In this document: positions 1 through 64,000 of the stretch, piece by piece
Layout of the letters: each line of letters starts with the position of its first letter
Numbering within the stretch: the first letter of the stretch is position 1
Source: Callorhinchus milii
Lineage: Eukaryota
Direction of reading: 5' to 3'
Length of the DNA: 64,000 nucleotides
Assembly: GCF_018977255.1 (NCBI RefSeq)
Contig: NW_024704742.1
Coordinates: 61,506,001-61,570,000, forward strand
Made by a program: the position numbers and the translations under genes
The notes under the pieces: generated by a model
The model's input: only the letters and a program-made list of their open reading frames with translations
Database searches by the model: none
Told to the model about the DNA's origin: nothing

Positions 1-226
1 CTTGTCACAATTATTAAAGCAATGACATATCAAAGACCCTGTCATATTATCTTTTAGTATGCCTAAAAACACTATCATGCATATTATTTTTTAAATAATT
101 TATTTTAAACACCTAACCTTTACTAATATGGACTTTCTTGATGGAAATTGCTCATTCCCAAACAGATTGTTTCAATTATTTTAACCACCACCCTTCATTA
201 CAATATCTCGAAAGCATAACTCCTCT

Positions 227-738
227 TCTATATCTATATTATTTATACTAATAAAATGACAATGTCTGTCTGCGCATCAAGAAGGATCTCAATAACTGAT
301 TGACATAGAGACATGATTTATACTTCATCGGAAAGGTCTTAAACTGGGAGTGACATGGGCATATTTGTTTTCAGGTAACTCCTATCATTCATTACCTATT
401 TTCAATTTTGCGCTTTTCACTGCAGTTACACCTAGCAACCACACCGGCTGACCATGGCACTGCGGCATCCTACGTCACAGAGCACACCCATAGCCAAGTA
501 GCGGAACAAAATAATGAACACAGATGGCAATAAGCCGCGGCAACAACAAAAAATTACATTTTTAAAGCATCGAGTCCTCCCACTAAGTCCTTCCAAAAGG
601 AATCCTCCCACAGAAGTCCTCCCAGATAAATATAGATAAAGATGAAATGTCTGTCTGTGTCTGTGTCTGTCTGTGTGTTAATCTACATTCCATATTGGAT
701 CCTTTGGTTGCAAGCAAAGCTGCAACGGGTAAAGCTAG
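227..738 (+). mobile_element. Non-autonomous Helitron
   Basis: 5' TC start (TCTATATCTATATT..TATACTAATAAAATGACAATGTCTGTCTG; A|TC at 233). Subterminal hairpin GTTGCA(A)GC-AAA-GCTGCAAC at 707-726, then GGGTAAAG-CTAG (735-738) followed by T. No TSD; (CTGT)n tracts. Confidence 0.75.
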
Positions 739-840
739 TAGTTAATAAAATATGGAAAGAGTTATGCTGAGTTATGCTATTCACCAACAATATCCTGGAA
801 CCTGCTATCCACCCATTGAGAGTTCAAAGCTATCAAGTCC

Positions 841-1605
841 CTGATATCAAGTCCTGGATGAGAGCCAACTTTCTATAGCTGGATGTCAGTAAGACTGAGT
901 CCATCCTGATTGGCTTACGTCAGTGCCTCAGCACTTCAGGCACTGGCAGCATCAGCATCCAAGGATGCACACTCCACCTCGCCAAGACAGTTAGAAACCT
1001 GGGCATCTTGTTCGACCATCAACTGTCATTTCTACCCCATATCTGTGCCATGATCCGCTTTGTCTTACCCCATCCCTACAACATTGGCGGACTCCGCCAC
1101 TGCCTCACCCCTCAGATTGCTGAAACCCTCATACATGTATTCACCACCTCAAGGCTCAACTACGGAAACTCCCTCCTTGTTGGCCTCCCCAACTCTTCCC
1201 TTCACAAGCTGCAGATCATCCAGAACTCTGCAGCTCATGTGCTCTCCCCCACCAGGCTCCATGACCCCATCACCCCCACCCTCACCCGGCTCTACTGGCT
1301 CCCTATCCCTCAGAGGATAGAATTCAAAATCCTCATTATCACTTTCAAGTCCCTCCACGGCCTTGCCCCCTCCTACCTCTCTGACCTGCTGACCCCCATC
1401 AACCTGTCCGCACCCTCCACTCAACAGGCTCCGTCCGGCCTGCTCCAGGTCTCCCCCACGAACCACCCACCATCGGTGGCCGGGTTTTCAGCCTCTCTGT
1501 CCCTACTCTTTGGAACTTCATCCCACAATCTCTTCACCTTGCTCCCTCTCTTGCCACCTTCAAGGCATGACTCAAGGCCCTCCTTTTTGACGTGCCTTCA
1601 GCCAC
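841..1605 (+). mobile_element. L2-clade LINE, 3' ORF2 fragment (degraded)
   Basis: Translates to HVFTTSRLNYGNSLLVGLP..LHKLQIIQNSAA..DPITPTLTRLYWLPIPQRIEFKIL, the C-terminal region of L2 ORF2. Confidence 0.9.
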
Positions 1606-1615
1606 ACGTGCCTTC

Positions 1616-2032
1616 ATAATTCATAATTCTGGAGAGTATTTGGTGCAGGTTGGCAAGACCCAAAGCTTGTGGAATCCAAAGTGTCCATTTGATAAGTGTT
1701 GGAGTCTAACCAGCTGAAGCTGCATATCTTGCAATTGGAAGGACTGTCAATCAAGGTTTCGTACTGCTTGTCCAGCCGGGATCCCCTACCCATTGGGGCT
1801 TTGGCTGCATGGTTAACAGGAGCTGAGTGGGATGACTCCCTGTCCTAGTGTCGATGAGCCAGGCTGGCTGTGCTGTCATCAGCAGTACCCTGGAATACTG
1901 AGGACCCATCTGTCATCTGTTTCAGGAACCAGACAACCGAGACTGCCACAGTCTCGATTCCGATAGTCCGTTGTTAAACATGTCACCTTGGAGCCAGTTC
2001 AGCTCTAAGGAGTCTCTGCTTAGCCTCCCCAC
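1616..2032 (-). mobile_element. Unclassified oligo-A-tailed retroposon ('family X'), 5' two-thirds
   Basis: Shares blocks TAATTCTGGAGAGTATT, TTGGCAAGA, GTTAACAGGAGCTGAGTGGG, GGAACCAGAC, CATGTCACCTTGGAGCCAGTTCAGCTC with copies at ~8, 19, 49 and 58 kb. Confidence 0.7.
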
Positions 2033-3870
2033 TGTCCCCCTACACACACCCCCATCACTACCCGCACCTCCCTAGAAGGATAGTCAAGATCCTGAAAAAG
2101 CAAAGAACAAAGTTAATGAATAATGGGAAGTAATGTAGAAATAGATTGCATAGAAGTGCTAAATTGGTAGAAGTGAGAAATCGACTTTATGTCGCCAAAC
2201 ATCCCATGAACAAACCTTTCTTTTTACCTGCACTTTTGGTCACCTGTCTTGCCCACCTTCCTCAGCTCTCCCATCATTATCTAGGGCTCCCAGTCAGCTT
2301 TGTAAAGAACTCTGAGATGTCACGTCTACATAAAATGAGCAAATGGTAAAATTGTTGCTGCTGTTATTGGACAGCATTTAAGTTGACAGCAAGAATAATT
2401 AGTTCCCAGTGGATAAATCAAATGCAAATGTAAGCATTGTTTTAAATCAGTCGTTCTAAAAGCTAGGAATATATTAATGATCAATAAATAGCAAAAGCTA
2501 TGGCCCAGTGTTGAACTATCTATTATCTTTAACCCAGAACTACATCCAACAAAGCACAATATGTATCAAATTAATTACTTCAATGTAACCCTGTTTCCAC
2601 TTTTTTTTGCCAAAGTCACAGAATTTTGCAACTGAAATTTCTGTTCCCTTCATCACAGAATAAGATGATAGACACAAGTAATTAATCTTCATTGGTTGGA
2701 TGTATTTTTTTGTAATTGTAAATTGTGAGGGAAGTTCAAAATCCCTACAAATCACCACATATAAACTCAACAACAACTTGTATTTATATAGCAACCTTCA
2801 CACAGGGTAACGTTCCACAGTGCTTAACACTGGAGCAGCGCTCACACTGGAGTTATCATGAAGGAAGTGACTTGGTGATAATAAATTAATGTTTTGTAAA
2901 TGGCAGCAGACTGGAGTGGTTGGTTACAGAGGGGATTCTAAATGGCCCTTTCATTTTGCTGCGGTACATTATTCCCCCTGTGCTTTCAAATGATCAAAAC
3001 AATAACAAATTACATTTGTTTAGTGCCTTTCACGTTGGGAGGATGTCCCAAGGCACTGGATCACATAGGTAAACAGCAGATTAATCACCATATTTGGCTC
3101 AGAAATAAGAGGAAGAAATTTATGATGTTTCTTAATGCATTCCAGAACACATTATGAAAGATCCCAAATTTCATCCCTGTATTTTAACAAGAAGCAAAAT
3201 TTGTGAGCTGCTTCACAGAATACAGACTGACATAAGCCAATGTTCTATTTTTTAACTGCTCTCAACAAATGGTACCGTTTGCCTATTTTGATGGACATTA
3301 AAGATCCCACGGCACTGCTCGAAAAGTGAAGGGAGTTTCTCCCAATGTCCTGGTCGACATTTGTCCAGATAAAATTGATCATTCACTTTATGGCATTTGC
3401 AGGACATTGGCTGCCACATTTGCCTACAGACAGCAGAAAAATCACGGGGAGCAACTATTATGCCAAGTTCAGCGCTGGGTTAATTGACAGAGAATTGACA
3501 GGGACGTAATTGTCTGTGATGGGATAATTATCACCATTAATAATTAACACTTCACCTGTCAGTAATTTTCACCATTTTGTTTCAACAATTTAGTTTAATC
3601 TGTTAAGGCTAATGATATAATCTGAAAAAAAACTATTTAGAGGAACTGCTATATTAGACCAGACTAGAGTTAGCAAGCAATTATGATGATAGGATCTCCA
3701 AAGCACCCAAGGTTAATTATTGCTTCTAATGTTACTAATTCAAATCCCTCATACTTTCAGGTTCAGTAAAGTTCCTCAGCTAGTTCTCCAGATAATGTCA
3801 AGTAACTATAAAAGATATATTTAATAACAAAATGGAAGAATGTTGAAAGGCAAACTCTGAAAATTCCTAA

Positions 3871-3972
3871 AACCAAAACAGAAGTGGCTGGGAACACTCA
3901 GCAGGTCAGGCAGCATCTATGTAGAAAGGAAAGTGAGTCAACGTTTTGGGTCCACGACTCTTCGTCAGAACT
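3871..3972. mobile_element. Penelope-like terminal fragment
   Basis: AAAACAGAAGTGGCTGGGAACACTCAGCAGGTCAGGCAGCATCT..AACGTTTTGGGTC..TTCGTCAGAACT resembles Penelope-type ends common in sharks; recalled, not aligned. Confidence 0.55.
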
Positions 3973-4959
3973 AGGGCATGTTGGGAGGGAGAGGCTTTTA
4001 AGGGCTAACAGAAAGAGGGGAAGGTAGGGCAAGGAAGACAAAGAGAAAATGGGGTAGAGGACAGTGGATGCTGAGCTAAGGAGGTGTTTCTTAATGCAAA
4101 ACAAAGTGGGGAATCTTTAGCACCTTTAATAGATGTATTGAGTGATGTATTAGAAAGTGCTTCATGGCCCAAGATGTTCCCTGCTGTGGCCAATTAAATT
4201 TTGCCTGAACATTTCTGACCATACAACATTTTAGAAAACTCTTAAATACAGATTTAATCTCAAAACTGGCTGTCCAAGTTTTATTATGTCTGATGAGTCA
4301 ATCTTTAAGCTGTGTCGTCTGGGTATTACTTGTAGAATATTTACCAAACCAAGCCTATTATACAATTATTCAATATAATTTTCCAAGCTGACTGCAAACA
4401 CCAACCTAACAAATATAAAAGTCGGTAATAATTCATAATGCTGAGAGACTTGGATCCTGCATATAAAAAAATTACTGTCATGAATAGAGAATTGGAAAAA
4501 AAATCACTTCAGCATTAAATATACAATCACAAATAAATAGTTTAATAAATATTATTGTAATACTTTTTCTATGATAATTTTGCACTTGCACTCAAGAGAA
4601 GTACAAAATGAGCCGTATCAGGGTCACTTAATTCCAATGATTTATAATACAGAGAAATATTATTTTTCTTTTTCCACCTTAACAATGCTTTGCTACAACC
4701 TGAATCTCACCAAAAATATAAACTACCTCAAGTACCCCTCCCCCAACTCATGGCTATTGTCTCATGTCTCATCTATTTGAGTTACGACCACCTTCATAGT
4801 TCAACACTTCAGACTTGAGAAAGACTTGGGCATTGGTTTATGACTCTCAGAGCCAAAAACATCTTTCATCAGTGTTTCTTACAGAACACTAGTAATGGTT
4901 CATTAGATTAATACCTGGTCTGAAGCTTGGGCAGGAGGTTGGGTGCAATGGGATTATAT

Positions 4960-5062
4960 TACTTAGAGAGGAGGAGGTTAGGGGTTACTTGTTGGAGATG
5001 TTTAAACTAATGAATGGCGTTAAGAAGTTAGGTAATGAATGATTCTTCCCTCTGGTGGGGAA
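4960..5062 (+). mobile_element. CR1 LINE ORF2 C-terminal remnant
   Basis: Reads LERRRL-G-LLEMFKLMNG..FFPLVG, matching the CR1 'LERRRLRGDLIEVFKIM' motif. Confidence 0.7.
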
Positions 5063-5224
5063 CTTCACTTTGCATTTGAACATGTTACACCAGACGTCGT
5101 CTCACCAGCTCTTAAGTTGGTGTAACCTTTCTCCGCACAAATATTCACCATAAATTGCAACTTTTAAAAGACATATTATTTGGTGAGTAGCAAAATGCAG
5201 ATTATTGGAAACTTTGATCTATTA

Positions 5225-5400
5225 TAATAATAGTAATAATAATCCTTGCATTTGATATAGTGCCTTATCATGTTGTTGAGACATCTCAAAGCACTTCACA
5301 GAATATACTGTAAAGTGAATTGATTGTGTATTTTGTGGGCAAAACATGGCAGTCAATTGTGCACAGCAGTGTCCCACAAACAATCATGGATTATAATCAA
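5225..5400 (-). mobile_element. Deu-type SINE, 3' half
   Basis: (AAT)n tail plus CCTTGCATTTGATATAG..CTCAAAGCACTTCACAGAATATACTGTAAAGTGAATTGA..GTCCCACAAAC. Confidence 0.85.
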
Positions 5401-7899
5401 TTATAATAAAGTATACAACATAATTTGTGAATTACAATATTTGGAGGGAATTTTTTGGTGACGTTTGTATTTATCATTTAGCAGAAACCATATCACACTG
5501 GTGTCATTCTTCAGTTTACATCCAAAGGAAGAAAAATGTGGTCAAGTTAACAATTATGGTACAATGATTTTTGTTTTGTCTCCGTAAAATCTTAGACTCC
5601 TCCTCCACCTCTTTCCTGTGTGTCCAAATCACCTTCTGTATGGCTGAGAACAGATAAGATAAAATGTGTAGACTCAGAGAACTAACAAAAGGAAACATTG
5701 AGAAACACAGAAGAGAATCTGAGCAGCGTGTATCTAATAGTTAACAAAAAGCCATATGGCTATAATATTTATCCAAAATAGAATTAATGAGGTAGGTCCC
5801 ATAATTAATATGAAAGGGCACAGAAGGTTTTAATGCCATAATAGACTCAGCTGAAGAGAAATAATAGTCATAATGCTTAAATACCTTAAAGAATACCGTT
5901 GATCCATCGTATTAGTATCTTGGTTTTCTGGACCATTTAGTCCCTTTTATGAGCATGAAATCATTGAAATGTCCTGCAAATTGATGTTTTGCCGCTTGGC
6001 CAGCTCATTTCCTCTCTTTTTCTAATGTGAAAGCGTAAAATGCATTGTGCTATTTAGCTTTTAACCTTTCTTCACTGCTTATAAATGTCCATAAAGATGT
6101 CTCAATTTTTTTTGTGAACATTGCCAAGTACTCCCAGAATTTTTTTTAAAGTAAATTTGGGGTTTTTATTCTGCTCCGTGTCCTTCACAAAACAAATGTA
6201 TTCAAGTGGGTAAACTGCCATTCTATTCCATTCAGTATGTTTAACAAATGCTGTGCATCTCATTTGCTTTATGTCTGTTACACAATTTTGTATTATGAAC
6301 AAATTTGGATTATTTATAAGCACCCACAAATAAATTTACTAATACTCAATAAGTGGAGTCTGGTAGCTTAGCGGTTAAAGCACTCACCTCACCTGTGAAA
6401 AAACCTAGGTTTGATTTCCGGATAGGGAAAAACATTGGGCAATGCCGTGTCATGGGATGTTTCATGTCTACCTGAACAGGCAGGACAAAATTTGGTTTAA
6501 TATTTTTTCTAAAGGTCAGTATCTCCAATAACACAGTGTAACCCTAGCACTGCTCTGTAGGCTAACATGGAATGTGTTGTAGCTCGCTCAAATTTAACCA
6601 ATATGAACTGAGCCTTGCCAGCTGCTCTTTATCGCTCCATTTGCGCAATACCATCTGCTGAGCTGTGACGTGATGAATGTCTCAGTGGATGGTGATCATG
6701 TAAATTAAATACAATAAAACAGAGAGCATTGTTGAGCTCAGGAAGCTTAGAGGAAAATTGGAATGGTTATTTTAAGGGAAACCGGTCCCTATTTGTTGCT
6801 ATTTGGGAGGAAATTACTCAAGAAAACAGTGACAATTAGAAACTGTTTGGGTAATACACCTGGCACTAAGACTCACAGGAAAATGTGGAGAATGTCTCAG
6901 CACAATACCTACTATCACTCCTTGGTTTCTGAGCATCCTTGTGCTCCTATGTGTGAAAACAAGATAAAAATATACAGATATTAGGGAGCTTTGCTCTTAC
7001 TGCCGATATTCCATAATGTAGCTGCCACAATTTTCCCAATGTTGAGATTTTGGCTGTTGCTCAGAAGCAGCTTATTTCAATTTCATTCACTTCAGACTCT
7101 ACCGTTACCTATTATCTTTCCTGCATCTGGTAAATAGGGATTATTGGGCTCCACCTCTTCCACTGCTCCATCAATCAATTCAGGGATTTGTTTGAATTTA
7201 AGAACAGTGTAGAGGGATTAAAATTCCTTTTTAGAAACCAGCTGCCATGCAGGAGGCTCTACAGTAGTAGCACTGGTTTATAATAATAATCCTTGCATTT
7301 GATATAGCGCCTTGTTACATCTTCAAGACATCTCAAAGCGCTTCACAGAATATACTGTAAAGTGAATTGACTGTATATTTTGTGGGCAAAACACAGCACC
7401 AAAACATGGGGGAATTGGATTCTGAGTGTTAGACTCTAGAAAGTTACATCACACATTTTCAGATAAAGGCTCTGAACATCATTAGTAAACACAACAGGTG
7501 ATTTTATGTACCAACCTGACTCACATGGTAGCACTTTACCTTTGAGTCAGAAGGTTGTGGGTTTAAGTCCCACGTTGGGTGTGTGTTTCATTGTCAGAGG
7601 TCCTTTGGATACGTTAAAATCAAAGGTATGTCTGTTCGAACACCAGTATCAGCAGCAAACTCACAAAGTTGAGGCTGACACTCCAATGCAGTGCTGGGGA
7701 AATGCTGCATTGGTCAGGTGGACGTCAAAGATCCTATGGCACTATTCATAGAACCATAGAATTATACAGCACAGAAGGAGGCCATTCGACCAATCATGTC
7801 TGTGCTGGCTCTTTGAAAAGAGAAAAAAGAGAAAGAATAAGAATTTTTTCCTGGTATCCTGGTCAACAGTTTCCTGGAAAAAACTTCATAGCTTATATT

Positions 7900-8465
7900 T
7901 GTGTTGGTTAGCTGCTTGTCTAACACATGCAGAAACCTATCAACAACAACAACAACTTACATGTATACATCGCCCTTTACGTATCGGAGCGCTTGCTATC
8001 AACATGCTTAAGAGTATCCAAACCAAACTGAGGGTTCCACGCATCCCACCTATACAAAGAATTCCAGAAATGTTTATTGAAATGGAGTATCCACTCTATG
8101 CCCAGAGGGACGCATCCTGCTTACCTAATTCTGGAGAGTATTAGGTGTAAGTTGGCAAAAGCCAGGGCTTGGGGACCTCAGAGTGTGTGATGAGGTGCTG
8201 CTAGAGCTGTTATGGCTTTGGCTTGCAGGCATGAAATGCTGAGTGGGAGGAATCCCTTTCCCTGGAGACTGGTCTGCTCTATCAAGTCTTGCCGATGAGA
8301 GGGGCTTGCTGTGCTGTCATAAGTTATGACCTGTGTACCTGCCTGGCTCAGAAACTGGACTATGAAGACCATTACCCAGGGTGGCCGCAATTCTGACATT
8401 CTGTTGCCAAACATGTCACATTGAATCCAGTTCAGCTCCAAGTTACTTCTCCTCAACCCCCCAGG
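7900..8465 (-). mobile_element. Family X retroposon, near full length, with short L2-tail insertion
   Basis: From the 3' end (TTGGTTAGCTG..ACACATGCAGAAACC..TGCTTAAGAGTATCCAAACC) to the 5' block (GCCAAACATGTCAC..CCAGTTCAGCTCC..CCCCCC). Confidence 0.7.
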
Positions 8466-9635
8466 AGGATATTCACTGGCTGTTTGTGGGACGTTGCTGT
8501 GTTCAAAAGGGTTGCCGAGTTCCCCTACAAAATATAGTTACTACACTTAACAGTAAATCCTGTGGCGCACTTTGAAGCATCCTCCAAACATAAAAGATGA
8601 TATGTGAAATGCAAGGGTTATTATTATTAAAATTATTGTTGTATAACTGTGTGTTGTATATGCCTTCCGAACATATATATATTGGTGGGAAATGGCAGTG
8701 TGCAAATGGTTTACAGTGGTGGAACAACAATGTGGATGCAGCAAATCAGGCTGAAGAGAATGAGACTCAGTGCATTGTTGCTGCAGAACAATCACAGAAA
8801 AGCGATTGACTTGCAGGACAAGCTTTTGGTGCATACATACCACCCACCATCCCCTTCTCTTATTCTAACCTTCCATGCCCTCGCTCTGTACTTATCTGTC
8901 ATCCATTTCCACTGTACCCATCCCTTCCCCTTGTATTCACTCATCATCCACTCCAGTTTTGCTTCAACCCAGCCCAACCAGCAGCCAGGCCACCAGCGAA
9001 AGTTTGGGCAAGAAATTTGAGCTGGATTCCACCAACATCCTCCCAATACAGGAGTAGAACTAAGGGAAGAATGGCAGTGAAATCTTCCTCCCAGAGAATG
9101 CTCCATCCTGCATAATAGTTTAACACAGTAGCAAGCACAACATCTTCACAATGTGATGCAGATCAAGGCACCTCAGAGGACAAGGTACATGTTGGCACAT
9201 CACGTGCTGGAGCACTTAGCACTGCAGAGGTGAGAAGGAAACGTCACTGCACAACAAGGCACCCACAGAGGGATGTTTCAAGGTGCTGTGTTCCTGAGAT
9301 GAGTGAGGTGTGAGCATCAAGTTCATTAACCACTGTCCCCTCCTCTAAACCCTCTATCCTAGGGGCACACACGTTAGAATGCCCCAATATCTTGAAGTCA
9401 GCACGTTTTGTTGGGAGTATGTTAGGAAAAAGATAGCATAGTGCACTAATGGTAGGTACATTGGTAGAGTTATAAGTATGTTAATTTTCCTTAAGGCACA
9501 TATGTAAATAAATATTTTATCACCGAACGCTAGCCTATAGGCCTTTATCTATGATTTACATCTGTACTTCGTCCACAGATATCTTATAGGATGGTATACT
9601 GACTAGAATGCAAATAGTCCCATGGTTTACAATGT

Positions 9636-9883
9636 AATAATAAACCTTGCATTTGATGTAGTGCTTTTCACGTCTTCTCGACGTCTCAAAGCGCTTCACA
9701 GAATATACTGTAAAGTGAATTGACTGTATATTTTGGGTGAAACATGGCAGCCAATTGCGCACAGCAGTGTCCGCACAAACATTCATGGATTGAAGCGACC
9801 AATTTTTTTTTTTTTTTTTCTTGAGGGATTATTATCAAGCATGTGGAGTATGGAAACTTGCTAAGGTTTCGCCCTGCCGGGAA
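9636..9883 (-). mobile_element. tRNA-derived Deu-tail SINE, 5'-truncated
   Basis: Same body as the full copies; tail stem-loop ACGTC-GAGAA-GACGT. Confidence 0.85.
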
Positions 9884-10983
9884 TGTTTCGAACAGCTGAA
9901 TATATAAGATGCCTGTGTTGCTCTCAAAATAAAGCAATTTTCCGCATTAATAAGTCTATCTCAGAACAGATGGAAATTTGAAGCCCTTTCCAAGGGATGG
10001 ATGGCACAGCTGTATCACAAAAACTCTGCGCATACACCAGAATTGCACATTAGGTCAATACTTGTACCATTGGGATTTTCACCTCTGTCACATTTAATGG
10101 AAGCTCAATCCTATGAATCTACTGATTTCATTCAGAAATAAAAAAAAATGTGGCCAAGCCTACAGAGACTTTTAAAGTTTTCTATAAGGTTTTGAAATTG
10201 GTTGTTTGGCCAAAGTGTTTTACGGTTTTGCAGCAACTTACTAAGGTAGTTTAGAGGATTTATATGCAATCAAACAATTAAGAATTTAGATCTGAACAAT
10301 GGTGTACTGGAGAGAAGAGGGTTACAAAATCTGGAAGTCCTAAATAGAAGATTAAAAACTCCCTACATTTGGGTAAATGTTTGTTGTTGCTTACCAGAAG
10401 TTCAGTTTCACTTTAAAAGAAAACTAACACTAATCCTTATCTGTGGCTATAAATGTACGTTTATCTACAAATACACAGTATTTCACAGTAAAATGCTGTG
10501 ATGTACTTTGAGATAGTCTGAATAATGTAATAAGGTGCTATACCAAGTGCATCATGATTATTTCGTTTTGTTTCAGATTTCCAGGAGGTGCAGTATTTTG
10601 CATTAGTTTGCACCATTGTTGTTGTTATTTTAAAATATTACTAAGGTTGTAAAACATTTAGATCATGACAGAATTTTATAACTAATAATAATCCTCTCAA
10701 GTGATAGTGTGCCTGTATGGTATGAAATGGTGTCAAACCTCTCAAACACTTCACGGATAAAGGGCAATGTCTGTGTAAGTGTAGGCAAATATGACTGCCA
10801 TTTTTTCCACAGTAATGACCCAGAAATAGCCATTACTACTTTTATCTGAAAGATTGTTGACGATTGTTCTCCCAACAGGAATTCGGAGAAATTAATTTCT
10901 GTTTTCAAATAGCATCCATGGGATCTTTAATGTCTACTTGAATAGGTATCTTTAATGTCACTTGAATAGGCATCTGGGGCTTC

Positions 10984-11769
10984 TGTAAGCGACAGTTCTC
11001 ACCCCTTGATGTCCATGCAAATTTTATCAACGCTTTCGTACTAAGTGGCCTCTGCTTCTCTTCTAACCCTGTCAGTGTGAGTCCCTATTTCAAAGATGAC
11101 TCAACCAAATCAGAGTCACACACAAACAGGTATTCCCAGTTAAGCCCATTGCCCGGAACCTGGAAAGTCTAATCGGAGTCCGCTCGCACTAGTAGATCTC
11201 GGACGTTGACAAATACCTCCAAAATGCTTACCCCTTTTCTTGTCTGGAATACTACAGAGACTCAAGGATACATTCGATAGAAACAACAGCCCTATATTAA
11301 AACCTAGCAACCCTAGGCTACCTTGCATATAAGGAACACAACAATGGAAGATATTATTATTATTATTATTATTATATACAACAATGGGATCAAATATAAC
11401 AATCACACATAACTATAACACGACAGCACAATACTACATTGGTAAAGGAACATGAAACCAATCCTGACCGTACAGTAGTCCTGTCCACGTCAATACATAC
11501 CGGATCCCGCCCATTAGTTAGCGACTACGAGGTCCGCTGAGAATTGCCTTACATATATGCATGTGTCTCCACCCACCATATTATGCCAATGCGAGGGTTT
11601 ATCTTTCCCGCGCTAGCGCCCGTGTGTTATTTTACTCTGCGAGCTGCTTGTTAGCGCTTGTTACCTGACTGTCAATCAAGCAGCCCTGGATCTATACTTC
11701 GCTGCAAACTGGTGTAGGCTGGTTGCTAACTCTGTGCTGCAAGCAGCTTCTGCAACTTGGAATCTTACA
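10984..11769. mobile_element. Probable solo LTR
   Basis: 786-bp CpG-rich unique block bounded by TGTAAG...CTTACA; interrupts an old Deu SINE; no clean TSD (CTTC vs CAAC). Confidence 0.5.
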
Positions 11770-12217
11770 CAACCCATTTAAAGGGACAGGCCTCCCCATT
11801 TCCCTTAAATAATATTATATAGTTATATATATATATATCATTTATATATTACAAAATTGGCTGCCGCGTTCGCCCACAAATATACAGTCAATTCACTTCA
11901 CAGTGTGTTCTGTGAAGCGCTTTGGGACGTCCTCCCGACGTGAAAAGCGCTATATCAAATGCAAGGATTATTATTATTATTATTACAAAAGACTGCAAGA
12001 ATAGGGTAACCATAACATGCATAACGTCTCATTCAAGAGACTATATTTCTAAAAAAATGCTACACAGGAATGTTAACTGAGAATATGAGCTCAAGGTCCT
12101 GGCATTGGTCTTGAACCTACAACCTACTGACAAAGAAGCAATAAAATCTATTTTCCCTTTTCTCCACACTTCCAATAATAAATCTTGCATTCGATATAGT
12201 ACCTTATCATGTCATTG

Positions 12218-12519
12218 GGAGTCCTGTAGCTCAGTAGAGCACACGCCCTCACAACGGAAAGACCTGGGTTTGATTCCTGGCAGGGCAAAACCTTGGGCAA
12301 GTTTCCTTACTCCATACGCCTGATAATAATCTCTCAAGAAAAAAAAACAATAATAAAATTGGTCACTTCAATCCATGACCATTTGTGGGACACGGCTGCG
12401 CCGTCTTTTGCCCACAAATATACAGTCAATTCACTTTACAGTCTATTCTGTGAAGCGCTTTGAGACGTCTAGAATACGTGAAAAGCGCGATATCAAATGC
12501 GAGAATTATTATTATTATT
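12218..12519 (+). mobile_element. Full-length young tRNA(Ala-like) SINE, short form, nested in an opposite-strand SINE
   Basis: Head GGAGTCCTGTAGCTCAGTAGAGCAC..GGGTTTGATTCC (A/B boxes), Deu 3' half, (ATT)n tail; ATTG duplicated at 12214-17 and 12517-20; host SINE at 12174-12213 and 12521-12820. Confidence 0.9.
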
Positions 12520-13989
12520 GAGATGTCTCAAAGCGCTTCACATAATTTACTATAAAGCGAATTGACTGGGTATTTTGTGGGCACAACATGGTAGCCAATT
12601 GTTCACAGTAGTGTCCCACAAACAGTCCTGGATTGAGTGACTAACTTATTATTATTTTAATTTTTTTATTGTGAAGAAAGCAATCTGCCAATCAACTAAC
12701 AATCTACTCACTCCTAGATAAATAGAGGTGTGTGGAGTAAGTTTGCTTGCCTAAGGTTTTCACCCCACCCAGGTATTAAACCCAAATCCTCTCACTTGCG
12801 GAGTGTGTGCTCCAACCATGAGATGTGATGAGGCGCTATACCAAATGCAAGGATTATTGTTATTAAAACCACTAATCTGCAGGACTCTTAATACCTTTAC
12901 TTTGCAGATATAGGTCTATATATATATATATTTCAAGGATCACAATCAATTCTCAATTTACAACCATCTGGAGGGAGTGCATTCCACATTTTCAGAATCC
13001 GTTTTGTGAAGGAATATTTTCTGGTCTCACTTCCATTGTATTTATCAACTGGCAAATGGTATAGGTGTATCAGAGGGGAAGCACTTTATTTACATAAATC
13101 AATTCCAAGAAAAAAAAGCATTGGGGATTTTTTTCCAATTATTGGTAGCTATCCACACTTCAGCAAATGAGCACTTTATTCTCTATTGATCTGTAAATTA
13201 ACCAGGGATCACCGTCTACATTTCAGATGAAGTTTATTTTTTGCAGTTTTGCACAGTTTTACAAAGTTTCCTTCAGATTCTCTAATTATCTTCCTTTAGT
13301 TGATTTAAAACTGCTTGTATTGTTAAGAAATTAACAAAAAATCCAGTTCTTTTGAAAATATTTTGATTCAAAAACAACTTGCAAATTTCTGATTCAATAA
13401 TGATTCTTGCCTTGCAATTGATATAGCTCTTTTCATGTCAGAATGATGTCTCAAAGGGCTTCGCAGGATTTACTGTGAAGTGATTGTATTTTGTAGACAC
13501 ATGCTTAGATTTGCTTTTCCTAAAATATATGTTTTCAAATTATAAACTGGACAGGATTAAAAGGTGCACTAAAGGATTACTCAACAGATGCTTGATTCTT
13601 GAGAAAGAATATCAAAGATGATGGGGAGCAGGCAGCAGAGTGGGATTAGACTACATAGCTCATTTAATGGTTGGAAGAATCTTCCCTATAATGTATGTTA
13701 TGCTAATTGGCCTGCAATTTCAAGGCTAGTGCTTTAGTTTATAATATTGGAATAATATTTGCCAACCTCCACTATAGTTTATATAGCTCCTAAATGTTTT
13801 CATCATATTCAATCCATATTAACTCTATAGTATAACTGGAGCAGAAGCCACTTAAAGCATGATTTTTGCTGATATATTAGCTGACATGGAAATACCACAA
13901 AAACCTTTTTACATAGAAATTAACCAGTTGCATATTTTAACAACATTTCAGTCCATAAATCTAACAAGAGAGCATCATTTTCACAGCAC

Positions 13990-14065
13990 ATTTTTTATTG
14001 CATTATGTTAATCATGAAACATCGCTTTTTTTTATTGCATTTTGTTAGTCATTAAACATCGCATT
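13990..14065. repeat. ~37-bp tandem duplication
   Basis: TTTTTTATTGCATT(A/T)TGTTA(A/G)TCAT(G/T)AAACATCGC twice in tandem. Confidence 0.85.
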
Positions 14066-14377
14066 TTACAGAAATAATTATTACTTACTCATTTTATGTG
14101 AACAAATGTTGGGGGTGGGTGCGTGGTGAGAGGGGTGCTTCTCTGATTACGAAACTTCCCAACTCGGCCCTCCATAGGTTGCAGACCATACAGAACTCTG
14201 CAACTTCTATCCTATATTGCACCAGGCCCTGCGAGCCTGTCACTCTCATCCTCAACTGGCTTTATTGGCTGCCATCCCTCAGAGATTTGAGTTCAAGCTC
14301 CTAGTACTCACTTTTAAATCCACCCTCGGTCTTTCCCTACTTACCCCTGCAAAGTTCCTAAACCTTACTGGGTTTAT

Positions 14378-14534
14378 CCCATATCCTCCATGAAGCCCAC
14401 CACCTGCTCCCTGGACCCCATCCACACCGCTCTTCTTAAACCCCAGCTCCACCTCCTTCCCCCATTACTCACTGACATCATCAAGCTCTCTCTGTCATCT
14501 GGCACTGTTCCTAACCCTCTCAAAACAACCACTA
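14378..14534 (+). mobile_element. L2 subfamily B, 5' piece of a split copy
   Basis: MKPTTCSLDPIHTALLKPQLHLL..DIIKLSLSSGTVPNPLKT, matching 58336-58480. Confidence 0.85.
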
Positions 14535-14850
14535 TAATAATAATAATCCTTGCATTTGATATAGCACTTTTCATGTCTTCTCGACGTCTCAAAGCGCTTC
14601 ACAGAATATACTGTAAAGTGAATTGACTTTATACATGTGGGTGAAATGCGGCAGTCAGTTGTGCACAGCAGTGTCCCACAAACAGTTGTGGATTGAAAAT
14701 GACCACTTTATTATTGTTTTGTTTTGGAGGGATTATTATTAGGCTCTGTGTGGAGTAAGGAAACTTGCCCAAGGTTTCGCCCTGCCTGGAATTGAACTCA
14801 GCTCTCTCGCTTGCAAAGCGAGTGCTCTAACCACTGAGCTACAGGACTCC
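14534..14850 (-). mobile_element. Full-length young tRNA SINE (short form)
   Basis: Reverse-complement head GGAGTCCTGTAGCTCAGTGGTTAGAGCACTCGCTTTGCAAGCGAG..GAGTTCAATTCC; CCACTA repeated at 14529-34 and 14849-54. Confidence 0.92.
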
Positions 14851-14854
14851 ACTA

Positions 14855-16040
14855 CAACAACAACAACAACAACAAGATTCCATTTATAAAGAGCCTTTCA
14901 CGTCAGGAGGACGTCCCAAGGCGCTGCACAGTTGGGTCATGACCCGAGCAGGGGGTAAATGGTCAGGGGAGGGGAGGGAGCGAGGAGGGGGGAAATGGTC
15001 AGGGTGAGGGGAGGGATGGGAGGGAGCGAGGAGGGGGAAGAGAGTCGAGAGGGGAGCTGAAGGCTCGGTCAAAGAGAAAGGTTTTGAGACCGGCCTTGAA
15101 GGAGGAAAGGAAGGAGGCGGCGAAGGCACTGGGGGATAGAGTTCCAGAGTCTCGGGGCTGAGAGGCTGAAGGCCCGGCCACCGATGGTAGGGCGGTTGGG
15201 GCGGGGGACGTGGAGCAGACCAGAGCCAGAGGAACGGAGGGTACGGGCAGGTAGGTAGGGGGATAGTAGGTTGGAGAGGTAGGAGGGAGCAAGGCCGTGA
15301 ATGGCCTTGTAGGTGAGGATGAGGATCTTGAAATCAATCCTCTGGGGGATGGGGAGCCAGTGGAGGCAAGCGAGGGTGGGAGTGATGTGGTCCCGAAGCC
15401 TGGTGCGGGGCAGTACACGAGCTGCAGAGTTCTGAATGACCTGCAGCTTGTGGAGGGAGGTGGCGGGAAGGCCGGCGAGGAGAGAGTTCCCATAGTCCAG
15501 CCTTGAGGTGACAAAGGCGTGAACCAGGGTTTCAGCAGCGTGAGGGGTGAGGTAATGGCGTAGTCTGGCGATGTTCCGGACGTGATGGAAGGCGGTGCCA
15601 GTTGTGGTGCGGATGTGAGGGAGAAAGGACAGCTCAGGGTCGAACAAAACGCCGAGGTTCCTGACCGGCTTTGAGAGGTGGAGAGTGCAGCCTTGGATGC
15701 TGATGGTGTCGGGGCCTGAGGTGCGGAGGCGCTGACGCGAACCAATCAGGAGGGCCTCGGTTTTTCGCACGTTGAGCTGAAGAAAGTTGTCTCTCGTCCA
15801 GGACTCGATGTCGGACAGGCAGCTGTCAGGACATCGGTGGTCGTGGAGTTGAGAGTAGAGGAGGAAAGGTAGAGTTGGGTGTCATCCGCATACATGTGGA
15901 AGTTAACTCCATGTCTGCGGATGATGTCACCGAGGGGGAGCATATAGAGGGTGAAGAGGAGGGGACCGAGGACAGAGCCCTGAGGGACTCCACATGAGAC
16001 AGTACGGGGGGTGGAGGAGAAGCCATTCGTCGAGACAAAG
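14855..16040 (-). mobile_element. Young L2 subfamily A, 5'-truncated, frameshifted RT
   Basis: [25 protein letters not shown] motifs, pyrimidine-rich 3' UTR, (TTG)n tail; near-identical to 23381-24900. Confidence 0.95.
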
Positions 16041-16480
16041 AGGATCGAGTTCAAGATCCTCGTCCTCACTTTCAAGGCCATTCATGGCTTTGCCCCCTCC
16101 TACCTCTCTGACCTGCTGACTCCCTACCAACCTGCCTGCTGCCTCCGTTCAGCGGGCTCCAGCCTGCTCCATGTCTCCCACCCGACCCGTCCTACCATCG
16201 GTGGCCGGGCTTTCAGCCTCTCTGCCCCCACACTCTGGAACTCCATCCCATGGTCCCTTAGCCTCACTTCCTCCCTCGCATACTTCAAGGCTGATCTCAA
16301 GACCCTTCTCTTCAATCGTGCCTTTGGTAACCCTCCCACCTCTCTGCCTTCCCTCACCCCTACACCATCCCTCCCCCATACTTGGGCCTCGACACCTGAC
16401 TGTTCAGCGCTTTGGGACGTCCTCCCGATGTGAAAGGCGCTCTATAAATGTAATTTTGTTTTTGCTGTTTTGTTGTTGTT
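16039..16480 (+). mobile_element. L2 subfamily B, 3' piece of the split copy
   Basis: [35 protein letters not shown], 3' UTR and TTG-type tail; matches 59530-59850 plus 61388-61489. Confidence 0.9.
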
Positions 16481-16578
16481 ACTGATCTGCCCATTCCCCC
16501 AGCTCAGCAGGTGTTGGTCTGCTTCATGTCTTGCATCCTGCCCGCCCCATCATCAGCAGTTGAGCTTTCAAACTTTCT

Positions 16579-16908
16579 ATAATAATAATAATATTAATAA
16601 TCCTTGCATTTGATATAGCGCTTTTCACGTCAGGAGGACGTCCCAAAGCACTTCACAGAACACACTGTAAAGTGAATTGACTGTATATTTGTGGGCGAAC
16701 GCGGCAGCCAATTGCGCACAGCAATGTCACACAAACAGTCGTAGATTGAAAATGACTAATTTAATTATTGTTTTGGGTTTTTTGGAGGGATTATTATTAG
16801 GCTCTGTGTGGAGTAAGGAAACTTGCCCAAGGTTTCGCCCTCTGCCTGGAATTGAACACAGGTCTCTCACTTGCAAAGCGAGTGCTCTAACCACTGAGCT
16901 ACAGGACT
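16579..16908 (-). mobile_element. Full-length young tRNA SINE (short form, L2A-type tail loop)
   Basis: Near-identical to 24350-24680; tail ACGTC-CTCCT-GACGT. Confidence 0.92.
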
Positions 16909-18704
16909 GCCAACATTCTCTGGAACTCTATACTTGAGTCCCTTCACCTAGCCCCCTTCTGTTGTCTCCTTCAAGGACTGAAACAAGACCTTCTTCTTTG
17001 ATCATGCCTTTGGTTATCATACCCCCCACTGAACTTCACCCCTCTTTGGCCCCCACTCCTCCCAATTCCATCTCCCAGCCTGGGAGTAAACTATCCTTGC
17101 ATCTTGGAGTGTCCTCCCAATGGGAAAGGCGCTATATAAATGCATTTTGTTGCTGCTGTTGTTGTTGGATGGGTGTGACCTTCAGAGAATTCCCAGCAGA
17201 AGTTATAGAATAGGACATGAGTTATTTTTTTCTGGTGACCAGTTAACAGGACCATTAACATTTACCTCAGCAAAGCTTTCAAAGGGAATTCCTATTATAT
17301 CAGTACAAAAGTATCACTAGCATTTGTGATCAGCACATGGTAGAATCTATTATGTGCAGATTTGGTGTCATTGTTCATAATTTATTAATACTTAATATTC
17401 TGTAATGAAGCTTTTTAATGAACTAGTTAGCAGTGTATGTTGGACAGGATTTGCAGTAACTATGAATTATGCTTGATGTAAGCCTCACAATTGTCTTCAA
17501 ATCCCATAATGCCCTGGCACCTTAATACCTTGTCAACCTGCTTAGTCCCCATCCAACTCCCAGCCGCTTTCACTCGACTGGCTCCGGCCTTCTGCATGTC
17601 CCTTGTTCCTCATCAGTGGCTGCCCTTTTAGCCACTACACCCCAAAAATCTGGAATACTCTTCCTCTATCCCTCTGCCTTGTCCCCTCCTTCCCCATCTT
17701 TGCCCACAAAATACACAGTCAATTCACTTTACAGCATATTCTGTGAAGGGCTTTGAGATGTCTCAAAAACCTCATAAGGCGCTATATCAAATGCAAGCAT
17801 TATTATTATTATATATCTTCAGGTCACGCATGAAGACCTCCCTCTTCGACAGTGCCTATGGTCACCTCCCCTCCCTCAGCATCATGCTCCGCCACTATCA
17901 AGCGCTACCCTGTATGAGGGGCACTATATGAATGCAAGTTGTTGTTGTACGTGACGCCTTTCTTGTTACCGACAACCTTCTTGATGCAGTCAGGTCTGTC
18001 CCATTACTGACTGCTTGATGTGTCCTCAGTCCCATTCATGATAAAGAGTGAAAGTTTAGGGAACGCCAAGGAAAGACCAGACTATCCCAGCCTCCCTCCA
18101 ATTCTAAAAGTGATAATAAGCCATGTTCGATCGCAGGGAGACAGGGATAACCCAGCCTGTCAGAAGTAATCCCTGAATCTATTTATCATTGCAGGGGTGA
18201 GATGACAAGGCAGCAAAATATTTAATACACAGGCACATCAGGCAACCAGGAGAAAAAAAGAGAAGTGACCTCTCAAGCAGGCAAGTGCCTCAGGGACTCC
18301 GTGTCTGCAGTGTTATCTCAATGTCAGGGGCATTTACACACCTGTTAAGATCAAGTCCTGTATTCAAATACAGCATCTCATGTTAATTACACCCCTCATT
18401 GGTTTTGATTGTCCCACATTGAGCTTGCCAGAAATCCTTTGAAGCTATTCCAATAGGTGACTGCAACAATATTTTAAATTGTTGTCAAACTGACTCAGTT
18501 GATAGCACTCTTGCTTCTGAACCAGAAGGTCATGGATTCAAGCCCAAGTCAGGATTCTGAACTTACAAAGGCTCTGTGGCTGGGGCTGACACTCCAATAT
18601 GGTAATGGGGATGCACTACATTGTTCGAGGTGCCACCCTTCGGTTGAGGCGAGGTGCCATCTGCTTGTTCAGGTAAATGTTGAAGGCCTTTTTTTCCCTC
18701 TGTG

Positions 18705-19156
18705 AAATGCAATACACACACTCTATCTGGAGGGATGCATCCTGCTTACCTTATTCCTGGAAGTATTATACACAGATTGGCAAGAGCCAAGATTTCTGGA
18801 TCCCAGAGTGTGGGTTGGAGTACTGTTGCAGTTAAATCAATTAAATCTGCATAACTTGCCATTGAGAACTTCCTGCTGCTTGTCCAGCTAGAACCACCCA
18901 ACCTGTTTGGGCTTTGGCTTGCAGGATTAAGAGGAGCTGAGTGGGAGGATTCGCTGCCCCCAGAGTCCAGCCGATGATCTACCAGCCGGGAATATTAGTC
19001 ATCAATAGACCCCTGGAATACTGTGGACCCATCTGCCTCAGGAACCAGACTACCAAGATCACCACCGAGGGTTGACTCAATTCCTACATTCCATTGTCAA
19101 AGTATATTATCTAGGAGCCAGAACAGCTTCAAGGAGACCGTGCTTACCTCCCCCCA
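18705..19156 (-). mobile_element. Family X retroposon
   Basis: GAGGGATGCATCCTGCTTACC..TTGGCAAGAGCCAAG..GGAGCTGAGTGGGAGGA..GGAACCAGACTACCAAGA..GCTTACCTCCCCCC. Confidence 0.7.
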
Positions 19157-21284
19157 AAGCAGTTCACCCAGTTGAAAGAAGAGGAACAGGACTGGGAAGG
19201 AGCAAATCCAGGTTCAATCGAAATTTACTGTAACCGAGAAAGGGGCGACTGTGGTCATTCAATAGAGATAACGCAAACAACTGTAAAACTTGTGACATTA
19301 ACATTGAAAGGAAAGCATTTATTTTTATCCAGTAATAGGGCTCGGTGCAATGATGTGCCATTTTACAAAAATAATCCTTTGATTTGATGCAGTGCCTTAA
19401 GATTGAAACATATCAACGCACCACACAGAGCTTTACTCAGAGTGTGGTGATAAAACAACTGCTGATTATGGTGGATGAGGCGCTCTCATTATTTTTTGGA
19501 GATAACAAGCTGAAAATATAATGGTTCTGAAATAACATTTGAACATCTGCAATAAATTAGCAGCTTTCAGTTCCCCATTTGAGGTGATATGAAGAAATCT
19601 TTAAAATATAACTGTGGCTATTAAGACAACTATTCATTTCAACATTCTCTTATCAGCAAAATTGCTGCAAAAAATACTTAATTACCTGTGTGCCAGATTA
19701 GTTCAAATAGCTGTTCATGTAAAGGTGGTCTGGTGTTCACATTAATTGGCTGGTGATGTTGTGAAAAATTTGAAGATTAAATTGCAAATAAGTAAATGGC
19801 TAGAGGAGGTCAATAAAATGTATAGGATGCATGCAATTGCAAACGTTATGTTCAAGGGTGATGGATAAAGGAAGATCAAGTTGACTGAACAAAGATGTTG
19901 AAATCAGGCCTTAATGTTCAGAGAAAGGCTGCAATGAGATCACAGGGCTCATGAATAGTACTGCATAGTGAATTCACAGAATATTACAAAATTCAGATGG
20001 CAGAATTGATACTAAGAGAGTTTACAGCAAAGATAATTCTTTTTAGGCAGTTATTACTGTAGTATTGTTTGACCGGAAAAAGTTTGTTCTCAATTGAAGA
20101 AGACAGGATCAATAATGTGCTTCACAATTTGAACTGCCTGTACTGGTATTGTAGGCAGTACTAGACATGTTGTGTGTTAGGCTGGCTCAGTGATAGCACT
20201 CTCATCTCTGAGTCAGAAGGTTGTGGGTTCAAGACCCACATCAGGACTTGGAATCACATTGTCTAAGATGACATATCAATGCATTGGCATTGCCTTCCCC
20301 ACTTTCAAACCCTGCCTCAAGATTTAACTTTTCCCATACGCTTTCAGTCACCTTTCTTGGCCCCCTCATCCTCTTCAGCTTCCACCCATCCCTTTCAGCT
20401 CATGTGTCCAGCCAACTCTGTGAAACCCATTGAGACAACATCAACAAAATTACATTTGGGAGGACGTCCCAAGGCTCTGGACAATCAGTGTTTTGGACCC
20501 AAGCTGAGGGTTGGGATCAGGGAGGGTGGAGGGCAGGGGGAAGGAGGGTGACCGAAGGCATGGTCAAAGTGGAGGATCTTGAGGCATCCTTCAGATGTGA
20601 AAAGGTCTTCATAAATGTAAATGGTATTGTATTTTTCCAACAATATAAAACCTGTGCTACGTTATCCCATAACTCACTGGATAAAACGTTCAGTTTCTGG
20701 AGTGTAAAGCAACATGTTAAGCTTTGTTATTCTGTTATCATGAAGCTATTCAAATTGAGGGCAACTTGACTTGTTGTAGTTACAACAAATGCACTTATTC
20801 CTCCATGCATCATTTTCAATGTGACCATTTGCTGATATAACACTGTACAATGCGCAAAGAATATATAGGAAAAACTCAACAGTAATAATACAGGGTGCCT
20901 CTATACAATACGATATAAAATTACATTTGTATAGCGCCTTACATGTCGGGAGGACATCCCAAGGCATTGGACAGTTAGACATTTGGGCCCTGAACATGAA
21001 TATGACAGGAACACTCCATTTATTTTTTGCAGATTCTGTCAGATATTAAAAACACAACCAAAGTAATAATTATCCTTGCATTTGACATAGCATCTTACAA
21101 AGCAATGTGCCACAAACAATCATGGTGTGAGTGACCAATTTTATTTGGGAGTTTGTTAGCGAGGGGACCGGGAGAAACTCCCTTCTCTTTTCAAACAGTG
21201 CGAAGGGATCTTTAATGTCCATTTGGATAAGCAGATAGTGCCTCGATTTAAACATGTCATCCAAAGGACCAAACCTCTGAATAT

Positions 21285-21678
21285 AATAATAATAAATAAT
21301 AATTCTTGAATTTGATATAGCACCTTATCACATCTTCGAGACATCTCAAAGTGCTTCATAGAATATACTCTAAAGTGAATTGACTGTATATTTTGTGAGT
21401 GAAATGCAGCAGCCAATTGCGCACAGCAGTCTCCAACAAACAGTTGTGGATTGAGTGACCAAATAATTGTTATTTATTTATCTATTTATTTTTGAAGTGA
21501 TTATTACCCCCGGAAAAGCAATCTGCCAATCGATTAACAATCGGGTTTCTACTTACTGCTAGATAAACAGAGGTGTGTGGAGCAAGGAAACTTGTCCAAC
21601 AATTTGCCCTGTCGGGAATCAAACCCAGGTCTCTCGCTTGCGAGGCGAGTGCTCAAACCACTGAGCTAGAGGGCTCCA
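21285..21678 (-). mobile_element. Full-length tRNA SINE, long form
   Basis: Same head and tail plus extra central block CCTCTGTTTATCTAGCAGTAAGTAG..TTGTTAATCGATTGGCAGATTGCTTTTCCGGGG. Confidence 0.88.
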
Positions 21679-22179
21679 CATTCATATACAAGGAACATAA
21701 TTATTAAAAGTAGCAGAATAGCAATGGATGAAACACAAAATGTGGGAACAACAATGCAAGACAACTTAAAGAATGGCAAATGAAGGAAAACAATATAACT
21801 GTGGCAATAAATCAAAATGAATGAACAAAGAAGATGTCTACTTTATCCCACAGCAGAATATTTTCTTTAACCAGAGCTTGCCTGTGTGCTTTAAATGGCT
21901 GTTCTGAATCTTCCTCTTTGTATTTTCTTTTATCTTGATACATAAGGTAACAATTTTGACATGTGATGTGACAATTATTATTGTCGCCCCATTTTGGTCC
22001 AGCATCAAGGTTCCTCAACAATAATAATGGCTCTGAAATCTTCAAGCACAACCACTGTGCTGAAGCAACACCTCACATCTACCTAGTGCTTTCATGGAGG
22101 ATAATGTCATGGAGCACTTCATAAAATGAGGTCGGATGTTGAACAAGGTTATGTGTGAAGGTTTAGTTGTGGAAGGGCA

Positions 22180-22267
22180 GGAGGAGGCTCATGTGGAGTA
22201 CAAACACCAGCATGGACCAGTTAGGCCGAATGGCCTGTTTCTGTGCTGTGTATTTTAATGTATTCTA
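22180..22267 (+). mobile_element. CR1 3' end
   Basis: AAACACCAGCATGGACCAGTTAGGCCGAATGGCCTGTTTCTGTGCTG..TATTCTA, a typical CR1 terminal hairpin and tail. Confidence 0.75.
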
Positions 22268-22942
22268 AAGGAGGAGGAGGAAATAAGGAGGTGGCCGTAG
22301 ATGACGTCAAAGACAATACAATGTACATTTATAAAGCGTCTTTTATGTCAGGAGGACAAGTGCATCCCAAGGCACTGGACAGTTTAAGGTTTCTACCCGA
22401 GCTGGGGATGGGGGCTGAGGGGATGGGGAGCAAGGGGGAAAAGAGATTATAATCAAAGCATTAATCATCTAAATTCTGCTCAGCTAGTTCCAATACTTCT
22501 GGGAAGTCCGAGAAGCTAAGTCAGCCTGGAATGAGAAAAGGCCTTTTAGCCTGTTGACCCTTAGGCTGTCAGCTGCTTCACAGAAATGGTTGTCTCTGTA
22601 GGCTGACTGTTTTGGTATGTTTTCATCCCACGCATTGTAATGCTGAAAAACGAACTAGAATGACTATAATGCAACTACTCGTATGCTGTAACAGCTTCAT
22701 TACTGTAATATAATTCCACAGAATGTTACAGCACAGAAGGAAGCTGTTCAGCTCTGAAAGGGCTATCCATTCAGTGCTTTTCCCCTACCCTTTCGTCTAC
22801 TCTTTTTATATTTTGTAACCCACAAAATATATAGTTAATCCTCTTTACAATATATTCTGTGAACTGCTTTGAGACGTCTCAACAATGTGATAAGACGTTA
22901 TAGCAAATGTAAGGATTATTATTATTTCAAATATTTGTTCAG

Positions 22943-24900
22943 TTCTCTGTCCCTCTCCTCTGGCTCTGTCCCCATTCCCTTAAAAACTGCCATCATCACG
23001 CCCACCCTGAAAAAACCCTCCCTTGATGCGTCGCAGCTATCAAGCTACCGGCCCATCTCCAACCTCCCCTTTCTCTCCAAGGTCCTGGAAAGAGTTGTCG
23101 CCTCCCAACTGCGCTCTTTCCTTTCCACCCATTCACTTTTCGAACCCCTTCAGTCAGGTTTCCGTGCTGCCCATAGCACAGAAACTGCCCTGGTCAAGGT
23201 CACCAATGATATCCTGACCATCTGTGACCAGGGCTCCCTCTGCCTCCTCGTCCTCCTCGACCTATCGGCAGCATTCGATACGGTCGACCACGCTATCCTA
23301 CTCCACCGCTTGTCCTCCCACCTCAACCTTCAAGGCACTGTCCTTGAATGGTTTAGGTCGTACCTTTCTCACCGTCTTCACTTTGTCTCGACGAATGGCT
23401 TCTCCTCCACCCCCCGTACTGTCTCATGTGGTGTCCCTCAGGGCTCTGTCCTCGGTCCCCTCCTCTTCACCCTCTATATGCTCCCCCTTGGTGACATCAT
23501 CCGCAGACATGGAGTTAACTTCCACATGTATGCGGATGACACCCAACTCTACCTTTCCTCCTCTACTCTCAACTCCACGACCACCGATGTCCTGACAGCT
23601 GCCTGTCCGACATCGAGTCCTGGACGAGAGACAACTTTCTTCAGCTCAACGTGCGAAAAACCGAGGCCCTCCTGATTGGCTCACGTCAGCGCCTCCGCAC
23701 CTCAGGCGCTGACACCATCAGCATCCAAGGCTGCACTCTCCACCTCTCAAAGCCAGTCAGGAACCTCGGCGTTTTGTTCGACCCTGAGCTGTCCTTTCTC
23801 CCTCACATCCGCACCACAACTGGCACCGCCTTCCATCACCTCCGGAACATCGCCAGACTACGGCACTACCTCACCCCTCACGCTGCTGAAACCCTGGTCC
23901 ACGCCTTTGTCACCTCAAGGCTGGACTATGGGAACTCTCTCCTCGCCGGCCTTCCCGCCACCTCCCTCCACAAGCTGCAGGTCATTCAGAACTCTGCAGC
24001 TCGTGTACTGTCCCGCACCAGGCTTCGGGACCACATCACTCCCACCCTCGCTCGCCTCCACTGGCTCCCCATCCCCCAGAGGATTGATTTCAAGATCCTC
24101 ATCCTCACCTACAAGGCCATTCACGGCCTTGCTCCCTCCTACCTCTCCAACCTACTATCCCCCTACCTACCTGCCCGTACCCTCCGTTCCTCTGGCTCCG
24201 GTCTGCTCCACGTCCCCCGCCCCAACCGCCCTACCATCGGTGGTCGGGCCTTCAGCCTCTCAGCCCCGAGGCTCTGGAACTCTATCCCCCAGTGCCTTCG
24301 CCGCCTCCTCCCTTTCCTCTTTCAAGGCCGGTCTCAAAACCTTTCTCTTTATAATAATAATAATAATAATAATCCTTACATTTGATATAGCGCTTTTCAC
24401 GTCAGGAGGACGTCCCAAAGCGCTTCACAGAACACACTGTAAAGTGAATTGACTGTATATTTGTGGGCGAACGCGGCAGCCAATTGCGCACAGCAATGTC
24501 CCACAAACAGTCGTAGATTGAAAATGACCAATTTAATTATTGTTTTGGGTTTTTTGGAGGGATTATTATTAGGCGTGTGGAGTAAGGAAACTTGCCCAAG
24601 GTTTCGCCCTGACCTGCCTGGGATTGAACTCAGGTCTCTCACTTGCAAAGCGAGTGCTCTAACCACTGAGCTACAGGACTCAGGACTTTGACCGCGCCTT
24701 CAGCTCCCCTCTCGACTCTCTTCCCCCTCCTCGCTCCCTCCCTTCCCTCCCCTCACCCTGACCATTTCCCCCCTCCTCGCTCCCTCCCTTCCCTCCCCTC
24801 ACCCTGACCCTGCTCAGGTCATGACCCAACTGTGCAGCGCCTTGGGACGTCCTCCTGACGTGAAAGGCGCTTTATAAATGGAATCTTGTTGTTGTTGTTA
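22943..24900 (+). mobile_element. Young L2 subfamily A, 5'-truncated, interrupted by a SINE
   Basis: [58 protein letters not shown] motifs; frameshifts at ~23598 and ~24301; duplicated ~45-bp unit in the 3' UTR; (TTG)n tail. Confidence 0.95.
24350..24685 (-). mobile_element. Full-length young tRNA SINE inserted in L2A
   Basis: Splits L2 at CTCTTT|GACCG; long (AAT)n tail; tRNA head. Confidence 0.93.
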
Positions 24901-24929
24901 AAAACGACATCACTGATTTTGGCAAGGTG

Positions 24930-25873
24930 TTCCTTGTCCTCAACTCCAGCACCACTGCTGTCCTGACAGACTGCCTGTCGGACATCAAGTCCTGGATGAG
25001 GGCAAATTTCCTAAAGTTGAATGTGAACAAGACGGAGGTCCTCCTGATCGGCTCGCGCCAGTGCCTCAGCACCTTAGGCTCTGGCAGCATCAACCTCCAT
25101 GGTTGCACACTTCAACTCACTGCCAGTCAGGAACCTCAGTGTCTTGTTCGATTCTCAACTGTCTTTTCTCCCCTACATTCAAGCCATGACTCGCTCTGCC
25201 TTCCCTCACCTCCGTAACCTCACCCGACTCTGCCACTACCTCACCCCTCAGGCCGCTGAAACTCTTGTTCATGCCTTCATCCCCTCCAGGCTCAACTATG
25301 CAAATGCCCTGCTTGTCGGCCTTCCCAACTCCTCCCTCCACAGGCTGCAGATATTCCAGAACTCTGCAGCCCGTGTCCTCTCCCGCACCAAACTCCGTGA
25401 CCTCATCTCCCCCACTCTCGCCCGACTCCATTGGCTCCCTATCCTTCAGAGGATCCAGTTCAAGAACCTGGTCCTCACATACAAAGCCTTCCGTGGCCTC
25501 GCCCCACCCTACCTCTGCGACCTCCTAACCTCCTACCAACCCGCTCGTTCCCTCCGCTCAGCCGGCTCTGGCCTGCTCCACGTCCCCCGACCCACCCGCC
25601 CCACCATTGGCGGGAGAGCCTTGAGCCACTCTGCTCCCAACCTCTGGAATTCCATCCCCCAGTCACTCTGCCTCGCCCCCTCCTTAGCCTCCTTCAAGTC
25701 CCTCCTCAAGACCCTCCTCTTCGACCATGCCATCAGCCACCCCCCTTCTCCTCCCCTCCCTTCTCCCCCCCATCCCCAGCTCGGGTCTGAAATCCTGTAC
25801 TCTGTCCAGCACCTTGGGACATACTCCCGACATGAAAGGTGCTATACAAATGTAATCTTGTTGTTGTTGTTGT
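24930..25873 (+). mobile_element. L2 3' fragment
   Basis: TTAVLTDCLSDIKSWMRANFLKLNVNKTEVLLIG..HWLPILQRIQFK..FKSLLKTLLFD; (TTG)n tail. Confidence 0.92.
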
Positions 25874-28302
25874 AATAACCATTCCCCTGTCTTTCTCAAT
25901 CATAAACAACAACAACAACAATAAAATTACATTTATAAAGTGCCTTTCACGTCAGGAGGACTTCCCAGCAAAATATCTTTTTCTACGAATTTGGATTTGA
26001 AAGATTCTACAACAGCAAATTGCATTTATACAGTGCCCTATTCTGCCTGGAGGAAACGTCTCTTGAAAGCATTTTTAGTTTGAATATTACACGTTTTTCT
26101 CTTAATATTAACCTGACTTACTGTAATTAAAAAAAAACATTTATACATTTCTTTGCATGTGAGGAGAACGTCTCAAAGCACTTCACACAACTGACTGGAT
26201 GCCCATGTGAAGAATTAAGTCATGTTTTGAAGACAGAGGGAAGGGGCAACATAGAGCATGCAGGGGACAAATGGATGAAAGTTCACCCACTGATGGTGGG
26301 GTGGAGGAAGCGGAGCATGGGCAGTATTAAAAATGATATAAAATAAAACCAACCCATTTTAAATATCATTCCTTTCATCTTCTAGCCTATCTTCCCTCTT
26401 TGTCCTTTCTTATTTATATTTAGATTAGGCAGATGTATTCTTATTTATATGTAATATATCTTCTATTCTTCTCTAACCTGTTCTGCTTTTTCTAACTTTT
26501 AAAATCTCCTATCATTATTCTTCCCTCTGTCTGGCTATCTTCTCATCTTGGAAGTGGGAGAGCAGAATTTTAAGACTATTTTCAGGCCATTAAAAAGGTC
26601 ATTCACAGAGCACTGAGTGCAAAGAGCAACAAGGATGTGTCAAAGGAATGAACTATGAGCTGGGCTCATAGAAAAGTGTGGCCGGGCCTTTTCCGCAAAT
26701 GCCCTCCTCCTATACAAACACGGTATAAATAATGCCTCCTCTACACACCTGTATGCACAGTGCGCTAAGCCCCAGGCCTCTCACTTGCGAGGTGAGCGCT
26801 CTAACCAATACACTACAGGAGTCCACAAAGGATCAGATAGGCCCAATGTGATCTTGTGACTGGACTGTGACTGCTTCATTATCTGATGTAAGAATAATCA
26901 AGGAGTAAGAAAAAGTCAGGTAAACCTGCTGACTGTCCCACAGAGAGGTCATGTTTGCGCAAGCAAACACATTCAAGGGTTAATTCAGTTCCTTCCCGAG
27001 ACGTCTAGAATCTGAGCTAGCATTGACTTTACTCAGGCAAAGTTTTTCTTTCTGCTTCCAAAAGTAACTCAGATAAAACTGCAAAATAACTGCCGTGCCT
27101 GCGGTCTAGATGTACTCTATTTTCTTAACATATCAGAGAGTATGTGTCAGCTTGGCTCAGCTGGTATCACTCTCGCCTGACTCAGCTTTCAGTCAGAGGT
27201 TATGGGTTTCACACTCCCACACCACTTAAAGAAAAGAGTTTCTTCTGGAATCCTAACAAACAATCCCTCAAATAAAAATAAATCACTTCATTGCTGCTTG
27301 TGGTGCATTGGTGTACGCAAATTGGCTGCCACTTTCATATACCAAATACAGTCACTTCACTTTACAATAAATCCTGTGAAGCAGACGTCCTCCCCACATG
27401 ACCTGTTTTATCAGATGCAAGGATTATTAACTTTGCAAATTCTTAATTCCATTTCAATTTTGAAACGAAGATTGCATATCAGAATACATTATCATTTGCT
27501 GTACATTCCGAATTGTTAAGAAATTATTGTAAGTCAAAGGCCAGGTCAAATTTCTTTCCAGGCATTCATCTTGCAAAGCCATAGACAGAAAAATGTCAAT
27601 GTGCTTCCATTTAGTATTTAATTGTTGAGTAGTTTTGTTGTGATCAGCAGCACTACAGCTATGATCTTCTTTCAGTAACTTAATAAATGTGAAAGCCTCT
27701 AACTATGAACGCATTGACATTTAGCATCAGTATGTTGGGAGCCCAAAGGCAAAATTGAAACAAAATATGCTTGACCTGCCTTTTCATTCTCTGTCATTCT
27801 GTTCTAAGTACAGCACACACATTTAATGCATTTTGAAAGTAGCATTACTTACCTTGGATTCATTTATTTATTTTACTTTTGCGGGGGAAAGAAAGAAGAA
27901 TATAAAATACTATTTGAATGCAATAGTAATGGTACTTGTTAAGGGTTTTCCGTGTTGTGTTAGGGCTCAGATCACTCCAGCTCTGACACCTGCCATTCCA
28001 TTGCTTTTCCTCTGAGACTGAGCCCAGTCTTGTGAGCGGGAACCACAATATTGTACTTCCATCGCAAAAGTGCTTGACGGCTAACAAACCTGGAGGGAAT
28101 ATTGAAGTTAACAGTAAGTTCTATTTCTTCCATCAATCACAGCAAATATTGTGGTATTTGACAATTTATATATTTATAAATGGAACTCTACAATTTAAAA
28201 TAAGTTCTTCCCTACACCTCCCTGACCACTCTCATGAGAAATCCCATGTTTATTAGTTCCTGAATAAATACCCCTAAATAAGCTTCACTTTGTTTACCGA
28301 CT

Positions 28303-28680
28303 TTGGCACAGTTGATAGGAATCTTGCTTCTGAGTCAGACGGTTTTGAGTTCAAGCCCCACATCGGGACTTTGAGCTCCAAGTTTATGCTGACACCAATA
28401 CAGTACTGGCAGGCATATTGCATGATCAGAGGTGAATTGAACTGAGGTCCTGGCTTCCTGTTCATGTGGATGTTAAAGATCTCATGGCAATATTTAGAAA
28501 GAGAAGTGATTTTCTTCTGCTGTCCTGGGCATGATTATACACTTTATGCTTGCTGGTGGGACGCTACCTTGTGCAGATTGGCTGTTGCATTTATTTACAA
28601 ATACAGTCATTACACTTCACAGCAATTCCCTGTGAAGTGCTTTAAATGTTATAGATGTTGTATCACATGCAAATTTTAAA
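28303..28680 (+). mobile_element. Old Deu SINE (SacSINE1/AmnSINE-like)
   Basis: Head TTGGCACAGTTGATAG..CTGAGTCAGA..GTTCAAGCCCCAC; Deu core GTGGATGTTAAAGATCTCATGGCA..GTGCAGATTGGCTG. Confidence 0.75.
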
Positions 28681-29382
28681 TTAATTATAAGTATTAATTA
28701 GCAAGTAGAGTAGAGTGTATTCTGTTTGGAATCCAGGCTCTAGTTGAAAGGGACCTGTCTACCTGTCAGGAAAGAATGGTCAGGCTATTCAGTTGAAGGT
28801 TTTCTGCAGAGCTTGTCACAACTGTCAGTTTACTTCATACAGTGTGAAGAACAATCTTTTGTCTACAAGATGTCTCCTCCAGCTTATTACAAGGGTTCTG
28901 CTCAGAGACTTATCATCTCTGGAGACAGGCAAAACTGCTTGCTGAAGGCTGTATGCAACTTTCACTTCTTAAACCAGTATAGTTGAGCATAACACAAGAC
29001 ACCTCTGTTGTGATTGTTATTCCCATCACAGTAATTTACACCATAGGTCTTGGGAATGACCTAAGATATTCCTCACATAACCACTCATCAGAAATCGTCA
29101 GCTACACATGCCAGGATTTCTATTCCCTCAATCCCACCAGAGAGCGATCATCTGTCAGGGACAGTGACATTTTCACCTGTATTAAAGGATCAGTTTATTG
29201 CTTGTGACTCTTTAAATAAATCAATATTTATTTATTTTTAAAATACTGGTTGTAAAGGGAAGTTATGGCAACTAACAGTGATTTAAACTTTCTGCCTGAT
29301 GTTTGGATTAAGGTTGTTCTTAAGCTAAAACCAAGCTAAAAGTTATAACTTCAGATTTCCACCAGTTTGATTGAAATGTTTC

Positions 29383-30115
29383 AACAACAATACATTTACA
29401 TAGCGCCCTTCACACGGGGTAGCGTCCTGGAATGCTTCACAATGGCAGAGTCGGAAAAAGATCCAGGAGGAGAGGGACCGGGAGGTGAACATAAGAGCGA
29501 TAAAAAGGAAGGTCTTTAAACGAGATTTGAAGGTGGGGAGGTAGGGGGCAAGGCAGAGGGATTGAGGGAGAGAAATCCAGAGTTTTGGGGCGCAGTGGTT
29601 GAAGGCACAGCCACCGATAGTGGAACAGAGAACACAAGGGACAAACAGGAGGCTGGAGCCAGCTGAGCATAGGCAGCAGGTGGTGGATGGGGAGTAAGCA
29701 GGTTGGATAGGTAGGGGGGTGTGAGGGCATAAAAAGATTTGAAGATGAGTGAGAAGGTCATGAAATCGATCCTTTCAGTGATTGGGAGCCAGTGGTGCCT
29801 AGTAAGGACTGGTGTGATGGGGGTGCGGAGGTTCGTGCAAGTGAGAATTTAGTCGGCAGAGTTTTGAATTAATTGGATTTTGTGTATGGTGAAGATGGGG
29901 AGATCACAAGGAGGGCGTTAGAATAGTCCAGCTGGGAAGTGACAAAGGCGTGGACAAGGGTTTCAGCTGCATCAGTTATGAGTTATGTACTGAGGCGGGT
30001 AATGTGGTGGAGATGGAAAAAAGTGGTTCTGGTCAGGGAATAGATGTGTGCTGGAAAGGAAAGCTGGGATCAACCCTGATGCCTAAGTTGCGCACGGGTT
30101 CGGAGAGTCTCAGAG
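29383..30115 (-). mobile_element. Old L2 3' fragment
   Basis: Degraded IQNSA / HWLPITERIDF / FKSFYAL motifs and CAA tail. Confidence 0.8.
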
Positions 30116-30640
30116 AGAACCTAGGGAGATCTGTTTAAAGAGGTAACAGACACAAGTTTGGGAATGGAAAATAATTCCATGACAAATACAGAAATTGGAA
30201 TAATTTTGCCCAGAAAGGGGAGTTTCTGCTCCTAATTACTATTTAATGACTCTTCTATCACAATTTTATATCTTTGTCTGACTTCAACTTTATCAAATGC
30301 CCTTCTTATTTTCAAACTAGCTACAAAATTTCAGCTGCACTAGACAATAATAAAAATAAGCCTTGCAGTTGATACAATGCCTTAACAACAACAACAAGAT
30401 TACATTTGTATAGCGCCTTTCACGTCGGGAGGAAAACACGTCATTAACATGTCATCAAGACATCTCAAAGAGCTTGATAGGAATTTACTGTAAAGAGTAA
30501 TGAATATTATTGTGTGCAGTCTTGCACACAGCCATGTTCCCAACAAAGTCATGAAGTGAATGACAATTTTGTCTGAAGTATTTGTTGGCCAGATATCAGG
30601 AGAAAACACCCTTCTTTTTTCAAATAGTGCCACCTGTTGT

Positions 30641-30644
<4 letters not shown>

Positions 30645-30671
<27 letters not shown>
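30645..30671. repeat. (TA)n microsatellite
   Basis: Uninterrupted TA run. Confidence 0.95.
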
Positions 30672-30674
<3 letters not shown>

Positions 30675-30906
30675 AGTAAATTGTTGTTGTTTCAAACAGT
30701 CAACAGTGTTGTTGTTGTGATACTATACAAACAAAATGCATCTTTATAATAACTGGTACAGTATATGTGTGGTGAATCTTTCTAGATCCATTACAATTCA
30801 TTTTTTTAATCATCTATATGCAGCATGTATAAATTGCAATAACTGTTTTGAACAAGTAGGTTCACAGGTGAGTCTATTATTGCATATAATACAATATCAT
30901 TACCGT

Positions 30907-31219
30907 ATAATAATAAACCTTGCATTCGATATAGCACTTTTCACATCTTCTAGATGTCTCAAAGAGCTTCACAGAATATACTGTAAAGTGAATTGACTGT
31001 ATATTTTTGGGCGAAATACGACAGCCAATTGCTCACAGCAATGTCCAACAAACAGTCGTGGATTTAAGTGACCAATTTATTATTTTTTTTTGTTGTGGGA
31101 TTATTATCAGGCGTATGGAGTAAGAAAACTTGCCCAAGGTTTTGCCCTGCCATGAATCAAAACCAGGTCTCTCGCTTGCGAGGCGAGTGCTCTAACCAGG
31201 AATGAGCTACAGAATCCAC
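30907..31219 (-). mobile_element. Full-length tRNA SINE (short form)
   Basis: Head, Deu 3' half and AAT tail as in the other copies. Confidence 0.9.
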
Positions 31220-32417
31220 TGATATCATAAATATCAGTGCATAATTTGTGGATCTATCAGAATGCTGGGCACTGCAATTGCAGTTTACTATTGAAAACAT
31301 GACTTGTATCATATCGATTTCAGCCTTTCATCCCAGAATAGGTTCTGGTCTGAGTAGGATTTATAATTCCAGGAGAAGGACACCACATAACGATCACAAA
31401 TTTGCAGGATAACTAAAATTAATTGGATGTGTTTGCTGTAATTGACTAAATTAATGCTTTTGGTGCAACAGCGAAAAGGATTTGAAATCATAGTTGAACC
31501 TCAGGTACGATTTGCAATTTTGTCCAAGTTAGTCATAATGTTTAGAATGGCACTGCAGTAAATCACCATAAAATGCCTTTTCAGTCAGCACACGCTTCTC
31601 CACTCCCACACACACACACGTACTCATGTGCTCTTCCAAGTAGAATTCATGATCCAGACATAACAGATAAAAATATATTATTCATATCGTATTAGTCAGC
31701 AACACACAAACTGTACACTGTCGATCCAATGCATGTCACATTTCAACTTTCCTGCACAAATAAAGGGTTGTAGTTTGCACCAGTACTTCTATAACATTTT
31801 TAGTACAGGTATTTGTATTTGATCTAGTGCCTTTCACCTCAGGAGGATATCTCAAAGTGTTTTACTGGATTTATTGTAAAGGGTATTGGATGTGTATTTT
31901 GTATGTAAATGTGGCAATCAGTTTGTGTGCAGCAAGTCTCACAAACAGCTATCAAATGAATGTCTGGAGGATTGTTGGCTTGGACACAAGAAGAAACTTC
32001 CAACTTTTTTCGAACAGTGCTATGGGATCTTTAACATCCACCTGACCAGGCAGACGGGATCATATGAAGGATGGCAACTCCAAGAGTACAGTGCTTCCCC
32101 CATCACTGTATCAGAGTGTCACCTTAGACTGTGAGTTCAAAGTCCACACAGTGAAGCTTGATCCCACAATTTTCTGATTTAGAGGATGGTAGAATGGGTA
32201 TTCTAAAAGGATAAGATCAAATAGACCGAAGGGCGTTTTTCATCCAAACCAATCTTATGTTAATGATAATAATAACAATTCTTGCATTTGACATAGCCCC
32301 TTATCACATCTTCGAGTCATCTCAAACCGCTTCACAGATAATTTTAAAGTCTAAGACAAAATGGTTTTACAGTCAATGTAGGATGTCCCAAGGCACTGGG
32401 AGGAGGTGGGACCTGAC

Positions 32418-32780
32418 ACAGCTTCTGTTAACCCTGTAAGCAAAGCTCTAATGGGTAGGGTGATACTAACTGGACAAGCAGTGGAAAGCTTGCCGGACAG
32501 CAATATCAATGGCAAGCTATACGGTTTTAGCTGGTTAGACTCCAGCAGTACCACAACGCACACTCTGGGATCCCCAAGCTTCATCTGATGACAACTTGTG
32601 CCTAATACTTTACCAAATTTGGTAAGCAGGATGTTTCCCTCGATATGCATTCCATTCCAACAATCTATCTCTGGGATTTCTGTGTGTAGGTGGGATGCAT
32701 GGAAATCTCTGCTTAGTTTTGATACTCTTAAGCATGGTCATGGATTTACGCATGTTTCAGACACGTGGCTGACCAAAAAA
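32418..32780 (+). mobile_element. Family X retroposon, 3' half
   Basis: Ends GATACTCTTAAGCATGGTCATGG..CAGACACGTGGCTGACC followed by A7. Confidence 0.72.
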
Positions 32781-33524
32781 AGAAAAAGAGGGGCTGGGAT
32801 GGGTTTCATTCTGATTGGATCCATTGCAGCCAGGCTTCAGTTATTCATGAGAAAGTAGAAAAAGTTACATAAAAAGCCAATAAAGTTGACAATAAATAGT
32901 AGAAGGTAATGAACATGATTGATGGGATAAGACTAAAATGACACAGAACTAGTACTTAGGAGAATTAAATGCATTAATTTGAATGTAATTTCCATGTAAG
33001 GTTTAAGGCATCCCGCCCAAACAAAGCAACATCATCAAAACTTAACAGCCAGTTCCATTGGAAGGAATTTTCAATTCATTACCAAATGTCATCTGTTAGT
33101 TTCTCTTTTATGGCATGTGTGCTATTAATTTAATAGATACTTATGGCACAGAAGAAGGTAATTCATCCCATCATGTCTGTGTTGGAAACTATTAAATATA
33201 ATCTATAAAATATATTCCTGCAGAGCACCAAAAATGTCTCAAAGAAAGTCCCAAAAGACTATTTGGCTCAACAGGTCTGTACATCTTAATGGGCCTTGGA
33301 TACTGTTGGAGGTGGCTCATAACCATTGATAAAATTGATAAAATTGCTTCATTGAATTTACCCTGGAAATTAAGAGAGACAAAATGATCTAGGGATTAAG
33401 ATTTTCAGGATTCTAAAGTTGTTGCACAGGTGAACAAGGCCATAAATCATGCAAATAGAGGAAAGCAATGTTACATGTATATAAAACCTTGATGAGACCA
33501 CATTTAGAGTACTATGTATAGTTC

Positions 33525-33860
33525 TGATAGGATGGTCCTGGCAAGACAAACGGTGAGAAGCTTGATAGACAGTGCTCTGAATGGCAAGCTATGGGGTTTT
33601 AACTAGTTAAACTCCAGCATCACCCCAACATGAACTCTGGAGTTCCCAAACCTTGGGCTCTCGCCAACCCGTGCTTAATATTTTCCGGAATGAGGTAAGC
33701 AGGGTACATCCCTCAAGGGAGAGAGTGTTCATTCCATTCTAGACACAAGGACATTTCCATGTGAAGGTGGTCAGTATGGAACTCTCAGTCTGGTTTGGAT
33801 AATTCTTAAGCATAGTGATGGGTTTCCACGTGTGTCGTACATTCAGCTGACTAAAAAACA
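33525..33860 (+). mobile_element. Family X retroposon, 3' half (after a CR1 remnant at ~33390-33525)
   Basis: Ends TCTTAAGCATAGTGATGGGTTTCCACGTGTGTC..CAGCTGACTAAAAAA; the preceding CR1 reads YKTLMRPHLEY. Confidence 0.72.
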
Positions 33861-34834
33861 AGGTGTTGAGCCTTCATGAGCTGAGTCATTAATCTGCCAG
33901 TATAGAGGACAGAGTTGTGGCAGAGTTTGAAGTTAAAGGTAATGTCATCCACTCTGATATTTACTAGACTGATACATACTGTCTCTATCCTGGAACCCCG
34001 CCAACTTCCTCCCTCCCTCAACTGTTCAAGGTCCATCTCAAGACCGACTTATTTTACTGCACTTTCAGTCATCATTCTCTGCACCACCCCCAACTTGGTT
34101 CTCATACCCCAGCTCAGAAACCCAGCCAAAAGTATCAGGTGCTTTGTGATGTCCAGCTGACATGATATTTACATATATACAAATATAAATTTGTATTGCA
34201 TTATATTGTCTCTACAAGTTACTTAGTTTTATGCAATATAATTGTCACTATTTACATCAATTGAAAATCCTGTACAAGTATGTTTTTGTCATACCACATG
34301 TGGTACATGACCTTGCATCAATAAACCTATGTGATTCTGTACATTGCTATTCACATGGGACTTGCCAGGCTCTCCATAACGTCCCACACCACGGGCAAAA
34401 AACATAACACATGCATATGCTAGCAGAGAGTAAAACACCTACACTTTTACTATGCAACACTATTGAGCTCACTGTCACTGGGGTGAATCAGAGCAGGAAG
34501 GTGAAAGGGTGCACCGAGGTGCAGGATGCATCGGTACCATTTTCCAATTAGCTTCAGGTCAGTATAAATTAATTTAACCCTGTGTGCATCACAGTTGAAT
34601 TCACATGAGTCAAATTAGTTGGCCAACAAAGAGACAAACACTGCCCTAGAAATACTGTCAGTTTAAGGCTAACATGTGGAGATACATAATTTACCCAGAC
34701 TGAGCAAGCATAAGCCAATGATGGTCCTCAATGATGGATCATTGTAATTTTCTGTGAACAGAATAATTCATAATACATATAAAAATTTAATTTACAATAA
34801 TCGTAAATTGTCCGGTGCCTGTATTTTAGGTGAG

Positions 34835-35177
34835 AACATTCGCCTCGCAAGTGAGAGACCTGGTTTCTATTCCTAGGCGAGGCGAAATGTTAGGCTAGTT
34901 TCCTTACTCCACATGCCTCTGTTTACCTAGCAGTAAGTAGGAACCCGGTTGTTAGTCGTTTCACGCTTTTCCGGGGGGTAATTATCCCTTCAAAAGGAAA
35001 CTTAAAAAAATAACAATTTGATCACTCAATCCATGACTGTGGGACACTGCTGTGCGCAGTTGGCTGTCGTGTTTCGCCCACAAAATATACAGTCAATTCA
35101 CTTCACAGTGAATTCTGTTTTGAGACATCTTGAAGATGTGATAAGGCGATCTATCAAATGCAAGGATTATTATTATT
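34835..35177 (+). mobile_element. tRNA SINE, long form
   Basis: CGCCTCGCAAGTGAGAGACCTGG..GTTTCCTTACTCCAC..GCCTCTGTTTACCTAGCAGTAAGTAGGAACCCGG..Deu 3' half..(ATT)n. Confidence 0.88.
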
Positions 35178-35232
35178 TGGATTTGAAATGTGGGAAGAAG
35201 GGACCGACTTGTCTAGGTTGAAAATATAGGGA

Positions 35233-35410
35233 CAGTAAACTTCTGATAACTCAACCCAGGCTTAACTTGTTACTATCACTTGAGTCATCATGCTGTCAAT
35301 ATTTCGTCCGCATTTATTTATATATATATACATATGCCTTACTCGCCACTTCGGATAACTTGCCACTGAATTCCTTTCCCTTGGAGTGGAGAGTTATCAG
35401 GAATTTATTA
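35233..35410. mobile_element. Tc1/mariner (pogo/Tigger-like) MITE
   Basis: Imperfect 20-bp TIRs CAGTAAACTTCTGATAACTC / GAGTTATCAGGAATTTATTA (16/20), internal GATAACT motif, TA at right flank. Confidence 0.55.
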
Positions 35411-37982
35411 TAAAATCAAGTAAGGGCTTACATTACAAGTGGTGTCTTTACAGCCGGTTAAGCCTGTTCGCTAAAATGGCAACTGATGGAAACAAAAACT
35501 CTATCATAACATAGCATGACCTCAATTACAAAATAACCTTTTCTGGGTCATGAAGAATGCCCATTTTGCCATTGACTGAAGATTCCACCCAGAAAATAAC
35601 TGTTGAAACAAAAGAAAATCATTACAGTGTCTGAGAGACGAAGACAAAACCTCTCACCCGACCTACGGTGTTTGAACAACACAGCACTTGGTGGGAGTGG
35701 GGGCAAGTGTCACCTCATGAACTCAGTGAATTACAGCAAATGTAGTACACACTAAACACTGACAATTATGGCAAACATTAAAGCCATCTCATTTAAGGGA
35801 TATTTAAGAATATGACTGATTTTTCCCCATTATTTCTTGTAATCAATGTTAGCAAAATCAATCCTTTCTCTTGTGTATCTAGAGTTACATTTCGCCCACA
35901 AAATATACAGTCAATCCACTTTCCAATATATCCTGTGAAGCGCTTTGAGACGTCTCGAAGATGTGATGCAAGGATTATTATATATAATGATTATATATTA
36001 AACATAGTGGACTTCAAAACAAAACCAACAATTTACAATAACAAATTGCATTTATTTAGCCCGTTCATGTCAGCAGTGCGTCTCAAAACACTTCACATAG
36101 TTGACTGGGAACCCAAGCTGGAGATATGTGGATATTGGAGGGAGGGGAAAGAGTTGAGAATATTGTGGGAGAACGTTAGGTCTACAGAGGGCTGTAAAAT
36201 GGGAAGAGAAGGGATGAGGTGGAGGAGCTCCAGTAGTAGGGGAAGAATGGCTGAAAGCTCACCCACCAATGGTGGGGCAGATTGGGCAGGGAACATGAAA
36301 CAGGCTAATGTTCACTGAGAGGAGGGATTGGCTGCATCAGTAGAGTTGCAGGTGGTCACGGAGGTAGGGAGGGGTGAGTTCATGGAGGGAATTGAATGTG
36401 AGAATGAAGATCTTCATTTCAAATGCCCCAGACTCTACCATTTGCTTCTAAAAAATGCTCACCAAAATCAAGATGGCGGATAATGTTTCTATGAAAGCTA
36501 CACTCAGGAAAGACCACTCTCCAGGAGGAGTCCTGGCTCCCAGTAGCCATTTGATGTAGTCAGACATTCAATCCTGGCCATTCAACCCCTCTCTCTAGAT
36601 CTCCATCTCAGAGTCCCTCCATCTTCCTCCCTTTCATCCCCACCTTCAAAGACCACCTTGTGACCTATCTTTTCAATCACCCTTTTGGTCACCTTTCCTC
36701 TTACCAATTAAGGTAGACTGGCTTAACAAATGAGTAAATCAGTCACACCCAGCTCAGGCTCCCAGTCAGTTATATGAAGAGTTTTGAGACGTCTTCCTGA
36801 TGTGAAAGGCGCTATATAAATCCTGTTGTTATTGTTAGTAGAAATTACAAACTTTATCCCCATATAATAAGTAGTGCATTGACTGAATCCCCAACTGTGC
36901 AGGAGGTGGACACTCCACACTCTCTCACCCCCAGTGACTGCAATAGATTTGAGGCCTGTAGCATTGCACTGGCAATTAAGGCAGATTGGCTTAACAAATA
37001 AGTAAATCAGTGCAAAGCCACTGTCTCATTCAATGGTATGTGAGTCTTAAATCAGTTGGTCAGACATAGCACATTGAGAAAGGTGTCAGGGGACCTGGCT
37101 CCAGCACATGAGCATCGTCAATGTGTTAATTATCATAATTATCTTGAGGTCATTAAATTGATCACCAGTTTTAATTAGTGCTCTAGTTATTTAGTACACT
37201 AACTGGTCACAACATCACAATGTTTGCCCCATATTTTTTAGCTACCATATGCATACCAGGTTAAAGAATTTTTCGAATGCCTAGAAATAAAAACAATTGT
37301 TTCAGAAGAGCATTTAGAAACATTAAGAATTTCTACTGTATGTCTGCTTTAAAATACACCTACAATATACACAGCCACTACACTTTACAGTAAATTCTGT
37401 GAAGCACTTTGAGACATCCTCCTGGCGTAAGAGGTGCTATATCAAAATCAAGGATATAGTTACCCCATTTTTTGAGGCTTGTGGAGATAGAAAAAGAAAC
37501 ATTTGGATTCAGCAACTATTTCCACCATTTATGACAATCAATGTGAATGAATATATCTGATCACAGTAGAGAATCAGAGCATTGATCTAATGCTTTGATT
37601 CTGTAATGTACATTTTTGACTATTACCCAAATGTTTTTTTATTTTGTACATTAGATTTGTAACAACAGGGGGAAACTATAATGGGGACAAATGTCTTTTG
37701 AATTTGATCCGTGGTTTGCTCCAAGCACAGAAAGATTTAGAGATTTTGTACTGTGTGCTAATGGGCAAGCCATAGATTTCTAACAACCTCATGAATCCTT
37801 CGCCAACCCTGTTTCACTAGCTCGTGATGAAATCTGCATCTAAGGTACACAATTCGGGGATGTGATGAGAACAGTAAATGGTGTGCGAATGAAATAATTG
37901 CTGATGTTTTGGATTCTGAGGCATAGCCTCAACATCTCTTGTTTTTCTGGAAAGAAAAATGCTGGAGGTATGTCATGGAAAT

Positions 37983-38585
37983 ACAACAACAATACCAAAT
38001 TACACTTGTATAGCACCTTTCACGGCAGAAAGACATCCCAGGGCGCTAGACAATCAGAGGTTTTGGTTCCGAGCTGGGAGTTGGGCTCAGAAGGGAGAAG
38101 GGCAGGGAGGGTGGGGGAGGGAGGGTGGCTGAAGGCACGATCGAAGGGGAAGGTCTTCAGATAGGACTTGAAGGAGGCAAGAGAGGGGAGAGATGGAGGG
38201 ATTGTGGGATAGAGTTCTAGAGTGTGGGGGTATAAATGCTAAAAGTGAAGGGACCTGAAGCAGGCCAGTGTCTGCTGAGTGTAGGGAGCAGACAGGCTGA
38301 TATGAAATTATCAGGTCAGAGAGGTAGGGGGTGAGCAAGATCATGGAGAGCCTTGAAGGTAAGAATGAGGGTTTAATACTTGATTCCCTGACCAATGGGG
38401 AGCCAGTGAAGCTGGATAAGAACGGGGTTGATAGTTTCCTGGAGCCTGGTGTGGGAGAGGACGTGAGCTGCAGAGTTCTGAATAATCTGCAGTTTGTGGA
38501 GGGAAGAGTTGGGAAGTCCAGTGAGCAGTGGCGCAGTCAAGCCGGGATGTAATGAAAGCATGGATCAGCGTCTCGGTGGCCTGCA
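37983..38585 (-). mobile_element. L2 3' fragment
   Basis: ETLIHAFITSRLD..LHKLQIIQNSAAHVL..LHWLPI; CAA tail at left. Confidence 0.88.
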
Positions 38586-39848
38586 CTTTTCGAAAAGAAA
38601 AGGGAGGTTCTCTCTCCTGGCCAACAATCCTCCAAAATAAAAAAATTGGTCACTCACTCCATTGCTGTTTGTGGGACATTGCTCTGCGCGATTGGCTGCT
38701 GCATTTTGCCCACAAAATGTACAATCCTTATAGAGGTGTATACAATTTTTATGGGATTGAAAAATTAAACCCAGAAAAGCAGTGTTTATACTCCACACGA
38801 GTAATTGTCAATCGCGCGCTTTTTTTTATTTTGGGGGATTGTTGGCCAGGAGAGAGAAACTCCCTTCTCGTTTCAAATAGTGCTATGGGATCTTTAACAT
38901 CCACCTGAACAGGCAGATGGTACCTCGGTTCTCCCACAAAATATAGTCAGTTCACTTTACATTATATTCTGTGAAGCTCTTTGAGATGTCTCGAAGGCAT
39001 GATAAGGCGCTATATCAAATCCAAGGATTATTATTATTATTAATCCTGAATAGAATATGAATAGAACGTGGAGGGATACATCCCGGTTTACCTAATTCTG
39101 GAGAGTACGAGGTACTGGTCGGTGAGAGCCAAGGCTTCGGCCCTTCTTAAGGTCTAACGCCAACTCAATTTTGCTTTTTACAAAACCAAGTAGCACATAT
39201 TGCTGACTATAGGACAGTACATAAGTGCTTGTTAAACATTTATGACAGTGCTGATTTGTTTTTACTCAGTAGGTTGTTGGGATGTAGAAAGCTTCACTGC
39301 AAATGTTTGTTAATATCAAGTCCATAAATGCACTTGAAAAAGAATTAGACAAACACTTTAAGAATAATATGATGGGGAAAGTGTAGAGGAATGTGTTTAG
39401 ATTAGTAGCTCCGGTGAGGATATAAACACCAGTATCTCGCTATGAACATAAGCAAAGCGTAAATCAGATTTCTAACATCTAAGTTTCAAATTCTTATACA
39501 GCAGCATGAGTAGCTTTAATCAATACTAAAATAAAAATTGTTGATATAACACCTTTTATGTTGGGAGGACATCTCAAAGTGCTTCACTGGATTTTACTGT
39601 AAAGTGTAGTGTTTATTCTGTAGGTGAACTTGGCAGCTAATTTGTGCATGTCAATGTCTAACAAACAGCCATGAAATGAGTGACCAATTTTATCTGGGGG
39701 ATTGTTTGGCAGGACCCTGGGAGAAATTCGCTTCTCTTTTCAAATCATGCTATGGGATCATTAGCTTCCACCTGAACAGGCAGACAAATACCAATTCAAT
39801 GGGTAGTGACGTTGCTGTGGCCTAAGTGGATAATAATCCTATGAATAC

Positions 39849-40200
39849 GGAGTTGTGTAGCTCAGTGGTTAGAGCACTCGCCTAGGTTCGATTCCCGGCA
39901 GGGCAAAACATTTGGCAAGTTTACTTATTCCACACGCCCCTGTTTACCTAGCAGTAAGTAGGAACCCGGTTGTTAGTTGATTAGTGCATTGCTGTTCCGG
40001 GGTAATAATTCCTTCAAAATAAATAACAAATTGGTATCTCAATCCATGACAGTTTGTGGGACACTGCTGTGCGCAATTGGCTGCTGCATTTCACCCACAA
40101 AATATACAGTTAATTCACTTTACAGTATATTCTGTGAAGCGCTTTGCGATGTCTCAAAGACGTGATAAGGGCTATATTAATTGCAAGAATTATTAATAAT
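39849..40200 (+). mobile_element. tRNA SINE, long form (anticodon arm deleted)
   Basis: GGAGTTGTGTAGCTCAGTGGTTAGAGCACTCGCC|TAGGTTCGATTCCCGG: intact A and B boxes. Confidence 0.88.
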
Positions 40201-40319
40201 GTTAATAATAATGAGTGTGTTTTACCTACAGAAATACAGTCACTACACTTTACAGGGAATCCTCTGAAAATGAAATGTGCTTTATCAAATACAACGATTT
40301 TTTATTAATTGATTAGAGA

Positions 40320-40650
40320 CATTTCTCTGACCTCCTCACGCCCCAATCCACCAACCAGCGCCACTGCTCGACTAGCACCGGTCTCCTGCTCGTCCCTCGC
40401 ACCCTCCGCCCCACCATCGGAGGTCGAACTTTCAATCACTACGCCCCAAAACTCTGGAACACTCTCCCTCAATCCCACCGCCTTGCCCCCTCTCTCCCCT
40501 CTTTTAAGTCCCGCCTGGAATCTTTCCTCTTCGACCGTGCTTATGGCCACCTCCCCTCTCCCGCCGGCTCGGAGTCAGGCTCTGCCACTGTTAAAAGCTC
40601 TGAGACTCTACCCTGAATTAAGGGTCCTTTATAAGTGAAAGTTGTTGTTG
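40320..40650 (+). mobile_element. L2 3' end, different subfamily
   Basis: Degraded L2 C-terminus and (TTG)n tail with a distinct tail hairpin. Confidence 0.75.
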
Positions 40651-43387
40651 TATTTGCTGCTGCTTATGTTGGACAGAGATCCACTGTCATCTCAAGTTTG
40701 ATGGACTTTGACAAAACATCTCTTCATTCAAGTGTTTGATTTCTCATCAAAGCAAACCTGGACTAGTAATTCATGGGTCAAGAACAAAGATATCAGGTCT
40801 GAAATTCCATCAAGATTTACTATTTTGCTTTGGTCAGCTGGGTATCTGACATGTATGGAAATCCATCACCAAGCTTAACAACAGCACCAAGAGCAACATG
40901 TATTTACACAGTGCCCTTCATGCAGAGCAGTGTCTCAAAGCGGAGGTTGACGCTGAGCCAGAGAGCGAGGGGAGATAACTATAAGCACTCTTGAAGAGGC
41001 AATAATGCTTAAGAGCATCCAAACCAAACTGAGAGTTCCACATATGCAAATTATTTACATTGTTAGACAATTTTATCTTAAAATTTAAGATTGTGTTGAA
41101 TTGAGGAAAATTCATAATGCAGCTTGAATTTGGTAGACCGTTCTTTTTTAAGAACTGCAAATAACCGGCTTCCAAATTAAACCTGAATTCATGCATTTTT
41201 CATAATTCTGCATGATCTTCAATTGTAAGATTAAGTCGTCTTCTCGTCTATGGTATTTTGGACCATTGATTCTCGTTGTGTTTCAATGCTTGTTGCTGTG
41301 GGAAGCTGAACTTCTTGTTTATTTAGTGTTCAATGGAAATAATATATGTGAACACCAACAAATCCCCCTTCGAAGAGGATTCAAAGCTTCTGCATGGAAG
41401 TATAATGCATATCCTCTGGTCTTTCAAGTACTATCAGCCCCGTAACAGTATATCAGTTATTCTTGAATGAAGTGTGAAATGAGTGCATAACAAATAAGGA
41501 TATGCAGGACTGGAAAAGAGCACTAAACTCCACCTAACCAATTCCATTTTCAAATACCAACTACCTATATCTCACATGTTCCTCAAATGCCCACATTTGC
41601 CACCTATGTAGAGGCACACAAACTCTTTCACAAGTTAATCTTCTGTGTTTAAGGCAGAGTAAATTTGTATTCTCTCCCTCCTGAATTTGAATCTGTGACG
41701 CCTTATTATTCATTGCTATTACATTTCGGTCCGACTCTGCCTTACAACCCTATGGTATTTTTATGGTGTTTCCTGATCAGTCCAGTAAACTGCACCATTT
41801 TATGCAATGTTTAAGGTTCAGGCACAAAAGGATATCAATCAGTTCAAACACAAACTCTAAACCTAGCTTTTCTCTTGTGACTCAACCTCAGAAAACGTTT
41901 TTTACATTTATTGCTCTTGATCCTTTTAACTATGCAACAAGAAATTTACAACTGAACATTTCAGCAGCAAACAGTCACAGAGGATGTGCAACCAAAGGGA
42001 ATGAAACCTGTGGTTTGACAGAGCAAGAGAGATCAATGCACCATGAACACATAGACGGATTTTCTGCACAGAAGGGAACCATTCAGCTCATTGTATCTAT
42101 GATACTGTTACCTGTTTTAAATAATTAAGTTATGTGTCAGTCTAGCTCAATTCAGGTGGATGTTAAAGGTCCATTAGCACTACTTGAAAAGAGAAAGGAG
42201 CGTCTCCCAGTGCCCAGGCAAACAATCTCTCCCCAGGTAAAAGTGATGATTCACTTCATGGCTGTTTATCCAACGTTTCTGTGTGCAAATGGGCTGCTGT
42301 GTTTGCCTACAAATCTTGTGGAGTGCTTTGAGATGACCACACGACAAAAGGGCTCTGTACCAAATACAAGGATTATTATTAAATCATACTTTTTTATTAA
42401 TTCATCATAAATGCATCATACAAGCTGCCTTAAGAAGCCAGTACGCAAGGCCTGCTATTCCCACTTAAAGTACCCAAGAGAAGTATACGTGAATGAGGAT
42501 CATTCAAATGGAATAACAAATAATTATGTGTGAAACAAAAATTGAAAGAAATAGTGCAACATTTCACAACAGATTTGATGTGATCAAAACCTATCTGCTT
42601 TGAAAGCAGAGAATTTTAGTCGATGCGATATGCTAGTGAACTGGACAGGTGTGCACAACCCGCTCAACCTTTGCACAGTCATTTGCTCTGTAGGAGTTTT
42701 TGAAATGTGTTCTGCTGCTTTTTTTTTATTAATAATATTTTTTAAATTTGATACAGCACCTTTCTCGTCGGGAGGATGCCCCAAGTGCTTAACAGAATAT
42801 ACAGTATGACTGTAGGTGTGTATGGGCATTTTAGTAAAGCACCATCAATTTCGGGTGGTCATCTCAAAGAGCTTCACAGGATTTGTTTTGGAAGAACTGT
42901 TAGTAGAATAACAAGAAAAACTTGCACATTTTAGTATCTCAGATGCATCATTTGAATGCTGCTTTACTATATACTGACTGAGTTAAGATGTTATCCTATT
43001 TTTACATAATCAAATACACTTCTTTCCTCAATCAGAGGCAATGAGATCCTCACACTTACAATGGTTGAATCCACTGGATCTGTTGGGAGGTAAGGTGCAA
43101 ATTTCTCCCTGTAACTGTAAAACTGTAAATGTACTTCCTTTTTAGTGCAAAAAAATTATGTGACTTGATTTTGAATGTAATATGACTCAGGGAATAATAT
43201 TGGCATGCAATCTAGGGCAACAACCGCAAATCATAAAGTAAGCTAATGTCAATCTGGAATTACTGTTCTCCATCATCATTTCACGAAGACAAAGTTGATC
43301 GATTAATTTTGGGGGTCAAAATGAAAACGATCCATTAGTTCACGTCTATTTCTTTTTCTAACTGCGATAAACATATATATATCCTTC

Positions 43388-44640
43388 AACAACAAATAGT
43401 ACTTATATAGCGACCTTCATGTATAGTAATGTCTCAGTGAACTTAACGGTGGTGGAGGCCAAGCCAGGGAGGCAGTGGAGGTGACCATAGGCAAAGTCAA
43501 ATAGGAAGGTCTTCAGATGTGATCTGATGTTAGGGAAGAAGGAGGCAAGGTGGAAGGATTGAGGGAGAGAGTTCCAAAGTTTCAGGGCAAAGTAGTTGAA
43601 AGCATGGTCACTGATGGTGAAGCAGAAGGGACGAGGGACAAGCAGGAGACGGGAGCCAGCTGAGCAGAGAAGGCAGGTAGTGGAGTGGGAAATAAGTAGG
43701 TCGGAGAGGTAGGGAGATGCCAGGGCATGAAGGGAATTGTAAACAAGTGTGAGGATTTTGATGTCAATACATTCTGTAATAGGGAGCCTGTGGAGGTAGG
43801 CAAGGACTGGGGTGATGGAGGTATGGAGTTTGATGCGGGTAAACATATGGTCGGCTGAGTTTTGTGTCATTTGTGACTTTGACGAGTGCTGTCTGTGCTG
43901 GGGGCAGGGCAGAAACTGGACTGGATAGGCTTAAGTGGGAGTGCAAGGAGGGAGCAAGGTTTGTCAGCAACAGCATGTTCCAAGACTTTAGAGATGAAAC
44001 GCAAGTTAGAAATGGGTCAGGGCTTTGCAAGGTTAGAGGGATCGAGGGTGGGTTTTTTGAGAATGGGAAGATAACAGCTGATTTGAAGGGGAGTGGAATG
44101 GAGCCTGAAGAGAGGGACTTGTTCACAGTTTCCCTCAACGGGGGAGAAAGGAAGGGGAGTTGGGTGACCAGTAACTGGGTAGAGAGGGGTGGGGGTGTGT
44201 GGAGGCAGCAGGTGGTCGGCTTCATACAATGATGATGTTTGAGAAGAGGCAAGAGCGTAGGGTGGGGCCATTGGTAGAAGGCATCACAGTTGAATGTGGG
44301 TGATGTAGAAGGCCTGGGAACACGGGGGAGGAAGAGGATGTTGTCTATCCTAGAGACAAAGAAGTCCAGGACCTCTTTACACTTGGCATGAAATGTGAGG
44401 ATCGAGGATGCTTGAGGAGGCATGGGAGGAGCTGATGAGCAGTGGAGAACAGCAGTTTAGGATTATTTTTGCCCTCCAGGATGGCCTTGGAGTAGAAAGT
44501 CGATTTGGCCTGTGAAGGGAGAGGTGGTAGGTACATCTGGCAATGAACTATGAGGCTGGTTTTGTGCCATCAACATCTGGAATTGGGATTTAAGAGAGCG
44601 CAGGTGTATGCTTATGCCAGAGTGCAGGTGGATTTAGAAA
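43388..44640 (-). mobile_element. Old L2 with internal deletion of the RT core
   Basis: [33 protein letters not shown] joined directly to QNSA..LPITECIDIKIL..LWNSLP at ~43870. Confidence 0.85.
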
Positions 44641-46504
44641 CAGTCCTGGATTTCAGAGGGCAAGGAAATTGAAATTACACAATACACAATCATTAAACTT
44701 TACAGTAAAAATCTTGTGAAGCAATTTGAGACCAATGTGATAAGATGCTATATCATGGTTGGAATATTATTACTATAACCTACAATAATATAGAATATAT
44801 AATGGGAAAATAGGGCATTCGACCCAACAAGTCAGTGTCAGTGTTTATACTCCACATAAGACTCCACCCTCTTGCTATTCCCCTCCCATACTCCCTGTTC
44901 TCTTCTCCATCCTGCATACATATACCAAAATCTAAAATATCCAGCAAATAATTTAATTTCAACAAATATGGAGAGCGGCCCCGACAGACACACTGTGACC
45001 ACAAATTCAACTTTTAAACTCTTAGCAGTTCAGCCCATATATCATAAGATTACAGCAAGTGGATTAGCTCCCAAGTGTTCTTTACTGTATCCAAATGTAC
45101 ATTGGTACCCAGCCAGTCACCTGACAGACAGCACATCTTTTGCTGGAATTTTCTGCACTGCAATGTTACTCAGTATGCAGTTCATGCAGCGTTTCCTGTG
45201 TACTGCCTTTTTCCATTTCAAACATATTTAGAAGGCAGAGCTTTCATGCACAAGATGAAACAACTTGTTTGCATTACAAGCTTGTGCAATGTGATTTTGT
45301 AAAATTAACTGGCAACAGCATTTGGTTAGTTAGACTTTTAAGCATATGGGTTGTTCAGATTCAGTGGCTATTTTTTTTAAATTTTACGGGTGGTGGGGGG
45401 AGCAAATCATATGTGATGTGATATTTATCACCGTTATATGTAACATTATCTTTTAATAGCTGCTGCTGATAATTTTGCTAGTTGTTTCTAAGATAAACTC
45501 TCGCATTGTGTTCCCTTGTCTGTGGATTCAGATTAGTGGAGGCGAAGATGGAGTTTTTTTAAATTTTTTTTTACAGATTTTCCTGATCTTGTATGGGATA
45601 CGCGAGTAAAGCTGATTAATCTGAATTCAAAATACTTACTTTCAATCTAATCACAAACTGGGGATTAACTGTTGCTTGCAGTTTCTCCAGTTTAATTGAA
45701 GCCTGAGAGAGATCATGTCAGAGCTCAGATATGATCAGCTGTTATCTCAGTTTGACAGCAGCTTCTTTTTGTCTCAGCAGCTACGACTCTTTCAAGCACC
45801 GTCAGTTTTGGATCACAGAGGACCTTTTTGTCTTTCTATCTCCTGCTGTGATGCCAGCTTTTCGTGCAGCCTTCACGTTTTCATGATACATTCACAACTT
45901 GTATAACTTTCCAAGTAACCCATTCACAAGAGATGCCCCTGATTTTACTTATTTGGTCTGTTTGATCTCGTCTTTCTTGAAACACCAACCCTTCCATCTA
46001 ACAATTGTTTTGCTTGGACCTGTTAATGACTTTCGGATTGCATTAAACAGAATTTTGTGGAGGAGCAGTGAAACACCGCTCTCAGAAACAAAGATGGCAG
46101 CACAAGCTAACAAGAACAATAAAATAATATTTACATTTATATAGCATCTTTCACATTGGAAGAATGTCTCAAAGCTCTTGAACTGGGGATGGGGCCAAGG
46201 GGAGTGAGAAGGGAAAGGCAAAGATGAATGAAAACAAAAGGGTGCGCTGCACTGTCAGAGATGTTAAACCAGGTCCTGATTGCTTGTTCCAGTGGAATAA
46301 AGACGCATGGAAATGCCCATTAGTTCTGGGTTGTAGTCTTCAGTAGTAAGACTCTTGTCTCCCAGTGATAAGTCTACTCGGTCAATTCCCAAAGATAAGA
46401 CAGGCAAGCTGATCAATTGTCAATGGTGCACTGGAGTACCATGGATCTGCCTGGCTCTAGTACTAAACTGATAATAAACTTTACATTTGATATAGCACCT
46501 TATC

Positions 46505-47645
46505 ACCGTCGGCCACTCTATCCTCATCCACCACCTCTCCTTTCACCTCAACCTTCACGGTTCTGTCCTTGACTGATTCAGATCATATCTCTTACCCCGC
46601 CTTCACTTCATCTCCACAAACAGCTTCCCCTCTAGCCACCACACCGTCTCGTGTAGCGTTCCTCAGGACTCTGTTCTTGGTCCCTTCCACTTCAATATCT
46701 ATATGTTCCCTCTTGGTGACATCATCCACAGATATGGGGTCAACATGTATGCGGATAACACCCAACTCAACCTCTCTGCCTCCATCCTTGACTCCAGGAC
46801 CACTGCTGTCCTGACAGAATGTCTGTCGGACATCAAGTCCTGGATGAGAGCTAACTTTCTTCAGTCGAACGTCAACAAGACCAAAGTTCTTCTGATTGGT
46901 TCCCGTCAACGCCTCCTGACCTCAGGCACTGACAGCATCACCATCCATGGTTGCACACTCCACCTTACTAAGCCAGTCTGGAACCTTGGTATCTTGTTTG
47001 ACCCTCAACTATCCTTTCTACCCCACATCTGCGCCATGACCCACTCTGCCTTCCCCCACCTCAGCAACATCGCCCGGCTCCGCCAATGTCTCACACCGCA
47101 GGCCGCCAAAATCCTCATACATGTTTTCATTACATCGAGGCTCAACTATGCAAACCCACTGCTTGTCGACCTCCCCAACTTCTCCCGCCATAGGCTGCAG
47201 ATCATCCAGAACTCTGCAGCCCATGTCCTCTCCCACACTAGACTCCCCGACCCTATCACCTCAATCCTCGCCCAACTCCACTGGCTTCCCATCACACAGA
47301 GGATACAGTTCAAGATCCTGATCCTCACCTTCAAAGCCCTCCATGATCTTGCTTCCCCCTACCTCTGATACCCACAGGATGGCGAGGCCATGAATGAAGA
47401 AACATTTAGTCAAGAACTTTTTTTTGGATTGGCCAACACTACTGTCGACTGTGAGCTCCAAGTGAGGAGTTTGTGGGGAGGAGGAATTTGCTTCACGTTC
47501 CCGCCTCACTCACCCCATTATCAGCCACTCTGCCCCCACCCTCTGGAACTCCATCCTGCAGTCCACCTCGCCCTCTCCCTTGCCTCCTTCAAGACCCATC
47601 TCAAGACCCTCCTTTTCGACCGTGCTTTCGATCACCCTGCTTCCT
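46505..47645 (+). mobile_element. L2 RT fragment with foreign filler
   Basis: PLGDIIHRYGVNMYADNTQL..HWLPITQRIQFKIL; non-L2 insert at 47368-47488. Confidence 0.9.
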
Positions 47646-49111
47646 CCCTGTTTCATGTCTGTGTCCATGTTCAACATAAAATCCACATCCATGGCCAAGA
47701 ATAATCATTGTCACTCTGCAATGAGTGCTCTCTGACATACTGATTTTCTGATGAAGGAAGATTTCAGTGTATGTTCCAAATTGGGTACACAATTGTGAAG
47801 GGATCAGCCAAGAATTTTTCTGGCGTCAGTCTTGAGAAGAGACTGAAGTATTTCCACTATTTACTTTTATATCAAAGTGGTGCAAATGCTCTACTGACAT
47901 TGTACATCATGATTCACTTCAAAATATAAACTGTATTTTGAATATCGATTCAGCTATTTTCTCATCAGGGATCTAAGACTTCATATTTGTAAGCTTATGA
48001 CTATTGTCTTCAAATTTTAAGTTGTGTAAAATTTTGGGCTAAATGTCTTATACAGTATCCATTTTTTAATTTTGAGGGTGATTGCCCATAGTAAAAGAAC
48101 AGAAGATTGGCTTTTGATTTATTTTATAAAATTTTGCAGTGTTCATTTTTAAAATAGCAGGCTTAAGTTTAGAAATCTGTGGAAATTTCATACCCTATTA
48201 GGATGAATAGAACATTGAAAAACATCATTAGCTGTGAACTGACAGTGTTATGTACAGTTGTATGTGTTAATAAGCACCCTTTCTACCTCACTGAAAGCTA
48301 TCACAAATCTTTGAAATGGAATCACTGGAATGAAATGATTCCCACAATATTCCAAGGTCATGTTTCATCTTTGGAAAATTAAAGGATTGCTTTCAATGTA
48401 TGTAAATTGTGCTATTGCTTTATTATTTTTATTCTGTACGATAATCAAAGGAATGAAAGAAATACTGTTTGGCAGGTTTTGTTTGTTGTAAAGTTCTTTA
48501 GCTTTATGTTTTAATTGGTCATCTCCAGCTTGTGTAATGAATTATTTACTATCGTAAACCAAGTGAGTGAAATTGCTGAGCGTTACTGGTAGCAACTGCT
48601 CAGAAGCAATGCTTTTTGAGGGTCTATCAGGGCTCTGGGATCATGTAATCATGTATAGATGGTTGCAGCAGAATCAGCCACAATGCAAGTAAACCTAATG
48701 GAATACAGGATGAGTCTGTCACAGCTATGAGCATATTATTATTATATAAAAACAGTATTACGTTCTCTGAAACAAATGTTCACATAAATGTAGGTTTGAA
48801 ATTGGATTTGGAGCAGTAAAAAGAAAGCAGTCATTCTCTGACAGGAAACACCAGAGTTATTCTGTTCACAGAATACAATCCCTTCCATTCTCAAAAAGAT
48901 TTGATTCAATAGATTAACAGTGTGTATATGTGTGTGTTTGTGAGAGGAGAGATCAGGATGGGGGAAAAACTTACGTAGGAATTTTAGAAACACTAACCCT
49001 TCATACCTCTGTCATAGACCATTTTATGACACAGCACTTTCCCAAATTTCACAACACTACCTTCTCGCTATTTGATATGACAGCAACCAAGGTTCTTTGT
49101 TCATTGCTCTT

Positions 49112-49673
49112 TTGGTGGTAGTTAAGTGGGATCTCCTTCGAGCTGAACTGCCTTCAAGGTGATATGCTTGGCATGAAAAGTCTAAATCTGGTCAATTCCT
49201 CTGTGGTCTCAGTATTCGGGAACCTGTAGTCTAATGTGGGCCACTGCTGCTGACAGATCAGCCAGCTAGTCTGGCTCATTGGCAAGACTTGGAAGGTTGC
49301 TGGAAGCAGGGATTTTTCCCACTCAGCTCCTGTTAACCATGTGCACTAAAACTTTGGATAGGATAACTATAGCTGGACAAGCAACGGGAAAGTGCCAGGC
49401 AGCACTATCAATGGCAATGGTAAGCTATGTCATTTTCGCTGGTTAAACTGCAGCAATACTCCAACACACAATCTAGAATTGGCTCTTGCCAACTGTGACT
49501 AGTACCTTAGGAATTAAGTAAGCAGGTTGCATCCTTTTGGAGAGTGCGTATTCCGTTCCACACACAGGAATTTCCATGTGTAGGTGGGATGCATGGAATT
49601 CTCAGTCTGGGTTGGATACTCTTAAGCCTGGTGATGGGTTTCTGCATGTGTCAGACACCCAGCTGACCAAAAA
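49112..49673 (+). mobile_element. Family X retroposon, near full length (reference copy)
   Basis: 5' block TCTCCTTCGAGCTGAACTG..CAAGGTGATATG through the 3' hairpin GTCAG-ACACCCAG-CTGAC (49650-49667) plus CAAAAA. Confidence 0.72.
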
Positions 49674-49814
49674 TGTGTTCAATGCTGACATTTCTTATGT
49701 TACTAGAGGTTAAGCTGCTGAACGATCAAGCAGCGGAGGAGCCTCAGATTTCAGGCAGCTAATTTTCCTCCTCTCTCCTCCCCCCACCTCACCCTCCTGA
49801 TTACTGTCATATAC

Positions 49815-50185
49815 AACAGCAACAACAACAACAACAAGATTTCATTTATAGAACACCTTTCACGTCGGGAGGACGTCCCAAGGCGCTGGACAGTTGGGTC
49901 GGGACCCGAGCAGGGGGGAAATGGTCAGGGTGAGGGAAGGGAGGGAGTGAGGAGGGGGTAGAGAATCGAGAGGGGAGCTGAAGGCACGGTCGAAGAGAAA
50001 GGTCGTGAGACCGGCCTTGAAGGAGGAAAGGGAGGAGGCGGCGAAGGCACTGGGGGATAGAGTTCCAGAGCCTCGGGGCTGAGAGGCTGAAGGCCCGGTC
50101 ACCCATGGTAGGGCGTTTAGGGCAGGGGATGTGGAGCAGACCGGAGCCAGAGGAACCGAGGGTACAGGCAGGTAAGTAAGGGGAT
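49815..50185 (-). mobile_element. Young L2 subfamily A, short 3' fragment
   Basis: Same C-terminal 2-nt deletion as the other A copies; one 3'-UTR repeat unit; CAA tail. Confidence 0.92.
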
Positions 50186-52367
50186 ATATGTCACACATTT
50201 CATAAAGTTTGTGTTTTGACTGGATTGATTTTGCTTGAAAGTATATTCATGTTTGTCCTAAACTGATTGCCATTGAAATGTCTGATTACGTGAGTACTGT
50301 GTGAGGCAAATGTGTATATGTGCATTTACATGAGGTACTGACCCTGTTTAGGAAACCCACTGGAAAGGCAGGATTACAGAAGCAGTAAAACACACCATCA
50401 CAACCACTGTCATAAGATTTTAAATGGGATTGAGAAAGTATAATAATATTATAATCCTTGCATTTGATATAGAGCCTTTTCACATTGTTGATAGTCTCAA
50501 AGCGCTTCACAGAATATATTTTAAAGTGGATTGACTGTGCAATTTATCGGCGAAATGCAGCTCACGGGAGGTAAATCCAGAACAATACTTTTGATTGTAC
50601 TAAGATACGAAGACACAGAAATCTTTGAAGGGCAATTTCAGACACCAGGAAATATTTATTTACTTAGAAGGTAACTATTATTTGGAATGGGAGACCAGGA
50701 ATGGTGGTTGGGGCCAGGAGGCTTGATAACTTGGTGCTATAATTGGAGGACAGTAGGGTGGGTATTAATAATAATAATCTTAATAATAATAATCCTTACA
50801 TTTTATTTAATGCCTTTCACTAGGAGGACATCACAAACCACTTTACAAGATATAAACTAAAGTGGAGTAACTGTGTGTTTTGTGAGTGAACATGACAACC
50901 AATTTCACCACAGCAATGTCCCACAAATAGCCATGAAGCGAGTGACCAATTTTATTTGGGAGCTTATTTGGATGAAACTCCCAAAGGGATGAACGTTTTG
51001 GAAGGACGATATCAAATCGGTTGGAGGGCCTTTTTTATCCAAACCTCTTTTGTGATTATCTTCACTTAATGCAGGAACATGCTCAAGAACACCCATTAAT
51101 GACCATGGCAGGCAAGGGATAATAAATCATAAATGTAAGCATTATTATGGCAGGTGCCATAACTGTCTCCATTTCTGACATCAAATAAACAATGTGCCTT
51201 TCGATTTCAAAATACAGGTCAATTGCTCTGAAAGACTCTTCAGTAAATATTTAAGAGATTCAATTGACTTTCCTGTAAAACATTTGCAATTCTGATTTTA
51301 GAATGTTTTCAGCTAGGAGCAGGATATTGATAGTATGAGAAATATTTCTAAATTTTATAAAATGACTGGGTTCCCCTGTGATGTGATTACCAGCATCTGC
51401 TAAATTTAACAAATGGGCCACAATAACTCTCATTGAGATTTTAAATGCTCAATAGGCACCACACGGGAAATACTGTATGAGTTATTGGCAATGCATAAAA
51501 TATTGTTTTCCTAAGTTAGTAAACAGTCTGGTTTGAAATTGAGATTTAATGAAAATAAAATAAAATTACTCATATCACCTATTCTAATGTCAAAACTAAT
51601 AGTTGTGTGATAGTTCACCAGGGAGAAATAATGGGCACCTGCCATAAAAAATAATCATAGCTTAAAAAAATTGATTTTTCTTCTGAGTAAGTGTACATAG
51701 CTCATTGAGAATTGTAATACTGAACGACACATGATAACTGCCATGATATGATCACAAAACACACAATTACTCCACTTTAGTTTATGATAACTATCACGGA
51801 AAGCCTGCATCCATTTTACAAGCCAACAACAGCCACTTTTCTTTCAATGTTTGTGATCTATAAATAATATAATAATAATCTTTGCTTTTGATATAGCGCT
51901 TTTCATGTCTTCTAGGCGTCTACATTATAGAATATACTGTAAAGTGAATTGACTGTATATTTGTGGGCAAAACGTGGGCAAGAGAGCTACCACTGAGGCA
52001 AGCTGATAAACAGGATTTGTGAGGTTAATTTGTTAATACAGAGAACACAACTCGATGTAAAATGGAGACGTGCAAATGCAATCCAATATGTACTTGTTCT
52101 CATCAATATAAAGACCACAACTTGATGTAAAAGGAAGATAGCGCAAGTAAAACAACAACAAATTACATTTGTATAGAGCCATTTATGTCAATCAAACCAA
52201 TACGTACCTTGTTGCACTCATATAGAGATAACAACTATTTATATTTCTATAATGCCTTTCACGTTGGAAAAATATCTCAAAATGTTTCACACAGCTGATT
52301 GGGAGCAACTACTGGCTGCTGAAAGGCTTCCTATTGTTTCATACATGGACATGATTCTACATAATTT

Positions 52368-52494
52368 CTTAGAATCATAGAATTATACTGCACAGAATGA
52401 GGCCATTCGGCCCATTGTGTCTGTGCCGGCTCTTTGAAAAGAGCTGTCCAAATCAATCCCACTCCCTCGCGCTCTCCCCATAGCCCTGCAAACT
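52368..52494 (-). mobile_element. CR1 3' end
   Basis: TAGAATCATAGAAT..GCACAGAATGAGGCCATTCGGCCCATTGTGTCTGTGCCGGCTCTTTG; sister copy at 7748-7821. Confidence 0.8.
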
Positions 52495-53974
52495 TAAAAG
52501 TTTAAAGAGAATTGATGTGGCAGTATTTCTCCAGGGAATCTGTATTTAAGTTCCTTGGACTTTGGCAGGAGGAAATTCTATGGGTTCTGCAGCACATTTA
52601 ACAATTCCACTGTCCAGGTTACTGCAATCATTTAATTTGAAGCACTGAGGTGTGCAGCATATAGGATGATCTGAATGAATCAAATATTTTATGAATTAGG
52701 CTTGCTCTCTATCTTTACTGTTGTTTTTTCTTGCACTAAATTCTTTAGCCAGAGCACTGACACCAGATCCTAGCATGTGAGGGGTTGTTTGTTGAGCAAT
52801 GTAATGTTGAGTAATGTAAGCTCTGCAAATATGTGGATATTTTGATGATTAAATGTAATGATATGCATTTGATATAGTGCATTGCATTTTGGAAGGATGT
52901 GTCAAAGCACTTCTCAGAAATTATTGTAAGTTGCATTGATTGTGTAGTTGTAGACAAATGTGGCAGCCCATTTGCGCACAACAATGTCTCACAAACAGCC
53001 ATGACACCAATGACCAATTTTTTACATCGGGTATAGTTGGCCAGGACACCCAGCTCTTTTCAAATAGATCCACCTGAATACAGTGTGTGTGGAATTTCCA
53101 TGCATAGGTAGTAACATATGTGCAACTCTCAGTTTGGATTATCTTAAACATGGTGATGAGTTTCCACATGTGTCAGATAACTGGTTGACCAAAGCAAGAC
53201 ATCTTAGATATCCGAGCTTATCTTGGCACTTGTCACAGTTCATCCCTTTATTTAACACTAGGGAATAGATTGATTCTCCTGTAAGCTAAATGTAATAAAA
53301 TGTTAATGTCATTACTTAGGCCATTTGCTTAATTAGCTTAGATTCCTTTAAACATGTCAATCTCCTCAACACTTGTCATCTGGCCAGAGACAGCAATTCT
53401 TGTAATATTACTGGAAATCCCTTAATATTGTTTATGAATAATATGAACAACAGGGGACCCAGAACTGTAATTTGGAGCTGCCTCCCCACCTCTCACACAA
53501 ACACACACATACACACACAAAAACATTTCCCTCCAAAGGAGCCTTTTTCATTCATCAATACTTTCTGTTTGGCATTGTAAACAATTTTTTTAATGCAACT
53601 CATTTTTCATTACTTCTGTGACCTTTTAACTTATTGTTATGCCTCAGATGTAGAACTATATTCTAATAAACTACAACAACAACAAGATTAAATTTGTATA
53701 GCATCGTTCACATCGGGAGAACATCCCAACTATTAGATCCACTTGATAGATCTTTTCCACTAAATTAATTCATTTTTCAACAAGTTTTTAATTGGTAAGA
53801 CATAATCTTTAATAATAATCCTTGCATTTGATATAGCATCTTTCATGTCAGGAGGACATCTCAAATCACGTCACAGGGTGTACTGTAAAGTGTAGTGACT
53901 GTGTAATTTGTAACCAGTGCTCTGAGACAACATCCTATGTGAAAAGTGCTATATAAATGCAAGTTGTTGTTGGA

Positions 53975-55370
53975 GGTCAACCTGGCTTAAATCAAACTAC
54001 CTGGCTTAAATTGAAGTTAACGGTTCATCATCAGACCTGGCTGGAACTTATCAAATCCTACAACTCTGCCCTCGCCTCTGCTAAATAGTCGTTCTACTCC
54101 AAGACAATCTTGGAAGCCAAGGACAACTCCAGGCTCCTCTTCTCCATCACCAACCGGCTCCTCCACCCACCCTCTCATGTGTCACCCATCCTCACCTCAA
54201 ATGCTAACTATGAGGTGATACTGGACTTCCTCAAATCCAAAGTCGAGTGGATCTGCTCAGTTGCCTCTGCCCACCTCCACTTCATTTCCACAAACGGCTT
54301 CTTCTCTAGGCCCTGCACTGTCTTGTGTGTCGTTCCTCAGGGCTCTGTCCTTGGTCCCCTACTCTTCAATATTTACATGCTCCCTCTTGGTGACATCATC
54401 TGCAGACATGGGGTCAACTTCCACATGTATGTGGATGACACCCAACTCTATCTCTCTGCCTCCACCGTTGACTCCAGGACCACTGCTGTCCTGACAGAAT
54501 GTCTGTCAGACATCAAGTCCTGGATGAGAGCCAACTTTCCACAGCTGAAAGTCAACAAGACCGAGGCTCTCCTGATTGGCTCCCGTCAGCGCCTCCACAC
54601 CTCAGGCGCATCACCATCCATGGTTGCACACTCCACCTTACTAAGCCAGTCCGGAACCTTGGCATCTTGTTTAACCCTCAACTATCCTTTCTACCCCACA
54701 TCTGTGTTATGACCTGCTCTGCCTTCCCCCACTGGCTCCGCCACTGTCTCACACCCCAGGCCGCCGAAACCCTCATACATGCTATCATCACATCGAGGTT
54801 TGACTATGAAAACTCCTTGCTTGTCGGCCTTCCCAACTGCTCCCTCCATAGGCTGCAGGTCATACAGAACTCTGCAGCCTGTATCCTCTCGCACACCAGG
54901 CTCTGTGACCCTATCACCCTATCTTCGCCCGATCCCACTGGCTTCCCAACACACAGAGGATACAGTTCAAGATCCTGGTCCTCACCTTCAAAGCCCTCCA
55001 TGGTCTTGCTTCCTCCTACCTAACACCCTACCATCCTGTCCGTTCCCTCTGCTCAGCTGGCTCCAGCCTGCTTCACATCCCCCGCCTCGCTCTCCCCACC
55101 AGTGGCGGGCAGGCCTTTAGCCACTCTGCCCCCACTCTCTGGAACTCCATCCTGCAGTTCGCCTTGCCCCCTCCCTTGCCTCCTTCAACACCCATCTCAA
55201 GACCCTCCTCTTCGACTGTGCTTTCGATCTCCCTGCTTCTTCCCCTGCCCTCCACCCTCCCCGAATCCAACCCCCAGGTCGGGTCCGAAAAGCTGACTGT
55301 CCAGCGCCTTCGGATGTCCTCCCAACGTGAAAGGTGCTATACAAATGTAATTTTGTTGTTGTTGTTGTTG
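53975..55370 (+). mobile_element. L2 with internal deletion
   Basis: AKDNSRLLFSITNRLL joined at ~54270 to [29 protein letters not shown]; (TTG)n tail. Confidence 0.92.
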
Positions 55371-56416
55371 GCAGCTAATTTGTGCAAAGTGGTGTATAAT
55401 GGATGTCCAACTGACATGAAAGATGCTATATAAAAGCAATTTGTTGTTGTTTGTATAACCTTTAGTATAATGATATCCATCTGTTATGACCTTGATGTTC
55501 TTCATTTGAACACAGACACATCCTGTGTGATGCTTGTTGGAGGATTTCCAAATTCTGGTTGCTGATCTAAATAGTATACAATTTTCAGGTTCATGGCTTA
55601 CTTCTATGTAGAATATTAGGATTATCTACTTTATCTTCCTGTTCTTGGTATATAATGTTTTCTGCTGATGGAAACTGCAGTAGATGGCATTATAAAATAT
55701 TATGGTCAATTTCCTTGAAATAAGAGCAGAGCACACTTATGTTGCTTATTTTTTAAGGGATACAGATGTGAAACTGTGAAAGAGAAAAGCTCTAGATTTT
55801 AGTCCTGAAAAACTTCTCAAAATAAGTGTGAATATTTTCTCCATTTGAGATCATTTTTATAACTACAGTATATTCAATTTTTGAATAAAGGCCATCTCAT
55901 AGGACTATAATAGTACTAAATGTAGCAGCTGTAATAGCTCACAGTAACCATCATTTTTTTTTGGTGCTGGGTGTCTGTCTGACAGGTGCAGAAACCCATC
56001 AGCATGTTTAAGAGTATCCAAACCAGACTGTGAGTTCCATATTTGTATGCTACTATTCAATTAATGATTTTGTGGGGTATAGGTGGGAAATAATACAGTC
56101 TTATATTCTGCTATGAAAACAATCAGTTGCAAAGGGAAAGTAAATTTCAGAAGTGCACTATGTAACCATGTAGCATATCTGCTAGACTGGGTCCTGGATT
56201 GATGATTGTATATGGTGCACTCCTGGTGTGTAAAACCCTGAACATGCTCTATGATCTACAATGCATTGCAGTGGCGGCACTTTCCATTTATCTCCTTGTG
56301 TTCGGGAGCAAAATGTTTTTAAATTGTCTGAATACTAAGATAATCATATACAATACAAATTTACATTTATGTAGCGCCTAAAACATTGGGAGGGCATCCT
56401 AAAGTGCTTGACAGTT

Positions 56417-56493
56417 CTAGCCCTGTATATATACAGGGTATATACAGGGTATATATACAGGGTAATGGTATCACAAAGTTGTGATACCATTAC
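56417..56493. repeat. Adjacent perfect palindrome and 15-bp hairpin
   Basis: CCCTGTATATATACAGGG (56421-56438), two further TATACAGGG units, then GTAATGGTATCACAA-AG-TTGTGATACCATTAC (56462-56493). Confidence 0.9.
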
Positions 56494-57096
56494 AATGTTT
56501 ATTTTTTTAAAGAAATTATGATTTTTTTAGGTAATAGGTTAAATATCATGACGTTTTAGTCAACCTGTGTATTATATATATATATATTATATTTACATGT
56601 TTATAACTATATTTAATTTTTGAATAAAGGACATCTGATAGAGCCTTAATACTGAAGAAACAAAAATTTCTGTAACACTTGTGCAGCACAGTGCTCAATT
56701 TTGGTGCAGACCATAAAAAATAACATTATAAAATATTGAGGCTTATGTAAGTGTCCCATAGGTGTTGCATAAGTAATGTTTTCGTATTTTGGCTTACCAT
56801 GTTGTCACACCATCTTAAGAAGTCCTTCTTGAGACACATTTAAAATTTTGCATATCTAATGACCCAAGTGGCATTTGCATTTTTCAATTAATAAGACCAT
56901 AATCAGATTTTAGCTGTTTTAAAGCTCTCTTGTTCTGTGTGATTGAAAATCTGGTATTATGTTATCATTTTCTTGATTCTCCACTCTTCCTCTTATATTA
57001 TATATTTTAAAATATTATACGGTACACATATTTTACATATGTATATATTATATATTATAGACTTGGGTATGATTTCAAGACCGTCATTTTTCCTCT

Positions 57097-57270
57097 TAAG
57101 AACATAACAACATAGGAATTAGGGGCAGGAGTAGGCCATTCGGTCCCTCGAGCCTGCCCCGCCATTCAATAAGATCATGGCTGATCTTCAGACCTAACTC
57201 TAATTACCTGCCCTATCCCCGTATCCCCTAATTCCTCTATTTTTAAAAATCTATCTGTCTCAGCCTTGAA
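57097..57270 (-). mobile_element. CR1 3' end
   Basis: AAGAACATAACAACATAGG..GCAGGAGTAGGCCATTCGG..CGAGCCTGCCCCGCCATTCAATAAGATCATGGCTGATC. Confidence 0.85.
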
Positions 57271-57934
57271 GAAAACTCTTGTTTTCTAATATATGAATAT
57301 TTGAGGGGTGTTTTGTGTTTACTAGGATAACAGTGCTACAAAACATACACATTTCTTCATTTTACATCCAAAGTCAGCAACAAGTAATCCTGCGTGAACT
57401 ATAGCACACATTAACATGGAAGTAAAGCTCTCGCTGTAATGCCCTAAAAAGATGACTTAACTCAGCCTTCAAAAAAGAATCCCCTACTGCGGCATGGTAA
57501 TATTTTAATTTTGCGCATCCTTGTGATCTTTCTAATTAAGACTGACAGTTTGCGTTTGGACCAAACCCATTGGGTACTGATAAAGTTCAGACAAAGGCTT
57601 GTGCTCAAAATGTTAACAAATTGGCATATTTTAGATGCTGATTAACCTACTGCAGATTTCTATCATCTAGTTTTACAGATTTTCAGCATTTCCACTTTTT
57701 TATGCCCATTAGAGAGACTGTCAAACTCATTCGCCAAAAGAGCGTTACAGATTACCGTTGCATTTTTTATTTGTAATAATAATTTGCATGTTTAAATGTT
57801 TGGTATAATAAAGGTGCACATGCAGTTAGTTTTCTAAAGTGCATGACTTGAGAAACTTAAATAGTTACATGAATTTAGGGCCACACATACATAAGCTGAT
57901 ATATTGGTGGGCTATTAACATTCTTAAGGTTTTT

Positions 57935-58317
57935 CACTTTGGTCAGCCGGGTGTCTTGACACATGGAGAAATCCATCATTATACTTAAAAGTATCAAAAT
58001 TAGACCTAGACTTGCACATATGTACGCCACTCTCACATGGAAATTACCTGCATCTGCAATGGAATGTGTACTCTTTCCCTGGAAAGACACAGGGTTTCCT
58101 GCTAGTTTTGCATGTTGGAACCACCATACATGTTAGAGCTTTGGTTTGCAGGGTTAACAAAAGTTGAGTGGTAAACAATCCCTGTGACTGACCTGCCTCT
58201 CGAAATCCTGCTGATTAGCCCGGCTGGCTAGTCTGTCATCAGCAGTCCTTTTTGAACTATGAATCCGTTTGGCTCAGAAACCAGACTAGAAGACCACGAC
58301 AGGGGATTAACTTGATT
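57935..58317 (-). mobile_element. Family X retroposon (3' part; 5' part resumes at ~61491-61550)
   Basis: TTTGGTCAGCCGGGTGTC..CTTAAAAGTATC..GGGTTAAC..TCATCAGCAGT..AACCAGACTA; continues ATTCCATTGCCAAACATGTCAC after the L2. Confidence 0.7.
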
Positions 58318-59850
58318 AGCCCATCTTAAACCTCCATGAAGCCTACCATCTGTTCCCTGGATCCCATCCCCACCCCTCTTCTTAAATCCCAGCTCCACCT
58401 CCTTGCCCCACTACTCGCCGACATCATCAAGCTCTCCCTGTCATCTGGCACTGTTCCTAACCCCCTCAAAACAGTCACTATCACCCCCACCTTGAAGAAA
58501 CCTTCCCTTCACCCATCACAGTTATCCAGCTATCGGCCCATCTCAAACCTCCCTTTTCTAACCAAGGTCCTTGAAAGAGCCGTTGCCTCCAAGCTTCGCT
58601 CTTTCCTCTCAACTCATTCCCTCCATGAACCCCTCCAATCGGGTTTCCGTGCTGCCCGCAGCACGGAAACTGCTCTGGTCAAGGTCACAAATGACATCCT
58701 GACCATGTGCGACCAGGGTTCCCTCTGCCTCCTCGTCTTCCTCGACCTCTCGGCCGCCTTTGTCACCGTGGACCATTCAATCCTCCTCCACCACCTCTCC
58801 TTCCACCTCAACCTTTAAGGTTCTATCCTTGACTGGTTCAGGTCCTACCTTTCAAATCGCCTCCACTTCGTCGCAACAAGCGGCTTCTCCTCCAGCCCCC
58901 ACCACCATCTTGTGCAGTGTTCCTCAGGGCTCTGTCCTTGGTCCCCTCCTCTTCACCCTCTATGTGCTCCCCCTTGGTGATACATCCGCAGACATGGGGT
59001 AAACTTCCACATGTATGCGGATGACACCCAACTCTATCTCTATACCTCCACCCTAAACTCCAGGATTACTGGCGTCCTGACCGACTGCCATTCCGACGAA
59101 GGACAACTTTCTCCAATTCAATGTCAGCAAGAACGAGGCCCTCTTGATTGGCTCACGCAAGCGCCTCCACCCCTCTGGTGCTGGCTGCAAACTCAACCTC
59201 ACTAAGCCAGTTAGGAACCTGGGTATCTTGTTTGACCCTGAACTGTCCTTTCTCCCCCACATCCGCGCCATGACTGGCACTGCCTACCACCACCTCCGCA
59301 ACATTGCCAGATTCCGCCACTGCATCACCCCTCAGGCTGCCGAAACCCTTACCCATGCATTCGTCACCTCAAGGGTTGATTACGGAAACTTCCTCCTCAT
59401 CGGCCTTCCCAACTCTTCCCTTCACAAGCTGCAGATCATCCAAAACTGCAGCTTGTGTACTCTCGCGCACCAGGCTCCGTGATCCCATCACTCCCACCCT
59501 CGCCCGACTCCACTGGCTCCTCATCCCCCAGAGGATCGAGTTCAAGATCTCATCCTCACTTTCAAGGCCATCCATGGCCTTACCCCATCCTACCTCTCTG
59601 ACCTGCTGACTCCCTACCAACCTGCCAGATCCATTCTCTCAGCGGGCTCCAGTCTGCTCCATGTCTCCCGCTCGACCCGTCCTACCATTGGTGGCCGGGT
59701 TTTCAGCATCTCTGCCCCCATTCCCTGGAACTCCATTGCATGGTCCCTGCACCTCGCTTCCTCCCTTGCCTCCTTCAAGACCAGTCTCAAGACCTTCTCT
59801 TCGATCGTGCCTTTGGTCGCCCTCCCACCTCTCTGCTTCCCTCACCCCTA

Positions 59851-60298
59851 TACTCCTTATTTTCGGCCATAAGTTGCTTCACCAGCCGTTTATTCTCTTC
59901 ATTGCTACACCGTTCAGCATTGACTAAATTCACCGCTCCCTGCTGGCTGTCCACCACAATTCCCAATTGTCTTATTTGATATTGATAATTTCCTTCTACC
60001 TCTCTCCATCTTTTTAACTGATTTTCCATTTCCTTAAGTTTTTTGTGGGTCCCCAACCATCCTCTCCACATGGCGTACTTGACTAAAGATCTGCAACTCT
60101 TTCCTCCTTTTTTTATTTCTCCCTGCGTTACCTGATCCTCTATCCATGTCACTCCCTGTTCACAGGTTTTGGTGACCCCTGGATGTTCTATTTCTAAATG
60201 ATCGGCCTTCTGCCCTGGGTTTTTGCATAAGTCTTTCTCGTACTGTTGCAACTACTTTTTATTGCTTCTCTCGTGTTCGTCTCTTTGGATTTATCCAT
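59851..60298 (-). pseudogene. gag-like N-terminal ORF fragment (one frameshift, truncated)
   Basis: AAAATGG start at 60298 (MDKSKETNTREAIKS), 1-nt loss near 60252, then LQQYEKDLCKNPGQ..WRGWLGTHKKLKEMENQLKRWREVEGNYQYQIRQL..NEENKRLVKQLMAENKEY. Called gag from its position after the PBS, not from a recognised motif. Confidence 0.65.
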
Positions 60299-60316
60299 TT
60301 TAACCAAACACAACAG

Positions 60317-60529
60317 AAAAACTCTCCCTGAGTTTTTATCTTTTGATTAAAAGAACTCCCTGAGTTTTATCCTCACAACTCCCCGAGTTGACACTTCAAC
60401 AAGACAACCTGAAAACTTCGCCGAGTTTTCTTTGGTGGTTCCCTGAACCAGCACTCCAATCAAAACTCCCCGAGTCTTATTGAATAACGACAAACTTCGC
60501 CGAGTTTGTTTTTGTGACTCCCTGAGTCA
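60317..60529 (-). repeat. Array of eight short stem-loops in the retroelement leader
   Basis: Hairpins at 60317-37, 60354-66, 60376-90, 60411-30, 60436-50, 60462-78, 60490-509, 60515-29; shared core UC-(AGG/GGG/GGC)-GA. Confidence 0.85.
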
Positions 60530-60604
60530 ATATCCCTTTCTCTTGACCCCTGGCCTTTCTTAGTTACTGATGACAATAATCTCTATCACTTGTCATGCAT
60601 ATCA

Positions 60605-60622
60605 CTTCCTTCGTGGTCGCCA
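60605..60622 (-). other. Primer-binding site, tRNA-Arg(TCG)
   Basis: TGGCGACCACGAAGGAAG: the first 15 nt match the complement of the vertebrate tRNA-Arg(TCG) 3' end (..GUCCCUUCGUGGUCGCCA, recalled); begins 3 nt after the LTR CA. Confidence 0.85.
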
Positions 60623-60625
60623 ATT

Positions 60626-61387
60626 TGTTGGGATTTCCGATGCCGAGGTTCAATAATGACCTGACAATCCAATTAAGGTGTAATAAGAGATTTATTAATC
60701 AGAGTAACACATATAAAACTAGTAAAATATTACTGGCACTACAAGTAACAGAAATTATACTACCAGTTTTGGAGCAGTCAGTCAGTTGCGATGGATTCAG
60801 CACCTTCTCTCCGATGGTTCGGCTGCCCTCTTTGTCTGGCTGGATTGTCCGCCTTACTTGACTAGAGTCAGGGTAGTTATACTTTTTCTACCTAGGGATC
60901 ATCAAGCATCTTAGCACGTACCCAACATACTCGACCCTTGCACATCCCTGTACCCATATCTTCTAGATAAGCAGACACTTTTGAAGCAAAGCAGCTTCCT
61001 CATTATTCTTCAATGCAGGACATCTTGCTTCTCCCTTCTAAGGCCGGAGCCTGTCTCTGTCTGATAGAAACATTTAATATGATCGGTACGTGTTCACAGA
61101 ATACTGAGCAGCTTTACTTAGGTGCCCTCATGGAATGCAGATTTCCTGGGTCCTTCTTGAAGCCTGTTCTATGCCTTCTCTCACCATCACAACCGACAGA
61201 CCGTTGACCTTGCAGAACCAGGATGGCTTATTCTGCCAATTCCTAAAATGTTAGTAATTTCTTTCTCCCCTGTTTCCTACCGCCATGCATATATGGGTAT
61301 TAATATACACACACATATATATATATTCACTATTAATTCTTCTATTGCTCTTCTTACAAACTATATTAAAATCAATCTTTTTTAACA
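60626..61387 (-). mobile_element. 5' LTR (762 bp)
   Basis: Minus strand TGTTAAA...CCCAACA; TATAA at 60881-60877; AATAAA at 60696-60691. Confidence 0.85.
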
Positions 61388-62180
61388 CACCCCTCCCCCA
61401 TGCTCGGGCCCTGACACCTGACTGTTCAGCGCTTTGGGATGTCCTCCCGATGTGAAAGGCGCTGTATAAATGTAATTTTGTTGTTGTTGATATTCCATTG
61501 CCAAACATGTCACTTTGGAAGCAGCTTAGTCTACCCCCTACCGACCCCCACTCCATAGGAGGCAAATCAACAGTTGGCCTTTTGACATACCAAAGCACAG
61601 GTTTGAGCCCACACCAGGTGGATGCAGGTATCAGTGAGCTTCCCAGTCAACAGCACAGATCAGCATGAAATGAGTGAGTGGTTGGTCTTACCAAGGGAGG
61701 AACCCAAAAAGGTTCATTGGGCACTCAATTTAGTGGGTTGTATATTTGGAGAGAAGTGGGTGGTGGGCCCTGTTTATCTTGTGCTGTTTATGGCTCTTTT
61801 TTGAGGGAATAGAGAAGTTATATGGAGATCTTTTTAAGATTTTACTTGCCTTAAAGGTGCTATACAAATGTAATGTTGTCGCTGTTATTGTTCTACTTAT
61901 TTACTCTGGAACCAGAGGACTGTTCCAGCTTGATGCCAGGTCAACTTTAATTATGTTACCATGATTCTGCAAACCCAGGTTGCTTTACATGTTTGGATCA
62001 AAGGAGTCCTAACATGGACCCCTGTTGCCACCCATGTTAATACCTCCCTCCTTTATCTCCCATTATAACTATCATCTATTCCTTTCCATTTCAGGTAGTT
62101 TCTATTCTTTTTAACCAATTACATTAGCTTGTAAATTTGATGTCAAATACTTATCCAAAAGGGCTATGCAACAATCTACC

Positions 62181-62604
62181 TGGGTCAGTGATAGCACTCT
62201 TGTCTCTGAGTCAGAAGGTTGCGGGTTGATATCCCACGTTGGGACTTGGAATCACATAGTCTAAGCGGACACTCTAATGCAGTGCTGGGAGTGAGTTGTA
62301 TTGCGCGAGATGCTGTCTTTTGGATGAGACGTTAAACTGAGGTTCTGTCTGCCAGTTCAGGTAGATGTTAAAAATCCCATGCCACTATTTGGAAAGAAAA
62401 GTCAGTTTCTCCCGCTGATCTAACCAACAAGCCTCCAAATAAAATTGATCACTCACTACATGGCTGTTTTGGGGATATTGCTGTGTGCAAACTGGTTGCC
62501 GAGTTTGCCGATAGTCAATCTGCTTTACAGTGTATTCTGTGAAATGCTTTGAGACATTTTGACAACATGATAAGATGTTTTTCCACGCGCAAGGATTAAT
62601 TATT
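62181..62604 (+). mobile_element. Near full-length old Deu SINE (SacSINE1-like)
   Basis: TCAGTGATAGCACTCTTGTCTCTGAGTCAGAAGGTTGCGGGTTGA..GATGAGACGTTAAACTGAGG..TCAGGTAGATGTTAAAAATCCCATG..TTGCTGTGTGCAAACTGG; further fragments at ~3.3, 7.5, 10.8, 18.5, 20.2, 21.1, 27.2, 31.9, 39.6, 42.2 and 52.9 kb. Confidence 0.8.
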
Positions 62605-63714
62605 TAAGGAAAAAATGTAAATGTCAACAATTAACTACATTTTAAACTGTGACTGCAATCTTTTATAGTTGATGAAATTGTTTAAAAATAGTTGCACTTG
62701 GTTAAGTAACCCTTTTGCAAAGTTAACAAGAAAAGTTAATAGCCATCTTTAATAAAGTGTTTTTTAAACTTGGCATAGCCTGTTTCCATAATGATTTCAA
62801 ACCTTTAGCAAATGGGAATATGTTTAAAGGATAATTGAATTTGTGCCTACAGTGAGGCACTTCGTATTTCCAAGTGAAAATAAACAAAGAATTCAGAACG
62901 GTTTCACAAACAATACTTGTGTGTAAAGGCTAATTTATCCTTTGTCCTTCCAATCAAGGAAACAGCAGTAGGTCTTTATAGTTATGTTTCGTAGTACAAA
63001 TTTTCAATTTCAATTTGTAATATAAAAAATATACAGCTGCAGGAGAAACAGATTACTCTTGGTACGTGTGCTGTTCACAAGAATTGAATTAGCAATCTCT
63101 ACACAATAGATAAACCACAATATGACACGTCATCTTTTCTGATACGCTTCTAAAAATACCTTAAATAAAGTGAATGCTATTGAATCATTTTCATCTGATA
63201 TAACAAAAGATCAAAATCTTGTACAAAGTTTGCCTTCAGCTAAAACTTTTCTAAGTTGCAATGTTGCTTTAAGCTAAACCATCTTCCAGCAGATATAAAA
63301 GAAACACAAAATGTAAAATAAAACAGATAATGTTGGAAATGTTTGAAAGAGTAGGGTAAAGTGATTTGGACCACTCTAGCCAAACAAAGACATATCTTTC
63401 CAACCATGCTTTCAGTCACCTTCCTCCCATCCCCAGCTCAGGCTCCGAATCAGCCATGTGAAAGACATTGAACCATTCTCTCGACATGAAAGGTGAAATA
63501 TAAATGTAAATTGTTGTTGTAGCAGGCCAAGGTGTTAAAGGTTATTGGAGGAAGAAATGCCTCCACTTCACAGTCAAGAGCAAAAGTTCAAATTCTGCAA
63601 AGTTTAGATTGATCAGCCACTCCCTGTAACCACTTGATGCAAGAAGATTGCTGTATCTTGTGATTCAAGTGTTTTTTTTAAATGGCCAAAAAGCTTCAAG
63701 TTTTATAACTGTAT

Positions 63715-64000
63715 CAGCCTGTCTGCTCCTTCCGCTCAGTGGATACCGGCCTGCTTCAGAGCCTCGCACTTCCCGCCTCATCATTGGTGGTTGGGCATTC
63801 AGCATCTTTGCCCCCACACTCTGGAATTCTATCCAGCAATCCCTCCACCTCACCTACTCTCTTGCCTCCTCCTTCAAGTCCTGACTGAAGAACTTCCTCG
63901 TCGACTGTGCCTTCGGCCACACCCCCAGCCCCAACCCCCCCCTGCTCTCCACCCCTCCTGGCCCAACTCCCAGCTCGCGTCCAAAAACTCCTGACTGTCC
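63715..64000 (+). mobile_element. L2 3' fragment (runs off the window)
   Basis: IIGGWAFSIFAPTLWNSI..SLASSFKS plus a C-rich 3' UTR. Confidence 0.85.

Follow-up and report, generated by a model that had tools for sequence, protein, structure and literature searches.

The leader of a truncated LTR retroelement in Callorhinchus milii hosts a row of short hairpins whose stems covary around a constant G-rich apex. The covariation exceeds that of shuffled and slid controls, and swaps of stem arms agree with it. The array is on the minus strand at positions 60317-60529 of the window, the term used here for the entire 64,000-nt stretch of DNA analyzed (GCF_018977255.1, NW_024704742.1, 61,506,001-61,570,000, forward strand). 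As a tentative explanation, possible but somewhat short of probable, we propose that these hairpins constitute a multivalent Gag/NC-binding packaging array that would act in cis in the genomic transcript of the element.

The copy in the window is dead, decayed and truncated, and all that it retains of coding sequence is a remnant of gag. Its 5′ LTR spans about 60626-61387 on the minus strand, starting with TG and ending with CA. Sequence reading in the minus sense located a TATAA at 60759-60755 and an AATAAA at 60696-60691, which is the order expected within an LTR. The 765-nt stretch 61390-60626 is 80.6-86.2% identical to the LTRs of the sister copies C2, C3, C5 and C7, and in C2 the two LTRs of the pair both match it. 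The primer binding site (PBS; TGGCGACCACGAAGG, 60608-60622, minus strand) lies 3 nt past the LTR end. We regard this PBS as real since its complement, combined with a generic T-loop motif, has a single match in the 991-Mb genome, and that place is called a tRNA-Arg(TCG) gene by ARAGORN. The gene, with a 3′ end complementary to the family PBS, is located at L052:1448-1521. A PBS-proximal hairpin, UGACAA ... UUGUCA (60571-60595, minus strand), is present in all family copies and stands outside the repeated array. The gag start codon is at 60298-60296, and the decayed gag remnant occupies 59852-60298 on the minus strand. The reading frame from this ATG closes early; a 154-aa ORF (60251-59787) lies in a different frame and matched no Pfam family. 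The homology of the window copy to its family stops near 59852, and its gag therein ends before the point where a zinc knuckle (zf-CCHC) would be encoded. A gag homology search using a 210-aa ORF and longer proteins gave no match at E<=0.001.

The surroundings of the element contain other repeats. RT fragments at 54110-54712 and 58336-58818 were considered as parts of the LTR element and rejected, since they are on the plus strand and belong to a LINE-like repeat instead. Three related LINE-like fragments are found on the plus strand at 46500-47650, 54110-55244 and 58336-59494 of the window; two of their ORFs match RVT_1 with E of about 1e-13, and one fragment adjoins the truncated gag of the LTR element. 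An interspersed repeat of ~100 nt with a GTT-rich tail occurs at 61396-61494, 55271-55369, 16366-16467 and about 25 more places in the window, and one copy of it adjoins the 5′ end of the LTR.

A genome search for other members of the family returned seven single loci, on contigs 1, 2, 3, 5, 7, 17 and 30, as well as one element fragment present three times on contig 22 at a spacing of 3462 bp. The family is therefore low in copy number, with about 9 loci and one tandem triplet. The contig 22 fragment (L013, L014 and L016) consists of U5, an altered PBS and three hairpin units, and is part of a 3462-bp tandem unit with at least 3 copies. The only copy with both LTRs is longer than 5 kb; this is C2, whose LTR pair is 94.8% identical over 443 nt, with the 3′ LTR cut short and a purine-rich tract (PPT) adjoining its start. 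A single family copy runs from the PBS to the purine tract and the start of the 3′ LTR, with 3.8 kb between them. In the sister copy on contig 1 (L039), the U5 end is inverted about 90 nt upstream of the array, so its 5′ side has been rearranged.

Four decayed sister copies were examined for coding content through 65 ORF pieces, each 40 aa or longer. Two of these pieces contain a zf-CCHC domain that scores above the curated Pfam threshold (L035:9605-9997, E 2.8e-8; L030:3-350, E 4.1e-5) and one more has two sub-threshold coiled-coil matches, while no protease, RT, RNase H or integrase was found among the 65 in Pfam. The family thus looks gag-only, although this is not certain because the copies are decayed and one alone spans PBS to PPT. 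In plants, the TR-GAG elements are non-autonomous LTR retrotransposons with a gag ORF only (PMC4350172). The family described here is similar in that it has an LTR, a PBS, a PPT and a zinc-knuckle gag and that protease, RT and integrase were not detected in 4 decayed copies (PMC4350172). It differs from TR-GAG in its animal host genome, in the length of its one copy with both LTRs (over 5 kb) and in its conspicuous leader structure; for TR-GAG1, no significant leader structure is reported (PMC4350172).

The sequence-only reading had placed eight hairpins in the minus-strand sequence of 60317-60529, between the PBS and gag. All eight were recovered at those places, and the order of PBS (60622-60608), array (60555-60317) and ATG (60298) agrees with its description. 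An additional hairpin missing from its list, H0 (GGCC-AGG-GGUC, 60545-60555), has a 4-bp stem and the common loop type, and a homologous GGCC..GGCC stretch occurs in sister copies. From the PBS side towards gag, all on the minus strand and with predicted energy and in-context pair probability in parentheses, the listed hairpins are H1, UGACUC-AGG-GAGUCA, at 60515-60529 (-5.3 kcal/mol, 0.08); H2, ACAAACU-CGGCGA-AGUUUGU, at 60490-60509 (-4.7 kcal/mol, 0.80); H3, AAGACUC-GGG-GAGUUUU with one G-U pair, at 60462-60478 (-3.6 kcal/mol, 0.66); H4, UGGUUC-AGG-GAACCA, at 60436-60450 (-5.0 kcal/mol, 0.96); H5, GAAAACU-CGGCGA-AGUUUUC, at 60411-60430 (-4.2 kcal/mol, 0.61); H6, CAACUC-GGG-GAGUUG, at 60376-60390 (-4.3 kcal/mol, 0.62); H7, AACUC-AGG-GAGUU, at 60354-60366 (-1.7 kcal/mol, 0.02), which is marginal; and H8, AAAAACUC-AGGGA-GAGUUUUU, at 60317-60337 (-5.6 kcal/mol, 0.76), which ends 18 nt before the gag ATG. 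The predicted stability of each unit is weak, from -1.7 to -5.6 kcal/mol for H1 to H8. When folded in a 401-nt context, six of the eight showed mean pair probabilities of 0.61-0.96, while H1 and H7 were not predicted to form.

The hairpins had been divided into two loop classes, RGG and CGGCGA. This division did not hold up, as a CGGCGA hairpin can be taken for the same unit if its triloop is GGC and a single A is bulged. In the copies, direct reading found a bulged A after GAG in several RGG units as well, and hairpins of the two kinds can be read as variants of one unit. A module of ~79 nt with three hairpins is duplicated within the window array (34 nt, 85%); TRF did not find a tandem repeat in the array. 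An Rfam search in evalue mode over 59800-61500 matched no family to the array region; sub-threshold matches to mir-297, in a TG/TA-rich stretch, and to sR17 were taken as chance. In addition to the local hairpins, the minimum-free-energy fold and RNAalifold with 4 copies both predicted an 11-bp long-range helix on the minus strand between UUCAAUAAGAC (60474-60484), which overlaps the 5′ arm of H3, and GUCUUGUUGAA (60395-60405). This predicted helix (RNAalifold columns 58-68 with 137-147) encloses H4 and H5, competes with H3 and is kept in the four copies with A-U/G-U changes.

We compared the number of hairpins in the 213-nt array with chance expectation. Counting stems of at least 5 and loops of 3-6 with Watson-Crick pairs only, there are 7 hairpins versus 1.05 +/- 0.93 expected, and none of 1000 dinucleotide shuffles reached 7. 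The plus strand shows this excess as well. With G-U pairs allowed, the G+U-rich sense strand has 8 hairpins versus 4.68 expected, a number reached by 8 of 1000 shuffles. The sequence-only reading had also proposed comparing folding energy with shuffled controls on both strands. For the whole region, the energy in the RNA sense was only weakly out of the ordinary (z -1.93, matched by 5 of 200 shuffles), and that on the opposite strand strongly so (z -6.15), indicating that the excess is a property of palindromes without strand specificity. The array is a set of real palindromes, and folding energy alone does not tell which strand matters.

The array is found at the same place of the leader in all nine family leaders examined, with a variable number of units. 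The strict 7-nt anchor UC-RGG-GA is present 2-8 times per leader, for a total of 49 in about 3.5 kb from the nine leaders. The longest array is that of the contig-17 copy; counted by eye and with every kind of unit included, it comprises about 15. Of the 90 hairpins in these leaders, 34 have a GGG or AGG triloop, and the stems vary between units around a fixed CUC-RGG-GAG apex. The window array is a shortened version of those in the contig-3 and contig-1 copies. The contig-7 array is shorter still, with deletions that run from unit to unit, and duplications of two- or three-hairpin modules occur within arrays.

The specificity of the unit was examined with a covariance model and with simpler patterns. 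All 40 model matches with E<0.01 are in leaders and on the sense strand, 39 of them being training units; H1 scored 29.0 bits, and the best match outside leaders, in 212 kb, scored 18.8 bits. Since the strong matches are all on the sense strand through homology, they provide no evidence on the strand. A two-unit pattern applied to the whole genome gave 39 matches (63 for the control), with 11 inside six family loci; by eye, the others are 26 simple tandem satellites and 2 single other sites. A three-core pattern was discarded as a search tool because it was unspecific: its 201 matches were mostly satellites, and the backwards control had 472. On contig 5, units reading UAGCUC-AGG-GAGCUA occur at 26539524 and 26569749, two identical places ~30 kb apart, and may represent another small array with the same apex and different stems.

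Relatives that share about 90 nt of U5 and the PBS were found at one locus with a 60-nt leader and at seven loci of another family. These eight loci have other leaders, in which neither a unit nor a covariance-model match was found. A related LTR family (L018, L019, L022 and L024) is identical at 33 bases surrounding the PBS. Its PBS-proximal hairpin (AAUAAGA/UCUUAUU) is a different one, and its ~215-nt leader has no units; the ORFs of L018 and L024 are decayed and did not provide a better query. The possibility that L018-L025 are tRNA genes was ruled out, as they consist of the U5 and PBS of related LTR families.

These comparisons raise the possibility that the array is a functionless palindromic minisatellite, whose expansion and contraction would result from slippage or template switching at hairpins as the element is reverse-transcribed or replicated. 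Such neutral growth would account for the wide variation in unit number, the unit-to-unit deletions, the duplication of whole modules and the lack of an array in close relatives, and palindromes would fold on both strands as observed. We nevertheless consider it unlikely. Duplication alone copies stems and does not produce ones that differ and yet stay complementary. The question is therefore whether the pairing of the stems has been maintained.

The anchor UC-RGG-GA holds the two innermost pairs only, and the flanks are thus a fair test of pairing. At the four positions outside the anchor, Watson-Crick pairs are formed in 71-86% of the 49 leader units versus 16-21% at 19 control sites, where the anchor occurs in the flanks of seven 17-20 kb contexts on both strands. 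In an ungapped alignment of the 49 units (45 distinct, with orthologous units counted several times), 77.5% of the cells were paired versus 68.4% after shuffling (0/500). The cells changed on both sides numbered 48 versus 22.7 +/- 4.5 in shuffled alignments (0/500), and the covariation score was 0.318 versus 0.181 for shuffled and 0.07-0.18 for slid partners. One stem pair occurs in four standard types: AU 19, UA 8, CG 4 and GC 1. Since orthologous units are counted several times in this alignment, arms were also swapped inside single copies. Within copies, the 3′ arm of the same hairpin is the best fit for each 5′ arm; the swaps that reached the observed value, out of 2000, were 1 for C3, 5 for C2, 27 for the window copy, 51 for C1b, 94 for C17 and 160 for C5. 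The arm swaps and the excess of doubly changed cells argue for maintained pairing and against a neutral minisatellite.

Individual hairpins show the same pattern. The sequence-only reading had remarked that H4 has a different stem with the same AGG loop. H1 and H4 are part of the duplicated module and differ at two pairs, both of which are compensated (GAC-UC/GA-GUC in H1, GGU-UC/GA-ACC in H4). The stem of H6 is CAACUC/GAGUUG in the window and CGACUC/GAGUCG in three copies, with an A-C intermediate in one. Stems with the CGGCGA loop read AAACU/AGUUU in the window and GAUCU/AGAUC in the contig-17 copy. The apex contains a CpG, the decay of which is a G to A change in the loop in 26 units and a C to U change in the closing pair in 5, with 23 units intact, although the units are not independent. 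This asymmetry between the loop and the closing pair is a hint that CpG decay spares the stem, and it too speaks against neutral growth.

Comparisons between orthologous positions gave a different picture. Among four close copies, 68 of 90 hairpin columns are invariant versus 35 of 52 linker columns, so the hairpins are no better conserved than the linkers, as a neutral minisatellite would also have it. RNAalifold on four copies identified 1 compensated pair among 37. The sequence-only reading had held that uncompensated stem-breaking substitutions at neutral rates among copies would refute a structural role. Among dead insertions such as these copies, that comparison has little power, and both the equality of hairpins and linkers and the single compensated pair are what such insertions should show.

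The proposed packaging function would require RNA rather than DNA as the functional form, and we therefore considered the evidence for a strand. The loop is asymmetric, being RGG in the element sense and CCY on the other strand. The G-U pair in H3, which had been taken as a sign of the RNA sense, is real; it does not serve as such evidence, as the aligned unit has a C in C2, C30 and C17 (by eye) and the G-U looks like a change peculiar to the window copy. Among the 37 hairpins with one non-Watson-Crick pair (66 hairpins were found), interior wobbles are G-U in 12 and A-C in 5; the units are not independent, and this lean towards the sense strand is suggestive only. A 746-letter contig with a depth of 25 runs from U5 through the PBS and a shorter array into the gag of a sister-like copy. 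Since the RNA nature of the run was guessed and its contigs have no strand information, this is weak evidence that sister-like leaders are transcribed.

An array of double-stranded DNA sites was also considered, in which a host protein would bind the leader as an enhancer, an insulator or a silencer target. LTR-element leaders are known places for such arrays, and the leader of Drosophila gypsy has a row of 12 Su(Hw) sites. The array here is similar to that of gypsy in being a row of about a dozen short motifs repeated along an LTR-element leader with spacers in between, and copies of its 9-bp core, CTCRGGGAG, are separated by 10-40 bp. The motif is thus repeated and spaced, but conservation is not that of the motif alone. 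The gypsy sites act as double-stranded DNA, for which internal complementarity is not needed, whereas here the flanks covary as stems; flanks outside the core that differ and are mutually complementary are not explained by a sequence-specific site. We also know of no single DNA motif that fits all units. A role as DNA sites is therefore considered improbable.

We return to the proposal of a packaging array. The element would present Gag with a row of short and weak stem-loops, each with a G-rich triloop (GGG, AGG or GGC) that is left unpaired above a closing C-G pair on a CUC/GAG stem top. At each of these loops the zinc-knuckle (NC) portion of Gag would dock, and many sites of low affinity side by side would give high avidity and hence selective packaging of the element RNA. 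A gag-only family would need the enzymes of a helper, and in the competition for particles it would benefit from a multiplied packaging signal. The array would grow and shrink via duplication and deletion of modules of one to three hairpins. With a Psi element it shares the position in the leader, G-rich loops that are exposed by prediction and a family Gag with an NC domain. Docking of Gag/NC is favored by this packaging-signal position, by unpaired G on a small stem, by the zinc-knuckle Gag and by the precedent of HIV and alphaviruses. Several observations argue against packaging. Relatives with the same U5 and PBS do without the array, which makes it dispensable for the wider group; the low copy number shows no packaging advantage; and the folding energy is without a sense-strand signal, the units are weak, and two of them, H1 and H7, are not predicted in context. 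Also to be counted against it are the equal conservation of hairpins and linkers, the single compensated pair among 37, the slight lean of the interior wobbles and the repeated counting of orthologous units in the covariation.

The array could alternatively be a structured RNA with another ligand or role, such as binding of a host protein for nuclear export or stability, or the control of gag translation. This would rest on the same structural evidence as packaging. The last hairpin ends close to the gag ATG, and the predicted 11-bp helix that competes with H3 could act as a switch. For translation control, however, single hairpins at -1.7 to -5.6 kcal/mol are too weak, since hairpins of such stability cannot stop a scanning ribosome. 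In addition, the region has no match to an Rfam family, and repeated G-rich loops beside a zinc-knuckle gag fit NC binding more directly. Roles of this kind have, in our estimate, a low probability.

The sequence-only reading had also named dimerization as a candidate function, in which two genomic RNAs would be joined by kissing loops or by G-quartets. The position of the array does match that of retroviral dimer linkage sites, and the array has many G3-G4 runs. However, kissing would require self-complementary loops, and on direct reading none of RGG, AGGGA and CGGCGA is of this kind; as for G-quartets, the G runs are 20-50 nt apart and confined to hairpin tips. We regard dimerization as very improbable.

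The packaging proposal can be compared with known packaging signals. HIV-1 and HIV-2 packaging needs unpaired guanosines at several sites of the leader (PMC12031250). By analogy, the array would resemble the Psi of these viruses in its location between PBS and gag, in the combination of several sites with unpaired G and in having the NC zinc knuckle as the candidate ligand (PMC12031250). The HIV sites, in contrast, are few, differ from each other and are within one complex fold, whereas the array consists of one small hairpin with a fixed apex repeated 3 to about 15 times, and the two have no sequence homology. The closest match in form is the alphavirus packaging signal. It is described as eight predicted stem-loops with GGG tips, the structure and number of which affect packaging (PMC5869531). 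The signal is in the nsP1/nsP2 region, and the eight stem-loops are those of Sindbis virus. Like the array, it is a series of stem-loops with GGG-type tips; unlike the array, it belongs to an unrelated RNA virus, is inside a coding region and has a different capsid protein as its ligand. Membership of the array in the alphavirus signal was rejected, as the host is an LTR retroelement and there is no Rfam match, and the likeness is one of working principle only. Coronaviruses have repetitive structural motifs (RSMs), short structured repeats described as packaging elements of lineage-specific number and form (PMC8206606). They share with the array the concept of structured repeats, but have other motifs (e.g. 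AA bulges) and belong to another virus class, with no homology to the array.

A literature search of limited scope found no description of an LTR-retroelement leader that carries an array of repeated hairpins. The modular form with many units appears to be new for a retroelement leader; for the principle itself, retroviruses and RNA viruses already provide examples. A stronger version of the packaging proposal is that a gag-only parasite uses a "super-Psi" of up to about 15 units to out-compete its autonomous helper and has arrived independently at the GGG-tip grammar of alphaviruses, in which packaging efficiency depends on the number of stem-loops; we consider this version doubtful.

How Gag chooses one RNA from the pool in the cell is debated, and the current view is that of many weak contacts with exposed guanosines. 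The array shows this multi-contact idea in its barest modular form, with one hairpin repeated and natural variants that differ mainly in unit number. Even if the units do not bind Gag, the array still needs explaining, since complementarity has been maintained in stems whose sequences changed. Should the units bind Gag, the family would offer a simple natural system for the effects of valency, with its copies of 3, 8 and about 15 units as a natural dose series for packaging selectivity. It would also exemplify how a non-autonomous element can compete with its helper, and its array would have converged on RNA-virus packaging signals.
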